A stretch of DNA of 63,319 nucleotides, counting the filler, from Basidioascus undulatus (lineage: Eukaryota): the NCBI GenBank assembly GCA_000826855.1. It is 12 parts of 12 records of this genome, joined end to end, with 100 filler letters (N's around TTAATTAATTAA, not from the genome) between each part and the next. Parts side by side here need not be neighbours in the genome. Positions count along the whole stretch, not along the records: positions 38,751 to 42,183 come from JTLS01002415.1; positions 42,284 to 45,708 come from JTLS01002416.1; 10 more parts are not named here. One strand, given 5' to 3'. Every line of letters begins with the position of its first letter. Position 1 is the first letter of the stretch. Position numbers and translations under genes: made by a program. The notes beneath the pieces were generated by a model. The model was not told the origin of the DNA. It searched no databases and saw only the letters and a program-made list of their open reading frames with translations. This document shows, piece by piece, positions 1 to 63,319 of this stretch.

Positions 1-65
1 GTTGCAGGTTCGATCCCTGCGTCGGTCAAGGCCGGCTGGCTCAATGGTAGAGTATCTGACTACGA
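1..65 (+). tRNA. tRNA-Arg(ACG) halves in permuted order (3' half 1-28, then 5' half 30-65); incomplete at the window edge
   Basis: T-arm GCAGG-TTCGATC-CCTGC (4-20), acceptor 3' strand GTCGGTC plus discriminator A (21-28). Then acceptor 5' strand GGCCGGC (30-36, pairs 7/7 with 21-27 including two G:U), D-arm GCTC-AATGGTA-GAGT, anticodon stem TCTGA and loop CT-ACG-A (anticodon 62-64). A T5 run follows at 67-71. Confidence 0.8.
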
Positions 66-1261
66 CTTTTTGAGCCTGAGGCTGGCTGTGGCCCACCTCA
101 GCGTTTGCCTTCCTTTTTTCACCTACTTAGTTTTACCTGGAGGGGCATGGCGTCGATGATTTACACATGTACATCCATTCTTTACAAACGTCTCTCATTG
201 GACCCACTTAGGATCAGTTCTTCGGGCTGTCGCTCCCTCTCCGGACTGGCAAGGCAGTCTATGTGGTGCAGCTGCCCGTGCCATTCTGACTCATCATTGA
301 GCGCTTTGGGGATCATAAATGATAATGACGCATAGTATCCATAATGTATTGAGCTAATGAGAGTCATCCTCTTGGGCCAAAAGCATTCATTAGGCTTACT
401 TCAATTTGTGCAGGGCTGGTCGGACGAACTGAAGTTGAGCAAGATCCAACGAAAAGGCCGAAACAGGCAGGGATTATTTGCCTGACGCAGCTGGAGAATA
501 TAGCCAGGGTTGTCTGAGCAGCGCAACTCATAGCTCAATAAGTTACTCCAGTTTCTGGCGCGAGGCAACAGATGGCAAAGCCGAAGTACCCCACGAACCA
601 GCAGGCGTTGACCCAGGCCTAGGCGCTGGCTCAACGTTTTCTCTATGCTGTGTAAGCTGGAAAGAAGATTTGCCTTTCGAACGAACTCATAACAACTACA
701 TGCACCACTTGACAGCCGAACTGCTTCTGTTCATCACCACCACGGCGCAAACCGGGATGCTCGAGATTGCTCTGCCTCCTCCATAAACCATCTGGGCCAA
801 TCACAACGCTTAGGTGCGCCACCTATTTATACCATAACTCCATCTTCGGCTTGAAAAGATCATGGTGCTCTGGTTCTCCTTCTATTAGTTGCCTCTACGC
901 CTCCGCTTCTGGAACTCCACCGTATTCCGCACACAGTCTCTTCACAAGATTTTGAAGCTCTTTTGATCCGTGTGATGTGCTTTTTGGGAATATAGCACTT
1001 CAGGTTGACTTGCTGTGATGTCTACAGCCCTCCTGCGTACAGGCTTCTTACGAGCTTGGCAGTTCCCGGGTCAGGTCCACCCGGCAGTACTCTGAGCGAC
1101 TACCCGGCAGGTAAATGTGGGACAGAGAGACGCAGGAAGAAGATCAACTTGTTCCCTCAAAAAGTGTGTGGAGCGTTCTGAAGATGCCTTTACGAGTTCG
1201 CGCAGCGCTGCTGGCGGGTGTCGCGGCATGAATCCGCCGCCCCTCTCTCCGCGAGACCACC

Positions 1262-2885
1262 ATGTCCTCCCTAGCCCTCCTCATCCCACTCATCTTCGCG
1301 CGCACGCTCCTCGTTCTCCACACACGCACCTTCTTCCAGCCGGACGAACACTACCAGTCGCTCGAGATCGCGCACCGCCTCGTGTTCGGGTACGGCTACC
1401 AGACATGGGAATGGCGGGACACGCGTCCGGCAGACCTGCCCTTCGTCGAGTCCCTCGTCAACGGGCCGATCAGGAGCATCGCGTTCCCTGCCGTGTTTGT
1501 GCCAGCTTATGGGGCGCTGAAGTGGATGGGGCTGGATGAGACGGTGCTGCTGGTGCGTTCAGCGCTCCCTCCAATGTCGTGCGTGCTTGGTTACACCCTC
1601 TGTACACAGACGCTTGCACCCAAACTCGTTCAGGCCGCCATAGCGTCCCTGTGCGACATCTCGACCTACGTTCTTGCGAAGCGCCTTTTTGGGTCGCGCT
1701 ACGCCCCAGCGGCTGTGCGTTTCCTCTCCGCCGAGTCACCTCCCCAATGCTAACCTGTTCCACTGATCCCATCCAGGCCCTACTCTCCATCACCTCCTTC
1801 TTCAACATCATTTCCCTAGGACGGACAGTTTCGAACTCGCTCGAAACGTCTCTGACTGTCACTGCGCTCTGTTTCTGGCCGCACGTGCCCGGACGGTCGT
1901 GCGTCTTGCCCCTTTCGTTACATACTGAGCTTGTCGACTCAATACACCTGGACATACCAGACGTCGAGACCTTCGCATATCCCTCATCCTCGCAGCGCTG
2001 GCGGTTGCCATGCGCCCGACCAACGCCGTCCTCTGGTTCTTTCTCGGCGCTGAGCTCCTCTGCCAGCCGCGCCTCCCTCGCCTCGCGGTCGTGCTCGACT
2101 CCATCCTCATCGGGTACCTCCTCCTTCCCCAATCAACCCCTCCTGGTCTTTGACCATTCCTGTCCCCCAACAGCGTCCTCTCCTCCATCCTCCTCTTCGC
2201 GCTCGACACAGCCTTCTACCGCCGCCCGACCTTCACGCCCCTCTCCTTCCTCGCGCAAAACGTCTTCCGCTCCATCTCCCTCTTCTACGGCTCCTCCCCC
2301 GCGCACTACTACCTCACCCAAGGCCTCCCGCTTCTCTGCCTGACCTCCCTCCCCTTCGCGCTCATCGGCCTCATCCGCGCGTCCTCCCCGTTCGCCCCCC
2401 GCGCAGCGCGCACACTCGCCGCCCTCGTCGCCTGGACAGTGGGCATCTACTCCCTCCTCGCACACAAGGAATGGCGATTCCTCCATCCTATCCTCCCCGT
2501 TCTACACGTCCTCGCCGCGCGCGCGCTGGTCGACGCGTACGCCCGTGTGGAGGAGCGCGCTAAGGAGCCGGAGGCCAACCCGCGCGCAATGGACGGCTAC
2601 ATCCACACGACCTCCGAGCTGCCCGTCACGCCCCTCCCACGCCGCCGCCCACCCCCTTTCCCTTCCTCGCTCCCCGTCCTTTCGGGCGTCTGTGCGAAGC
2701 TCCGAATCCTCCCCGCACACCTCGCGCTCCTCCTTCTCGCCCTCCCGCCCGCGCTGTACCTCGCCCGATACCACATGCACGGGCAGACGGAGATCATGCA
2801 TGTCCTTCGGGAGCTTACGGAGGAGCCCGCCGAGCAGGTCAAGAGCGTGGGGCTCCTCATGCCCTGCCATTCGACGCCGTGGCAG
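1262..2885 (+). CDS. GPI10: GPI mannosyltransferase III (PIG-B/Gpi10), multi-exon; normal C-terminus absent
   Basis: Spliced motifs TRTFFQPDEHYQSLEIAHRLVFGYGYQTWEW, RTVSNSLETSLT, RPTNAVLW, HKEWRFLHP and SVGLLMPCHSTPWQ typical of Alg9-like/PIG-B mannosyltransferases; GT..AG introns. Confidence 0.9.
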
Positions 2886-4354
2886 GCGACGCCGCATAGT
2901 CACCATTACGCGAACGCGAAGGACGCGCTGGAGAGCGGGAAGCACGTCCTGCTTGAGAAGCCGGCCACGGTTAATGCGGAGCAAGCCAAAGCGCTGGTCG
3001 TGCGTACTTTTTTCACTCTGAGGGGGTCAGCTAAGGAGACTGATGGAGTGGACTCCCGGGGTCTGCGCGTGTGAAGGCGCTGGCGAAGGAGAAGGGGCTG
3101 TTCTTCATGGAGGGTGAGCGCGTACGTTGCTGACTGGCTGGCCTGTATGCTGAGTTTTGAACGCGTGTGTGAACAGCCCAGTGGACCAGGTTCTTCCCTA
3201 TCGCCAAGGACATCCGTACGAGCCCTTCCCTCTCTCACTCCGTCTTGCCGACTGCGACAACTGTCGCGTTCTACCTTACCCGAGCAACCCCACTGAGCGT
3301 CTCACTTCCTTACTTCCCTCTTTGAACATCCAGAGCGCGCCGTCCGCGAGGGCGAGATCGGGCAGATCCTACAGGTGCACGCTGACTTTGGGCTGCAGTG
3401 TGTCTTCTCTCCTTCCTCTCCTTCTCCCTTTCCCTTTCCCTCTCCCTCTCCCTCTCTCGCACAGCCCCATCGCTCACTAACCTATTCCGGGATGTCTGAA
3501 GATTCGGCGACCTCCCCCCCACGCACCGAATGATGGACCCGAACCTCGCCGGCGGGTCGTTCCTCGACCTGGGGCCGTACCCGTTGCGTCCCTCCTCCTC
3601 TTCTCTTTCCGCAGAAACACAAGGCAGAGCAGCTGATTAGGGGTGGGTGGGGCGCACAGGCTCATGTGGATCTTGATGACGCTGTACCACCACCCGGACA
3701 ACCACCTCACGCGACCGGTGGTAGCGGGCGCGGTGATAAGGAGGACGTCGACGAACGTGGATGAGTGCGCGGCCGGGTCCACCCCCTTTCCTCACGCTTG
3801 CATTGTCGCTGAATTTGGAGGGAGGCCAGGTCTACCACTGCTTTGTTGAATTTCCCCGCGCTCGGCGCGTCCGCGATCGCGAGCACCAACATGGCTGTTG
3901 CCTCGCTCACGCCGCTCCTTATCAAGGGAACGAAGGGCGAAATCGTCATCCCGGAGCTGCCGCTCTCGAGGCCTGGTGCGTCTTCCCATCCACCTCCCTC
4001 TCCCTCTGCCCCTTCCCCCTTTTCCCCCTTCCGCCCTTCTCACTTTCTCGCTCACACCCCCGCCCGAACTGACACCCAACCCCTCGTGCGCACCACCCAC
4101 TAGAGTCTTACGAGCTGCGCCTCCCCGTCTCCTCGCACAAGTCCTCCAACGAGCGCAACGTGGAGAAGCGCGCGTTCCCGATCCCGCACCACGGCATGCA
4201 CTGGCAGGCGGACGAGGTCGCACGCTGCATCGCTGCGGGGAAGACAGAGAGCGACGTCGTGCCTTGGTCTGAGACGGTGCTGACTGCAGATATCTTTGAT
4301 GAGATTCGTAGGAGGGGGGAGCTGGTGTATCCGGAGGGGGTGGAGGCGGTTTGA
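2886..4354 (+). CDS. Gfo/Idh/MocA NAD(P)-dependent oxidoreductase (dihydrodiol/xylose dehydrogenase-like), lacking the N-terminal GxG motif and continuous in frame with GPI10
   Basis: ATPHSHHY..AKDALESGKHVLLEKPATVNA, GLFFMEA.WTRFFP, DPNLAGGSFLDLGPYP and GMHWQADEVARCIAAGKTES, ending VYPEGVEAV* at 4354. Confidence 0.85.
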
Positions 4355-4599
4355 GGAGGGGGGGCCAGTGCGATGGACGGTATGTGAGGCAACGCGGAGA
4401 CATTGAGTCGTTAGATCATGATGAGCAATTTGGGCCTTTCTGAAGGATGAGCTTTGCGAGGCGATGAAATGATGATGCGTGGACATTATGGGAGACTCCG
4501 TTACATGCAAAATGCCGTTTCGGGACAGACGGGCAGCGACTGATTGAGCTACGCGCTCGTCGAGGATGCTGCTCGTCGAGAATGCTCGGCTGCAAAACA

Positions 4600-4900
4600 C
4601 GTTTCCGCAGACAATGCACGTCGCGAGCGGGGTCCGAGAGGAAGAACGCGTCGTGCGGGGCGTTGGGGAGGATGGACCACATGAGAATAGCCCAAAGACC
4701 GGTGCTACGAGACACCCATCAGCGATGACCGCCTTTTCCCCCGGCCAGAAAACATCGAAGACGTACAAGCCGCACAGGGCAATGAAGATGATCTTCCAGA
4801 ATGCGACGCTGGTGTCGGTGTTGCGGCTCGCGAAGTGGATGATCAAGCCATTGACAACCGAGCTGAAAGCACTGAAGACGATGGCAGTTCGAGTTGGCCT
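4600..4900 (-). pseudogene. Fragment of an ACS/allantoate-permease-family MFS transporter
   Basis: Two exons read RTAIVFSAFSSVVNGLIIHF...AFWKIIFIALCGL and TGLWAILMWSILPNAPHDAFFLS, the typical TM5-6 and central-loop signature. I could not trace intact upstream or downstream exons. Confidence 0.5.
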
Positions 4901-5179
4901 GTGACAGTTTGTTGTGGTGAGTATGTCTGCCTGTTTACATCGCTCAACTCACCATCCCGAAACCCCAGGGGCAGCGGGTAGTCCATCCATTACTAACTGA
5001 ACGAATTTGTTAGAATGCAGAAAGTGACGCTACCTAGCAGATGTTGCGACTGGTCTGTCGAGAAGACATCGAGAGCGCAGGCAGATCGGCAACGCAGCGA
5101 AGTGTAGTGGCAGTGCATCGTCACAATGTAGCCCTCATTAATTGCAAGGGTATTCTTCCGAAAGACCCGGCTTGAGGCT

Positions 5180-8100
5180 TCAGACCAAGTACCTGCATCC
5201 CACCCATAGCATTCAACATCTAGCCGCTCTTTGCTCAACCCGAGAATTGGAAGCTCACCGGAACCTGAGCGACGCGTCCCCGAGCATCACGTCGTCCTCG
5301 ACTTCGCCCTCCTTGCTGTCACTCAGCAGCCTGTCCCGCTTGGCATTTTCGTGCCGCAGCAGTAGGCCCAGCACTCCCGCCAAAATGGCACCGAGGACGG
5401 CTAGGGCAAGGCAGGTGGCGTGGCCAGCCACGTAGCGAGCTGCAGAGGGGTTGCAAGCGGTCAGCGGGCGCGTAAGGGATGGGTGCGAAAAGACGCACGG
5501 GCGTCGGTTTGGGCTGAGAGTTCCAAAGAAGATGGCTTAGTTTCAGGTCGCTAGAACGGGATTCGGAGAGGAGCGGGACTGCGTACGATAAAGGAACGAG
5601 GAGACGATGCCCGCCCTGCAACAGCTCTGCACTTTAGAGGGAGACTCGGGATGCTGTGTTGGTCGCCGCCCACTTACGCATTGCCCACGCTCATGATAAT
5701 GCCCATGCTTGTCGCCCGCCTTTTCAAGAATGTCACAAACGTCAGAAGCCGTCCAGGTGTCCAGGATTGGTGGGACGCCGCTCACTTGTACACCGGCGCG
5801 AACGATCCGCCAGACCACGCCTGTTCGCGCTAGATAATGAGCGGCCGGGATTTGAAGCTTCGTAGCTTCACCCGCAAGAAGGACTCACGAGGGTTGCCAC
5901 CGCCGCCGGTGCAATTCCACTGACAGCAAGGAAAAGCGAGAAATATCGCGGCCCGGGCTTGCTCACGGGCACGGCGAGCAGGATGATGAAGCCGATGCAG
6001 GAGATGGTCGTCCTGCACCATGATGTATTAGCATAAGCAGTATGGAATTATGGGGAAGTCAGGGCAGGCGTACCAGAAAATAATGACCACCGCTCGCCGG
6101 CCAGTGCGGTCGGCGTAGAAGGCCGTCACAACCGTCCTGCTTCCGCCGCGTCAGGCTCGAGTGGGAAGCTCCGGAGGATGTTGAGGTACGGACGTGATCA
6201 CTGCCAGTACGCTACATTGTCCATTGTCAGCCTTGGCTTTTCAGTGTCAACGGTTTGCTTAGACGCACTAGGGCGGGACGCTGTAACGGCCAGTTCAGTC
6301 CCAAGGCCTCTTGCTAGTCCATGCTGAGCCAGGCTGCGTACCTTAGAAGCTGACTCTGCGGGCGCGTCCAGGACCCGAGGGATGAAATAATAGTCGGGGT
6401 AAAAATGGCAAGAGCGTAAAACCCGAGGCCTGACATGGGTGTGCTTTCCGATTAGCTCCTTCCTCACGATGCTAACATCCGGGGGGAGATGCACCGACGC
6501 AAAAGTATATTGCGCTCAGGAAGTAGGTCTTGTCTGTCCACCCTCGACGTATAAGCAGGGTCTTGACTGAGCGTAAATGTCCATCTGCCTTACAGTCTAG
6601 AAGCGCCGACCTGACCTGGTCCCACGTGAAGCGTTCGTTGGCAGCGGTCCCCTGGTCAGTGCGCAACCGCTTCAGAACGAAAGCTCGTTCGCGCTCATTG
6701 AGGAAGCGGGCTGTGTGTAGGCACACGTCGTTAGCAGCGGAGAGAAAACGGAAGCGCCGAAAGCACACCTTCAGCAGGAAGGTCATGGACGAGCCAGAAC
6801 GACGCGGCGGCTATCAGGACAGTAATGATGCCCTCGATGATGCTGGATTGAAGATTGAAATGCGGGGTATTTTAAGCTTTTGGAGAGCGAACATACGTTG
6901 AGGAACACCCACAAGATCCACGCCCACCCGCCTTTGCCGGCTGTGCCGCCCATGCGGCCGATGCCATACGCAAGGATTCCTACGTTTCAACGGCAGTCAG
7001 TCTTTGCGTGGCGATTGAGAGGAAGAGCAGATGCATCGTACCTCCAAAAGCGCCTGCGGCCGTCGCGCCGCTGAAGAGGATTCCGATGCGCAATGTGACT
7101 TCTTCGCGCTTATACCAACAAGTCATGCAGAAGATTACAGCCTGCAGTGCCGTTGCGATGTTAGCCTTCTTGCCCGGCCATCGGCCATCACCAAGTGGTT
7201 AACGCACCGGAAAGAGACCACACTCTGCCAGACCGAGGAGTACGCGTGTCGCCAGTAGCTGTTCGTAAGTCTGCAGTGAGGGAGGGGTAAGCGTGATCGA
7301 GGATGTGAAGGCGCTTCGAATTGGCTAACCTTCACAAGGCCCATGCACGTCCTGCTTATAGAAGTCAGTTTGTTTTCAAGAGGAATTGGGTAATTCACGG
7401 ACATAATGATACCCCTACAACGAGAAAAGACGATTAGCCTTCACTCTCTTAACGGAAGCTGCGCGTGCTCACCATATCAACATCATCACCGGGATCGTGC
7501 GGCTTGGACGAAATCGCTTGACGACGTGGTTCGTGAGGGTTTCGAAAGCCACCTGCAAGCTCAGATTAGCGGCCTGACCTACGAAAATGATGGCCACAGC
7601 CTTCGTACATAGGTACTGCACGAAAGTCAAACGAGCCAGTCGGTCGCCCGTTGGGTTTGAAGAGGTAGAAGAAGGCTCACGCAAAGAAGACGACCAGACA
7701 ATTTTGAAATTGGCGGGAGCTCTGTGGAGTAAGTGCGTCAGTGGTCGGCTGACTTCAACGCAACGTACACACTCACGAGGTTGAGGTCTTCTTGAAGACC
7801 GTCCAGCCTGGCTTGGCCAATGTTGATCTGCGTCGTACGGTTCGGATGTCACAATGGTAGACTATTTAGAAAAGGACCGATAGAACTGACACGGTCCAAG
7901 AAAGACATGAGATCTGGGAAAGGGCGACGTTAGCCCTGTTCTGTCGGTTGTTGTCCGCCGCGCGTACAGAGGAGGGCCATGATGGGGATAAGCCGAAAAT
8001 CTATGCGTCGCTGCGGGCGCGAATAGTGCAAATTAGCCTGTAGACACAGCTAGGGTGAACATGCGGTGGTTACTCACCACGAGCCGCCTCTCCTCCTTAG

Positions 8101-8218
8101 GTGACAAATTGGTGTAGTCCTCTCCCCAAACATTTCCCGCCTCGCCCAGATCTGCAGTGGAGCGAAAGGCCTCCGCAGTACCGAGCTTCTCCACGGCCTT
8201 CATGTCTTGGGTCGCCAT
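5180..8218 (-). CDS. MFS transporter, ACS (Dal5/Tna1-like) family, many short exons
   Basis: MATQDMK...EERRLV start; DQHWPSQAG region (shifted-frame NIGQARL motif); ARFLNERERAFVLKRL; YFSLFLAVSGI; C-terminus RYVAGHATCLAL...ENAKRD...LGDASLRFRYLV*. Confidence 0.8.
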
Positions 8219-9057
8219 TGTGGGAGAATGGATTCGTGAAGAGGGGTAAACGGGAGACGCAAGCCGACCTGGACACGATGCGAAATGGCGGTTCAGGGTT
8301 GTTCGGCTGTGCGCTGAGGACAGCTGACGATGTCTACGGCGCGTCCGCGTGACTGTCGAGCGAGTCCGGCGGCTTGCACGGTGGGAGTACCGGGGTACGG
8401 CGATGGGGGGAACGGTAAACAGGAAGGCAGTTGGAGGATGGGAACGATGAACAGGCTTTTCATCTCGCGCTCAGCACGCGACAAGCGCCACTGCTCCCGA
8501 GCCTAATGCTGTTAGCGCCTGTTGGGTCCCTTTTTTGGGCATGCAGAGTAGTCTGTCGAGATTATCATGTAATTGACTACGTCCCCCCTTGGCTCACTGT
8601 TCCCATTGATAACAGTAAGAATGAAACAGCGGGGCATGGTGATGTTCGATTGGCAGGTCAGTTGAACGGGCAGACGGATTCAGCTGCCCCGCGAAAGCTG
8701 ACTGCGCAAGAGGATACCGTGAGACAACACCCCCTCCCGCTCGTCTTCGACATTTGAGGGGGACAGAGTCCGCCGAACACAGCCTTGCGAGTTTGCCAAT
8801 CAAGCATGCGTGCCGATCTGCTTCCGCACCCCGCAGAGTCCACGACCAGGTCAGTTCGCAGGCCCCTGCCTGCTCACCACCATCATCTCACAGTATCGGC
8901 ACACTCATCCCTCGTTCAGATTCCTTCGCAATCCAAGTACAGAGAATCTTCACTGTAAGCTTCACCTCGAACCTTCACTGTAATCTTTCAACCGCGGTAC
9001 CAGTCTGACCGATCACATGGGGCCGAGCAGCTCAATACTCGCACTCTAGCAATCGAG

Positions 9058-9849
9058 ATGAACACTCTGCCGCACGAGCTCCTTCACCCCATTCTTGTCC
9101 TGGCCGTGGAAACAGCGAAATCCGCGTCTGACGCTTCCCAGCTTCTTCTCGTCTCGTGCACTTGGAACGCGATCGCTTTGCCCTTGATCTACACGTCGAT
9201 CGAGCTCGCCACCAGCAAGCAGCGTCTGTCGCTCACGGCTACCCTGACCGGCTCGAGCTCGTCCGTGCTCCGTCATCTGCTCAAGGACATCCGCATCATT
9301 GTATCGGACGGGATGCGCACTCTCGCTCCTCTGCTTCAATCACTGCCTCCGCGCCTTCGCTCGTTCACTCTCGAGCTTAGGAGGGACATCCCCAACAGCG
9401 GATACGCCTATACGGCCGGCTCGCAGGGGATGGATATCATGACCATGGAAAGCCTTAAGGCGCTGAACCCACTGAAGTGCAAGCTGTGCTTCAGCCAGGA
9501 TGAGAGGACCCAGCTCATCCTCTCCATGGCCGTCCGCCGGTGGACGCATCTGTCTGAAGCGGAGCTCGAATTAACGCAGCCCGGATGGGTTCGTGTCGGC
9601 ATGCTCGAGCCTCTTTCCGGTCTCCCCCTTCGCTCGCTTACGCTTCCCATTCCGGATGCTGCGACGTGCAGAAGGGTTCTGTTACTAAACTTCCAGCCGA
9701 GTCTGGATAGCCTTACGCTCCACTTTTGGCCTGCTCTTCCACTTACTCTTGCGAATCCCAACTGGCTTAGACGTCTTTGCGCTGAGATACAGAACGTCGT
9801 CGCAGCCTATGACGGCCCCATCACTGTGCGCTTCGTCAGCTCCGGCTAG
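9058..9849 (+). CDS. Intronless F-box-like hypothetical protein (263 aa)
   Basis: N-terminus LPHELLHPILVLA...LLLVSCTWNAIALPLIYTSIEL matches the fungal F-box-like pattern, followed by LxxLxL leucine-rich segments. Confidence 0.65.
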   Translation: MNTLPHELLHPILVLAVETAKSASDASQLLLVSCTWNAIALPLIYTSIELATSKQRLSLTATLTGSSSSVLRHLLKDIRIIVSDGMRTLAPLLQSLPPRLRSFTLELRRDIPNSGYAYTAGSQGMDIMTMESLKALNPLKCKLCFSQDERTQLILSMAVRRWTHLSEAELELTQPGWVRVGMLEPLSGLPLRSLTLPIPDAATCRRVLLLNFQPSLDSLTLHFWPALPLTLANPNWLRRLCAEIQNVVAAYDGPITVRFVSSG

Positions 9850-10262
9850 GCTACTCGCATTGCGCTCATCGCCGAAGAGTGATTCATGAACGAGAGTGTG
9901 CGTTGTCTCTCCTTGACCGATTCTGCCCAAGGGGGCTGATGAGAATTGAATTTTTATGCCGCATAGTTGTCTTACTGGAACATCTTGACCACCGACTACC
10001 TGTTACATTTGCCTGATTGTGGACGACATGGATGGACCAGGACGTCTGCCTTTCTGAGCTGGCTCGCGGATGAGTGGTGGAAATTCAATACTGTTAAGTG
10101 TACGGGGCAAGACAACCATGACGACGACGCAGCCCGATTAAGCGTGTTCGTGTTGTGTCAGGACGTGAGAGACATCATACGCGCAACAGTGAATGTTTTC
10201 ATCAACCCGATGTTATGTATCTCAGTCGTATCTTTACATTATTTAACACTACTGCATAAAAC

Positions 10263-13102
10263 TCAAGCCTTCTCGGTGGAGCCCTGCTCGGGGTCGGGAA
10301 CGACTGCCTGCGGCCGGCCCTCCTTGCCCACCTTCAGACGAACAAAGAGAACCGTCACAGCGGCTGCCGAGATCCTGCAGACATACGTGCCAGTCAGCAC
10401 AAGGATCGTGTGAACTAAAAAAATGGAATCGCGTACATTGCTGTCGTGGTCGACCAGCCGATGGTGTAGCCCGGACTGTCGTAGGACGGCCACACCTGGC
10501 TACCGTACACCGAGGCCAGGTTGCCGAGCCCATTGACCTGTGATAGAGTTTTGGGTCAGCGCTTTAGTCCATTTGTCTTGTAATTTACATATTTACGCAC
10601 CATAGCTATGGCAACTGCCCTCTTCTCTGCCGGCTCGCCAATCGTGTTTGAGCTGGAGCCGAGATACGAGAAACGTGAGTACACATTACTTTCGAAGCTA
10701 CGACTTCGCCGTTGCAACTCACGCATACGAGAGGAAGATTGGAAGGCCTAAGGGAAAGCGTAAGCTACCGGTTCAAACAAGAAGGGGACAAGAAAGGCGA
10801 GACCTACCCGACCAGATACCACTGGCACCGAGACAAATGCAGATGTATCTGGCGACCAAACCTTTGAGCACAGGGCAGCATCCCCGCTATACAACAGACC
10901 AAACTTACCTCGCCACGGTGTTTGTGACGGCCGCACAGGCGATGAAGGATGCGGCTGCTACAACGAACGCTCCGATCATGTGCCAAGGACGTTCGTTCAC
11001 ACGATCGGCGTGCCAGGCAGTGATGTTGGAACAGATGGCAGCAGCAACGTCTACACGGACGGGGGAGTCAGTCGTCTGTCTCATCAGTTCAATTATATCA
11101 ACCTGCAAATCTTTCCTCGTACAGCATAGGAAAGTTTCTTACAGATCGGCACAGTCATGAACTGCGCATCACGGCCCTTATAACCGAGGGTGACGGCCAG
11201 AGTCGGAAGGAACTGTAGACTCTACTGTCAGAACTCGCAGGACACGTGAGTCACATATCCAACATCCTACATAGGAGATCGTTCCAGCGCCGCTGATCAT
11301 CTGGTAAGCGAAAGCGAACGTCCTGGAGGAAGGGCGTTGTGTTAGCTGGACACGGGAGAAGATGAATGACGCCCAAGACGGCAGAGGGAAGCAGGGCAGC
11401 ACGACATACCAAGTTCTGGAAAAGACAGGTCAGTACTCCGAAGCATATTATAGCCAGAAAAGTCTAACTTACTTCCAGTCCTTGCAGGCCACTACGAAGG
11501 ATTGCCAGTGGCTCAGGCGTTCGCCATCGGAAGAGCTTAGTGTGACAAGGCGCTGCACGGCAACGTAGCGCTCCTCCTCGTTCAGCCATTTAGTGGTGGC
11601 CGGGTAGTCTAAGTTGAACAAATTCAACCAATGTTTAACCATACATTAGAGATGTATAGCCTTTGGCTTACCGGGAAGCACGAAAGCGGCGACCAATGAG
11701 ACAACGATAGTCGCAAGACCCTTCGGATCGGGAAGCTTACGTCAGACCTGCGAAGTGGCGAGTCTGACCTGCACTGCTTACCTCGATCACAAAGAGCTGT
11801 GAATAGGGGGAGCAAACCGAATATCAGCCAATGGTACCGCGATGCAGTGAATACAACAACGCGGGGGTGGAAAGGGGCTTGAGGGTGACTGACCCATTTC
11901 CAGCCCCGAGTGCCGCCCACACCGTCCATGTACTCCGTAATAGCTCCCGCGAGCAGACCACCGAAGGCGCCCGAGATGATCGAGGCGCTGTAGAATATCG
12001 CGAGGCGCTTCGCCATCTCCGTTGGTTTGTACCCTTCAACTACCCAGTCAGCGGTCGTAACGATGCCCGAGGAAGCCCGTTACTTACAGCATGAGAGCAG
12101 GTATACCACACCTATTAGGATCGAATGAGTCTCAGGTTCCCGGTATCGTCATGTCAACGCAGACACGTACCGGGGAAGTAGCCAGCTTCGACGATGCCAA
12201 GGAAGCTGGGCGAAAAGTGCGACGAGTCAGTCACTTTGCTGGAAAACAGTACAAGAAACCCATATCATACAAGCGGATAGCGACCTGTTGAGCAGTCATT
12301 TTCAGCTCCTGGTCCTTATGAGAATCACGGAAAATCCTCACCAGGCCCCCGTACGTGTTGACGCCGATCTGCACGCACGCACACGTGGGACGTCAGTTTC
12401 GCGTTGTAAACTGCCTCGCGGGACAAAACGGACCGTGGCCACAGTCATAGACCCCCATACCAGCCTGGAATTTACAGTTCAGCGTGAATTCTGACAGTGG
12501 ATTTACGAGTCGGACTACTCACATCATGCCAGGAAGGTACAGCGAGGGGCGGCTCCGCGAAAGAATCATGTTCGAGGGGACTGCGGCTCGCTGCGTTAGT
12601 CACGGGCGGAAGAGCGATGCTGGATTTTACAAGTACCTTCGGCAAGGAGATAGCCAACGAAGAAGATAGAGAGGGCCGTAGAATAGTCACTGGAGCTCAA
12701 TTCCAAGTCGTCCTCCATGCCGCCCACTCTGTAAAACGGGAAACGCGTTGGCGGCTCTGTATGGCCAAGAGGAATAGGAAACCATGGACGTACTTCGCAT
12801 TGCCTATGTTGGTACGGTCCAGGTAGCTGAACATGTACCTGCAAACCCAAGGTTGAGTCCATTGTGAGCGAAAACTTGCTTGTGGGCTACAGAGGCACGA
12901 CGCACATCACCCAAAGCATCGGCATAACACGCCTGTCCATCTTTCTTAGGACAGTCTTCTCCAGCTCCGCCATACGCTCGGGGTCGAGACGCGCCACGTT
13001 CGTGTCCTCCATTACTGCATGCTCAATCTCCGCTATCTCGGTCTTCGTGTCGTCACCAAGCATCCCTGCCATCGATGGCAGCGTCGTGCCTTTGGCGTCC
13101 AT
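10263..13102 (-). CDS. MFS transporter, ACS (Tna1/Dal5-like) family, many exons
   Basis: MDAKG...EKTVLRKMDRRVMPMLWVM; YLDRTNIGNAK; GMEDDLELSSSDYSTALSIFFVGYLLAEV; MAKRLAIFYSASIISGAFGGLLAG...GWKW; HADRVNERPWH; ends GSTEKA* at 10263. Confidence 0.88.
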
Positions 13103-14258
13103 TATGGCGTAACCTGTAGACCAGGCTTGACGTAGGTCGGAAAGCGCGGGCGTCCGAGGAGGTGCTTTGGGACGGGTTCTTGGGAGTGGGAGTGTGGGGA
13201 CTGTGGGGAAGACGGCGCTGCCGGGCACCCGTCTTCTTTTACCCTGCCATGTCCAGGCCGGCGGAGGCTGTTCGAGTTGGACATGTGGGTACGGATATTG
13301 GCATTCAAACGGTAGAAGACGGTAAACCCAGGACATCCGGCCAAGTGCACTGTTTGAGAGTCTCCGTGAGGGAGGCGTTGCCCTCGTGACCTTGCCGGAC
13401 TGCTGGGGAGCTGGTGGAGTTGGCCGGGCACTCGACGCAGAAGTGATTGGCCACAGCATTTGATGATCGAGAATTCAGTTGAAACACGTGGTCGAAGAAG
13501 AACAAAGTATGGCTTGACAGCAGAACGAATGGGTGAGCTTCGAAAAGGCCTTGCAAGTCAGCTGTGCGGCGGTACGACGCCTTTGCAAGACCCAGCAAGC
13601 ATCGCAGATCCATGAGTCGCTTTTTCAAGCCGGCAGGTTGCTCATCCATGCTGATTATGCCTTGGAATGCAACATTAAGCAGACGAGCGCTGGCACAATC
13701 AACGCCCCAGAGTCTACGCCGGTCTTTCGGTATTCAGCGAGCTTGCGCGGGTGTGGGAAACTGTACGTGGTGAGTACGTTGGTGTCCTGTAACTTGCCCA
13801 TGCATGTCCGGCATGGTGGCACACTAGCCAGTGGAGGGCTGCCTTGAACAAAGTTACAAGCAAAAATTATGATCAGAATGCGAACATCGATGCTGTACCT
13901 CCGAAACGACAGTAAGATTTAAGGAACAGACAATGCAGACGTACGCCACACCCGAAGCACTGAACCAACAAGAAATATTAAACAGAATTCCGTCTCCCTA
14001 TACAACCGAAATTAATAGTCACCCTGCGGTCGCTGCGGTCGCATTTCCGTATGTCAGCCGCGCACCGCATGTACAGCTAATGCCCTTGAAAGCGTTGTGA
14101 AGGCCTTTTACAGAAGATATACATGCGCTGAGTCATTTTCTGTAATCAGCAGATGAACATAGAAAAACCATAGCTGGCTACGCTGGGATGCTTCGTAAGG
14201 GCACATCCTCCGGCGGTCCAGCGGATCTCGCATGCATAGAAAGCTCATAATACGTAAC

Positions 14259-15587
14259 TCAATAGTATCGGCCGCCAGATCCCCAGCCGCTTACTCCAGC
14301 GGGATACCCTCCATACCCACCTCCCGGGCCTCCGTAGGGGCCGTACTCGCCATAACTGCTTGTTCGTCTTCGACCTGTCACAGACACGAGTAAGCCCGAA
14401 GCCGCACGTTTGTTCCAAACAGAGGTGGCTCACCCCATGACCCGTGAGCGCGCCCTTCAACCTCATCTTGCAACAAATCCGGATACAGTCCGGGGCCGAG
14501 CGTAGACCGGCGGAGTCTCCGTAGACGGCTGTGGGTCTGTAGGTTGAGCATGGCCCATCAGTCAGTGCGCTTCGAGGCAGTGCCGACGAAATGGTTGCAC
14601 TTCTTCGTAACACTTCTCGGCGGTTTCAGCCTGTCCAGCCAAGGTGTAGGTAAGAAAGACTCTGAGTAACAGAAGTAGAAGAGCTTACAGCCCACTCGCA
14701 CGCGTCTTTGGGCGCCTCGCCGTACTGGCCTGACCGCTCGCAAAGGCTGCACCGGCGCAAATAGATGATTAGAGACACGAAATCCAGTTCGCCCCATACC
14801 GTGTAAGGACATACTTAAGGACCTCCGCAATCGCCATCCCTGCAACCCACTCGCCGACGTCGTGCATGTGGTAAGTGGTCTGAGAAATGAGAGCCGTGTG
14901 ATGGTTTTCCCTACAAACATAGTCAGACTAGGGGTAAGAGCGTCGACCAGAAGAGGAAAGGTACCAGATGAGGAACGCCCTTCACCCGGTCAACCAGAGT
15001 GAGCCGACCAGACTGGACGCTTCGGATGGATCGATGGAACCAGACGCACTGGTAGCCTGCCGCAGCTCCCAACTCCTTCGGTCCAATGTCTCTCAAGTCA
15101 TGCTATGCAGCACAGAATGAGCCTGCTTTTCCGTCAAGCCTGTCCTCCCATCGACAGGCCCCGCTTCGGAAAGACGGACTTACAAAATGACCGTAAACTC
15201 GTGCATGTGCGCGCCGCGCTTCGTCCAACCCCGCTCCAACACCAAAACGGAAGAGCTACAGATAGGCTTTCTATTCAGCTCACCTGTGGTCTCATTCCGA
15301 ACAACAATGCAGGGAGCGAGACGTACGTTCTTGATGGCTGCGAAGATTTCCCCCAGAACCGTGTGCGGAAAGGTTCCGCGGTAGGACGACCGCGTAGGCC
15401 CCAGAGCGCCGTAGTGGGCTTGGAACCAGTCCTGTCCAGTCCAGTTCGGCTGTGCGACGAAGCCAGGCCTGGAGGTTCAGGGAGGTGGATGAGAGTCAAT
15501 GTGGGCTTGCCAACAGCAGTACGAGGCCTCTTTCAGGAACGGCCGTACGCACGCTGGGGCGTATCCGTAGTGATAACCGTTGTACAT
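14259..15587 (-). CDS. Conserved-looking basidiomycete hypothetical protein, weakly CipC/DUF3759-like, about 9 exons (missed by the ORF track)
   Basis: Exons in consistent phase: MYNGYHYGYAPA / PGFVAQPNWTGQDWFQAHY... / GVGAGLDEARRAHARVYGHF / DLRDIGPKELGAAAGYQ / EWVAGMAIAEVLN / LCERSG... / G-Y-rich tail GGPGGGYGGYPAGVSGWGSGGRYY*. Confidence 0.6.
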
Positions 15588-16151
15588 TCAAGGATATGAT
15601 GATGGTGAATTACGCTGTTGATGGGGCCTTGAACGATGGTGGAGCTAAAGAGACTTGAAGAGATGGCGGTGGCGGACAAGAGGAGAACTGGTCCGGTCTT
15701 TGGGCGCTCAATAATGAAGTGTTCTGCTTTTGTCACGGCGAGGAACAATCGATATGGAGCACGTGCAAAATCGGAAGGAGCCTTCAGGTCGCTGTACATA
15801 TATTTGACTGCTAGCGGGACAGTGAGCGGAACAGGCGGAGCCGCGCATGTGGCGCTGCCTCGGAGAGCGCACGGAGCGCGCAGCACATTAGTTGTACTAC
15901 CGACGTCGTCCAAAGAAAGGAGAACAATAACCTGCAAAGGCAATACCCTACAAAGGCGGTTCTCTGAGGTTAGGGACAGATGGATTTCGCTACAGCAGAA
16001 GTGGCGACCTGCCATAAGCGAGCGGTGAGGTGCCTGACATCGATGCTAACGCACATGGACCTTCAGAACATAGGCCAGACCAAGCCAGCCTCAGATGCAT
16101 AAGGACCAAAAGACGGTGTTAGGCAAGAACCAGATTCATCTATCGTATCGT

Positions 16152-17203
16152 CTATTGCTGCAAAAACTGCTCTAGCCGCTTGATCTTCTCCGCGCCCTCG
16201 AGGCGCATCCCGACCCACTCGTTGAGCATCTCTGCCCCGAGCGTCTTTTCGTAGAACCCGATTGATGGGGCGTTCCACTGTCATACGCTCAGAGGCACTC
16301 AAGTCAGCCCGCATTCCGTGGCCTGCCATGTAAGTAGGAAAAGCAGATGAATTCACGCCGTACCTTGAGCACGTTCCAGTCAACCCGGGCACACCCTTTC
16401 TCCTGGGCGATCTGGCCCAGACGGCCGAACAGCACCTTGCCCACGCCGCCGTTCCGGTACGCCTTGCTCACGTACAGATCCTCAAGGAAGAGTGAGGGCG
16501 CTAAAGGCGACAATCAAGACTCACCGTGAGTGCAGGAGAAACAGTTGTGTGGGTATGTGGACGTACCGCCTGTCCAGGTCGAATACGTGAAGAAGTACTG
16601 TTGAGCCCCATGCGTCAATGAATGAATGTGTCCCGGACGAGGCCAAAGCCTGTCGCTGGCGCAACGCATCGGGGATTTGATCGACGCACGAGAGCCATGC
16701 CGAACACGTCGCCCTGTGCGTCCGGCGTGCCCTGCACAGCGAGGATTGCGTTCGCATATCTCTTCTCGAATACGTTTGTGCGAATCTGCATGGATGAAGT
16801 CCGTGTTGTGTACAAACAGCGACAGTGCGAGAAGACCGATCAATCATTCGCGATTAGCAGCGATGAGTGGACCAGTGAGCCATTGATGTGATCGAGAGAT
16901 TCGAATAGGTGAGCGCGATGTCGAAGAACAGTTGGGAAATAGCGAAGGCGTTGAAGATGACGGTTAACGAAGAACCGCATAACATGGATTCGAGACGCAC
17001 CGACTCCTCAGTCGCCTTGACCTGATCAAGCGCCTTCTCGTACTCAGCCTGAATTAAAGAGCAATGGTCAACTGGAAAGTGATCGCGAGCGTACCAGAGT
17101 CATAAAGCTAACTTACAAGTTCCTTGATCAGTCCCAAGATCGCCCCGGCTTCGCCAGCCGTCGCAGGGCGGATGAAGAAGTCTTTGTTTGGGGCAGAAGA
17201 CAT
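16152..17203 (-). CDS. GNAT N-acetyltransferase (diamine/SSAT, Ats1-like)
   Basis: FFIRPAT...ILGLIKEL/AEYEKA; YFFTYSTWTG; LFLEDLYVSKAYRNGGVGKVLF; GCARVDWNVLK/WNAPSIGFYEKTLGA. Confidence 0.9.
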
Positions 17204-17653
17204 GATCGCTGCTGAAGTGGTGAAGGTGAAAGAAGCTGCGTCCAGGCGGACGTGACCGGCCAGGTGCCGAGTCGCCGGAACCGGCCCTGAAGATGTGTTG
17301 CATCGCTGCATATTAGAATATGTGTGAGGCGACTGTAAGTGATGTATATACTTAAACATTCCAAGGTTGATATACGCGAGCGAATGTCAGAGCGAGCTGA
17401 GCGAACTGCCTTCCTCCTCCCACCCGAATTCCTCACTGTAATACATGCAATACGCAAGTGTCATTATGTTCCAAGAAATGGCTGAAAGACACCGAAGTAC
17501 GAAAAACGACAGCCAGAATGTATGCCAACAGCGAAAGCGAATGTGCGAGGCGCAACCAGCGACTCAATAATGTCGAAGTGGAACAAAATGCAACAGCTCC
17601 GCGATGCTCCCATCCAACTCCTCCTGTCGACCGGAACTGTCCACCTAAGCCAC

Positions 17654-20600
17654 CTACTCCTCCATCGCCTCCCCCGCGCGCGGCCCTTCCTCCTCGGAAA
17701 GCTCGCTCTCCCCGCCGCTTCCACCGCCAAAGATCGACTTGCTCAAGTCCTCCCTGCTCGGCGAAGACGTGCCGACGCCGCCGCCGCCGTCGCTCGCAGC
17801 GGGCTTCATCTTCGAGCGCTTGGAGGCGGGGGCGGTGGAGGTGGAAGTGGACGGCCCGGGCACAGCGCCGTCGCCCTCCTCCTCCTCCTCGGACGGGGAC
17901 GCGCTCCGCGCGCGCTTCTTGCCCTTGCCCTTCGCGGTCGAAGCGGACGCGGCGGCGGGGACGGCGGAGGTTCTGGTGGACCGGCGCCTCGAGGTAGGCT
18001 TCGTCTGCGCCTTCGCCTTCGCCTTGGGCGTGGGCTTAGGCTTCGCCGCCGCCTTGCGCTTGCCCTTCGCGGTCACGGTCAGGGCTTTCGCCTTGCCCTT
18101 GCCCTTCGCCTTTGACGTCGACGCGGACGCCGCTGCCGTAGCGCGGATCGCGCGCTTCCTCGGCGGCTCCTCCTCCTCCTTCTCTTCCTCCTCGCTCTCC
18201 TCCTCCTCTTCTTCTTCTTCCTCCTCGCTCTCCTCCTCGTCGTCCGAGGACACGAAGCCCATCGCCGCAGCTGCGGCCGCCTCGTCCGCGAGGCGCTTCG
18301 CGCGCTCCTTCTCGAGCTCCTTCAGGCCTCCGATATGGCTGGCGAGGCTGCGGTGGAACTCTGTTGCGCGCCGCGTCAGCGGAGGCACACTCGAACCAGC
18401 GCTGCAACAAGGTGGCGGGGAGGAGGAACGCACCGGTCTTGTTGACAGGCTTCATCTTCTTCTTTGCCGAGGCCGCGCCGTTCTTGGGCGGAGCGGACCC
18501 CGTCTCCTTCGCGGCGGCAGCAGCGAGCGCCTCGGCCTTCTCCTCCTCCTCCACCTTGGCTTTGAGCTTGGCCTTCCTGTACTTCCACTGCAAGGGCGGC
18601 GATACACCTTCATCAGCTGCCCGCCCAAGTCCACCCAACGCGCACCGCGATCAATGAACCTTCGTGTCCTCCTCCTTGCTCATTTTCGCTGTTCACCCAC
18701 CAATAAAGCCCATCAACACGCGGCGCCCTCTCCCAACCAATGGCCGGCAAGAACCACTCACTCAGATGCCATATCCACTTCCCCAGATCATGGTTAGGCG
18801 GGATCGCGGACGACCTCCCCCTGCGGCCGGCGCGCCGAACAGGCTTGACATCCTCCTCGTCGTCGTCCGGAGCAGGGAGCTGGTCGAACTCGTCGTCGTC
18901 CTCCTTGTAGCGGACGGCGACCGTGCTCCGGCGCGGCTGGCGGCGCTTGCGCGGGCGGTCGGACGCCTCCTCGTCCTCGTCCATCTCGGACGCGGGCTTC
19001 GTGTCCTCCGGGGCAGGCGGCGGAGGCTGGTCCGCGCGCGCCTTGCCCTTGCCCTTGTACTTAGAGACGGGGGCGGCGGGCGCGGACGAGGGCGCGGCGG
19101 CGTCGCTCTCGGCTTCCGAGTCCGAGTCGGGCCCGAGGTAGGCGTTGTCGTCCTCATAGAAGGGCGCGGTCTCGATCACGTCCCATTGCGGCTCGAGCTG
19201 TACAATACCCCCGCTCACATCAGTAAATGGAGATCGTACTTTTCGTCAGTACAAGACGACGACTCACCGGCCGGCGACCAAGCTTCGCGAGCATCTGGAA
19301 GTGCCTGAGTGTTATGGGCACCGACTCGTCGCAGTAGAACGCGACGACCTGTCTCCATCCATCTCAACGTCAGCCCCCGTCTGCGCCACGCCATCAGCAA
19401 AGCCTGGACACACGTGCGTGTTCCCGTTCACGATGGCATGGGTGAAGAACTCGGCCGTGACGCGGTGCTTGGGCCCGAATGCCTCGAGGATGGCGATCGC
19501 GACGGGGAGCGAGCTCTCCGGGTACGCAAGCCTGAGCGATTTGTCCTCGCTGCGTCCCCCAAACTGGTTCCCACGCAACCGTCAGTCCTCTCCTCCTGTG
19601 TTTTAATTCCTGTCCTAATCCCGACACACCGAGTTGTGCCAGTAGCTCCTCCTCCTGCGCCCATAGTAGAAGCTCGACGAGCCCTCCTCAGCAAGCCGGC
19701 TCGCGAGCCCGGACTGGCTGACGTGCCCGAGCTCGCTCGCCGTCGGCGGCGCGGGGAGCGCGCCCGAGTCCTCGACGGGGTTCAGGAGCGAGCCGGGGGC
19801 GTTCCCGGTCCCGTTCAAGGTCCCGTTCGTCGCGGTGGAGGGGCCCGCCTCGGCCGGCTGCGGCTGCGTGTTCTCCGCGTCGTCCTCCTCGTCCTCGTCC
19901 TCCAGCGCGCGTTCGTCGTCCTTGAACAACCCGTACACGTCGTTGCGGCTCGACTGCGTCCGCGTGCACTCGGGTCAGCCCCATCCCCTCTTCAGGACCA
20001 GAGGGAATAACGCACCTCGTAGTCGTAGTTGATCTTGGTCTTGAACTTCGGCGGGTCCTCGGAGAGCGCGTCGATGTCGATCGCGTACGTCTTGATCGCA
20101 CGCCGGATCGTCTTCTTCATCTGCGGGTACTTCTCGAGCAATATCGCAAGAAGGTTGCCCTGCACTCCCCGACCGAATCAGCCCCAGCCCAGCGTCTTCC
20201 TTCTTCCCCCTCTTTCTCCATTCCCCTGTCCGCAAAGCACCTTGGATGGCCGCTCCAAGCACTTGACGACGACGTCCCTGACGACGACCTCGACGTCGTC
20301 CTCGCCCAGGTCGAGGTACGTGCACGCAAAGTCGAGCACGAGCTGCGCGTCGTCCTCCTTCTCGCCGATGAACGGGTTCGCGAGGAGGTGGACGACCGCG
20401 TCGCGGTCGAACCCGCCCGGGCCGATGCGCACGCTCATCTCGACCATCTTGTCCCGCGACTGCTGCAGCGTCTTGACGTCCTTGGAGGTAAAGATGACGA
20501 GAAGCACGACTTCGAGGACGGACTGTGGACAGGGAAGAAGACATCAGCCCAAATCCTCTTCCCCACCACCACCACCACCCAACCACCCACGCACCCGATC

Positions 20601-22489
20601 GTCCGGACAAGGAAAGTCTGACCACAGCCTCGTCAGGAGCGTGGACTCCGACAAAACCGAGCGAGACGTCTTGAAGAGCTGGAATCATCATCCACGCAGC
20701 GCACCCCTCACTCTTCAGTCCCGCCATCCCCCACACTTGAAAGACCGCTGCTTACGCACCTTGAGCAAGTCGCGCACAAGGTCCGCAAGCTCAAAGTGCA
20801 GCTCGCCCTCCAGCTGCTCCCCCCACCTACATCAGTTCTCAAACCCGCCGTGGGTACAAAGCGACGCAAGAGGCACGTCGAGCTGCTTGAGCGCTTCGTA
20901 CGCAATCTGTGCGAGCATCCCAGCCATTCCATCAGTTCCCGTTTCTCTGCTCAACCCATCTTGTAAGAGTGTGCAACACGCACCGGATTCTTCGTCGAGT
21001 CAATGCACACCTCGCTCGCGACCGTCCTGCTCAGAAACAGCCTGTCCCCTCCCAGCTTCCAATCAGCCACCCAACCCACTCAACCCAATCATCCGAAATG
21101 TGAAATCCACACGCACGTCGAGTCCAGCCGCTGATACTCCTTGACTTTCTCGACGATGCGCTTCACGCGCTTGTCGCGCTCCGCGGGCTCGAGCTCCTCC
21201 TCCGAGTCGGCATTATTCCCCGCGCCGCCGCCGCCCCCGGCGTTCCGGAGCTCCTTCTTCTCGAACGCTTTTTCGAAGATGTAGTCCTGTTTCTCCAACA
21301 CCATCACCACCACCACCGTAATACATCGTAAGTAAGAAGCCCGGAGAAAGGTGGGGAGGAGGTGAGGAGGTGAGGGATGCAGAGAAGGAAGACGGCCTGG
21401 GGTGAGGGGGAGAAGAGATGAATGAAGACATCCGACCCACCCTGTAGTTGCTATCGAGCACGAACCCGTTCGCGCGCGCGAGGGGCAGAATGCGTGGCTC
21501 GATCGACAGCGCGCGCGGGAACTCGGCGAGGAGGGGGTCCTTGTCCGAGAAGGGCATGAAGTTGTACTTGGTCTGTCATTCCATCACACCGCGCATCAAC
21601 CCCGCCCACATCTCATCAGTCCCAACGCGAACCACAGCGAAAGATCAGTTCGGAGAGGGGTAGGGAAAGGGGAAGGAGGGAGAAGGGAACAATGAAGACG
21701 CACGAAGATCTCTTCCACCTCCTCCCACTTCACGCTGTTCGCCGTAACCCCACCCGGGAGCGGCCCGCCAGCGCGCTGCGCCTCCGTGAGCCACCGCCCG
21801 AAGCGCATCCCGTCGTCCTCGTTGCGCGTGGGGTCGAGCTCGTCGCCGTACAGGTCCGACGCGACCTTCATGAGGTGCGAGAAGGACCGGAAGGACAGGT
21901 GCTTCGGCTTCCCCCAGCGAGATGAGTTCTTCAGGAAGTGGAGCGCGCCGCGGGCTGTGGGGCGGGGGGAGTCAGGGGAAGGAGAGGAGAGGGGGGAAAG
22001 AGGAGGCGCACTGAAGGTCTGTAGTATGGACTGCGCTAGGTAGCGGCTATAGACTGCCCCGGCTGCGATGAGGGCCTGGCCGGGGGCAAGCCCGAGCGTG
22101 AGCAAGTTCTCATGGACGTAGGGGAGGGATAGAAAGCATGGGAGCGAAGGGGAAGGCGGGGAGGGACGCACATCGATCACCTCCGGCGTAAGGACGCCCG
22201 GCACGCCGACAGCGCGGAAGAGGGCCTGCGTGCGCCCATAGCGCTCGATGAAGTACCGCGCGCGGACGTACGGCGCGGCGGAGAAGTCGCGGTAGTGCTT
22301 CGCGGTCTTCAGTCCCGGTCATCAGTACCGTCCATTCAATCCGTCGGGCGAGGAGAGAGGGGAGGTGGGATGGAGGGTGAGGAAGGGTGAGGGGTGAGGA
22401 GGAAGCAGAGGACGCACTTGGGAGAACGGCCCGGGGTTCTCGAGGAGCGGGAAGATCACGAGTAGGATCTCGGTGGAGAGCTTCTCCAT
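17654..22489 (-). CDS. Large multi-exon hypothetical protein with an F-box-like N-terminus and an E/K/A-rich low-complexity C-terminus
   Basis: Start MEKLSTEILLVIFPLL; exons RARYFIERYG, MPFSDKDPLLAEFPRALSIEPRILPLARANGF, RLAYPESSLPVA and HDLGKWI; strong GC3 bias; stop at 17654. Function not recognised. Confidence 0.65.
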
Positions 22490-23402
22490 GGCTGGAGAGG
22501 TGGGGGGTGCGGAGGGAAGGGAGAGGGGAAGGGGAGGAGGAAAGCTGGAGTGCGGGGAGGCCGAGAGGTCAGTAAGCTGCTTTCGGGGGAAGATGTTTAG
22601 AGCGCGGATGGGTAAGAATGAGAGTAAATAAGAGGTCCAGGAGTTTCAGCGCCGGGCCAGGATGCGCAGGAATGCGCTTCGGTGTTCGGACGCTCGCCTG
22701 CCAGGCCTGCGAGACTGAGCCTCCTGTCCAGATACAGAGGACACCTCCGGCCCAAGTAATCCTTTCCTTCCCCAACATGGTGCTCGCCCATCGGCCCAAT
22801 GCCTCCCCTCCGACCCACAAGTCCACCTGGTCTGTCCGCGCCGCACCGTGCTACCGAGGCCAAGCAGCGCTCAGAGCACTGATTCAAGCTTTAAAGACGT
22901 TTCTGGATGTGAGATTGGAAGATATTGCGATGTGTGTAATGTGAGATTTGTGAGCGCGGTGGTGGTGGTCGCGGAAGGAGGGCAATGGTCGAGGGTCGGA
23001 CGCGCTCCTGGCCTGTCGGCGCGCGGAGTTGCGGACCGGAGGCGGTCTGCAGCAGGCGCAAAGGCTTTTCATGCCTTTTCCTCAGTGTTCTCTTAGCAAA
23101 ACTTTTAATTTTACATGCATTCTGTCAAGTGTATGCTGCTCGAGGAGACTTCCCACTGTAAAATCGAGGAGAATGTCGCAAGTCTGACAGTTGAAACGAC
23201 TGCGACCCTTCCCATCGGCGCTAAGAATTCACTTTCCCCGAAATGGCCCGCTCCCGCGAGATTGTCCAAGCCCGACTTCTTTGCTCGCCGCCTTACGCTC
23301 GCTCGCTCCTCCTTCTTGTCGGTCTCCTCGCCACCAACAGCAGCGCCGACGCACGCTCACACACTCTCTAGCTCTCCTACTTTCCACTGAGCGTTTACCA
23401 AA

Positions 23403-24461
23403 ATGGTCCGCTTTCCGGCTTGCACTGGGCAGGAAGGAAACCGGGAATGCTGATGAGGGGTTGGGAGGGCAGCGTCCGATTCTGTTGCAGGGTGGGTGGG
23501 CTGGGAGAGGGTAGGAGTGAGAGTGGGATGGAATGGCTGATTGGGATTGTGCGCGGTGAATAGGTCACGAGCGTTCTCTGACGCAGATCGTCTGTGAGTA
23601 GTCCTCATGCAGTCTTAGACGGAAGCCACGCCACTTGCTCACCCCCTCCCCACCCCACAGACAACCGCGAAGGCGACCTTCTCTTGTCGTGCTCAAAGGA
23701 CCACGTCATAAACGTCTGGTTCTCGCACAACGGCGAGCGCCTTGGGACATACAACGGGCACAACGGCACCGTCTGGTCCGTCGCCGTCGACTCGTCGTCC
23801 ACGTACCTTGTCTCCGGCTCGGCCGACAACACGCTCAAGCTCTGGCACATCGCCACGGGCAAGTGCCTGTACACGTGGGAGTTCCCCACCGCTATCAAGC
23901 GCGTCGCGTGGAGCGAGGACGACGCGCGCATCGTCGCGGTCACGGAGCAGCGCATGGGGTATGCGGGCGCGATCCGCGTGTTTGAGATTAACAGGGAGGA
24001 GCCGACCCAGCGTGCGTCTTCCCTTTCCAACCTGTATTCCTCCCCTTCCCTTCCCGTCCCGTTTCCCCTTCTCCATTTCCCTCAACTGCTTCCTTCACCT
24101 TCCCGCCCGGCCTTCCATCTCACCCCACCCCCTCCTCGACAGAGCCCGCCGAGCCCCTCTACTTCTTCAACCCCCTCGGCTCCAAGGTGACCGTCGCCGC
24201 CTTCGCGCCGCTCTCCGAGCAGATCGTCACGGGGCACGAGTCCGGCAAGGTCGCGCGCTTCGACCTCAAGAGCGGCGAGGAGGTGCTTGGCAACGAGAAG
24301 GCGCACTTGGAGCCCGTCACCGACCTGCAGATGGCCCAGGACGGGACGTACTTCATCACGAGCTCGAAGGACAAGTGCGCGAGGGTACGTCCGGGGTTGG
24401 GAGGGGAGGGGAGGTGAGATGATGTGAGGGTGCGGGGAGGTAGTGGGAGAAGGTCAAGCGG
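23403..24461 (+). CDS. TIF34: Translation initiation factor eIF3 subunit I (WD40), 3'-truncated by gap
   Basis: M|RPILLQG|HERSLTQI|..NREGDLLLSCSKDHVINVWFSHNGERLGTYNGHNGTVW; YFITSSKDKCAR. Confidence 0.95.
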
Positions 24462-24561
24462 NNNNNNNNNNNNNNNNNNNNNNNNNNNNNNNNNNNNNNN
24501 NNNNNTTAATTAATTAANNNNNNNNNNNNNNNNNNNNNNNNNNNNNNNNNNNNNNNNNNNN
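24462..24561. other. Artificial contig spacer (N44-TTAATTAATTAA-N44); identical spacers at 28018, 31572, 35112, 38651, 42184, 45709, 49233, 52756, 56279 and 59801
   Basis: Identical 100-nt blocks containing a linker with stop codons in all six frames; genes are cut abruptly at each one. Confidence 0.97.
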
Positions 24562-26700
24562 TGAGGATCAGGCGCGCCGCGCGCGACTCGTCGGGGTTCC
24601 CGCCGTGCGAGGCGCCGCGGGTGAAGCCGCGGTTGACTGGAGGTGAAAGTGTGCGATGAGAATGGAAAGGGAAGCGACGGGGAACAAGGAAGACGAACCA
24701 GCGTAAGCAGTCAGCAGCTCCTCCGCCGTCGGCACGCCGTCCCCGCCCTCTTCTGCGGGCCTCGTCTCGATCCGAATCCCATACACGCCCTCCAGCACGC
24801 CCTGCGGCACGCGCCGACAAACGAGCTCAATCGGCGCGCGCCACTCGCGCATCTCGTCCACTCCCAGGACACCATCGCACACGAGCGCTGCGCGCGTGTT
24901 GGCGAACTGGGGGAAGACGAGGCCGGGACAGTCGCAGAGGATGAGGGCCGAGCCGAGGTGGTGCGTCTGGAAGTGCTTTGTCTTTCCGGGGGTCGCGGAG
25001 ACGGAGACGCGGTGCGCGCCGAGCAGCGCGTTCAGGGTCGAGGACTTGCCGACGTTGGGGTAGCCGACGAGGCCGACGGTGAGCTTGTGCGTGGGGGGGA
25101 GGTCTGCGGGGGGGTTCCCGTGAGTGGGTGTGTGAGGGGAGGAAGGGGGGGGGAGACGGACATGAAAGGTCCGGGGCCTCGTCGATAAAGAGCTGCTCGA
25201 GCTCGACGATGTTGAGCACGCGCGTCCGGCGGTCCTCGTCCTCGCGGGGGCGGATAGGCTCCTCCTCAACCGGCTCCTCGTCGTCCTCCCACTCTTCCTC
25301 TCCTTCCTCCTCCTCGCTCTCCTCCCCATCCTCTATCCGCAGCTCCCCCACGGCCGCAGCGACGCGCTCCGGGTCCACCGACAGCCCGCGCGCCTGCCGC
25401 ACGACCTCCTCCGCGTCCGCAGGCTCAGCAACGTCTTCGTCGGAGTCCGACCCCTCGCCCTCGCCCTCGCTCTCGCCCTCCCCCTCGCCGTGCAGAAGCT
25501 CCTCGCGCTGCTCGCGCAGGCGCTGCGCCTCCTCGAGGAGCTCCGCGGCGTTGAGGGCGGAGAAGAATGCGTAGCGGATGCCCTGTGAGTCGAAGTAATC
25601 CGCCCAAGCGCGCCTGCCCCCACCCAGTCTCAGCGACCCCGCCCTACCATACGATCTGCGCTGTTGGAGACGCACCTTTGTTCCTCATCCAGCAAGTCCG
25701 CCTTGTTGACAAGCACCAACAGCCGCTTCCCCTCGCCCTCCTTCTCGCCGCCCGAGCGGTCGCGCACCTCCTTCGCGCCCAGCTCGCGCACGTACGGCTC
25801 GAGATCGCGCGCCCAGAACACGCCCGGGTTGCGGCCGTCGACGATCTGGACGACGAGCTGGGAGCGCTCGAGCACGCGCCAGAGCTGCCGCCACACGTTC
25901 AGGTTGCGCTCGTACGGCGTGAGAAGGAGGGTGGGGTCGGACTCGGCGAGGCTGCAGGACGAGCGAGGGGTGGGAGTTAGGCTTGGGGGGAGAGGGAGGA
26001 AGGAGGAGAGAGACACACAGTGCAAGATCACGTCGCCACGCGAGGAAGGCGTCCCGCTCCTGCCGCTCGAGCTGGGCGGGGGTGGTGCTTTTGTCCCAGG
26101 GGGGCCTACAATGACAACCTAACATGAGCGGACGATGTAAGAATAATGTGGATGATGGAGACCCACCGCCTCGGCACTCGCAGCCGGTCTTTGTTGAGCG
26201 CCTGCTTGCGCTCGACCTCGACCTCCTCCTCGTGCGTGAGGAGGAACGTGTTGTGGTGGCCGGACCCGCTGGTAGGCGTGGAGATGACCGTCACGTTTTG
26301 CTTTTCTGTTCTCTCGCCCAATGTGCCATCAGATTCCCAGTCTCATTCTCCAGAATGCAAGAGAGTGGCCTCTCACCCGCAGTAAAGTCGGTCGCAGCAA
26401 GCTCTGCGGTGTTGAGGAACTCGTCAAGGTCGCGCTCCTGGGTGACCGAGTGCAAGTTCGGCTGGTCGGTCGTGTGCTATCCGCCATCCCTCCCTCATCA
26501 GCTGCACATTCCCCAGCGGCTTAGCGGGGAAGAAAGACGCACCAGAAGCGAGTCCCTCGGCTCGGACGCCTCCTTTGCCTTCTTGTTGATGATCGCCCGC
26601 CCGAGGCCATTGTTCTTGCGGTTGCGGGAAGGGGGTGGCTGGAGGGTCGTCTATATTCAGCATATGAAGTGTAGGGGCGTGGGAGATGTGGACAGACCAT
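24562..26700 (-). CDS. LSG1: Large-subunit GTPase 1 (60S export), 3'-truncated by gap
   Basis: GLGRAII; SVTQERDLDEFLNTAELAATDFTA; LTPYERNLNVWRQLWRVLERS; NKADLL; VGLVGYPNVGKSST; VSATPGKTKHFQT; LCDCPGLVFP. Confidence 0.95.
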
Positions 26701-27149
26701 GATGTGAGATGCGAGTGTGCAGGATGGACTCGAGACGAGAAGGTCGAAATTACTCGCTTGCTTCAGCAGTTTGCCGCCGCATCCGAGTCCCGCGTGGAGG
26801 CCGTTTGACGTTAGGGTCGCCGTAGAGCTCGTTTTTCTTTATTTCACTCGCACATCGTTACGCTGCATGCTAGATGGTGTTGACTGAGCGCTACTGTAGA
26901 CGGATCGAAGAGCTTTGGGGATAAATATGTTTGCAGGTTCAGCAGTATTCAAAATTGAATGCTCAGACGGTGCAGCTGGATGCCCGGCAGTCGCTGCCGG
27001 ATCGGTTGCATCCGACTCTCACCCGCTATTGTCCTCCCTGCGTCTTCTTATCGCTCATCTCGCGGCACTCGCTGCTCTCGCTCAATACTATTTTGATCAA
27101 CGCTTATAAACAGCGCTCTACCGCTCACACTCCACTCATACTCACCCTA

Positions 27150-28017
27150 GCACAGCGCCATCCTCCGCCACGGCGAGCGGCGCATCAACAAGCTCAAACA
27201 GCGGAGCGTGGAGGACGTGAGGCGGGAGGACGTCGCAAGGGCGCGGGTGTATCTGCAGGGCATGAGTACGGAGATGAGGGTGAGGGCGAGGGCGCTGCTT
27301 GGGCAGGAGGGGACGTCTGGAGAGAGAGAAGATGAGCTGGAGAGTAAGAATGGGCGCAGGGCGGGCACAGGAGGACGAGGATCAGAATCAGCAGGGCGGG
27401 CCGGACGTCTATATGGACGTGCCGCAAGAGCCCATCAAATCGTCACCCTCCCCTTCCCCCTCTCCCTCTCCTCCTCATCCGAACTCACCCCCCTCCGCCG
27501 GCTCTACCGCCACTCCTCCTCCGCCCTCTCGCCCGCCAAGCGCACGCGCTCCCCCTCTTCCTCCCGCGCGTCGTCCCCGCTGTCATCCCTGCCCTCGGAC
27601 TTCGAGGACCAGGTGCGTCGGGCATCTCCCTTCTCGCCAGCTGGACATGAACCTTCACTTACGGTGCGTTCGTCTGCAGCGCCCTCCCCGAGAGACAAAG
27701 GCAAAGGCAAGGCGAAGGCAACCCCTCAACCCGAACCGAGCAGAGCACAATTTCGTTTTCCTCCCGTTTCCTTTTTCCTTCTTCCACATGCCACATCCCT
27801 CAAAGCTCGTCTCTTCTGCTCGGCCACTCTGATCTTCCGCTGCAACAGTTGCGCTCGACTCCAGTTGCACAGCCGGCCCCGTCGCCGGGGGGCGTCAGTC
27901 TCAGCGCAGCCCGCATATCAGCAAAAGCGGGTGAGTCAATCCCCCTCATCCTCCATGCTCTCTCCTATTCTCCCGTCTCACCTCCCCCTCTCCAGCTCCC
28001 CCCTTATCTCCGCAAGC
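27150..28017 (+). CDS. Hypothetical low-complexity protein, partial
   Basis: Coding-like stretches RRINKLKQRSVEDVRREDVARAR and AKRTRSPSSSRASSPLSSLPSDFEDQ with GTGCGT donors; structure unresolved. Confidence 0.3.
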
Positions 28018-28117
28018 NNNNNNNNNNNNNNNNNNNNNNNNNNNNNNNNNNNNNNNNNNNNTTAATTAATTAANNNNNNNNNNNNNNNNNNNNNNNNNNN
28101 NNNNNNNNNNNNNNNNN

Positions 28118-28328
28118 GAAGGGATCCAAGGTGTACCTCATAGACTGGGAGTGCGCGGGGTTCCTGCCTCTTCACGTCTCTAGGTATCTGTCAGGCAGGG
28201 AGGACCACAGCTCGCCCTACACCCCCGCTGTCAGTGCGCTGTGTAGAGCAGTGAAGTGCGGCATGCTGAAGGACAAGGACGGCTTCGAGGAGGCAATGGG
28301 GGGCCTGGGCGACTCCCTGGAGTGCTAG
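28118..28328 (+). CDS. C-terminal fragment of a kinase-like (APH/phosphotransferase) protein
   Basis: VYLIDWECAGFLP motif at the contig start; stop at 28328. Confidence 0.55.
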
Positions 28329-28643
28329 GTGGGGAGTGGAATTTTGAAAATGTGTGGTATGTAGCAGGGTTAGGGTATGGTCGAATAGGGGGTAACATGC
28401 CGGCACGATCGGTCAACAACACTACGAGGCTACACGGTGGTACAACAGAATTAGAATGCTACAGCTGTGGTGGGTGAGGCCGTCACCCTCGGCTAGTCCA
28501 ACCCGTCTCAGTGGATTTGGATGGCGATGGCTACGAGCACAGAAGTTTCGATGGGTCCGACTTCCTAAATACGACTATGCAAATTGTGCGTCAAGTAATA
28601 TATGCGTCGGGATAATGGAAGCGACTGCGAGAACAGCGGTGTC

Positions 28644-30153
28644 TCAAGGCTTGGTGGCCCAGGCAAAGACGACCCTTATCTCGGGTCGTAGCTCACGGAA
28701 TTCCTTCCGGATCTGGCTATGGATATCATGCAGCTCCGCTTCGAGATGCCCAGCCCGAACGAGGGCAGTGATCAGGGCACTGCACAGAGCGCGCGAATCA
28801 GCGGCCGATGCTGTGTGGAGGGTGTAGAAAAAGGCATTTTACCGGATTGCCGCGTGCCAATCCACCTCCCACATGCGACCAATACTTTGTAGTCGTGGAT
28901 CTGCATATGGGACGCGAAGTTAAGATAGTTGCGGTCAACTGCGCCGTGGGCTTCGAGGAGACGCACCGGAAGGCCAGGGGCTGAGAGGCATGTTCGACCA
29001 CTGAACCTCGGTGTCGGCGATGCTACCATCAGTTTTAAATTCGGAGAAGAGTTTCTTGACTCCAACCGTCAGCGATTGTGAGCAAAAGGACGTGTACATG
29101 TATCGAAGACGAAGATGCGCACTGGTCGCCGGGAGAGACATGTCGATCCCGCGCTTCGCCCAAAGCTCGATGAACTTGGGCCACAGATCGCGCAGGGCCG
29201 GACCAGTACCCATGGCCGGATCCATGAACGCTGCGATGTCGGGCTCGACAACGAGCAGGACACCGCCCGGACGAAGGAGGTTGAGGCAGATCTGGATGAA
29301 GGCCGGCCAATCTTGGATCTGATGACACAAGGCCAGCTCAGCAACTGAATAAGGGATGCGAAGGGCAGCTCGACTGATCATTCAGACTTACCCCGATAAC
29401 CAGACACCTCACATGCAGGACGTCGAAGGAAGCGGGTTGGAACAAGTCCAGGTCTTTGGTCACGTCGCAGACCTCGAAGTGCACGTTCGATGGCACGGCG
29501 CTACTATGAAAGTAATATGAACAAAATGTGGGCGACGCGGTTCAATACATAATGGCAAGAGGGAACAAGAGCAGACTTACTGAGGCTGAATGGGGGCCAG
29601 GTCAACGCCTGTTACTTGTGCAGACTCGCACTGCTGCGCAATTTGGATAGCCCATATGCCCGTGCCTGTCCCGATGTCCCTTTGCTCTCGTCATAAAATG
29701 CGTTAACCTATCGAGATAATAGTGCATGATGAGTGATAGAACGGACGCACAAGATCTTTGGTTGCACCCCTTCCGCCTCCCGCTTCGCAACGACCTCTTC
29801 GACCGGCCCAAAGTACAGCTTCCCCAGGAACTGCATGAACAAGCGATGCTGGGTTCACCAAAGGAAACTCGGGTGTCAGTAACCAGCCTTGGCAGGGTTC
29901 TGGTTCACGCATACCTGAATGTCGAGGCGTTCCAGCTCCTCATCTGCGGATCAAGACGTCAGGCGCCCGTGCCGTCCTTCACATTGGGACACCATCCTAC
30001 CGTCGTTAGGTAGCGCGTAGACATCGTTGCTGTTTTGGAACCTCCGGCCTAGAGAACCGGAGAGCGTTCAACGCGGCGTCTTCGTCTCGTGAAGCAGGTT
30101 TAGACCATACCTTGATCGTACCGATACAGGTCCTCGCTGATCGTCGTCGTCAT
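28644..30153 (-). CDS. SAM-dependent class I methyltransferase (LaeA-like/TAM family)
   Basis: [78 protein letters not shown]; ends VVFAWATKP*. Confidence 0.9.
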
Positions 30154-31677
30154 GGAGAATGTGCTCTGGGCCGGGGACAACGGCGGCTGCCCTCCTTGAT
30201 CATTCGCCATGAGTTCGACCCTGTCCGCTACGGGAGAAAAAGAGACGAGGTCGTGGTGGTCGGTGGCCAAAGCTGTCCCGGGGGTCGCGTTTATATCACA
30301 CGCGACTAGCTCCGTCGTAAGATCTGTCGATCATCGTACCCTAATACCCCTGTAGTACATACTTACATCTGTGCTTGTCTGTGATGTTATTGAACTAATT
30401 CATCGCGACGTGCATGTGCGCTACTGTAGCGCTACGTAGGCATCGAATGCTGAGCGCCCTTCATGAGCCTCAATGACAGCAGTGCGACAGTGACGGCGCC
30501 TGGCAGGGCCGACAGCAGACCCACTGTTCGAATCCCGCTCGTCTGCAGCTTGGAAAATATGAGGAAAGGTGTGGTGAGCTTGATCAAGGGAAAGCAAACG
30601 ATTAGAGAAATCGTCCAGCCTACGCTGCGCTATTCTTCAATTGTCTTCAAGCGAGTCCCAGCCACCTGAATCTGCACTTGACCTGTACCACTCGCCGCCG
30701 TCCAATATCAACTAGCCGTCTGTTGCATGCGCATCTGACGATAAAGGAGGTCTAGAATATCAGTTAACCGCGGACAAGCCGTGATTCCCGACCTTGGGCT
30801 TCGCTGAGCATAATATAACGGTGGTTGGCAAAGTACGCCATATTGAACAGAAACCTGTCTCCGTTGAGAAGGCTGGCTGTCGCGGGCTGGGATGCGGTCG
30901 ACCCCAACGCACGCGGCCGCATCGTAGCAAGTTCTGGTTGGGTTTCGATCTTGTTTATAACGGGAGGAGCCCTCGTGGGAGAGGGGACGGCAATGGTCCA
31001 GCCGAACCGTTGCACTTTCCAAGATTCAGTTTGTGTCTTCGTTTCCTCACGCCCACAAAGCCAGCTTCGCGATTGCTCAGACACTTTTCTTCTTTCACGG
31101 TCCTTCCACTTGCCATTTGCAGCGCATTTGTTTCCAGAAGGGTACAGTTTGAACTGGAACGGTGCAAAGACGGCCCGGCACACGACGCGTGCAGCCGGGC
31201 CGAGCACTCCGCCTCTTGCAGCGGGCTAAGCAACAACATGAGGAGCGTACCCCTCTGATCACGACGGGGAGCAAGTCAATATACGCTAGGATGCTCACAT
31301 GTTCTATATTTCTTCCAAAGTGGGTCATCCGAATGAACTGCTTCGAGGGTTACGCGATCCAGAGGCGAGTCGCCTTGTACGAAGTAGTACTTCCCAGCTT
31401 CGACTGTGTTCTTTCGAGGAGTGATGATCGCTCGTCTGACCACCCAGCTCCACCTCGGTGTTTTACCGGCCCAAGAATGGCGTTACGATCTGTAAATGTC
31501 CAAGGAATACCAAGCCAGCGTGGGTCGATCGAAGAGGTACAAGTTGGCTTCATGGACGCTGTCCTTCAGCANNNNNNNNNNNNNNNNNNNNNNNNNNNNN
31601 NNNNNNNNNNNNNNNTTAATTAATTAANNNNNNNNNNNNNNNNNNNNNNNNNNNNNNNNNNNNNNNNNNNNTGCAAT

Positions 31678-31750
31678 GGGCATTTGGTGTAGGGGCTATC
31701 ACATCTCATTCGCATTGAGGGGGTCCCCGGTTCAATTCCGGGAATGTCCA
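31678..31750 (+). tRNA. tRNA-Ala(CGC), intronless
   Basis: Acceptor GGGCATT/AATGTCC with G3:U70; anticodon arm TCTCA-TTCGCAT-TGAGG; T-arm CCCGG-TTCAATT-CCGGG; T-rich 3' flank. Confidence 0.93.
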
Positions 31751-32509
31751 TTTAATTTGATAATATTTATTTTGTTTTGAGAGCGAGTTGGACCGAGATG
31801 AAAAGGCAGCAGAAGTTCTTTGGTTGCAGGTCAATCGTCGACGTGGTTGAGCTCAGGCTGCGAGTGAGATGACCAGGCAGCTAGACGAACATGCAGCGCC
31901 TGGCGGCCATGCAAGCGACGTTCCAGCTGCAGGATGCTTGTGTGAAAAGCCTCGGCTGTCGTATGGACTTGTCCATTCCATGAGCCGAACGCGCATTATT
32001 AAGAGAATGCTCACACGGCAGGGGCAAGCTGGCTGAGCGGCAAGCAGTGTTGGCAATTGCGCCTGTTTGTTCAATGTCAAACCCGCATACCACTGAAAAT
32101 TACAGAGTGGGCATAACATTCGTGTGTGTCAACAATATTACTCCAATAAAAGGGTAGCGCAAATAATGTCGAAATAGGGGTAATAACAGGGGTGGGTATC
32201 ATCATGGTATATCTACAACTGCTACTACTGCGTCGCTCAAACTGCAGTCCCAGTTCCGCAGAGGCAACCTCGGGAAGTCCAAAGGCTTCCAGCTCCTGTC
32301 CCTCTTCCTCTCCCTCTCTCCCTCGCGCGGGCCTGCTCGACCGAGTAGGCGCCGTTCGAGTGCCGCCGGAACTCCATCTGGGGCGCGTACGCCTCGGGCG
32401 CCTCGACGAGCGCTGCCCGGACAATGGACACCGCGCCCTAAGGCCTGGCTAATCGATTTGGAGCGAGATTTCCTGCATCCCGGACTGACTGCGCGTTCTC
32501 TCGCTCAGA

Positions 32510-33684
32510 ATGCCCGGCCACATTAAGGCGATCTTCGCTAGTCCACGGCTGGCATTCTCGTCTTCTACAAGCATCCTCATCGGGGCGTAAGTCTAGATGT
32601 GCCTCATTTTGCAATCAACACATCTCGAGTTGGCAGTTTGATCGGCTTGGCATTCGTACGACCATCTCGTTTCCTGTCCAATTTGTTGCACAGCCCTGCT
32701 CAGGGTTTCGTGTGCTAGCTATTATACAATGCATTCCTTCCGTGGGTGTCTTTCCCTCTGATGCACCCCGGAATGTGTTGACTCACTGTTGGGCTCGTCA
32801 GATACTACATTCAGTCCAGACGCCGAGCGGGGAGACTGGTCAACGTACATTACGTACAGGTGCCGAGCCCTCATCCCTCCACACTTTCACATTCTCTTAG
32901 CCTTAAGTTTTTGCCTTAGGAATACTGTTATCGTGGCGGTCACCGGCATCCCCGAAGCGCTGCTCGGTGCCCTGCTCGTCGAGCTGCCGAAGATCGGTCG
33001 GAAGGTACAGTTTGCCCGGATCTGTGCGAAGATTGTCGAGACTCATTGGTTTCCTTTCTGGCACGGTGCGATGGCCCTGAGTACAGTCCTTACGGAGTAT
33101 TCCTTTTCATCTACGACCGCTCGCTCTTCGGACGCTCAGCTCGGTTGGAACTGCGGGTGAGTGGAGTCGTGTGAAAGGACTTGAGGAAGCGAGCTAATTT
33201 TTTCCGTTTTGCTGGGCTTGCAGCTTGAATTTTGCGTCTAATGTGGTACGTGGCTTGATTACACTCGCAATTGATGGCCAGCGCCTGGCTGACAGAAGGC
33301 AATCGCCTCGACGCAGAAATGTAAGTCGTCTCCAGCGTCACCAGCTCCCACAGTCCGCTGACTCCGTCCTGTTATCTCTAAGGCGGTGTTCTCTGTGCGT
33401 CCTAATCATCCTCCCACTCCCTCCTCCCAGACCCGAACCTAACACCCCCTCCCTCTTCCCAGGAGCCTACACCCCCGAAGTCTTCATCATGCGCGACAGG
33501 GGGACGGGTGTGGGCTTAGCGGCGACGGCGAACCGGGTCCTGGGCTCGTTCGCGCCCGTGATCGGGATGAAGGCGGACCTGATGACTAGCGCGCCGATCT
33601 TTGTCTGCGGCGCGCTGTTTCATCGCCAAGGGCGTGCTCATACTGCTCTTGTCGTTTGAGCCGAGGGGGAGGGCGAGTCTGTAA
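32510..33684 (+). pseudogene. Degenerate C-terminal half of an SV2-like MFS/sugar transporter
   Basis: HIKAIFASPRLAFS; STYITYR-NTVIVAVTGIPEALLGALLVELPKIGRK; STTARSSDAQLGWNCG; AYTPEVF..RDRGTGVGLAATANR. A frameshift near 33620 separates this from IAKGVLILLLSFEPRGRASL*, there are local indels near 33095, and no N-terminal half was found. Confidence 0.7.
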
Positions 33685-33931
33685 TTGGGGTGGGGGGAGG
33701 GGGTGCGGATGTTCGGATGTTCGGACTGGTTTATTCGGAGTGTGGACTGAAGAAATGAGAAGCAGAAATATAATCGGATACGGACCCATGTCGTTCGCTC
33801 ATTCGTGTTCCTGATTGATGTTCAATTACCTACAGTCGTTTGCTATACAAGCAGCTCTACAGCAGCCAAATGCTGTCTTTTAGGCATAGCATCCGCGTGT
33901 ATATCATCTGGCGCTCCAGTATCCATCCGAT

Positions 33932-35111
33932 TCAGCCTTTGGGGATCCACTCGCCCTTCCACAGCCCCCCCACAAAGCTGAGCGGCACCTTCTGCTCTCC
34001 GCCCCTCTCATCAGCACAACTCTCACTGCGTCCGCCCAATCCAAAATCACAACCCAGCCACAACGCACCGGGACGTCCCACACTCCCCCCTCCACGAACT
34101 CATCGAACAGCCACCCCGCCGTGCCCACCAACCAGAGCGCGACCCACGCCCTGCCCGTCTTGCTCCCCAAACCGAGCGCGCGCTCAAGCGCGATCCCGAG
34201 CGGCTGGGCGAGGAAGAACTTTGCTGCGCCCGCGCCTGCCGTGGGGATGGGCAGCGTCCGCGCGCCGGCGACGTGCACGAGCGCGGAGAGGGCGAAGGGC
34301 GTTATCAGCCTGAGGGGGAGCTCGAGCGCGCGGGGTGCGTGCGCTACGAAGGAGCGCGTCAAGACTAAGAAGGGACGCCGGAAAGTCTGGTGCCAGAACC
34401 TTCCCCAGAAGGTGGCGAGCGAAGCGGTATCCTCCGTGAGGGACCCGAAGAAGTCAGGCCATTCTTGTGGGGCGCTGATGCGAACGGGGAGGGAGACGGC
34501 GAGGAGGGAGAGGAGCGTATATGGCAGGAGGATGAACGTGTATGCTGTGAGGCCGCAGAGGGCGAGGTGTGCTATCCGCATGTGGGGCGGCTGGAGGGGC
34601 AGGGGCGGGTGCGAGAAGGGCGAGCGGGGGGAGGAGGTGTAGGTTGAGAGGGCGTCGAGGGCCAGGTAGAGCGCGAGGAGGCGCGCGAGGCGCGAGCGGA
34701 CGAAGGCGGATCGAGTGATCGATTTCGAAATGAACATTGCGGGACGTCTAGAGGTCGAGTCGAACCCGACAAGTCTGGGGGAACACAGCAGCCTTACAAC
34801 CCATTTCGCCTTCCCCCACACGCCCGCCCTCTCGTGCGGGCGCGGCGTAAGCCCCAGCTCCGGCGGTGCGACGAGCAGGAGCTCGACCGCGCGGAGGAGG
34901 GTGTACATGCTCGATGCTGCGAGGGTGTAGTCGAGCTTGGGGTTGGCGGTGGTGTATGTGTTGGAGAGGAGGGCGAGGGACGCGACGAGGATGAGGGGGA
35001 GGAAGAGGGAGGGGCGTAAGAGGGAGCATGGGGGCAGGAGGAGGGCGAGGAAGAGGAGCGTTGAGGGGAGGAGAGGAAGATAGGGCGGGAGGGGGGGGAT
35101 CGGAAGAGCGT
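33932..35111 (-). CDS. Membrane-bound O-acyltransferase (MBOAT_2 / wax-synthase / TRI7-like), 5'-truncated by gap
   Basis: EWPDFFGSL...SLATFWGRFWHQTFRRPF; FALSALVH; FFLAQPLGIALE; GRAWVALWL; last exon KVPLSFVGGLWKGEWIPKG*. Confidence 0.88.
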
Positions 35112-35300
35112 NNNNNNNNNNNNNNNNNNNNNNNNNNNNNNNNNNNNNNNNNNNNTTAATTAATTAANNNNNNNNNNNNNNNNNNNNNNNNNNNNNNNNN
35201 NNNNNNNNNNNACGTGCGTCTTCCCTTCCCTTCCCCCCATCCCTTCCCGTCCCCCATCCCCCACCCTCCTTTACCTTACCATCCCATCGCTTTCCGACAG

Positions 35301-36295
35301 GGAGTCTGCTACCTCGGCACCGAATGGTGCGTTGGAAGAGGAAAGAGCCTGGGTGGTCTGGTGGGCTGATGTGGGGGATGGGGACAGGGCGATGAACCCC
35401 GTAGTCCGCTCCGACATCGTCGTCTCCCACTTCTTGGACTCGGTCGGCGGGTACAGGCATAAGGATCGGAGGGACAGGCTGCTGGATATTCTGGATGTGG
35501 ATCTCGTGCGTCCCTCCCTCATCCCCCCATCTTCCCAAAGTAGAGGGCTGAGCACAGTGGGACTGAGGGCAGGACTGGCACATGCACCAAGTGTCCGACG
35601 GCGAGCGCCGGCGCGTGCAGCTCGTCATGGGGCTCATGGCGCCCTGGCGCGTCCTCCTCCTCGACGAGGTCACCGTCGACCTCGACGTCATGGTCCGCGC
35701 CGACCTGCTCGACTTTCTGATTGAGGAGAGCGAGGTGCGGGGGGCGACGATCGTTTGTAGGTCCTTCTGCTTTCCTCCCTTCTTTCCATTTTCCCATCTC
35801 CCTTCCCTCGCTCCTCTGCCCTTCCTTGACAGCCGGGCCTGACCTGCCCATCCCTTAACTTCCCGCTTTTTTCAGACGCGACCCACATCTGTGCGCCCTA
35901 ATCGAGACCATGTTTGCCCCCTCCACCCCTGCCTGACGCACAGCCCCACAGTCGACGGCCTCCAAACCTTTCCCACGCACGTCTCCCACCTGCAGCTCGG
36001 CACGACCACCACCTCCTCCCCCCTCCCGTGGCCCCTGCCCCCCTCTTCCTCTCCTTCCCTCTCTCCTTCCACCAACGCCACCCTCACCACCGCCTCCTCC
36101 TCTTCCGCCTCGGGCGGCTCCCCCCTCCTCTCCCTCGCGCTCCAATGGCTCCGCGAGGACCGGGCAGAGCGCAAGCGGCGGGAGGACGCGGAGGGCATTG
36201 AGGGCAAGCGGAGGAGGGGAGCGAGGAGGGGAGAGGAGACGACGGATAGTGAGGAGTTTTATTCGAAATTTGACTATGTGAGTTTTTGCATTTGA
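35301..36295 (+). CDS. CAF16: Non-transporter ABC ATPase, CCR4-associated factor 16; 5'-truncated, final exon uncertain
   Basis: [61 protein letters not shown]. Confidence 0.9.
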
Positions 36296-37950
36296 GAAAG
36301 CGGAAGGGGGAGAAGGCTGATTGGGAGGGGGGGAGTGGTAGTGGAAGGGCAAATAGAGCTTTGATACGGGATGGAGGATGTGAGAGCGAAGGGTAGATTG
36401 GGGCTTGTGGGTGTGGGAGTGGGAGCGCGTACAAGGATGAGCCTAGGCTGGAACGGGAGGGCTCGTAGGGGTGTATGGGGAGAGGAGATAGGGATAGGGA
36501 CGCTTCAACAGCGCAGCGCGAGTTTGAGTGCACTTTCATTGAGTGTGGACACGGGCTGCGGTTGTGTGGGTGGGGCGTGGGCGTGGGCTTGGGCGTGGCG
36601 TTTGGGTGTGGGTGAAAGCAAAGCACAAGGCGACGTCCGCTCTCAGGGCGGTTCTCGCGGTTCATTCGAGTACGGAACCGCGCTGGGCACTCTCTATCTC
36701 TCTGTCGGTTCAAATCGTTACATCCAAGAGGCAGAGGCAGCTCGCTGTTTATTACATACAGGCGCATAACATGCTGCGCGATCAAGTGCTCCCTCAGGCT
36801 AGTTTTGGACCGGCGGCGTGGGCGTCAGGGCGCTCGATCGTCACATTTGCATATCCGGCGTATCTCCGGTCGTACTAGCTAAAAAGACCATCACCGATGC
36901 CCTCCGTTTCGTTTCGATCGTCTGACTCGGCCTGCGACCCCCTCAAGCCCGCCGATCGTAAGCTCCCGAACGCGGCCGGCAGGGAGTTCAAAGTCCACTC
37001 TCGGTGCTGCTCGCGTGCAAGATGCGAGTCGAGGGCCTCCGGGTGGCCTGGGAAAGCCCAATCGGAGAACTTCGACACGCATGATGCACGCAAGCAACAT
37101 CCAGCCGTGGGCCTTGAAGTCGACGCCGGAAGCGTCCAGGAGCTTCCGACGACCGTCGGGTTTGAGAAGCTTGCAAGCTGAAGCCTAGCGGAAGTGACGG
37201 TTCTGAAGCAACGATTGTCGGGTCGGGTGGTCTCCGACCCTGCGGAGACGATCCCAACCAAATAAGCCGATACACCAGAATCGACGACGCTTGGGTAAAA
37301 GAACAACGCACAGTCAGTCGATGTCCACCGGCGTCCTCCCTTGGAGTCGACGCCCAGCACCGTGTGGGAACAACAGGCGGGGTCAGACGACGTAGCAATC
37401 ACAGGCGGGGAATGGAGGATGAGGTCCGGGAGGGGATGCGGCGACGGGGAGAGGGGAGGACGACGCTGGCAAGATAGAGAAGGAGGGGGACGAGGGATCT
37501 CATTTCCCGGCCGCTCGAGTGGTGAAAAGTGGAGCTCCAGAGATCAGCGGCCCTGCGAGGTTTGCAATATACAGCTGCGCCCACTGCGCTCACTGCGCAT
37601 GAGTTGCGACTTGCAAACCGTCTACAGAGGGTGGATGAACGCCGCCTCGCAAATGTGTGCATGAACAATCTCCTCCACCTATCTGTAATTGGACCCGTGG
37701 TACTGACGCCATATGGTGCAAGTTGCGTCCTCCCATCTGACGAGCGGCCTTTGAGCGGACCGCCGTCTCTTCCCGTCTTCGCCGTGGCGCGATGACACCC
37801 AACAAGTCGAGCGTTCGCGATGCTCCTCAGTCAATAAACCGCGTCATCCTCCTCGTCCTCTTCTCCTCAGCGAAAACGACGCTCTCAATCGGGCGTTCAT
37901 GCCGTAGCAGCCAGGGCGTCGTCGACCCACCGGACGCAGCCGTTGAAACG

Positions 37951-38650
37951 ATGTCCGACTCGTTCTTTACTTAGTACGTCCGGCGGGCTGAGCGGGAAGA
38001 GGAAGAGAGTTGGGAAAGGGCAGAGTGGGCAGCTAATGGTGAGGAGTGCGTGTGTGAATGGGTGGATGGCAGTACATGCTTCACGGGCAAGATCATGCAA
38101 ACCACGCTCGTGTGCGACTCGCCGAGCGAGGGCGCGCCGGCGTTCACGACGAGGTGCGTGTGCTCTCATCCACCCATGTATATCCAGCCTCTGACTCCTC
38201 TGCGGTTCTCCCCAGGTCGACCCACCCCACGCTGGAGCTGCACCTAACGACAGTCGGTGGGTCTCCTCGCTAGACAATTCTCAAACCCGAGGGAGCGAGG
38301 TAGGCTTACGCCAGGCAGGCCTGGAGTAGTGCGCGACCAAGACCCCACCCCCGTCGGGCTCGTCGAGCTGCGCGACACGCCCGCGGGCGGGGCGGTCGTG
38401 GACCTGTACTGGCGCGACGTGCCCGTCGAGAGCGAGGATGGGAGCATGGAGTGCTGGAGGCTTTGCGAGGGGGGGACCATCTATCGGTGGGTGGACAACC
38501 AGGTGCGTCTTCTCCCTTTCTCCCCACCCCTTGCCCCTTCCCTTCACAACCCCTCGACCACCACCTCCCTCCCCTTCCAACTTACTCACAGTCCCGCACC
38601 GCAGCTTTATGCATTCCCCCCAGCAAAGACGGCCCACCCCCCGCCCTCCA
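37951..38650 (+). CDS. Hypothetical protein, 3'-truncated by gap
   Basis: In-phase exons MSDSFFTY / TCFTGKIMQTTLVCDS.. / STHPTLELHLTTV / GRPGVVRDQDP...GGTIYRWVDNQ with canonical donors. Confidence 0.5.
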
Positions 38651-38750
38651 NNNNNNNNNNNNNNNNNNNNNNNNNNNNNNNNNNNNNNNNNNNNTTAATT
38701 AATTAANNNNNNNNNNNNNNNNNNNNNNNNNNNNNNNNNNNNNNNNNNNN

Positions 38751-39331
38751 AAGAGCGGAGAGCAACGCATCAAAATGCTGAAGATGCGGGGGGGGGTCCT
38801 ACTTGGATGGGGAGCAAGGTAGAGGGATTGTAACAGGACGTACACGACGACCTACTCCCGCCAAATGCAACCCGCCCACTCAAACCGGATCAGCACCGCC
38901 CCCTTCACCTCAGCTCTCGGCAGTCATCGACCCACCCCGTAGTTCCCAGAGAAGTGCCGAGTGTTGTATGTGATCCTCTACCCGCCCCCACATACCGAGT
39001 AAGCACTAGCGCAGAGGGGAGGGAGAGGGAAGGAGCGCACAGAAGTCGCCTCGTTGAAGTCGGCCGGGCGGCTGAGTCGGTGGTGGTCGAAGAACTCGTT
39101 GACGGGCCTCAGGCGCGAGAGGCGCGTCTCCTATCCATCCCCCATCCCACACATCGCGGTGATAAGCTCGTCCGCTGGGAAGTGTGAGAGCAAGGAGGGA
39201 TGTACGCGTATGTGCTTGACTGCGGAAGGAGGAGGGCGGGTGTTGTTTCGCGATCAGCGGGCGGGGAGAGGGTGCGGGCGGGGACGCGAGGCGGACGCAC
39301 GCGTGTCGAGGGCTTTGGTAGCGTACTCCAT
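38751..39331 (-). CDS. YIP3: Prenylated Rab acceptor 1 (PRA1/Yip3), 3'-truncated
   Basis: MEYATKALDTLKHIR / ETRLSRLRPVNEFFDHHRLSRPADFNEATS / RITYNTRHFSGNYG. Confidence 0.88.
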
Positions 39332-39527
39332 GGTGGTTTCTGGGAATTAAGGTGGGGAATGAAGAAGTTTGGGAGGAGGAGATGATGAGATGAGGATACC
39401 AGGAAGGAGGTGAGCTGCAAACGCGTGGCAGCGCTTGAGCGGCCGGACTCAGATCGTGCAGCGCCAAACTGCGGGCGTATTGTACGTGTGCTTTACCTGG
39501 CTTCGCGATTGAAGGTGGCTGTGGACA

Positions 39528-40858
39528 TGGATATTGCACAGCTTTCAGAGCCACATGTCCCTATGGAAATCGAGGCTATCCGCCAAGCTGCAAAGGAGCG
39601 ACTTCCACGTATGCGAATGTCGACGTGTCCGTTCGCCGCAGTCGCTGAAGAATTGTGCTCTCCTGGTGTCCCGATAGAGACCACGTTATCCAATGACATC
39701 TTCAGAATACTTTTTATAGGGCTGTATGAGTTACATAGGCTTCAAAGCCTTGGGCGAAGATGTACAGAGTAACCCGACTTGCGCATACCAAACCCCACAG
39801 AGTCCACTGGGCCAGTACTGAGATAAGTCTCGCTGTCCCTCTTTCACGCCAGGGAATTTCTACAAAACTAACTTCAGGCGGGACCATAAGATTCGAACCT
39901 TGGTGGGATCTCCTTCTTGGCTCGCCCGCTATGCATGACAACGCTGGGGGCGGACCCAGTGACAAGCTGCTGCACAACTTCATCTATTGGGGGATGCTGT
40001 CCAATTATGTCAATATAACCCACATCAATCTCCCTCAGTATCGTGAAACTGGTCGGTAAGTACAGGCGGTCCCACTCGCGAGTGCGACGAAGAGAATCGC
40101 GTGGAGATTCAGACGACTAACCAACTCTGGACATCAAGGTGTAAGGACCTATACCATAAGACATACCAACGAAGTGCTTTCGAGCAATGATTGCCTTGGA
40201 CTACACAGTGAGAGGGATACAGTGAGAGGGACACATCTGGAGCTGCCTCGCACGCGAAGCAGCATCTGTGTCCATGAAAGGAACAGGTATTATACCTTTG
40301 AATGATTGGGCCCTTTCGCCCCTTACTCTCTCCATGAAACAACACTATGTGGGTATTTCAAGAGCTTACAGATAGATCTCGAGCGACCAAACTCTGTCCC
40401 TCGCACTGCGTGCAGGATGCATCACCGTTTCGAACACTGCATCCTGCCCTCTCCTGCGCGTGTCTTCTTTAAAGAGGCAAATTCTGGTTACCCAGACCTC
40501 TACCCTTTCGCTTTCCCCGCTTTACAACCAATATGTCCCACCCCGCCGCTACAAGACGCGCAGAGGAGATCAAAGCGCGAGGGCAACCGCCCGACGATCC
40601 GGGCACGCTGGCGGACACCCAACGTCGGTGTTGCCTTCTGATCCCCCCCCTTCCCCCTCTTCCTCCTTTGGCCCTGTGGATTCACCCAAGAAATCTGAAA
40701 ATATGGACTCGACAGTTCCCGCCACCCCCATCCCCTTCGACGTGCCCGAGAAGGACGGCTGGGCGGATCGGAAGTACAGGAAGACGTGGCGGGAGAGGCT
40801 GGCGGAGCCGAGGGTGCCCAGAGGTTCTGGTGCTGAGGGGGAGGGTTCCCAGAAATGA
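39528..40858 (+). CDS. Possible hypothetical protein (fragmentary)
   Basis: Successive coding-like ORFs (MDIAQLSEP..., RFEPWWDLLLG..., DGWADRKYRKTWRERL); no family recognised. Confidence 0.25.
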
Positions 40859-42285
40859 GGTGAGGAGGTGGAGATCGGTTCAGCGCGCTGGGCTGCGGGT
40901 CGGGAGGATGTGTTGTAGTAGGGCATGCGTCTTCGTGGTATACTAATAATGGGCAGCCGCGTATTGAGGCCTTCTGTACTTTCGTGCTTTCGAAAGCGAA
41001 AGAGAACGACCGTTTCTCCACTGTGTGGGGACCTCAGGCAACATCGAAGCTATTCTCAAACATACTTCGGGGAACAAGGGGGCCACTCTCGAACAGGCTG
41101 GTGTAGTCCTGACGGCTGGGTAGGCAATCGTCACAGCCTTTGCGGGTGTTGCTTCTGTTGCTTAGCCAGGTTCGTGACTCTCGGGCTCTAAGGCTGCATA
41201 CAATTTTCAACGAGGCGTCCGAGACGGAATTTGGATCAACAGTGGCTTGCATGGCGGCCAGCGCTGTACTAGATCCGGATCGAGCGGTCGTGCGCCGCCA
41301 AGTGCTTGGAAGGTATGGGTGAAGACAAATTCAGAGATAGCTTGGAAACGGGTGGGAACCGGCAGGCTCACCCGAGAAGAAGGAAGCGATGTGGGCTGTG
41401 AATCATGAGGCGACTGACGGCGCAGTGCAGCCTTGCTCGATTGAGGGGGGATTCAGTACAAGGCAATTGCATACGTACCAAAGCGAGACGTTGGCGATGC
41501 CGGACCGAGAGAAAAATTGGCGATAGTCTCGGTATTTGCTGATTTCTCCCTCAATTCCCAACCACCACCACCACCAACGCACGAAAAAGCTCTGCTCCTA
41601 CCAGCGCCAAGTGCCGGCCGTAGAATAGAGTATATCCCAAAAATTGGCGCTGTCGCAGAAGCGACTGGCACTGCGCGAGGACGTCGCGAATGCCGATCAA
41701 CCCGGGGCGGCCAGACCCCCTTGGTATCACGCACGTTCGGATGCTTTTCTTCGATGCTCCTCCCACTGAGCAAGCCATGGCAACTCCCAGTTCCAGTGCA
41801 CGGGTGACGCATTGAGATGCGGGGACAACATGCTGAAAGTCCAGTTGTGAAACCCAATGCACCAGTTCCTTGTCCCTCCAAGCGTGCCATAACTCCGAGT
41901 CCAAGACTAACAATTTCAAATGTCGCTGCGAGACGCTGAATCCGGCAGCCGTATCAGGATGCAAAGTAAGTTTTGGAAAAAGGCGCATTCGAATAAAGTG
42001 TAGGCAGGACAGGAAAGCGAAGGGCGAAGAGTGAACGTGAACAACAAGTATGCAGTAGTGTCTATGCACATCGGAAGGACAGGACGCCCCGGTCGGCCTC
42101 CTCAGCGCTCGACCACCGCCGCTAGATCCTCGTCCGGGCTTTGATTTCCTTCAGGCCCGCTGCCCGGGTCTTGATGAATAGCTNNNNNNNNNNNNNNNNN
42201 NNNNNNNNNNNNNNNNNNNNNNNNNNNTTAATTAATTAANNNNNNNNNNNNNNNNNNNNNNNNNNNNNNNNNNNNNNNNNNNNCC

Positions 42286-42582
42286 CCTCCGGTAGGCCGC
42301 TCGAGGGGAGGAGCCGTACGACTCGGGGAGATGGAGGTGCATGCAATGGCGTCTTCGGGGCTCATCGGGTCCCTCGTCGAGCTCAAGAATAGGACTGAGG
42401 TAGTACGCGCGCCTGTGTGCTCACGATGCCATAGGATGGCGTACCTGTGCACTTGCGGAAGTGAGGGGGTATTTGTAGACTTCGCACTTCCCATGGGCAC
42501 CATAGCCATGGACTGCGTGAGCGCCATCACCAATGGCCATGCGTTCGAGTATAGCGCACTACCGGAGGGCGAGGGCACATAG
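42286..42582 (+). CDS. C-terminus of a highly diverged multisubunit RNA polymerase beta (RPB2-like) subunit, intronless, 5'-truncated by gap
   Basis: The frame is open from the contig start: PPVGRSRGGAVRLGEMEVHAMASSG (compare RPB2 GRSRDGGLRFGEMERDC), then the clamp zinc-binding CSRC...CTC and a terminal LPMG..MDC segment. Confidence 0.8.
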   Translation, partial: PPVGRSRGGAVRLGEMEVHAMASSGLIGSLVELKNRTEVVRAPVCSRCHRMAYLCTCGSEGVFVDFALPMGTIAMDCVSAITNGHAFEYSALPEGEGT

Positions 42583-42585
42583 TTT

Positions 42586-43215
42586 TCAAAACCCGCGGTT
42601 CCTCACGAGGTAGAGGTTATCCAGTATCGGGTCCACGTTCGGGTCCCACTGTCTGCCAGGCAGGACTGACGATGCCCGCTCTGCGTAGAGGGCCCCCGTA
42701 AGCTCGCGGGACAGCAGGGGCCTCTCTCTGATGGTCGTGGCACCTGGCCATCGCACAGTAGCGAGTCCGTCCTCTTCTATTTTCATACTGACCCCTGAGC
42801 AGTTGACCAGGGTGCCGTCACTATCTGCGTCGTCGTAGAGGTAGCCGCACCCTATGACACTCACTCCCCAGTCGGAAATGACGGCCATCTCATCGGCTAC
42901 GTAAGTGACACTGAATGCGGCGACTGCTGCGGAGATCATTCTCCTCACTCTCCTCGCTACCTCTCTGTCCTGCAGGAGTTTGGCTGCTGTGCACTCCAGC
43001 ACCACGTGACCGATGGACCCTTTCTGAAGCGCGCCGAGGGCACTGGTCAACGACGGGTCACCGAGCTTTGCGTGCACGACTCGCCTGCCTCCCCCTGTGA
43101 GCGCGCGCACCAACATCTGGGAGTTCTCCGGACTAGGCTCTACATGGAGGTACCGGACCGGACTCCTGCCTTTCGAGTCCAGAGAGGCGTTTGTCACCGT
43201 TGTCACCCTCGCCAT
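42586..43215 (-). CDS. Intronless orphan protein (209 aa), probably part of the same virus-like element
   Basis: Single uninterrupted ORF MARVTTVTNAS...DPILDNLYLVRNRGF*; its stop is 3 nt from the RNAP-like stop; codon usage is unlike the GC3-rich host genes. Confidence 0.6.
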   Translation of the reverse strand: MARVTTVTNASLDSKGRSPVRYLHVEPSPENSQMLVRALTGGGRRVVHAKLGDPSLTSALGALQKGSIGHVVLECTAAKLLQDREVARRVRRMISAAVAAFSVTYVADEMAVISDWGVSVIGCGYLYDDADSDGTLVNCSGVSMKIEEDGLATVRWPGATTIRERPLLSRELTGALYAERASSVLPGRQWDPNVDPILDNLYLVRNRGF

Positions 43216-43984
43216 CGAGCTGATCCGCTGGCATGCCGTGGTCTTGTTCCGGTGGGGGGCGCAAGTTCGATAGGGCAATGGCTTCGGGCCGGGTCTATGT
43301 TGCTAGGGAAATTAAGTACAGAACGTGTGTGCCTAGTGTTCACTTGGATAACTTACAGGGAAAGAAGGCTGCCGGCGACCGCAACAGAAACCAAAGGGCT
43401 GTGCCGCAAGCTTGGGGAGATGATCTGGCATCGAGTTCGGTTCGGATGCGGCACTGCGAAGCCAGCGCGGACCAGGGTGTAGGGTTATGGACAACAATGG
43501 GCTTCAAAGAGGGCAAACCTAATGAGTCGGTGGTAGTGGGTCGTTATGGCGGTGAGAAAACCTCGAAAGTGCAACCCAAGCGGCACAGGGAAATCGGTTC
43601 CGTCAGGCAATGCAAAGGAGCGTTCGAGCGCTCAGCTGCCTGGGGCAAGAAGCGTGAATCAAATATTCCGGTGGCTGCAATAAATGGTGTTCAGTGAAGG
43701 ATTTCAAGGCGCTTTCAAGTGAAAGGAAGCCCGCAAGGAAAAGAGCTCAGTGCTGCGCCTGTGCTTGGGAATCACGCTGCTACCGTCCCAGCGAACTACA
43801 AAATGCGGCATGGCTCTCAGAGATGACTTGAAGTGAATAATGCCTCTGAATAGTACACTTTTCACGGTCTGGAATTAGCACCCAAGGTGCGACAATTCTC
43901 CACAACGAGATCCACAGGTCCTACGAAGTACCTCGCACGATCTCAGAACGAGCTAGCCAAAACTCATTCAACGGACTTGGGTCC

Positions 43985-45262
43985 TCAATGCCAGCAAGAG
44001 TTATGTCGAACTTTTATTCCCAGCGCTCCCACAAACACTGAAACCTTGAATACTGGCTTCGCCATTGCACGCTCGCCCGACGGACCCGGGGACGCCACTT
44101 CCCTCAGCTCAGCATTTGCGTGCTCGGGGCGTGGACGGAGTAACCAGACGACGACATTGAAAAGTGCCAAGGAGTCGAGGAGATCAGCCGCATGCGCCTC
44201 TCCAGGCGTCAACTCCTCAAGTGTGTGGTCGCCGGCGTCGAGTGGGACCAACAACGCCCGACGAACACGAGTGAGCGGAGTGAGCGCGGTCTGATAGAAC
44301 GCCTGAATAACTTGGGAAGGAGGATAAGAGGAGTCAACTCGTAAGAAGGCGCACGTACGATGTCCTCCCCAGTCTAGTGGAAGCTCGAGGGAGCTCCCAG
44401 GCGCTCAACAGCTTCACGGCCGTTAAGACCAATCGTCATGTCGAAGCTCTGGAGCAAAGGACAGCGCTTGGCTACACCAGTAAGGGTGTTCCGACGCAAA
44501 GCAAGGGCGGTGATGGCGAGGTGCCGGAGGGCGGGCATGGACAGCTTCTCGAGACAGCTTTGCGTGATGGAGCCAAGTCCGATTAGTTGCTGATAATGAG
44601 GGAGCTGGACGACCAGATCCTGGAGATTGGGAAGACGTGCGGAGCGCACAGGATCTGGACTAATATCGATTAGGTGAAGACGCCTGAGCGATAGGTGGAA
44701 AGGCGTAACGTGGATGCTTGGTCGAGAAAACGACCATGGCCATGTTATGTTCAAGCCGAGAGCTGTGTTAGACCGACGTAGCCCTCCCTCTATATCCTCA
44801 GGGCTTAAATCTCGACCATGGAGCGTGAGCAGCTGGAGAGTCGGACAGCTTCGATACGAGCTCTGTTGGCCATACTGGAATTCCCGTCGGTTGTCGAGGA
44901 CGAAAACCCGTCTCCTTGCTGTTCGAACTCCCTCATAGGTCAATCGTAGACAAGGAAAGGTGCCTAATGGGCGTCTCCTCCGTCAGCCACATGCTCCGGT
45001 GGCGCTCGTTGCAGGTGATAGAGTGACTCGGGAAACGTGGTGCGGAAGAACAGCGCTCACCGCAAGTACTGGAACTTGTCCCCATGGTGCTTTATGTACG
45101 CGCCCGCTCTCCAGCTCGAATTAATGCCGATTTCAGACCGAGCAATAGGGAGCAAAATTTTACGAAGATCAGGGTGCACGAACGAGAGGCAGATGCGGTC
45201 GTGTGGGTCGGCGAAGCTGGCGATTCGAGCAGCGTCTCAGCAGGGAGGGCGAGGAGCGACAT
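43985..45262 (-). pseudogene. F-box/LRR gene with frameshift (pseudogene or sequencing error)
   Basis: MSLLALPAETLLE, then a 1-nt deletion near 45224, then IASFADPHDRICLSFVHPDLRKILLP; downstream LPNLQDLVV, MPALRHLAI and CPLLQSFDM LRR-like repeats; GT-AG introns. Confidence 0.55.
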
Positions 45263-45808
45263 GCTGCTAGAGTTTGAAAGTGGTTTGAGTAGGTAATGTT
45301 AGTGTCAGCAAGTGAGTTGTTAATGTGCGTGTGGGATGATGAAGGTTGGAAGGCAAGGAAGAACGCCGGACCGTCCCGCCTTGCGGCCTCCGGTCGCCAC
45401 CGTGCCTTGCCGACGGATAGACACAGACAGTCCCAGTCGACCCACAAAACGAGCACCATGGCCCAAAGATGCAGGCGCAAGCGAACAATATAAAATCTTT
45501 TAATATAGCCCTCTATGCGGTGTACTGAACGCTATGTCCGCCACTGTCCCTCTGCCAGATCGCCGCCATTTGCTCCCCGCATTTCTTCGCTCGGTTCCAT
45601 CTCTCCCTCCCCCGCCCCGTTCCCGTTCCCCGCTCCCTCCTCCGTCGCGTCCTCCTTATGCCTATTTGCACCCCTTCGCACCCCTTCCCCCCCCCCCCCC
45701 CCCCCCTGNNNNNNNNNNNNNNNNNNNNNNNNNNNNNNNNNNNNNNNNNNNNTTAATTAATTAANNNNNNNNNNNNNNNNNNNNNNNNNNNNNNNNNNNN
45801 NNNNNNNN

Positions 45809-46692
<884 letters not shown>

Positions 46693-47738
46693 AGTGATAA
46701 GCGAGGGAGGTTTAGAGACGCGAGCTGCAACGGACAAGCGGCGAAACAAGCGGAGCGTCAGCGGCACGGCACGCGAGCTGGCACCCTCAGCTGAGCGCGA
46801 CTCGCACGTTTGTACGCTGTAATTCGGGGATCGACTACGGCGAGGATTAAAGGTGAGCGCGAGAATACTAGCTAGCTGATCGAAGGCGCGAGCGTGCTGA
46901 CCGGGTAGAATGGAGAGAAAGGGAGATGTGGCGGTGACGAGCCACGGGCAACGGGCGGACGGAGGGGGCCCGATAGGGGGGGAGAGGTTAGGGTCGCGCG
47001 CGTCACGGTCAAAGAAGCGACAGCCGTTGCTTGCGAGCGACTGATTCCGTTGCTTTCGAGTGTGACAAAGGAAAATGTCATTGGATCTGAGAGGGAGCTA
47101 GATATGCAGGTTTTGAGTGCAGGTTGAGGACGCGAGGACGAGTTGGGCGTCGTCGTGTCCTCTCGAGCAACGTACAGGCTTGGTCTCGGTCGGAGCTCCC
47201 CAGTCGGCTCCTTTCACAATAAATTGCGAACCAACACCGACCAGCGCAGACAAGCAGAACCATCATCCCATCCTCTAACCCACATAAATCTCTTCGACCC
47301 CATCAAAGATACGATATCGAACATGCAGAAGCGGGGAAATGCAAGAGGAGCTTGAGAGTGCAACAAGACTGCGTCCTAGGAGGTTAGCTATCTACACCCG
47401 GGAAAGGTGGCGGGTTGAAGGAGGGGATTATTGTAATGCAGCGGGCGGAGAGGAAGACAGGACAGGAGAGGAAGTATAACACGGACGGAATGCGGCGGTG
47501 CGTGGATGGGCAGATGGGGTAGAAGCCGGAGGGAGAATGGAACGGGGTGATCGGAAGAGACAGGGATGATGGAGAATAACCGAGAGAAGAACAAGGGGAG
47601 AGGAAAAGTGAAGCGCGATGCGCGCGTGCGTGCGTGCGGGGGGCATTTTGGCGAGAGTCCGTATGAAGGGAGGCGGAGCGGGAAGGAAGGCGAAAGGGAG
47701 AAACGAAAGGAGGAAGGCGAGGAAGGCAGCGCGGACGC

Positions 47739-49232
47739 TCATCGCCTTTGCCGCAGCCCCGCATCGTCGTGGGCGGAGCCGTTGAGGTGCGCGCCGTTGG
47801 CTTTGATCGCCTTGGGGCTGCTGCCCTTGTCGGACTCCGAGTCGGTCGGGTCGCTGTTCCCGTCCTCCCAAAGTCAGCGTCCCACGATCCCATCAAAACG
47901 AAGCAGGTAGGAAAGTCAAGCGGTTCACTTACCTCTCCTCCTCCTCATCGCTCCTGGGATCATCCGCATCTCCCCCCCTCGCAACCCTCCAGGCGACCCT
48001 AACAATCATCGCAAACCACACAAGGAAAATAACCTGGAGCATCACGAGGGGCACGATGAACGCGCAGAGGATGCGGGGGGTGTAGAAGCACCCCTGGGCG
48101 GCGGAGTAGGACGGGCAGGCGCGGGAGAGGAGTTGGGGGGCTTCGGACCAGACGGAGCGAAGGATGAGGAAGAAGAGCAGCTGCCGCGTGGCGAACCAGG
48201 AGAGGAGGAAGAGGACGAAAGTGGCCTGCCCATCCATGCCTTCTGCATCAGCGGGCCGAGTGGGGGAGACGGAACAGAAAAGCGGAGGGAAACGGGAAGG
48301 GAAAGAGAAGGGGGACGGGGGAAGCGAGAAGGGGGAGGGGAGGAAGAACGCACATCGCAGAGCTTGAACAGTCCCACATAGCGGAACATTTTCGCGAGGG
48401 GGAGAAAGATGTCGGAGAGGTCCATGACGGTGAGGATCGCGAGGCCGACGCGGGTGTAGTTGCCCGCATAGGAGAAGAGGACAAGTGCGACGGTGATGAT
48501 GTGGTGCGTGAGCATTTCTGTGCTCCGTTCCCCCGTCAGCTTTTCTTCTCCGGAGTCCGAACGAAAAGAAGACGAGGCGGAGCGACACACGCCAGTAGTC
48601 CTTCCTCCGCTTCTCCACATTTACAACAACAAGCTGCTGGACCCAGAACGCAGTCTGGACGAGGTAGTACGCCTTGTCCTGCGCGGGGAGGAGCACGTAC
48701 GGGTAGCCGAGCCAGAAGTGCGCGGTGGGCGTGCGCAGACTCTCGGGCACCCATGCGGGCCAGGGGGCCGGAGAGAGGGGCGAGAAGGGGGAGGTGAGGG
48801 AGAGGCGCTGGGGAGGGGAGGGCGTTAGCGGGGAAGGTGAAAGGAGGGAAGGGAGCGGGGAGAGGGGAGAGGGAGATGGGAGATGGGAGGTCGGAGGTCG
48901 AAGTCGAGATGGAGATGGAGACGGCCGGGAAGGGGGAGAAGGACAAGGGAAGAAACGCACCACCCCCCATGACCAAAAAACTACATAATAAACCGCGCTC
49001 CACCCCTGCTCCGCAAACCTCACGACATTCCTATCCCACTCCTTCTCCCGCCTGCTCCTCCTCCCGCCCCGCTTCCCACTTCTTGGCGGGCGGCCGCTGA
49101 CCCACCTGCGCCCCAAAGGCACAAACACCCAGCGCATGAGCGCCGCGCGCAGGAGGGTGAGCGCGGCCATCCACCCCAGGACGAAGAGCGCGTCAAGCGG
49201 GCCTTTGGAGTACAGTTGCGGGGAGGTGGGGG
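47739..49232 (-). CDS. LAG1: Ceramide synthase (TLC domain, Lag1/Lac1 family), 5'-truncated
   Basis: YSKGPLD; VVRFAEQGW; EKRRKDYW-MLTHHIIT; NYTRVG...MDLSDIFLPLAKMFRY; ADDPRSDEEE. Confidence 0.92.
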
Positions 49233-49332
49233 NNNNNNNNNNNNNNNNNNNNNNNNNNNNNNNNNNNNNNNNNNNNTTAATTAATTAANNNNNNNNNNNN
49301 NNNNNNNNNNNNNNNNNNNNNNNNNNNNNNNN

Positions 49333-52268
49333 AGGTCGACTCGAACCGCTCCGACGCGTTCATCACGGCCGTCTCGGAGGCTGTCAACGGCGTTGAGAGG
49401 ACACCGACGGCGAAGGTGGTGTAGGTCTCTGGGGGCACTGTGGCGGTTGAACGGAAAGGACCGGTCAGTAGTTGCGTGAGAGAGGCGGGCAAGAAGCGAG
49501 ACGCTCACCGAGCAGCTCCCGAGCGCGCTGTTTGTCCCATCGCGCTGCAGGATCAATCCCCACGTATCAGCTGCTCACCCTCTTTCCAAGTCATCATGGC
49601 ATCCACGCACCTCCGACAATAGCGAAGTCCGCCGTGTCCCCAAATCCGGGAATGTAATCCCGCTTGAGCTGCAAGACCGCCCCGGTCAGCTTACGAGCCA
49701 CAGGACTACTGAATGCTACTGAAACGCACCTTGATCCACCGACTCGCACCGCCCTCGTTGTACCGCGCCAGAGCGGGCTTGATGACGAGGCCCTCTGCGA
49801 TGCGGCACGCATCGCTGCGTCATGGACTGGCTTGGGAGTGAAAGATGGAGCGGAGTAGGGACGAACCTTGCCGGTCGGCAATGACCTTCGCGTAGTGCTC
49901 TTGGAGCGCCTGCATGTGCCAGAATGTCGTCAGTACTGCACCTTTTGGAAACCAGTACAAGCCCCCGCAAACGTACCAGCACACCCTTCTCCGCATCCCG
50001 AAAGTCAATCATCCGGCGCTCAGCGAGCATGCTCTGCGCGCCCGTCGAAGCATCATATCAGCCCGCCGCCGCCTTAGACAGCGTGAAGGAAGCTTCCGGA
50101 CGCACCTGCCCCGGAACGACCCGTACGACGCGCTCGAGCGCCCGCCGTCGCTCGTCGTATGAGCGCTCGAGCAGGCTCTCCCCCTCGACAACGAGCACGT
50201 CGAAGAAGACGAGCGCGAGGTGGCGCGCACCGTGCGCGGGGCCCGAGTCGGGCTCTTGCCACTGCGACTGGGAGGAGTCGTCTTCGGCACTGAGAGGGCC
50301 GACCCACACTCTCAGTTTGGAAGACAAAGGGAAGAAAAGAGTTAAGAAAGAGTAAGAGGAAGAGGGAAGAGACGCACCCTCCCGACACCCGCCGCCAATC
50401 CCACCGCGCGTACCCGCCCGCCCCCTCCTGCTGCTCGAGCAGCGTCCGGATCCGCCAGAACTCGTCGACCTTCCCCGAGCGCTCATCGAACGCGACCATC
50501 TCCGCCTCGAATACTGCGCCGCCCTTGGTCCAGTCGACCTGGCCGGAGTCGGAGGAGGAGGAGGAGAAGGATATGGAGGAGGAGGCAAAGAGGGCAGCCC
50601 GAATGAGCGCGTGCGTCGCGAGGCGGTCGAGCGTCGAGTCGCGCTTGGATTTGGAGAAAATGCGGATTGTGGGTGCCGAGGAAGGGGAAGAGGGGGAGGG
50701 GAGGAGGTGGATCTGCATGCGCTCGCCTAGGGGCCCGAGCAAAACAAGTAAGGATCTGGTATGGGAAAGGAGGAAGGAAGGAAGAGGGAAAGAAGTGAAG
50801 ACACACCATCGTACTTCGTCTCGGCGTACACGACCGCGCGCCCGACCTGCCGCCCTACATGCACGCACGACTGGCCCTTCACGCACTTTGGGATCTGGCA
50901 CCACCAAGCCCCTCAACATTACCCAAAAAAAAAGGGGATGTGGAGGGAGGGGAGAGAGACAAGCGGGTGTTTGGGAGGAGGGGTGGAGAACGCACCTCCA
51001 TCGGCACCCCCAGCTCGGGCTGCAGCATTTCTCTGACGGCGTCCGGGTCCGCGTCCGCCGCGCGCGTAGGGAGGCGCTCGACGGCGTCGGCGGCGTGGTC
51101 GAGCGAGGCGCGGAGGCGGTAGATCCTGGTGCGCTCCCACACTATCAGTCAGTCTGTCGCTTGGACGAAATGAAGGGCGGGTGGGAAAGTGGGACGGGAA
51201 GGGAAGGGGGAGCTGACCTCGGCATAGTCCAATGCCACGCGCGCATCGCATCCCACTTGTCCAGCCGCGTGTACGCGGCAGACGTGTACTTAAGGAGGGC
51301 GGAGGAGCCGTGCGACGAGGGGGGCGGGTAGAGGAGCGGGGAGAGATCTTTGAGGATTATCTGCGGAGGCGTCCGTTCGTTCCAGTTCAGCCGAATTCAT
51401 CCAAGCAGAGCAGAGAAGAGAAAGGGAAAAGCGAAGAGAAGAGACGCAACTGACCTGCGTAAGCAACCCCGCGCTCGCGGGCGACAGGCCCGCGTACAGC
51501 TCGCGGAGGATCTCGACCTGCTTTCGAGGTTGGCGGGGAGGATCTGCGAGAGCTTTCCGCTGGTAAGCTGAGGTGGATGGGGTAGGGGGGCGTAAGGCAG
51601 GAGCAGGAACGTACGGCACGGTTCTCCCAGATTCGACCACTCTGAGTAAGACGCGAGCTCATCGAGGAGCAAGTCGACCTCGTGGATGGTCAAGTCCTTC
51701 GGGGCCTCACCCCTTTCAGGAGGGGAGTACTGCTCACACTAGCCTTATCAGCTTCCCCCTTCTCTCTCCCCTACCAAACAACAACAAGAAGTGAAGGAAA
51801 GAACGAAGGAAGCGACTCACCCCCTCCTCCAGCACCTCCCAAACCACTCTCCCCAAACACCCTCCTCCGCCGCTCTTCCACTCCCTCAACCTCGCGCCCC
51901 TCCCTCTCCTCTGATCCAGCCCCAGCGCGCCCGCGATCCGCGCGCACAAAAGCGTCTCCTTGAGGCCGTACCGCCTTCGGATGTCGTCGGCGGGGAAGAG
52001 CAGGCGGAAGAGGATCCGGCCGGTCCCGCTGGGGAGCGGGGAGGGGAGGGAGGAGAGGTAGTGCGTGAAGCGGAGGAGGGCGGGGTTGGGTGAGGAGCGG
52101 CGGGAGGAGGTGGTGGAAGAGGAAGGGGTAGGGGGGATGCGAGAGAGGGATGAGAGGAGGGTGCAGAAGCTGGAGATTTGGTCTGGTCAGCGTCTGCACG
52201 AGAAGGAAAGTAGGGAGAGGGACGCACTGTGCGAAGGGAATCGACCCCGGCAAGGACGGCGCGTCCAT
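49333..52268 (-). CDS. ATP-dependent DNA ligase (DNA ligase IV-like fungal paralog), 3'-truncated
   Basis: Motif I AETKYDG-ERMQIH; IRIFSKSKRDST; FEAEMVAF; LVFFDVL; EGLVIKP; LKRDYIPGFGDTADFAIVG. Confidence 0.88.
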
Positions 52269-52426
52269 CCGTGCGCGTCCTTCTTCCAAGAAAGCAAACG
52301 AAGGAGAATGGGGTGTTTAAATAGCGGGCGACATTGATATAACAGGCAGAGGTAGAGGACAGAGAGAGCATGGAAGAGGAACGAACATGGAAGGAAGAAC
52401 GCAAAGAAACGATCAATCGGGTCCAA

Positions 52427-52520
52427 CACGCGCCCGGACGCGTTCGTGTCATTTGCGACGTCGCGTCATTTGCGACGCGTGATTTCATTGCCTTTCTCAG
52501 CTTGTTCACAAGCGCGTCAC
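52427..52520. promoter_or_regulatory. Cluster of MCB-like (ACGCGT/CGCG) elements upstream of the DNA ligase
   Basis: ACGCGT at 52438-52443 and 52475-52480, additional CGCG cores, and a 13-nt direct repeat GTCATTTGCGACG (52448, 52465), about 170-250 nt upstream of the ATG. Confidence 0.5.
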
Positions 52521-53170
52521 AGCAAGAAAGAAGATGTGTGTATTGCGGTTTGTGAAGTGCGAGTGTATGATATGCATGGTGCGTATGTGCGTGTGTAAGA
52601 GGAGCGTGTGCGATGGTCGTGTCGTGTCGTGAAAGAAGGCAGCCTCAGGCCTCGCGCCAACCCCTGCCACCCTTCCAACCCAACCCTCTGCCCCTCTCTA
52701 GCCCTCCCTATCGCTGGAAGTTCATACTATACCCCCCCTACCCACCCCTCTGTGCNNNNNNNNNNNNNNNNNNNNNNNNNNNNNNNNNNNNNNNNNNNNT
52801 TAATTAATTAANNNNNNNNNNNNNNNNNNNNNNNNNNNNNNNNNNNNNNNNNNNNGTCGGCGCGTTTGGGCTGGCGGGCGGGCAGGGAGGGGCGTGCGGG
52901 AAGAGTGTGGCAGCCGGAGAGCCTCCTCGGCTTGCCATGGCTGCCACAGTTGGATACTTTGAACTTGTGACTGTGCGAATTTCCCACTACAAATTGGTTG
53001 CATGGACCGACGCACCAAGCGTCTCATCTCGTTTACGCCATCGAGTGGCGATGATGCTGCAGCGCTGTCAGGGATCGTGCGGGCTTGGTGCGCCATGGCG
53101 TGGTCTGGTTCTTGTTCTTTCTTGGTTTTGCTTTATCAGACCCGTGGCTTGGGTCGTGCGCGCTCCTCAG

Positions 53171-53763
53171 TGGCCGAGTGGTGCGAGGCCACTTAATTGC
53201 CAACGCAGGTGGGGGCAGGGAGCTTGACAGGTATGCGACCCTGTCAGGGGTCTGATCGAATCGTCGCCTTTCTCGCAGATGTGGACGCGCTTTCCATGAC
53301 CTTTTCACTTTCCCCCTCTTTTACCCCCTGTATTGTTGCCCCAATACATTGTAATGTTATACTTTCAGAATATAGGCTCAAAGAGGCTGCAATACTAGGT
53401 AGATCCATCAGGAGAGCCGTTCAAAGTGTGGCCTTTTGGGCACTTGGCGCTGCGAAACCTGCGCCCTGGGCTCACCAAGTGGCCAGATTCAACCCTTTGT
53501 TAAACAGCACACAATGACTCTGAGAGGCCCATAGTGGTCTCAGTTGAAGCCTGTACATGGAATATTGACATCCAGGCCTCAGAATGACTTGTCGCTATGA
53601 AGCGAAAGCGCAAAAGGCAAGGAAAGTGAAGGCAGCGAAAGAAGTGGTTGGACATCTCCGCGCGAAGACCCCCCAATTCGATCAAACCCCCGGACGCACG
53701 ATACCTGTCAAACTCCTTGTCACCAGCTGTTTTGGCAAATAATGGCCTCGCACCACTGGGCCA
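53171..53763. repeat. Diverged ~90-bp inverted repeat (53171-53261 vs 53676-53763)
   Basis: Both copies read TGGCCnAGTGGTGCGAGGCCA..TTGCCAA..CAG.TGG..CA.GGAG.TTGACAGGTAT....GGGGT.TGATCGAAT. Confidence 0.75.
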
Positions 53764-54051
53764 GCGCGCCCCTTTCACATCCTTTGAATTTTGACTTGGC
53801 AAGTGACACGCGTCAATATACTATTTTTCCATGCGGCGAACGCTATGCGCTGCAAATTATCGGACGGACAGTAGAGTGCGTCAGCATCGGCAAGGACGAA
53901 GAAATGGGTCAATGTAAATGTGAGGTGAAAAGCACGCACCTGCCCAATCCCTTAGTGGACAGACTACGCGAACCATCCATCTGTGAGCGTGCGCCGCGGT
54001 GGAAGGACGACACGCTCTGCGGGATCGGATGGGTGGTAAGGTGGTGAGCGG

Positions 54052-54084
54052 TGATGAGCTTTTGATGAGCTTTTGATGAGCTTT
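54052..54084 (+). repeat. Minisatellite (TGATGAGCTTT)x3
   Basis: Three exact 11-nt tandem units. Confidence 0.85.
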
Positions 54085-56020
54085 TCAGGGAAGATTACAC
54101 ACCGATGTTGAACTCGGTGACTGGGACTATATTTAGGCATGATATGATCAGGGCAGGGAGAGAATCAGCGGTTGGACAAAAACAACGGTAAACGACGCCC
54201 CTCCGAACGTCCCTCGCAAGATCTTGCCCGCGCCAGGCTTGCAGGAGAAGACGCACATTGCACTGATGGCCCTATTGCACGACGTGGCCGTGGTGAAAAG
54301 CGATTGTAACGTTAGCGACGGTGAGCTGAGATGGTGGGGGAGAGAAAAAGAACGCGTCGTGTGATATGCTCACGACGCGGTGCACAAACGTGCACGAATT
54401 GCAGCCATTCCGGCACATTTCCCAAGCCTCGCTGCACTCGGTGACACAACGCCATGGCTTGCTGTCAAACCTAGTTGCCCTTCCACCGGGAAGAAACGCA
54501 AAGACACAAATTATCTTTCCACTACTGCGGAAGCGATCTGAAATCTTGTCCGCTTGGGAGCGGGACGGACGATGATCGCAAGGTGAGTCGCTCGGGCGTC
54601 TTGTCGCTTTGGCTCTGGTCCATGAAGCGGGGGGGAGGGGACGGATGGCGGACGTGCGGTATGGTGTGGATCGGATCGGCTGCAGTAGAACGGGGATACT
54701 GTTTAGATGGGAAAACTGCGCTTGTGGAGGCTGCTGCCAATTGAAGCGCGGCAGCTTATGGCTCGCGGGGCGGGCGTGGACGGATCCTCGCACCCCGCCT
54801 GCTGTGCCTGCCTGCGCGATCACCACCAACATACTCATAATCCCTGTCCGCCAGCCCTGTCCTGCCCTGCCCTGCCACGCCGCCATATTATGTGGATCCG
54901 AACTGATTCCCGTTCCCGGTTTGGGGTGGTGCGCTGTCGCCGCGTTCAACGTGCCGCCCCGCCCCGCGCGTTTGACGCCCTGCGGCTCAGGCCTGATCGT
55001 TTGTACTCTGATTTTGATGCTGCCCCTGCCCCGCCCCTGCACCCCTTTGCACGAATTTACGCATTTGCGGTTGAGTCTGTCCGTCATCATCATCCATCGC
55101 CCATACTTTCACGCCCCTTTCACACCCACCCCCACGCCATTCCCCTTTCCACCGCTGAGCATCCCCCCCCTTCTCCCCATAGAGCGTTGCCAAGTCGACG
55201 TTCGGCGTACCCCCATCGCCCCGCCTCTGCTCTCCGCCAGGCGCAGCATAGCGCCACCGCGCATCAGCATCCACGCCACGCCGGCCGCGATACTGGGAGT
55301 GGGCGAGACTGAGTCTTGATCCGTCTTATCCGTAAGTCAGAGGCTGCGTTCGGCTCCTTTCGCGCCGCGTCTGAGCCAGCATCCGAACCCTCCTCCCCGT
55401 TGCAGCAATATTCACCCGCTAAATCGATCCATCCGCCCCCCTTTGCGCATTCCATTCGATTCAGTTCGAGTTCCATCTCCATCCACCCCGCCCACATCCA
55501 CACGCCCACACCCTCCTCAACTCTCTACCCCGCCCTACGCACGCACCGCGTTTCCCTCCGCCGTTCTCCCCCTGCGCATACCGCACCGCGTGCCGCAGTC
55601 ATCCGCGACAGCGGTAGCAGAGCATCGCGAGCACGCCGAGCCGAGTGCAGCGGAGCCCAGGAGAGCCCCGGACGGACGCACACCACCCAGCCCAGTCTGC
55701 GACCCCACCTCCCTCCCGCTTTCCGCGTCCCGGCGCCTGTCCTAATTCCATCCTCACTAAGCGTCCTCTTGACCGCCACCGCCACGGCCGCTGCTGCCCG
55801 CACGCTTTCGTCAATGATCCACCTCCCCGCCATCGCAGCACTCGCTCACCACAAGTCGCCGTTCGCCCACTCGGCCCTGTCCTCGTCTTCCTCCTCCTCT
55901 TCGATCCTCTCTTGTGCGTCATAACTTCCATATGCTTCGAAGAGTGAGCCAGGGATTGGTACGGCAGGTAGCTGACAGTGGGCGAGCTGGGCGGCACACA
56001 CAGGCTGCAGCAGGTCGGGG

Positions 56021-56278
56021 ATGCAGCGCTACAACCCCGTACCCGAGGAGGCGCCTCAGCAGCAAGTGCGGGACAACGCCATGGGCATCTTGACGAGGCT
56101 CGACGTCGGGCTCGAGCCGAGGCCGAGGGCGGCGGGGGCGGGGGCGGACTGGACGCAGCTGCCGCAGTACGCGCAGCCGCAACCGCAACATCCCCATCCC
56201 CACTCCCAACACCACCAGCTCCCGCCCCCGCATCGCCCGTCGTGGCGCCCCTGCAGCGCCTGCCGCCCCTCCCGCGCG
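56021..56278 (+). CDS. Possible N-terminus of a Q/H/P-rich protein, truncated by gap
   Basis: MQRYNPVPEE...QPQPQHPHPHSQHH with GC3 bias, downstream of a pyrimidine-rich leader and an apparent 5'-UTR intron. Confidence 0.35.
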
Positions 56279-56629
56279 NNNNNNNNNNNNNNNNNNNNNN
56301 NNNNNNNNNNNNNNNNNNNNNNTTAATTAATTAANNNNNNNNNNNNNNNNNNNNNNNNNNNNNNNNNNNNNNNNNNNNGGTAGATGAGTTAATGGGTCAG
56401 TGAAGTGAGGACACCTCACCGCTCCGCTCGCAAGCTCGCTCCGGGATTCGGCGTGTGTTGAGGCATGCGGCGAGTGGCGGCACTGCCCGAATCAGTGGCA
56501 GTCGAGGATGGATGAGCAGGTGCTCTCTCTTTTCGCGACGGCGTGCTCTTCGTCCCTTCCTCAGACCTACGCCTCCCGCGCCGCACCGCAAGAGACGAAA
56601 GGGAAAAAGAAACGTAATGCAAACCCTCC

Positions 56630-58237
56630 CTACTTCTTCCCGCCCCCGCCTCCCTTCCCCTTCCCCTTCCCACCGATCCCCTTGCCCTCAAAGCCGGCCC
56701 GCTTCTTGCCCCCACCCGCACCACCCGCCTTCTTCCCGCCGGCGCCCTTGCCGAGGCGCTTGGCCTTGCGCGCCTCGTTGCGCGATGCGATGTTGTCCTG
56801 GCGCTTCTTTTGCGCGACCGCCATCGACTTGGTGAGCTGCTCTTTGCGGTCGGCCCTGTGGGGGAGGGAGAGGAGTGGGGGCGCGTTAGCGGGGAGGATA
56901 GAGAGGGGAGGAAGAAGGAATGTTGGGGGAGAAGGTAGTTGGGGAAAACGGGAGGAGGTATAGAGGAAAGACGGGATGGGGACGGGAAAGGGAAGATAGA
57001 GCAGGACGCACCACTCCTTCGCGCTCCTCTGCTTCTCCTTCTCCTTCCGCTTAACAGCCTTCTTCAGCCGTCCCTCATCGTCCCTAACCTTCTCGCCCCC
57101 GGCCCTAGCCTCCGCAGCGCGCCACCTCTCACGCTCCTCCGCGCTCTGCTTGGCCTCGCCGTCGAGCGCAGCGAGCTTCGCCTTCTTGCTCGCGAGCTGC
57201 GCGAGCGCGGCCTTAGGGTCGGAGGGGCCGCGCAGCTTGTGCGAGGTCGCGGGGGCGGTGGAGCCGAGCGTTTTGTGGTGTAGGGCTGAGAACTGGAGGG
57301 TGGGCCCGGAGGAGGCGGAGGGGCCGGTGGAGGCGCTGGGGCCGGCGCGAGGGGGCGCGACGGCTTCGAGAAGGGCCTGGGGGGGGGTCGAATGCAATGA
57401 GTACAAGTCCAGAGGAACGACGTCAAGAAGCGGGGAAGGGAGAAAGCGGAGAAGGGAGAAACCCACCTTGCCCGTGTTCCCCTGCCCCTGCCTCCTCTCC
57501 GCCTTCCGCTCCCTCCTCCGCCGATCGCGCATCTCCCCGCGCTTCCTCCTCCGCTCCTCAAGGAGCGCGTCCTTGCTCTCGTCTGCGGGGTCAAACCCCC
57601 CACGCCGGCGCTGGAAGAACGCGATCCGGCCGTGCAGCTTCGCGCGCAGGGCGGTGATGCTCGTTGGGGCCGCCATGGGCTTGAGGAGGGCGGAAGAGGG
57701 AGTGGTGGTAGAGGGGGAGTCCTCGGCCTCGGAGAACTCGTCGGCGATGTCGGAGAAGCCGGGCTCGTTGGGAGAGTCGGAAGCGTCGTCGGATGCGTCG
57801 GAGCGGGCGGAGGCGGCGTCGGGAGCGGAGGAGGCGGATGCGAGTGCCGCGGCCTTTTCGGCGTTCAGCTGAGGGATCGTCTTGGCGTTGGCGGGGTCGA
57901 GCTGGGAGAAAGGGAGATGGGGTGTCAGTAACGTGCGGCAAGGGTAGTCTGGAGAGCCAATGCGGCAGCAAGCCAGCGTCTTCGCCAACTTCAACTCCTC
58001 GCCCGCCGTCCGATCTCGAGCTGCTGGGCATGAACACACCTTAGCCCTCTTGGCCTCCCCACGCTTCTCCTTCCTCCTAAGCGCCTCAGCCTGCTCGTCG
58101 GCCTTCTTCCTCTTGTTCTTGAGGTACTTCGAGTCGTGCTCGGCGTCGTCGGTGACGATGTAGTACTGCGCGGGGATGAGCGAGAGCAGCTTCTCGAACG
58201 ACGCGTTGTGCGCCGTGAGTGAGGGGAGGAGCGCCAT
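56630..58237 (-). CDS. RRP14: Ribosome biogenesis protein Rrp14/SURF6
   Basis: [70 protein letters not shown]. Confidence 0.92.
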
Positions 58238-58512
58238 GATGGCGGTGTGAGGGTGTAGGGTGTAGGGAGTGGGATGGAGTGAGGAGGGGAAGGTCGACGA
58301 GGATCAAGTTCAAGTTTCTGTGGGGTTAGGTATGGATGCAAATGCGGGATAGGATACTTGTAGTAGCCGCAACACACCTATCCCGCCCTGCGTCCCAAGG
58401 TCGCTCTCGCCGTCATCGTCGTTCTCCAGCTCATTCTCCCAACGCCGCACGCACAACGCTCAAGGGGAACCTACAAAATTCTTTCAGCCTCTGTTTCCCG
58501 CCGCCCGTCGCG

Positions 58513-59800
58513 ATGGAGATCGACTTCAACGACTACAAGACCTCGTCCGGCAATCAGCAGGCCAGGCCTCGCCTTAGCCAGCAGGCTGCCGACGACTTTG
58601 ATCTTGAGGCGTATGCTTCCAATTACCAGGGTGAGCCGGAGAGTGCACCGTATTTCACTCCCGTGCAGATTGAGGGCAGGGCGGGCGATGAGGCGGCGAA
58701 GGGGCGCTGTGGACGGGCTGGTCGTGTGTGCCTGCGTACCCACCGTCTACGAAGGATACTAGCACCGCAAGTCCATACGTAGAACATAGAATTGGTTGCT
58801 GACGTCCTTATCACTCTCCAGGACGCACCCTCCTCTCCCGGCTTCTCTTCATCCCCTCCCTCTCGCCGCCCTCTCTCGCGGCGCATGCCTACCGCCTCGC
58901 CCTCCCGCTCCTCACCTCCTCCACGCTCGACACGCAGACGTACCTCTCCGCTATCGCCGCGCACAACGCGCTCGTGCCCCCCTCCGAGGCGATCGCGGCC
59001 GACAGCGCGTGGGTCGACGACGCGGGGCGCAAGGCCAGGCAGGAGACGGACAAGCTCGAGGTGGAGCTCAAGGGGTATCTGAACAATCTGATTAAGGAGT
59101 CGATTCGGGTGAGGGGGGGTGACTTGGGGGACGATGTGGTGGAGTGAAGGATGCTGATGCGCGGGAGGGACGAAAGATGGGGTACCACGCCCTCGCGGAC
59201 CACAACCGCCAGTGCGGCGAGCTCCAGAACGCGCTCAAGGCGTACATGAAGACGCGCGACCACTGCTCGACCTCCGCGCACGTCCTCGAGATGTGCATGG
59301 CCGTGATCGAAGTCCGTCTCTTCTCATCCCCCATCCCTACCTCCTTCCTCCTTCCCCTCCTCCCGCTCACCCCCGCCACGCAGGTCTCGCTCGAGCTCCG
59401 CAACTACTCGCACATTCGCAACTTCCTGGTCAAAGCCGAAGCGGCTTTGGATGTGAAACCCTCCACGACCTCCGCCCCCCCGACCGCCAAGCAGCTCAAA
59501 GACCGCGCGGACGCGCAGCTGAAGCTGGCGCTGTCCTCGGGCGTCGCGCATCTAGGGCAAGGGCAGTACGCGAAAGCCGCGCGCGCGCTGACGGACCTGC
59601 CTGCGCCCGCGTCGGACGTCAGCGGGTGGGCCGTCACACCCGCCGACGTCGCGCTTTATGCGACGCTGTGCGCACTGGCGACGTTTGGGAGGAATGAGAT
59701 TAAGGGGAGACTGTTGGATAATGCGCAGTTTAGGGCGATGGCAGCGGAGCGTTGCTTAGGGCCGGGCTGGCGTGCGACTAGAAAGGATAGGAAGAGGGAG
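58513..59800 (+). CDS. CSN1: COP9 signalosome subunit 1 (GPS1), 3'-truncated
   Basis: FDLEAYASNYQG-RTLLSRLLFI; DKLEVELKGYLNNLIKESIR-MG; ALKAYMKTRDHC; DVALYATLCALATFGRNEIK. Confidence 0.92.
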
Positions 59801-61560
59801 NNNNNNNNNNNNNNNNNNNNNNNNNNNNNNNNNNNNNNNNNNNNTTAATTAATTAANNNNNNNNNNNNNNNNNNNNNNNNNNNNNNNNNNNNNNNNNNNN
59901 GGAAAGGGTGAGAGCGTAAAATGAGGTGGCAAGGTTTGACAGTTGTCGAGGATTGAATGTTTGTTAAGACGTTCATGACAGTGATTGCCTATAGTTGTGA
60001 TCAGTGCACTGAACTAAATGGCTTTTCACCATCATGTAGATGAATGTTTTACAACTCAATTGACATCCCTAAGCAGTTGTAAAATCAGGCAAATGATGGA
60101 TCCGTGGCTCACACTTCTGAAGTGAGGTTTCTAACTGTCTCTGAAAAACAGCCTGTGTCTGCTATGGAGTGCTATTGATCAGAGCATTTGGGCTTGTCTT
60201 CACTCAAACCTCATTCTGTCCACTACCAGCTCAGTGCAACCTGGGCAGGGTGACAGGACAGAAAGAAACCCCTGCAAGTTGTGTCACACACTGGAGCTGC
60301 TGACTAGCAGAAACATGCATATCTTGAAACCCACAGCCTGTTCTGCAGTGTCTTTACATGGGAAGACCCCCAAAGGTTGCAAACTACGTGCTCCTTACGA
60401 GCTTAAGGATTTCTGATGGTTAAAGTTCTGCAGTGTATGTCCTGCACTGTTCTGAACGCAATAGCGGCACACTGCAAGATACACTAACTATATAATAATT
60501 TCCTGCAACGCCGCCTTAACTCTTCTTCTTTTCATGGCGATAGATCTGCATTTCATCTAGAATCGAAGCTTGCCAAAGCTGCCGGGCTTCGCAAGCCGAG
60601 CCCGAGACATGGCAGGTCGCTGCCAGCTGCGCCTTGAGTCGAGTCACGCCGGGTCCGATCTCAACTTCTTCATGGACCAGGACCAGTTGCTCCTTCGATG
60701 TGGCTTTCGATTTTTGTCGACGGAAAGAAAGCATCTGGGCCGGGTCTACGCATGTTCGACTTGAACTGTGCAACACATTTTTGACACTCACGGAGTGTCG
60801 CGTGGTCAACCTTATCTAGAGGGTCACGGCGTCCATGCATGCACCCGTGACTTTCCTAGTAAACGTGGACAATAAGTAGCATGGCTAAGATGCAGCTCAT
60901 TGCGGTGCAGACTGCAGTGCAGCGATGGCGACGTTCCCAGTGTGCGTACTGTATCGATAATAGAGAGCCCGCTTGAGCGAATTGGGAGAAAAGATCGCTC
61001 GCTTCTCGCGCGCCTCTTGTCCTCCGCCCTCACCTTCGTCGTCGTCGACACCCGCCCCCCGTCCGGTCACCCCGCGCTCGCCTTTCTAGAGCGCCTCTAG
61101 GTCAGTCGCAGCCCTTTCTGTTGCGACGTACGAGCGCAGTTTCAGGCGTTCGGCTCCCCCTCGCCTTTGCATAGTGCTGACTCGATTCCGTCGTTCGACG
61201 TGATTGGCTCGTTCGAACGACGCAGGCCCGCCAGGCCGTATTCGACCGTAGACCGTCCTCATTCCGCATCAAAGCCCATCTTATCTACCGCAAGATTGCC
61301 GTCATGTGCGTACCGCGTCCATTCGCCGCTGTCGCGACCGCACACATGCTGACGGTGCATGTGTTGGATGCGAACAGGTACCGCCTTTAAGGTACGGTCT
61401 GCATCTCCCGGTCTTATGTGGAGCGAGCCATCAGGGCTGAACCCGGTCGTGCGCTCCCCCATCTGCAGCATTTCGACGTTACCGAGCCCGGACATTCCCA
61501 CCCAGGATGCCCAACCCAGCACGCCTTTCGAAGCCAGCCAGCTTCGCTCTCCCTCTCAAC

Positions 61561-61842
61561 ATGACCCGTTAGCCGCCCCCGCCGCTCTGCCTCCGGGCCC
61601 CTCGCCTTCTTCCCCCCCATCCCAACACGCCCTTCTCGCCCATCATGGCATGCCAACTTCTCTCCCCAAACCGCCCCCTCGAACCCGCCCTTCGCACTTT
61701 CTTGCTTCGCTCTATCGCCAACCTCGCCAGCCCCCGCGCAAACGACCGTTCTTCTCCGACTTCACCTTCGACTCCTGCCTCGCCCCAATGTCTTCTGCCC
61801 CGCACACGTTCCACATCGTCCCCGAAAAGCCACACGATCTGA
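61561..61842 (+). promoter_or_regulatory. uORF1 (ATG ACC CGT TAG, 61561-61572) and out-of-frame uORF2 (61645-61842) in the GCN4/CpcA leader
   Basis: A 3-codon uORF followed by a longer +1-frame uORF that overlaps the in-frame ATGs at 61650 and 61788 and ends just before ATG 61848. Confidence 0.7.
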
Positions 61843-63057
61843 AAAAGATGTCCGACAACATCCACAACGACACGACGATGCGCGACCTCGACGCCGACTT
61901 CGCCGCTTTCAAAACGCTCCTTGAGGAGAACGGCAAGGGGATCGGTACGTCTTTTCCACCGAGCGTGAATGAGCCCACCTAAACTGATGTTTTTTGAGCA
62001 GAGTCGTCCGACGACCCGATCCTCTTCTCGCCCGCTCCCGCGACCGCCAGCGGTAGCAGCGGGGCGCAGACGTTTGCGCAGCTGTTCAACTCCCCTGAGC
62101 TCGACGCCTTCCTTTCTCCTGCATTTTCTTCTGCCGACCCCTCTCCCGAATTCTCCCCGGCGCTCTCCGACTTCTCGCCCTCCTGGCCCTCGACCTCGCC
62201 GGATGCCTGGGCGACGATGACGCCGAATCTCCTTGACGCCTCGCCCGCGCTCTTCCCGATCGACGCCGCGGACGAGATGCTCACCGGCATCCCTCTCTTT
62301 GGCAAGCCGGCTGGAGGCGCTATCGCCTACGTCGATCCCGAGGCGGGAATCAGCAAGATCCCCAGCGACGAGGTCTACGCGGGCTTTACAAGCCTCTTCG
62401 CCGACCTGTCCAGCACCAAAAAAGCTGCCGAGCGTGCCTCGGACGCCCTCCGCCGTTCGCCTGTGGCGTCTGCCGTCGACTCGACGCCCGCGCTGTCGCC
62501 GACGCAGCTTACCTCGCCCTCTCCCGAGTTCGCCGTTCCCGACCTCCCGGCGTCCCGGCCCGCCTCTGCCGCTGTGGGCATCGCCAAGCCTCCTTCCGTC
62601 TCGTCGGCGTCGGGTCGCATCCGTCCTACTGGCACGCGCCGCTCGTCCACTCCGGCCTTGTCCCACGACGCTCCGATCCAGCCGCGCAACTACGCTACCC
62701 CGTCGGCGACCAGTCGCAAAGTCGTGCCGGCAGCGTTCGAGGCCAAGCTCCGGAACAGCCCGAACATGAACGGCAAGCGCGACGCTGAGACCGCCGAGCT
62801 CCCGGAAGAGGTCGCCGAAGCGATCGAGGCCAAGCGACGGATGGTGCGTCGATTCGTTTGTTTTGTGAGATGTGGCGGCACAGCTGAATCATATTTGGGT
62901 CCCACAGAACACTCTTGCTGCGCGAAAGTCTCGCGAGAGGAAGCGCGAGCATCTGCAGAACCTCGAGTCTTTGGTTGAGGAACTTCGGCGCGAGCGCGAC
63001 GAGTGGCGGGAGCGTGCAGAGCGTGCAGAGGCGGCTCTTGCCGCGTCCGCTCGCTAG
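61788..63057 (+). CDS. GCN4: bZIP cross-pathway control transcription factor (GCN4/CpcA homolog); start could be 61650, 61788 or 61848
   Basis: Acidic F-rich activation region; PTGTRR...DAPIQPRNYATPSATSRK; basic region AKRRM-NTLAARKSRERKREHLQNLE plus leucine zipper; two introns. Confidence 0.85.
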
Positions 63058-63319
63058 ACGTCTGCCGTTCCTCCTTTCGACGCTCCACCTTCCCCACTGT
63101 ATCATTGTCCCTCCTTTTGATGTTTAGCCCTTTCTTTTCCCTTCACCCTCCCCCTCCATCGCTGTCGTGTCGCGTCGATCCGTTGCGCCTCGCCTGATTG
63201 TCGTCTTGTCGGTCTCTTTCACACTTTGTTTCTGTGGTGTATGCAGTCCTTCTTGCTCTTCTTTTCCATGCCACGCATTCTTTCACATCACAACACTCAA
63301 CACCCCCCCTCCCGCCTGA

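Follow-up and report, generated by a model that had tools for sequence, protein, structure and literature searches.

A tRNA-Arg(ACG)-like unit in permuted order is present as a dispersed multicopy family in Basidioascus undulatus

The genome of Basidioascus undulatus possesses a dispersed, multicopy tRNA-Arg(ACG)-like unit in which the tRNA's 3′ half precedes the 5′ half. One copy lies at the start of the window, by which we mean the whole stretch of 63,319 nucleotides analysed here, composed of 12 contigs joined by N linkers. We tentatively favour, at somewhat less than an even chance, the reading that this repeat unit descends from tRNA-Arg, has a permuted order, ends at a Pol III terminator, and would not serve decoding. 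Window 1-72 would then be the 3′-terminal part of one copy of a dispersed tRNA-Arg(ACG)-derived multicopy unit. The original prediction was a circularly permuted tRNA-Arg(ACG) gene in a fungus; its layout and the reality of its junction were retained, whereas the dispersed multicopy occurrence and the ragged upstream parts of the copies had not been foreseen. The fungal origin agrees with a SURF6/Rrp14-like ORF, whose best matches belong to Agaricomycetes and Tremellomycetes (35-40% identity), and a basidiomycete-like host is supported.

All parts of the unit are on the plus strand. Base 1 is a contig end that cuts the unit, and the first three bases, GTT (1..3), correspond to the end of the variable loop (tRNA positions 46-48) by motif reading and by the Rfam tRNA model. 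The T-arm GCAGG/TTCGATC/CCTGC (4..20), with the B-box-like GGTTCGATCC, is covered by the 5′-truncated match of the tRNA model and forms a hairpin in both the MFE and the centroid structure. Positions 21..28 hold the 3′ acceptor strand GTCGGTC (21-27), which pairs with 30-36, and the discriminator A28; CCA is not encoded. A single A (29..29), without promoter or terminator, separates tRNA position 73 from position 1, and this junction lies within an exact multicopy unitig. The 5′ half of tRNA-Arg(ACG), positions 1-37 with the A-box-like TGGCTCAATGG, occupies 30..65 according to motif reading, Rfam, and ARAGORN on the re-joined halves. It comprises the 5′ acceptor strand GGCCGGC (30-36), complementary to 21-27, T8 and G9 (37-38), the D-arm (39-53), A26 (54), the 5′ strand of the anticodon stem TCTGA (55-59), C32 and T33 (60-61), the anticodon ACG (62-64), and A37 (65), the last tRNA base of the half. 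C66 and TTTTT (67-71) follow as a Pol III-terminator-like run (66..71), at which the repeated unit has its 3′ edge. The predicted order, with T-arm, 3′ acceptor strand and discriminator in 1-28, A29, and a 5′ half from 30 that ends at A37 before C66 and T67-71, was thus found as described.

The two acceptor strands pair at all seven positions (five Watson-Crick and two G-T pairs); a random 7-mer with the base composition of the window would do so with p = 0.0014. Within the visible sequence, the B-box (9-19) is upstream of the A-box (37-47). By eye, the tRNA landmarks U8-A14, A15-U48, G18 G19, T54-A58 and U33 are intact, and a Levitt pair is possible between T3 (position 48) and A44 (position 15). 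The acceptor stem is closed by two bases only, A28 and A29, and the MFE structure opens the end pair to give a four-base loop. The two-base loop that results from the one-base spacer is an awkward substrate for RNase P and RNase Z.

The Rfam tRNA model matched each half separately and below threshold, with 14.4 bits (E 1.1) for model positions 45-71 on window 1-28, as a 5′-truncated match, and 15.9 bits (E 0.42) on window 30-88. The best Rfam score, 28.5 bits (E 8.6e-5), belongs to YrlA (RF02553) on window 1-53, also sub-threshold and far below the gathering score of 69. Similar to YrlA, the unit has the order T-arm, closed acceptor stem and D-arm. Nevertheless, YrlA is bacterial, Y-RNA-like and bound by Ro60, and the unit here continues into the anticodon ACG and a Pol III-type terminator, so that the likeness is one of layout only. 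ARAGORN, with and without intron search, found no tRNA in genomic order. When 30-65, eight bases of a sister copy, and 1-28 were re-joined, it reported tRNA-Arg(acg); positions 38-45 of this cloverleaf are borrowed from the sister copy and do not come from the window locus. Given these borrowed positions, the re-ordered halves form a canonical cloverleaf with the expected Arg(ACG) identity. The predicted absence of a downstream T-arm holds at up to three mismatches in the whole 63 kb, which together with the empty intron mode of ARAGORN rules out a tRNA with a long intron. The window contains no further copies of the unit. Among 213 Arg codons of six ORFs, CGC is the commonest (66/213), and CGT, CGC and CGA together account for 114/213, hence this fungus needs a tRNA-Arg(ACG).

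The junction is present in the reads. An exact 56-base unitig over 1..54 has a depth of 175.4 in read set X1, compared with 18.4 for single-copy sequence, and of 472.7 in X2, compared with 46.9, that is about ten times single-copy depth in both, and one-mismatch variants reach 14-16 times. The A28-A29-G30 junction of the original prediction is therefore supported by reads, and the assembly artefact that had been named as its alternative falls. Its numerous recurrences in the reads place the junction far beyond chance. The unitig comparison checks the assembly rather than the biology, since the assembly may have been built from these very runs. Summed depths in X1/X2 were 787.6/2550.9 over 1-34, 4008.8/12678.4 over 35-68, and 18.4/46.9 from base 103; the unitigs overlap by 30 bases, so these sums over-count and give the copy number only roughly.

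In each run, 11 contigs have the sequence up to 65-72 in common and then continue into disagreeing flanks (consensus agreement 0.47-0.52), therefore the copies occupy dispersed loci and end at the same 3′ edge. The exits from the window sequence are the same in X1 and X2, with one behind 65, one behind 70, six behind 71, and three behind 72. From the roughly tenfold unitig depth and the 11 contigs that diverge at the T-run, with unrelated flanking sequence, the dispersed family comprises about 10-50 copies, and the repetitive nature of the unit would explain why the source assembly was cut at base 1. Junction copies (about 26 times single-copy depth) exceed the T-run exits (about 12) approximately twofold, on rough figures. 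Twenty-six of the 37 records of the unit in X1 are at least 99% alike, nine are 95-99% and two 90-95% alike; one copy, on a 4.2-kb contig, has six mismatches in 71 bases. This spread of likeness, from 90 to more than 99%, indicates that the copies differ in age.

Read depth places 73..102 in a single-copy flank outside the repeated unit, and the contig of this locus is unique from 73. The hairpin predicted at 76-101 (76-81 pairs with 96-101) exists, with -16.3 kcal/mol, but its stability is not unusual (z -1.8; 9/200 shuffles equal it). As it is also in the single-copy flank, the hairpin was rejected as a part of the unit. On the other side of the 5′ half, loose ends in front of G1 numbered 0/12 in X1 and 0/12 in X2, so that no unique leader to this 5′ half was detected, in a test that is blind to canonical genes differing by four or more bases within the first 30. 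Accordingly, the unitigs revealed no canonical tRNA-Arg(ACG) gene with the same 5′ half.

Upstream of base 1 the copies are heterogeneous. A sister copy, the 93-base record X3, contains there A38, TCAGG as the 3′ strand of the anticodon stem, and GG. Ahead of A38, the same record holds TTGAG and a partial 5′ half, which gives a 63-base head-to-tail unit without anticodon, with the same one-base spacer as the window unit. In another copy, which has three mismatches in 2-54, all sequence from base 1 to the left is unrelated. The contig of one diverged copy ends 11 bases upstream of base 1 and has at least 12 upstream bases in common with other copies, from which we infer that the repeat reaches past position 38. 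In yeast-type introns, an intron base pairs with position 32. The X3 copy has, by eye, a G three positions before A38, which could pair with C32 in the same manner. TTGAG also follows the T-run in the window (70-74), and T5-GAG is present upstream in the diverged copy. The recurring TTGAG might be an intron or leader remnant; being exactly complementary to the CTCAA of the D-arm, it could also be a templated repair insert.

A dispersed multicopy unit with ragged upstream parts suits a tRNA-derived repeat no less well than it suits a working permuted gene. We prefer the repeat because the junction is multicopy and the loci are dispersed with a common 3′ edge, because the copies vary in age and have heterogeneous upstream parts, because the acceptor stem is closed by only two bases, and because the visible order of B-box before A-box misfits a TFIIIC promoter as given in the available part of a review (PMC3978253). 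Fungal tRNA-derived repeats are also on record: the tRNAscan-SE 2.0 paper (PMC8450103, available part) reports tRNA-derived repetitive elements in a subset of fungal genomes, and Kojima 2024 (PMC10886601, available part) describes tRNA-like Helenus TRIMs in basidiomycetes. Similar to these, the unit is multicopy, dispersed, found in a host assigned to Basidiomycota, and has a well-kept A-box and B-box. Unlike them, it is permuted, ends at a T-run, and passes immediately into single-copy sequence, whereas those repeats keep the normal order inside SINE or LTR elements. Compared with a SINE, the unit has the defined 3′ end of a dispersed multicopy element (11 right flanks per run leave at 65-72), but the visible tRNA-related part has the B-box (9-19) ahead of the A-box (37-47), and the tail is a T-run and not A-rich. 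A poly(A)-type retroposon is ruled out in either orientation by geometry, as the T-run is at the sense 3′ end.

Under the repeat reading, the family would most likely stem from tRNA-Arg units arranged head-to-tail and broken at 37/38, the intron site. The unit may later have multiplied as one block, either because a Pol III transcript with the T-run at its end was retroposed or through duplication of a gene family, and its present state would be that of a tRNA-derived repeat or pseudogene family, distinct from the decoding tRNA-Arg of the cell. The T-run is most likely a stop for RNA polymerase III, now or formerly. The X3 copy is head-to-tail, as in known head-to-tail tRNA units and stray halves around a 37/38 break; those differ from the family described here, which has a one-base spacer, an X3 unit without anticodon stem-loop, and many loci sharing the truncated end. 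Several observations speak against a repeat. The break exactly at 37/38 with a terminator at once is that of type II permuted genes, every tertiary landmark checked by eye is intact, and the likeness of most copies at 99% or more also fits purifying selection. Moreover, about a dozen loci is the size expected of a major tRNA gene family, and a T-run is unusual as the tail of a retroposed SINE.

Type II permuted tRNA genes are reportedly the subject of studies by Soma (2007) and Maruyama (2010). They are broken at 37/38 and, in the available part of the review (PMC3978253), are described from Cyanidioschyzon merolae, prasinophyte green algae and the Bigelowiella nucleomorph. That the unit belongs to a working circularly permuted tRNA-Arg(ACG) gene family is unlikely. 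In such a family, an upstream promoter would give a transcript that runs from the 3′ half over A29 and the 5′ half as far as the T-run. The splicing endonuclease and a tRNA ligase would circularize it by linking A37 with position 38. The acceptor end would next be opened and the A removed by RNase P along with RNase Z (or an exonuclease), followed by addition of CCA. As in the type II genes of the same partly available review (PMC3978253), the 3′ half is upstream on the same strand with complementary acceptor strands (paired 7/7 here), the short spacer from 73 to 1 lacks promoter and terminator, the break is after 37, and a T-stretch is directly downstream. As in eukaryotic type II genes, no CCA is encoded in the window unit. 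The cloverleaf obtained from the halves with eight sister-copy bases, named tRNA-Arg(acg) by ARAGORN, also favours a gene, as does the homogeneity of a unit whose conservation ends at the T-run in about 12 loci, like a selected gene family. The sister-copy G that could pair with C32 recalls yeast-type introns. Furthermore, the loose ends revealed no canonical gene with this 5′ half (0/12 per run before G1), yet codon use calls for this tRNA, which weighs against a repeat and also favours a gene; it is doubtful, though, that the major tRNA-Arg(ACG), read as ICG, is encoded only by multicopy permuted genes and matured by the fungal endonuclease and a Trl1-type ligase through a circular intermediate.

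In contrast to the single genes of type II, the unit is dispersed in about a dozen loci or more, and its host is a fungus. Against a working gene, the available part of PMC3978253 gives red and green algae, a nucleomorph and Thermofilum as the only known carriers of permuted tRNA genes, and the literature searched, largely at abstract level, contained no fungal permuted tRNA gene. The spacer is at the extreme low end of 1-74 nt (PMC3978253, available part): algal spacers measure 7-74 bases, and the one known one-base case is archaeal and encodes CCA, which this unit does not. The leader, the TATA-like promoter, and the BHB or yeast-type splice motif that leader and trailer would form around 37/38 would involve sequence upstream of base 1, and a circle and a CCA-ended mature tRNA would be the predicted RNA products. 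In addition, the repeat extends beyond position 38 in one diverged copy (at least 12 shared upstream bases), the upstream parts of the copies are heterogeneous, and canonical genes differing by at least four bases in the first 30 would escape the loose-end test. A search of metagenomes for the junction, with any base as spacer, gave 28 loci, of which 0/28 continue as a tRNA on either side by eye; these look like chance matches in G+C-rich bacterial coding DNA. In genome-contig and viral-contig collections, both without fungi, neither a 28-base piece of the 5′ half nor the junction with the D-arm had a match, and a 23-base string of the 5′ half gave no match in a literature search.

A complete tRNA-Arg(ACG) gene immediately upstream of base 1, carrying 29-66 in its 3′ trailer as a truncated second copy, is quite unlikely. 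The T-run would then terminate the complete gene, whose trailer, cut off by RNase Z, would contain the half copy. For a contig beginning within a tRNA no reading is simpler, and the assembly also breaks at other tRNAs such as the tRNA-Ala(CGC) that starts five bases past a linker; the X3 record has head-to-tail units with the same one-base spacer, and the rough excess of about 26 junctions over about 12 exits fits more than one junction per locus. However, each locus should then show a unique leader joined to the first 30 bases, and 0/12 such loose ends were found in X1 and in X2 even though 30-base overlaps on the other side were apparently detected. A break at 37/38 in every copy is also unexpected from random partial duplication. 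That the tRNA-like pieces belong to another kind of mobile element with its body upstream of base 1, for instance a Helenus-like LTR or TRIM, is very unlikely. The unit is indeed dispersed and multicopy, and according to the available part of PMC10886601, Pucciniales and some Agaricomycetes possess Helenus TRIMs whose LTRs are tRNA-like, many fungal ones using anticodon-loop primers. Nevertheless, the same source gives Helenus LTRs with A and B boxes in normal order, the right flank here is single-copy straight after the T-run and so leaves no place there for an LTR or internal region, and the visible part has no TG...CA ends, paired LTRs, PBS, PPT or 5-bp target duplications. A misjoin of two multicopy-tRNA pieces at the contig end is extremely improbable. 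The position at a contig end, the fragmentary assembly and an adapter-like remnant at another contig end would suit it, but independent de Bruijn unitigs from the two runs contain 1..54 exactly, a 32-kb and a 37-kb contig span base 43 to 1000 and beyond, and no other path leading from the left into the 5′ half was found.

According to the available parts of the reviews, most eukaryotes lack permuted tRNA genes, which are known from few algae and one archaeon. If the unit were a working permuted gene, it would be the first in fungi (Opisthokonta), the first multicopy permuted tRNA family, and the one with the shortest intervening sequence without encoded CCA. It would mean that a permuted precursor can be processed by splicing and end-maturation enzymes of the yeast type, and would offer a genetically approachable host for permuted tRNA genes. 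The likelier repeat would still be unusual, as a homogeneous dispersed unit with all tRNA landmarks that is back-to-front and ends at the intron site. Standard tRNA finders would miss or misread such a unit, as ARAGORN did in genomic order, which bears on tRNA gene counts and on apparently missing isoacceptors in draft fungal genomes.

The plus strand of window positions 1-72 carries the two halves of a tRNA-Arg(ACG) in permuted order. The 3′ half begins with GTT (1-3), the final three bases of the variable loop, followed by a canonical T-arm, GCAGG / TTCGATC / CCTGC (4-20), the 3′ acceptor strand GTCGGTC (21-27), and the discriminator A28. After a one-base spacer, A29, the 5′ half (30-65) comprises, in canonical numbering, the acceptor strand GGCCGGC, T8 G9, the D-arm GCTC-AATGGTA-GAGT, A26, the anticodon-stem strand TCTGA, C32 T33, the anticodon ACG, and A37; C66 and a T-run (67-71) close the unit. 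The acceptor strands pair at 7/7 positions (five Watson-Crick, two G-T; p = 0.0014 for a random 7-mer of window composition), and the tertiary partners U8-A14, A15-U48, G18 G19, T54-A58, and U33 were all present by eye. ARAGORN, with and without intron search, found no tRNA in the unit in genomic order. When a script re-ordered it as 30-65, eight sister-copy bases from upstream of base 1, and 1-28, the same program called tRNA-Arg(acg). The original prediction of a circularly permuted tRNA-Arg(ACG) gene therefore had the anatomy of the unit right.

Rfam gave only sub-threshold matches. On 1-28, positions 45-71 of the tRNA model scored 14.4 bits (E 1.1, flagged 5′-truncated); on 30-88, the tRNA model scored 15.9 bits (E 0.42); and on 1-53, YrlA reached 28.5 bits (E 8.6e-5, against a gathering score of 69). 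In YrlA, a bacterial RNA, the tRNA-like module is permuted in the same order as the unit. A search of all 63 kb allowing up to three mismatches detected no second T-arm, which excludes the 5′ half as the first exon of a long-intron gene. The fold of 1-72 as a whole was no better than that of shuffles (z 0.09), and its acceptor helix opens its end pair, since A28 and A29 alone are unable to close the loop. The hairpin also predicted at 76-101 is present but unremarkable (z -1.8; 9/200 shuffles fold as well).

The join of 3′ half, A29, and 5′ half exists in the DNA itself and recurs many times. Two read sets (X1 and X2, possibly the source reads of the assembly itself) cover all of window 1-1500, and a smaller run, X3, from the same sample as X2, covers the repeat alone. 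All copy-level evidence comes from k = 31 contigs of these runs, and its piece-by-piece detail from the 21 pieces listed out of 81, a filter having dropped some records. Depth is flat from base 103 onward, at 18.4 (X1) and 46.9 (X2). A 56-base unitig identical to window 1..54 reached 175.4 and 472.7, respectively, corresponding to about 10 copies, and its one-mismatch variants reached 298.3 (X1), and 650 and 713.6 (X2), about 14-16 copies. Summed depths were 787.6 and 2550.9 over 1-34, and 4008.8 and 12678.4 over 35-68; short unitigs overlap by 30 bases and are over-counted, so these sums say no more than "dozens of copies". The A28-A29-G30 junction is thus spanned in both runs at multicopy depth, and the assembly artefact entertained in the original prediction falls, being now extremely improbable. 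Likeness among 37 X1 records was 99+% in 26, 95-99% in nine, and 90-95% in two.

Eleven contigs in each of X1 and X2 contain the common unit and then continue into sequence unlike the window, leaving the unit after base 65 (one), 70 (one), 71 (six), or 72 (three). Their continuations disagree among themselves (agreement 0.47 and 0.52), and the window's own contig is unique from base 73. Hence, at about a dozen loci, the family ends alike at C-T(4 to 7), and beyond this shared 3′ edge the flanks are single-copy and unrelated. T5 directly after C66 is the sole terminator-like signal. The first run of four T lies about 24 bases past the end of the window's only canonical tRNA gene, and from this one example T4-5 probably stops Pol III here. 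Pol III reading in from upstream would stop at 67-71 and yield a transcript with the two halves and A29 between them. Just past the T-run, TTGAGCC (70-76) is the exact complement of GGCTCAA (38-44, D-arm), and GGCTGGCT at 34-41 is directly repeated at 80-87, which is able to pair with the acceptor 5′ strand. These matches, and the recurrence of TTGAG in a sister copy, may be coincidental, remnants of an intron or leader, or inserts left by repair.

The upstream side is ragged. Copy (a), a contig of 2,580 bases in X1 and 50,729 in X2, matches 2..54 with three differences and is unrelated directly to the left; its last 30 upstream bases include T5-GAG and no recognisable stem strand. Copy (b), on a contig of 4,220 (X1) or 18,542 bases (X2), has six differences in 1..71, and in both runs its contig stops 11 bases upstream of base 1. 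By de Bruijn logic applied to that end, we infer that at least bases -12 to 18 are common to other copies, and the repeat would therefore extend at least four bases past position 38. Copy (c), a 93-base X3 record, reads window 21-50 (one difference), TTGAGATCAGGGG, and window 1-50 (no differences). In front of base 1 come A38, the stem strand TCAGG (5/5 pairs with TCTGA), and GG, as would be expected equally from a permuted or a complete gene. This A38 segment is preceded by TTGAG and just positions 1-22 of the 5′ half, so that the head-to-tail unit is 63 bases long, again has the one-base spacer, and lacks an anticodon. The differences among these three copies show that upstream parts vary and that at least one locus has tandem units.

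Base 1 is very probably a contig end, given that the window is an artificial concatenation of 12 contigs with 100-base linkers in between (N44 + TTAATTAATTAA + N44; 24462-24561, then ten more up to 59801-59900), across which gene order is meaningless. The first contig has 24,461 bases, and the other eleven fall in order from 3,456 to 3,419. A plus-strand tRNA-Ala(CGC) gene with G3-T70 (31677-31751) begins five bases after a linker, at a contig start, a hint that tRNA-like repeats are where the assembly tends to break. The 3′ flank of this gene is A+T-rich and has its nearest run of four T about 24 bases past the gene. Most small contigs start or stop in G/A-rich or C/T-rich low-complexity runs with GGGAGG / CCCTCC motifs (for example 24342-24461, 34992-35111, 35212-35330, and 45589-45708, with about 20 consecutive C near 45708), and these runs probably mark the points at which assembly halted. 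One contig terminates, behind a run of G, in GATCGGAAGAGC (35098-35109, plus strand; one occurrence against 0.02 expected by chance), presumably an Illumina adapter remnant. A minus-strand ORF of 535 codons (56630-58237) has SURF6 / Rrp14 domains in its matches (PF15459, PF04935), with 195 proteins at E <= 0.001 among 8,000 scored candidates. Its best matches, from Agaricomycetes and Tremellomycetes, indicate a host of basidiomycete type; at only 35-40% identity, these show no close relative of the fungus among the named matches for this protein.

We tentatively favour a tRNA-Arg-derived repeat unit. Its ancestors would be head-to-tail units with a break at the 37/38 site, and it would have dispersed as one block. 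Copy number, the contrast between a sharp shared 3′ edge and the ragged upstream side, the range of copy ages, the tandem and truncated variants, and the acceptor loop of two bases argue for it. So does the predicted B-box ahead of the A-box, an order described as unsuited to TFIIIC (PMC3978253), and tRNA-derived repeats are on record in some fungi (PMC10886601, PMC8450103). The T-run is not a normal SINE tail, and spread as a block is a proposal. A different type of mobile element, for instance a tRNA-bearing TRIM, is quite improbable. An ordinary full gene upstream of a truncated half copy also seems improbable, as each locus should then hold a 5′ half preceded by a leader. No loose ends occurred before base 30 (0/12 in each of X1 and X2), and no unique leader reaching G1 was found among the contigs of both runs compared with the window. 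Leader-bearing contigs should have appeared too, because right-flank contigs with about 30 common bases were apparently included. With 21 of 81 pieces listed and some records filtered out, we take this as evidence that the junction precedes every copy of the 5′ half that is at least 90% alike. Likewise, no canonical tRNA-Arg(ACG) gene with the same 5′ half was seen in X1 and X2 contigs, where one that differed at four or more of its first 30 bases would escape.

The lack of a canonical leader-bearing copy would also suit a working family of permuted tRNA-Arg(ACG) genes, which we consider unlikely. Other features that such a family predicts were seen as well: the break lies precisely at 37/38 with a terminator immediately after it, tRNA landmarks are intact, and homogeneity is high and stops at the gene edge, at about as many loci as in a major tRNA family. 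By codon use, the fungus needs such a tRNA: CGC is the commonest Arg codon (66/213), and CGT, CGC, and CGA together make up 114/213, counted in six of the eight ATG-start ORFs of at least 250 codons among 17 predicted ORFs. Against such a family, the spacer is one base, CCA is not encoded, the repeat extends past position 38, and upstream parts are heterogeneous. Furthermore, the range of permuted tRNA genes given in the parts consulted of two papers is red and green algae, one nucleomorph, and Thermofilum pendens (PMC3978253, PMC4033280); according to the former, having 37/38 introns and upstream promoters would in principle allow a eukaryote to carry such genes, yet most do not. No fungal permuted tRNA gene was found among the titles and abstracts of the literature searched. 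As a tRNA-derived repeat, the unit would belong to a known kind, in which the permuted order and the end at the intron site are new; a working permuted family, if true, would be the first for fungi.

Follow-up and report, generated by a model that had tools for sequence, protein, structure and literature searches.

Does the diverged end of an RNA polymerase beta-subunit gene on a contig of Basidioascus undulatus (assembly GCA_000826855.1) derive from a DNA virus or a plasmid-like element, as a first-pass annotation had proposed, and is it joined to the DNA of the host? The window, that is, the whole stretch of 63,319 nt that was analysed, is made of 12 contigs joined by linkers, and the contig under study occupies 42284-45708 (3425 bp; GC 0.571). 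What was noted earlier as a contig edge is a linker, whose last position is 42283. The assembly is in pieces of ~3.4 kb. We consider 42284-43190 (0.9 kb) to be a truncated nuclear insertion in a basidiomycete genome, derived from a family of compact dsDNA elements, with a probability of roughly 0.8. The contigs of three runs were compared with the target contig: X1 and X2, which come from two independent studies (2014 and 2025), and X3, which is labelled 'DNA?' and which we take to be RNA-like because it contains three spliced joints. The features of the locus are as follows.

42184..42283, no strand: artificial linker N44-TTAATTAATTAA-N44, separating two unrelated contigs; the target contig begins to its right
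42286..42582, plus strand: final 98 codons, with the stop, of a gene for the element-type beta (second-largest) subunit of RNA polymerase, assigned by motif, zinc site and family match; the gene runs on left of the contig edge
42586..43190, minus strand: C-terminal part of a cap guanine-N7 methyltransferase domain, a remnant of ~200 codons, assigned by its match to the TFIIS-guanylyltransferase-methyltransferase protein of the elements
43190..43191, no strand: junction of element-derived DNA and host DNA, placed by contig ends in X1 and X2 and by variant contigs
43191..43302, minus strand: host DNA through which the frame stays open by chance, including the TTG and ATG starts from the ORF finder, with no similarity to the capping-enzyme family
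44019..45330, minus strand: transcribed gene of host type, interrupted by three GT..AG introns (44303-44358, 44964-45060, 45090-45163), assigned by spliced contigs

Two convergent gene ends

The 83-aa ORF of the first-pass annotation lies at 42331-42582 on the plus strand, and its frame is open upstream to 42286, which gives 98 residues. The peptide reads PPVGRSRGGAVRLGEMEVHAMASSG...VCSRCHRMAYLCTCG. The claimed GRxRxGG...GEME clamp-anchor motif and, after it, a four-cysteine zinc ribbon (CxxC-x6-CxC) could both be read in it, and both align with RPC2 and RPB2. The suggested comparison with RNA_pol_Rpb2_7 (PF04560) yielded a match with E 1.8e-4, but its score of 22.3 bits is under the gathering cut-off of 32.1 bits. 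Among PDB sequences, RNA polymerase second-largest subunits made up 13 of the 16 matched at E<=10, with yeast RPC2 at the top (E 0.0018). The peptide had been described as very diverged, unlike the cellular paralogs, and it does not group with fungal RPA2, RPB2 and RPC2: E values to the yeast cellular subunits were 2e-3 to 0.2, whereas 79 library proteins were matched at E<=1e-3, the best of them (P0003, residues 699-790) with E 1.2e-17 and 49% identity. Judged by E value, the match to the family is far above chance. All 13 invariant or near-invariant positions of the family alignment (A1) in the covered stretch, counted by eye, are kept. By these matches, the peptide is the C-terminal end of a member of a dedicated beta-subunit family of ~800 aa.

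The stop codon of the beta fragment, TAG, occupies 42580-42582, and the ORF on the opposite strand ends at 42586; the two are tail-to-tail with 3 nt between them, as described earlier. The second ORF had been called an orphan, and a search with its 230 aa alone indeed met neither a Pfam family nor a homolog of comparable size. This description did not hold: the minus-strand ORF matched the C-terminal ~200 aa of a ~700-aa protein in nine loci (E 5e-23 to 2e-13), and these related loci are the sole source of its identity. In the matched protein, a zinc ribbon of TFIIS type is fused to a KxDG guanylyltransferase with an OB domain and to a cap guanine-N7 methyltransferase. In L084, L089, L090 and L091, as in the window, the gene for this protein and the beta gene run towards each other. 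What the window contains is the converging 3' ends of these two genes, the capping-enzyme gene being cut at the host junction. Similarity to the capping-enzyme family starts only past the position of SAM-binding motif I, at the 43190 junction, so that the window copy lacks both the N-terminal ~500 residues and the motif (DVGxGxG), with VTTVTNAS where relatives read IILDVGTGxGQS. Because the gene is cut inside the methyltransferase domain, this copy cannot make the capping enzyme.

The enzyme domains of the capping protein were recognized by fold search; a profile-to-PDB search with the capping-like protein found the TFIIS ribbon only, and this N-terminal ribbon had weak Pfam matches to Baculo_LEF5_C (E 8e-4 and 6e-3). 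When the modelled L090 homolog (residues 400-721, pLDDT 65-88) was compared with known folds, the top seven matches were all cap N7-methyltransferases (Z 14.6-16.0), including ASFV NP868R (Z 15.4) and vaccinia D1 (Z 14.9), whereas generic methyltransferases reached Z 12.2 or less. The OB domain matched the Chlorella virus capping enzyme (Z 10.1). As modelled, the fold of the L090 homolog, rather than of the window copy itself, is that of a cap methyltransferase.

Gene content of the related elements

Relatives of the beta fragment sit on contigs of ~22-42 kb (family matches n=48, one assigned to an Aspergillus). Their beta subunits are ~740-860 aa long, about 800, and Rpb2_6 (PF00562) was above cut-off in 17 of the 17 relatives scanned. 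Beta subunits of archaea and eukaryotes align collinearly with the family beta profile (best E 1.1e-32 among solved structures). The beta' subunit is encoded by a separate gene (~610-655 aa) with the active site HADFDGDE. Among the related loci L080-L091, the six over 13 kb had a coding density of 0.89-0.98 and no introns, and gene order is conserved among the related loci. Pfam matches in these loci were PolB, Rpb1_2, DUF5906, NADAR, RNase H and PIF1. The element polymerases matched PF00136 with E 1e-25 to 3e-35, and PF03175 once, under cut-off (E 8e-4); DUF5906, a D5-like helicase, was just under its cut-off (26.4-26.5 versus 27.6 bits). A family of ~530 aa reads as UDG-like by motifs seen by eye and by matches at E 0.3, and some family-element proteins have F-box-like N-termini (by eye in alignment A5; Pfam E 0.14 for one member). 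According to this gene set, such elements are equipped with their own transcription and replication machinery, which suggests nucleus-independent transcription and capping of the kind known from poxviruses, ASFV and the cytoplasmic plasmids of yeasts.

Neither a capsid nor a packaging ATPase was matched in Pfam (19+24+44 ORFs) or PHROGs (31 ORFs), which covered parts of each contig, where orphan ORFs are the majority; the PHROGs search of these 31 orphan ORFs gave nothing useful, and Pfam gave no match to the mirusvirus markers, an HK97-fold capsid or a herpes-type morphogenetic module, among the ORFs scanned. The endogenous element may be either viral or plasmid in kind. A crude search found no common upstream promoter word across seven loci. 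No family member was found in IMG/VR, which returned only giant-virus RPB2 genes (21-34% identical over the core), and nothing beyond generic clusters of viral and cellular beta subunits came from the protein atlas, with LEF-8 on one low-ranked cluster (33% of its members). In our literature search, we did not come across the family.

A probable nuclear insertion and a resident variant

The host contigs of X1 (10,886 nt) and X2 (2,529 nt) both start at 43161. Contigs of a diverged variant match the window to 43190 and then run into unlike sequence. As the host contigs begin 30 nt within element sequence in both studies, each data set has words that cross the junction, at host depth; the comparison was of contigs rather than reads, so the junction is placed by contig ends at the k-mer level. 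Depth is a single value for each contig and does not measure copy number; on this scale, the element sequence as it reads in the window stood at host depth in X1 (45.5 versus 43.1) and in X2 (22.6 versus 18.4). Linkage to host DNA, which the annotation had proposed to check together with depth, is thus supported by host-depth contigs in two studies, while the suspected reach of the element to 43.3-44 kb gave way to an end of the insertion at 43190. That the host is a basidiomycete agrees with eIF3i: the named matches of eIF3i length (~310-600 aa) were all basidiomycete except one labelled Salix suchowensis, with a best identity of 78-80%. The flanking gene had been read as an intron-containing F-box gene. 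Its introns are real, as spliced GT..AG contigs are present and X3 includes the spliced form, but the N-terminal F-box-like motif, recognized by eye alone, belongs to a frame other than the longest one open in the spliced gene (~204 aa), and Pfam matched no F-box in either frame; the ~204-aa frame had a weak match to an F-box-associated LRR (E 0.0014).

The same fungus appears to harbor a variant ~7% diverged from the window version. Its depth, again one figure per contig, was 441.6 versus 18.4 for the host in X2 (24x) and 23.3 versus 43.1 in X1 (0.5x). X3 has gene-length contigs of the variant, one of 2666 nt ending at 42578 and one of 2241 nt starting at 42597. The resident element thus appears to be variable in copy number and is seemingly transcribed. 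Window and variant differ at 72 positions, 39 of which entered the synonymous count (32 were outside the listing and one, in X1 only, was dropped); 30 of the 39 listed differences are synonymous and 28 are at codon position 3. Most likely, a variant close to the inserted element is still active in this fungus and the insertion is recent. Its source was probably a lineage ~7% diverged from the element still present, and DNA of that lineage was most likely captured at a chromosome break, where it would have become a non-functional fragment.

Several other readings have to be weighed against a truncated insertion. What the window shows might be just one end, the right one, of an integrated, provirus-like copy that is far longer, perhaps almost complete, and that continues to the left beyond the contig edge. 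A 434-nt X1 contig at host depth (46.3) does go 273 nt left of 42284, and the beta frame is intact with all conserved residues kept. However, these 273 nt are the leftward sequence seen, no other contig of the window matched the family ORFs at E<=1e-3, and the cut of the capping-enzyme gene at 43190 means that the inserted copy is incomplete on at least one side; we regard a longer copy as rather unlikely. The junction itself might be an assembly chimera, in which a purely extrachromosomal or contaminant element was joined to host DNA via a shared short word. Contigs of both runs break inside 43161-43190, a stretch common to several element variants, and the assembly is fragmented. Against this, the host contigs of the 2014 and 2025 studies start at the same place inside element sequence at host depth, and the exact window version, unlike the variant, is itself at host depth, which leaves a chimera only a small probability.

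We give a slightly smaller one to the idea that the flank with its intron-containing gene is part of the element, for instance a captured host gene, and that the junction is internal to an element variant. The F-box-like N-termini of family-element proteins would fit with this, but the flank has three spliceosomal introns whereas family loci are intron-free and 0.9-1.0 coding, ~0.8 kb of the flank lacks any contig of the RNA-like run, and its comparison with the family ORFs at E<=10 gave chance-level rows only. It also lies on a 10.9-kb contig, and its X2 depth of 18.4 is that of other long X2 contigs (16.7, 19.4). A diverged or decaying cellular paralog of fungal RPB2, RPC2 or RPA2 is the reading we find hardest to credit: the GEME motif and zinc site are common to cellular subunits and yeast RPC2 is the top solved structure, but E is 0.0018 to RPC2 versus 1e-17 to the element family, and the neighboring gene is the element capping-enzyme gene in the element's own arrangement. 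A truncated nuclear insertion from the element family remains the reading that we prefer.

Significance and comparison with known systems

Heneghan, Salzberg & Wolfe 2026 (PMC13348850) state that no dsDNA virus was found in Ascomycota or Basidiomycota, and a recent preprint (bioRxiv 10.1101/2025.04.19.649669) states that none has been isolated from fungi. Here, a basidiomycete nucleus would carry an insertion from an element that encodes an RNA polymerase, a capping enzyme and a DNA polymerase of its own. A close relative of this element shows signs of continued replication and transcription in the same fungus, and public assemblies contain dozens of relatives, on contigs whose sizes fall within a narrow range. 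Tentatively, and at somewhat less than even odds, we propose that this basidiomycete and at least one Aspergillus host an undescribed lineage of autonomous ~22-42 kb dsDNA replicons, perhaps capsid-less, with a giant-virus-type kit for transcription, capping and replication (minimal beta/beta' polymerase, TFIIS-capping fusion, PolB, D5-like helicase). Such a lineage would be alive today, as variable copy number, gene-length transcripts and fresh nuclear insertions suggest, would be the first dsDNA virus-like agent of its type in Dikarya, and would be a candidate link between giant viruses and the cytoplasmic plasmids of yeasts. Should the insertion, the signs of an active relative and the set of relatives hold up, they would offer a tractable system for self-transcribing DNA elements of higher fungi, as there appears to be a culturable fungus for which runs are public, and a very small multisubunit RNA polymerase to study. 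They would also bear on the origin of the transcription genes of yeast killer plasmids, which are thought to derive from giant viruses.

The element beta subunits share with cellular subunits (RPA2, RPB2, RPC2, archaeal Rpo2) the GRxRxGG...GEME motif, the C-terminal zinc ribbon, GHGQKG and a collinear domain order. Unlike those, they are ~800 aa long with reduced outer domains, and their gene lies beside capping-enzyme and replication genes. Baculoviruses have a four-subunit polymerase of LEF-8, LEF-9, the capping enzyme LEF-4 and the TFIIS-like LEF-5, which resembles the elements in its small beta-like/beta'-like pair, capping enzyme and TFIIS-like zinc ribbon. However, the element beta keeps the cellular-type end of GEME and zinc ribbon and matches Rpb2 models rather than LEF-8, and hosts and genome sizes differ.

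The origin first proposed, an integrated large DNA virus or a killer-plasmid-type element, is supported with some refinements: the insertion is from a compact, intron-free element with PolB, beta' and capping enzyme, but the relatives, on ~22-42 kb contigs, are not giant viruses, and the strong PF00136 matches, with PF03175 matched once and weakly, do not fit with the killer-plasmid type. In gene content, the related loci are like Nucleocytoviricota (PolB, D5-like helicase, beta and beta', TFIIS-type ribbon, guanylyltransferase and cap-N7-methyltransferase, UDG-like protein), as they are in leaving fragments in fungal nuclear DNA. Myers et al. reportedly described endogenous Nucleocytoviricota copies in early-diverging fungi. 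Such copies in early-diverging (non-Dikarya) fungi are also reported by Gong et al. 2020 (PMC7017919). The elements differ from Nucleocytoviricota in the size of their contigs, in a beta subunit of ~800 versus >1100 aa and in the fusion of TFIIS to the capping enzyme, and no NCLDV capsid or A32 ATPase was matched among the ORFs scanned.

Yeast cytoplasmic linear plasmids of the pGKL2 type are likewise small fungal dsDNAs that supply an RNA polymerase, a capping enzyme and a helicase of their own and for which no capsid is known; their copy number relative to the nucleus is raised and variable, and pieces of them are integrated in nuclear genomes. Their RNA polymerase is a beta/beta' fusion and their capping enzyme is not known to include a methyltransferase. 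As described by Heneghan et al. (PMC13348850), pGKL2-type elements are ~9-16 kb long and have a protein-primed polymerase fused to the terminal protein. By these descriptions, the elements here are set apart from the yeast plasmids by their PF00136 polymerase, D5-like helicase, separate beta and beta' subunits and methyltransferase domain.

The beta-subunit fragment and its junction with host DNA

The window was built of 12 contigs, one of 24.5 kb and eleven of ~3.4 kb in descending length, which are separated by N44-TTAATTAATTAA-N44 linkers, so that neighbours in the window have no physical linkage. The element fragment lies at the left end of the contig at 42284–45708 (3425 bp, GC 0.571). 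At the opposite end of this contig (45686–45708), a low-complexity stretch rich in G and A gives way to ~20 consecutive C (G on the minus strand), probably an assembly break point or a sequencing artefact.

Features of the window
24462–24561 and ten further sites: linker N44-TTAATTAATTAA-N44, separating contigs
From 42286, 98 open codons, stop TAG at 42580–42582, plus strand: 3' end of the beta-subunit gene (translation)
Ending at 42586, minus strand: second ORF, three bases from the beta-subunit stop (ORF listing)

The ORF listing and translation reproduced both the 83-aa ORF and the opposite-strand ORF three bases away that the first-pass annotation had described. The 98-residue plus-strand translation from 42286 reads PPVGRSRGGAVRLGEMEVHAMASSG...VCSRCHRMAYLCTCG. 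A Pfam scan of this peptide gave RNA_pol_Rpb2_7 at E 1.8e-4, below the cut-off, and 13 of the 16 solved-structure sequences at E<=10 were RNA polymerase second-largest subunits (best, yeast RPC2, E 0.0018). By these matches the beta-subunit observation is real, although the similarity is weak on the two tests alone.

The stretch is contained in studies of 2014 and 2025, and we aligned contigs from their sequencing runs (X1 and X2) to the target contig. In X1, the host side, right of 43161, belonged to a contig of 10,886 nt with depth 43.1, similar to the 45.5 of the window version of the element part; in X2, it belonged to a contig of 2,529 nt with depth 18.4, against 22.6 for that version. 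A diverged variant of the element part matched only up to 43190 and then continued into unrelated sequence. Words spanning 43190|43191 thus occurred at host depth in both data sets, evidence against an assembly chimera. Between 43191 and 43302, the frame stays open into host DNA by chance.

The flank had been annotated as an intron-containing, host-type F-box gene. An RNA-like run (X3, from the same sample as X1) has a contig of this minus-strand gene without three segments, GT..AG introns of 56, 97, and 74 nt, whose borders were read with the one-base shift indicated by the contig alignment. X3 thus includes cDNA-like sequence, and the flanking gene, which is of host type, is transcribed and spliced. 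The introns thus stand and the F-box is doubtful: Pfam detected no F-box domain in the flanking gene, and the 204-aa reading frame of the spliced form does not include the motif noticed by eye, which is in a different frame. An open frame on the first contig (8959–9849, plus strand), starting MNTLPHELLHPILVLAVE, is also F-box-like and similar in style; genes with such starts seem common in the host genome. The first contig also carries a conserved eIF3i exon, 78–80% identical to basidiomycete proteins, and named matches of eIF3i length (about 310–600 aa) were all basidiomycete save one labelled Salix suchowensis. Provided that the joined contigs stem from one assembly, this marks the host as a basidiomycete.

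A family of compact beta subunits with a convergent capping-enzyme gene

The 98-residue peptide, searched against all of 1.84 billion representative proteins, gave 79 matches at E<=1e-3, 20 of them at E<=1e-10 (best, E 1.2e-17, 49% identity). In the long matches, the peptide aligned at the extreme C-terminus of proteins of ~740–860 residues, and all 17 relatives scanned with Pfam had Rpb2_6 in the last third. A search from the best match recovered 45 proteins that clearly belong to the family (E 0 to 2e-89); the next three matches were ordinary beta subunits (E 4e-6 to 1e-4). Most members were on contigs of 10–37 kb, the longest recorded being 41,881 bp, and the family matches included a hypothetical protein of Aspergillus nidulans var. 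acristatus. A 51-member profile aligned in three collinear segments with beta subunits of archaea and eukaryotes (best E 1.1e-32), so the family proteins are complete but compact beta subunits. Of the family positions that are invariant or nearly so in the stretch covered, the window peptide kept 13 of 13, as counted by eye. Three longer gene models (P0054, P0058, P0067) have a family-B DNA polymerase preceding the ~800-aa beta subunit, an order unlike that in locus L080; in some elements, then, the two genes are adjacent on one strand or truly fused.

The second ORF, first taken for an orphan, matched the C-terminal ~200 residues of a ~700-aa element protein in nine loci (E 5e-23 to 2e-13). 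This protein has an N-terminal TFIIS/RPA12-type zinc ribbon with a QxRaADE loop, a central TCKPDGERxW (KxDG) motif, and a C-terminal IILDVGTGxGQS...LVEPD methyltransferase signature. With an AlphaFold model of the L090 homolog (overall pLDDT 55; 65–88 for residues 400–721), the top seven fold matches were cap guanine-N7 methyltransferases at Z 14.6–16.0, including Ecm1, human RNMT, Abd1, ASFV NP868R, and vaccinia D1; unrelated methyltransferases followed from Z 12.2 downward. The preceding domain matched the OB domain of the Chlorella virus capping enzyme (Z 10.1, 23% identity). The gene therefore encodes a TFIIS-guanylyltransferase-methyltransferase capping enzyme. In L084, L089, L090, and L091, it is convergent on the beta gene, 1–69 nt apart, exactly the arrangement of the window. 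The window copy aligned only from just past motif I and lacks the glycine loop and the N-terminal ~500 residues.

Related elements and a resident variant

A metagenome collection yielded 14 family loci (L080–L093), some on 24–32 kb contigs; IMG/VR gave only distant giant-virus RPB2 genes (21–34% identity). The six loci longer than 13 kb are intron-free, 0.89–0.98 coding, with GC 0.31–0.49 and a common gene order. Capsid and packaging ATPase genes were not detected among the element ORFs scanned in the contig parts covered, and most ORFs are orphans.

Genes recognised in the related loci longer than 13 kb
Loci longer than 13 kb: PolB, PF00136, E 1e-25 to 3e-35
Related loci, 610–655 aa: beta', Rpb1_2 and HADFDGDE motif
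Related loci: DUF5906/D5-like ATPase, NADAR, and RNase H (Pfam)
L089:1139–2587, one locus: PIF1-type helicase, E 6e-39
Related loci: ~530-aa protein with UDG-like motifs, weakly supported, E 0.3
Related loci: ~700-aa protein, TFIIS ribbon, KxDG, and methyltransferase signature
L081:20288–21631, L080:16473–17642, L089:14432–15547, and L091:15094–16260: conserved 370–447-aa protein (alignment A5)

Accessory genes vary between elements, such as the PIF1-type gene of L089 and a Zn_ribbon_3CxxC protein (E 3e-16) at L083:13950–14723. The A5 protein starts with an F-box-like LPYELISxILSF seen by eye (Pfam F-box E 0.14, in one member); if the F-box is genuine, the elements may exploit the ubiquitin machinery of the host. 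ACAACA was present in 8 of 13 upstream 100-nt regions of L080 versus ~1 expected, and CAAC-containing words recurred upstream in other loci, a weak hint of an element-specific promoter word that is inconsistent across loci. L093 carries only a partial beta-subunit fragment (L093:191–1135; family residues 218–464, 33% identity), beyond which the DNA is sparsely coding and an aspartate-semialdehyde dehydrogenase frame (L093:8654–9454) looks split; it is possibly another insertion of the family into a eukaryotic genome. On the 2.4-kb contig of L087, the beta frame (L087:511–2253) continues past the zinc site into methyltransferase C-terminal-like sequence on the same strand, which may be an inversion or assembly join at convergent gene ends.

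The diverged variant differed from the window copy at 65 positions in 907 nt (~7%), with the same bases in X1, X2, and X3. Its depth, which is contig depth and not copy number, was 441.6 versus 18.4 for the host flank in X2 and 23.3 versus 43.1 in X1. In X3, it formed a 2666-nt contig ending at 42578, four bases short of the last base of the beta stop codon, and a separate 2241-nt contig beginning at 42597; two gene-length contigs split at the intergenic gap are as expected for convergent mRNAs. From these contigs we infer that the variant is a transcribed element present at different copy numbers in different cultures.

Among 39 of 72 differences (32 were left out and one X1-only difference was dropped), 30 were synonymous and 28 at third codon positions. 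Most divergence therefore arose while purifying selection was acting and the inserted copy was not yet a dead fragment, and this indicates that the insertion is recent and came from a related lineage. Across 42284–43190, nearly all changes were transitions, running in both directions (~59–60, against 4 transversions), a pattern that fits synonymous change, mostly at third positions, instead of repeat-induced point mutation acting in one direction.

Proposed life style and comparison with known systems

Gene content, conserved arrangement, truncation, and junction were observed; the account below is proposed. A minimal beta/beta' polymerase and the TFIIS-capping enzyme would let the parent elements make and cap mRNAs of their own, and PolB, together with a D5-like helicase, a UDG-like factor, and RNase H, would replicate them, outside nuclear control as in poxviruses, ASFV, and yeast cytoplasmic plasmids. 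A piece of element DNA would have been captured in the chromosome, and the window copy presumably has no function of its own because its capping gene lacks the SAM loop and the N-terminal domains.

The central first-pass idea, an endogenous DNA virus or plasmid-like element with its own diverged RNA polymerase beta subunit, was supported and sharpened. The interest lies not in the fragment itself but in what it points to, a family of DNA elements in higher fungi that transcribe themselves, apparently undescribed and probably active. We found no published description of the family in the literature, supplements aside. Endogenous giant-virus genes in fungi are reported from early-diverging phyla (PMC7017919), and PMC13348850 states that neither Ascomycota nor Basidiomycota has yielded a dsDNA virus.

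The gene kit resembles that of Nucleocytoviricota, but the family relatives are on 22–42 kb contigs and have a beta subunit one third shorter, and none of the family-element ORFs scanned was recognised as a capsid gene. Yeast-type cytoplasmic plasmids, as described in PMC13348850, are 9–16 kb with a protein-primed polymerase, a feature looked for in the family elements and not found; their life style is common with that of the family elements.
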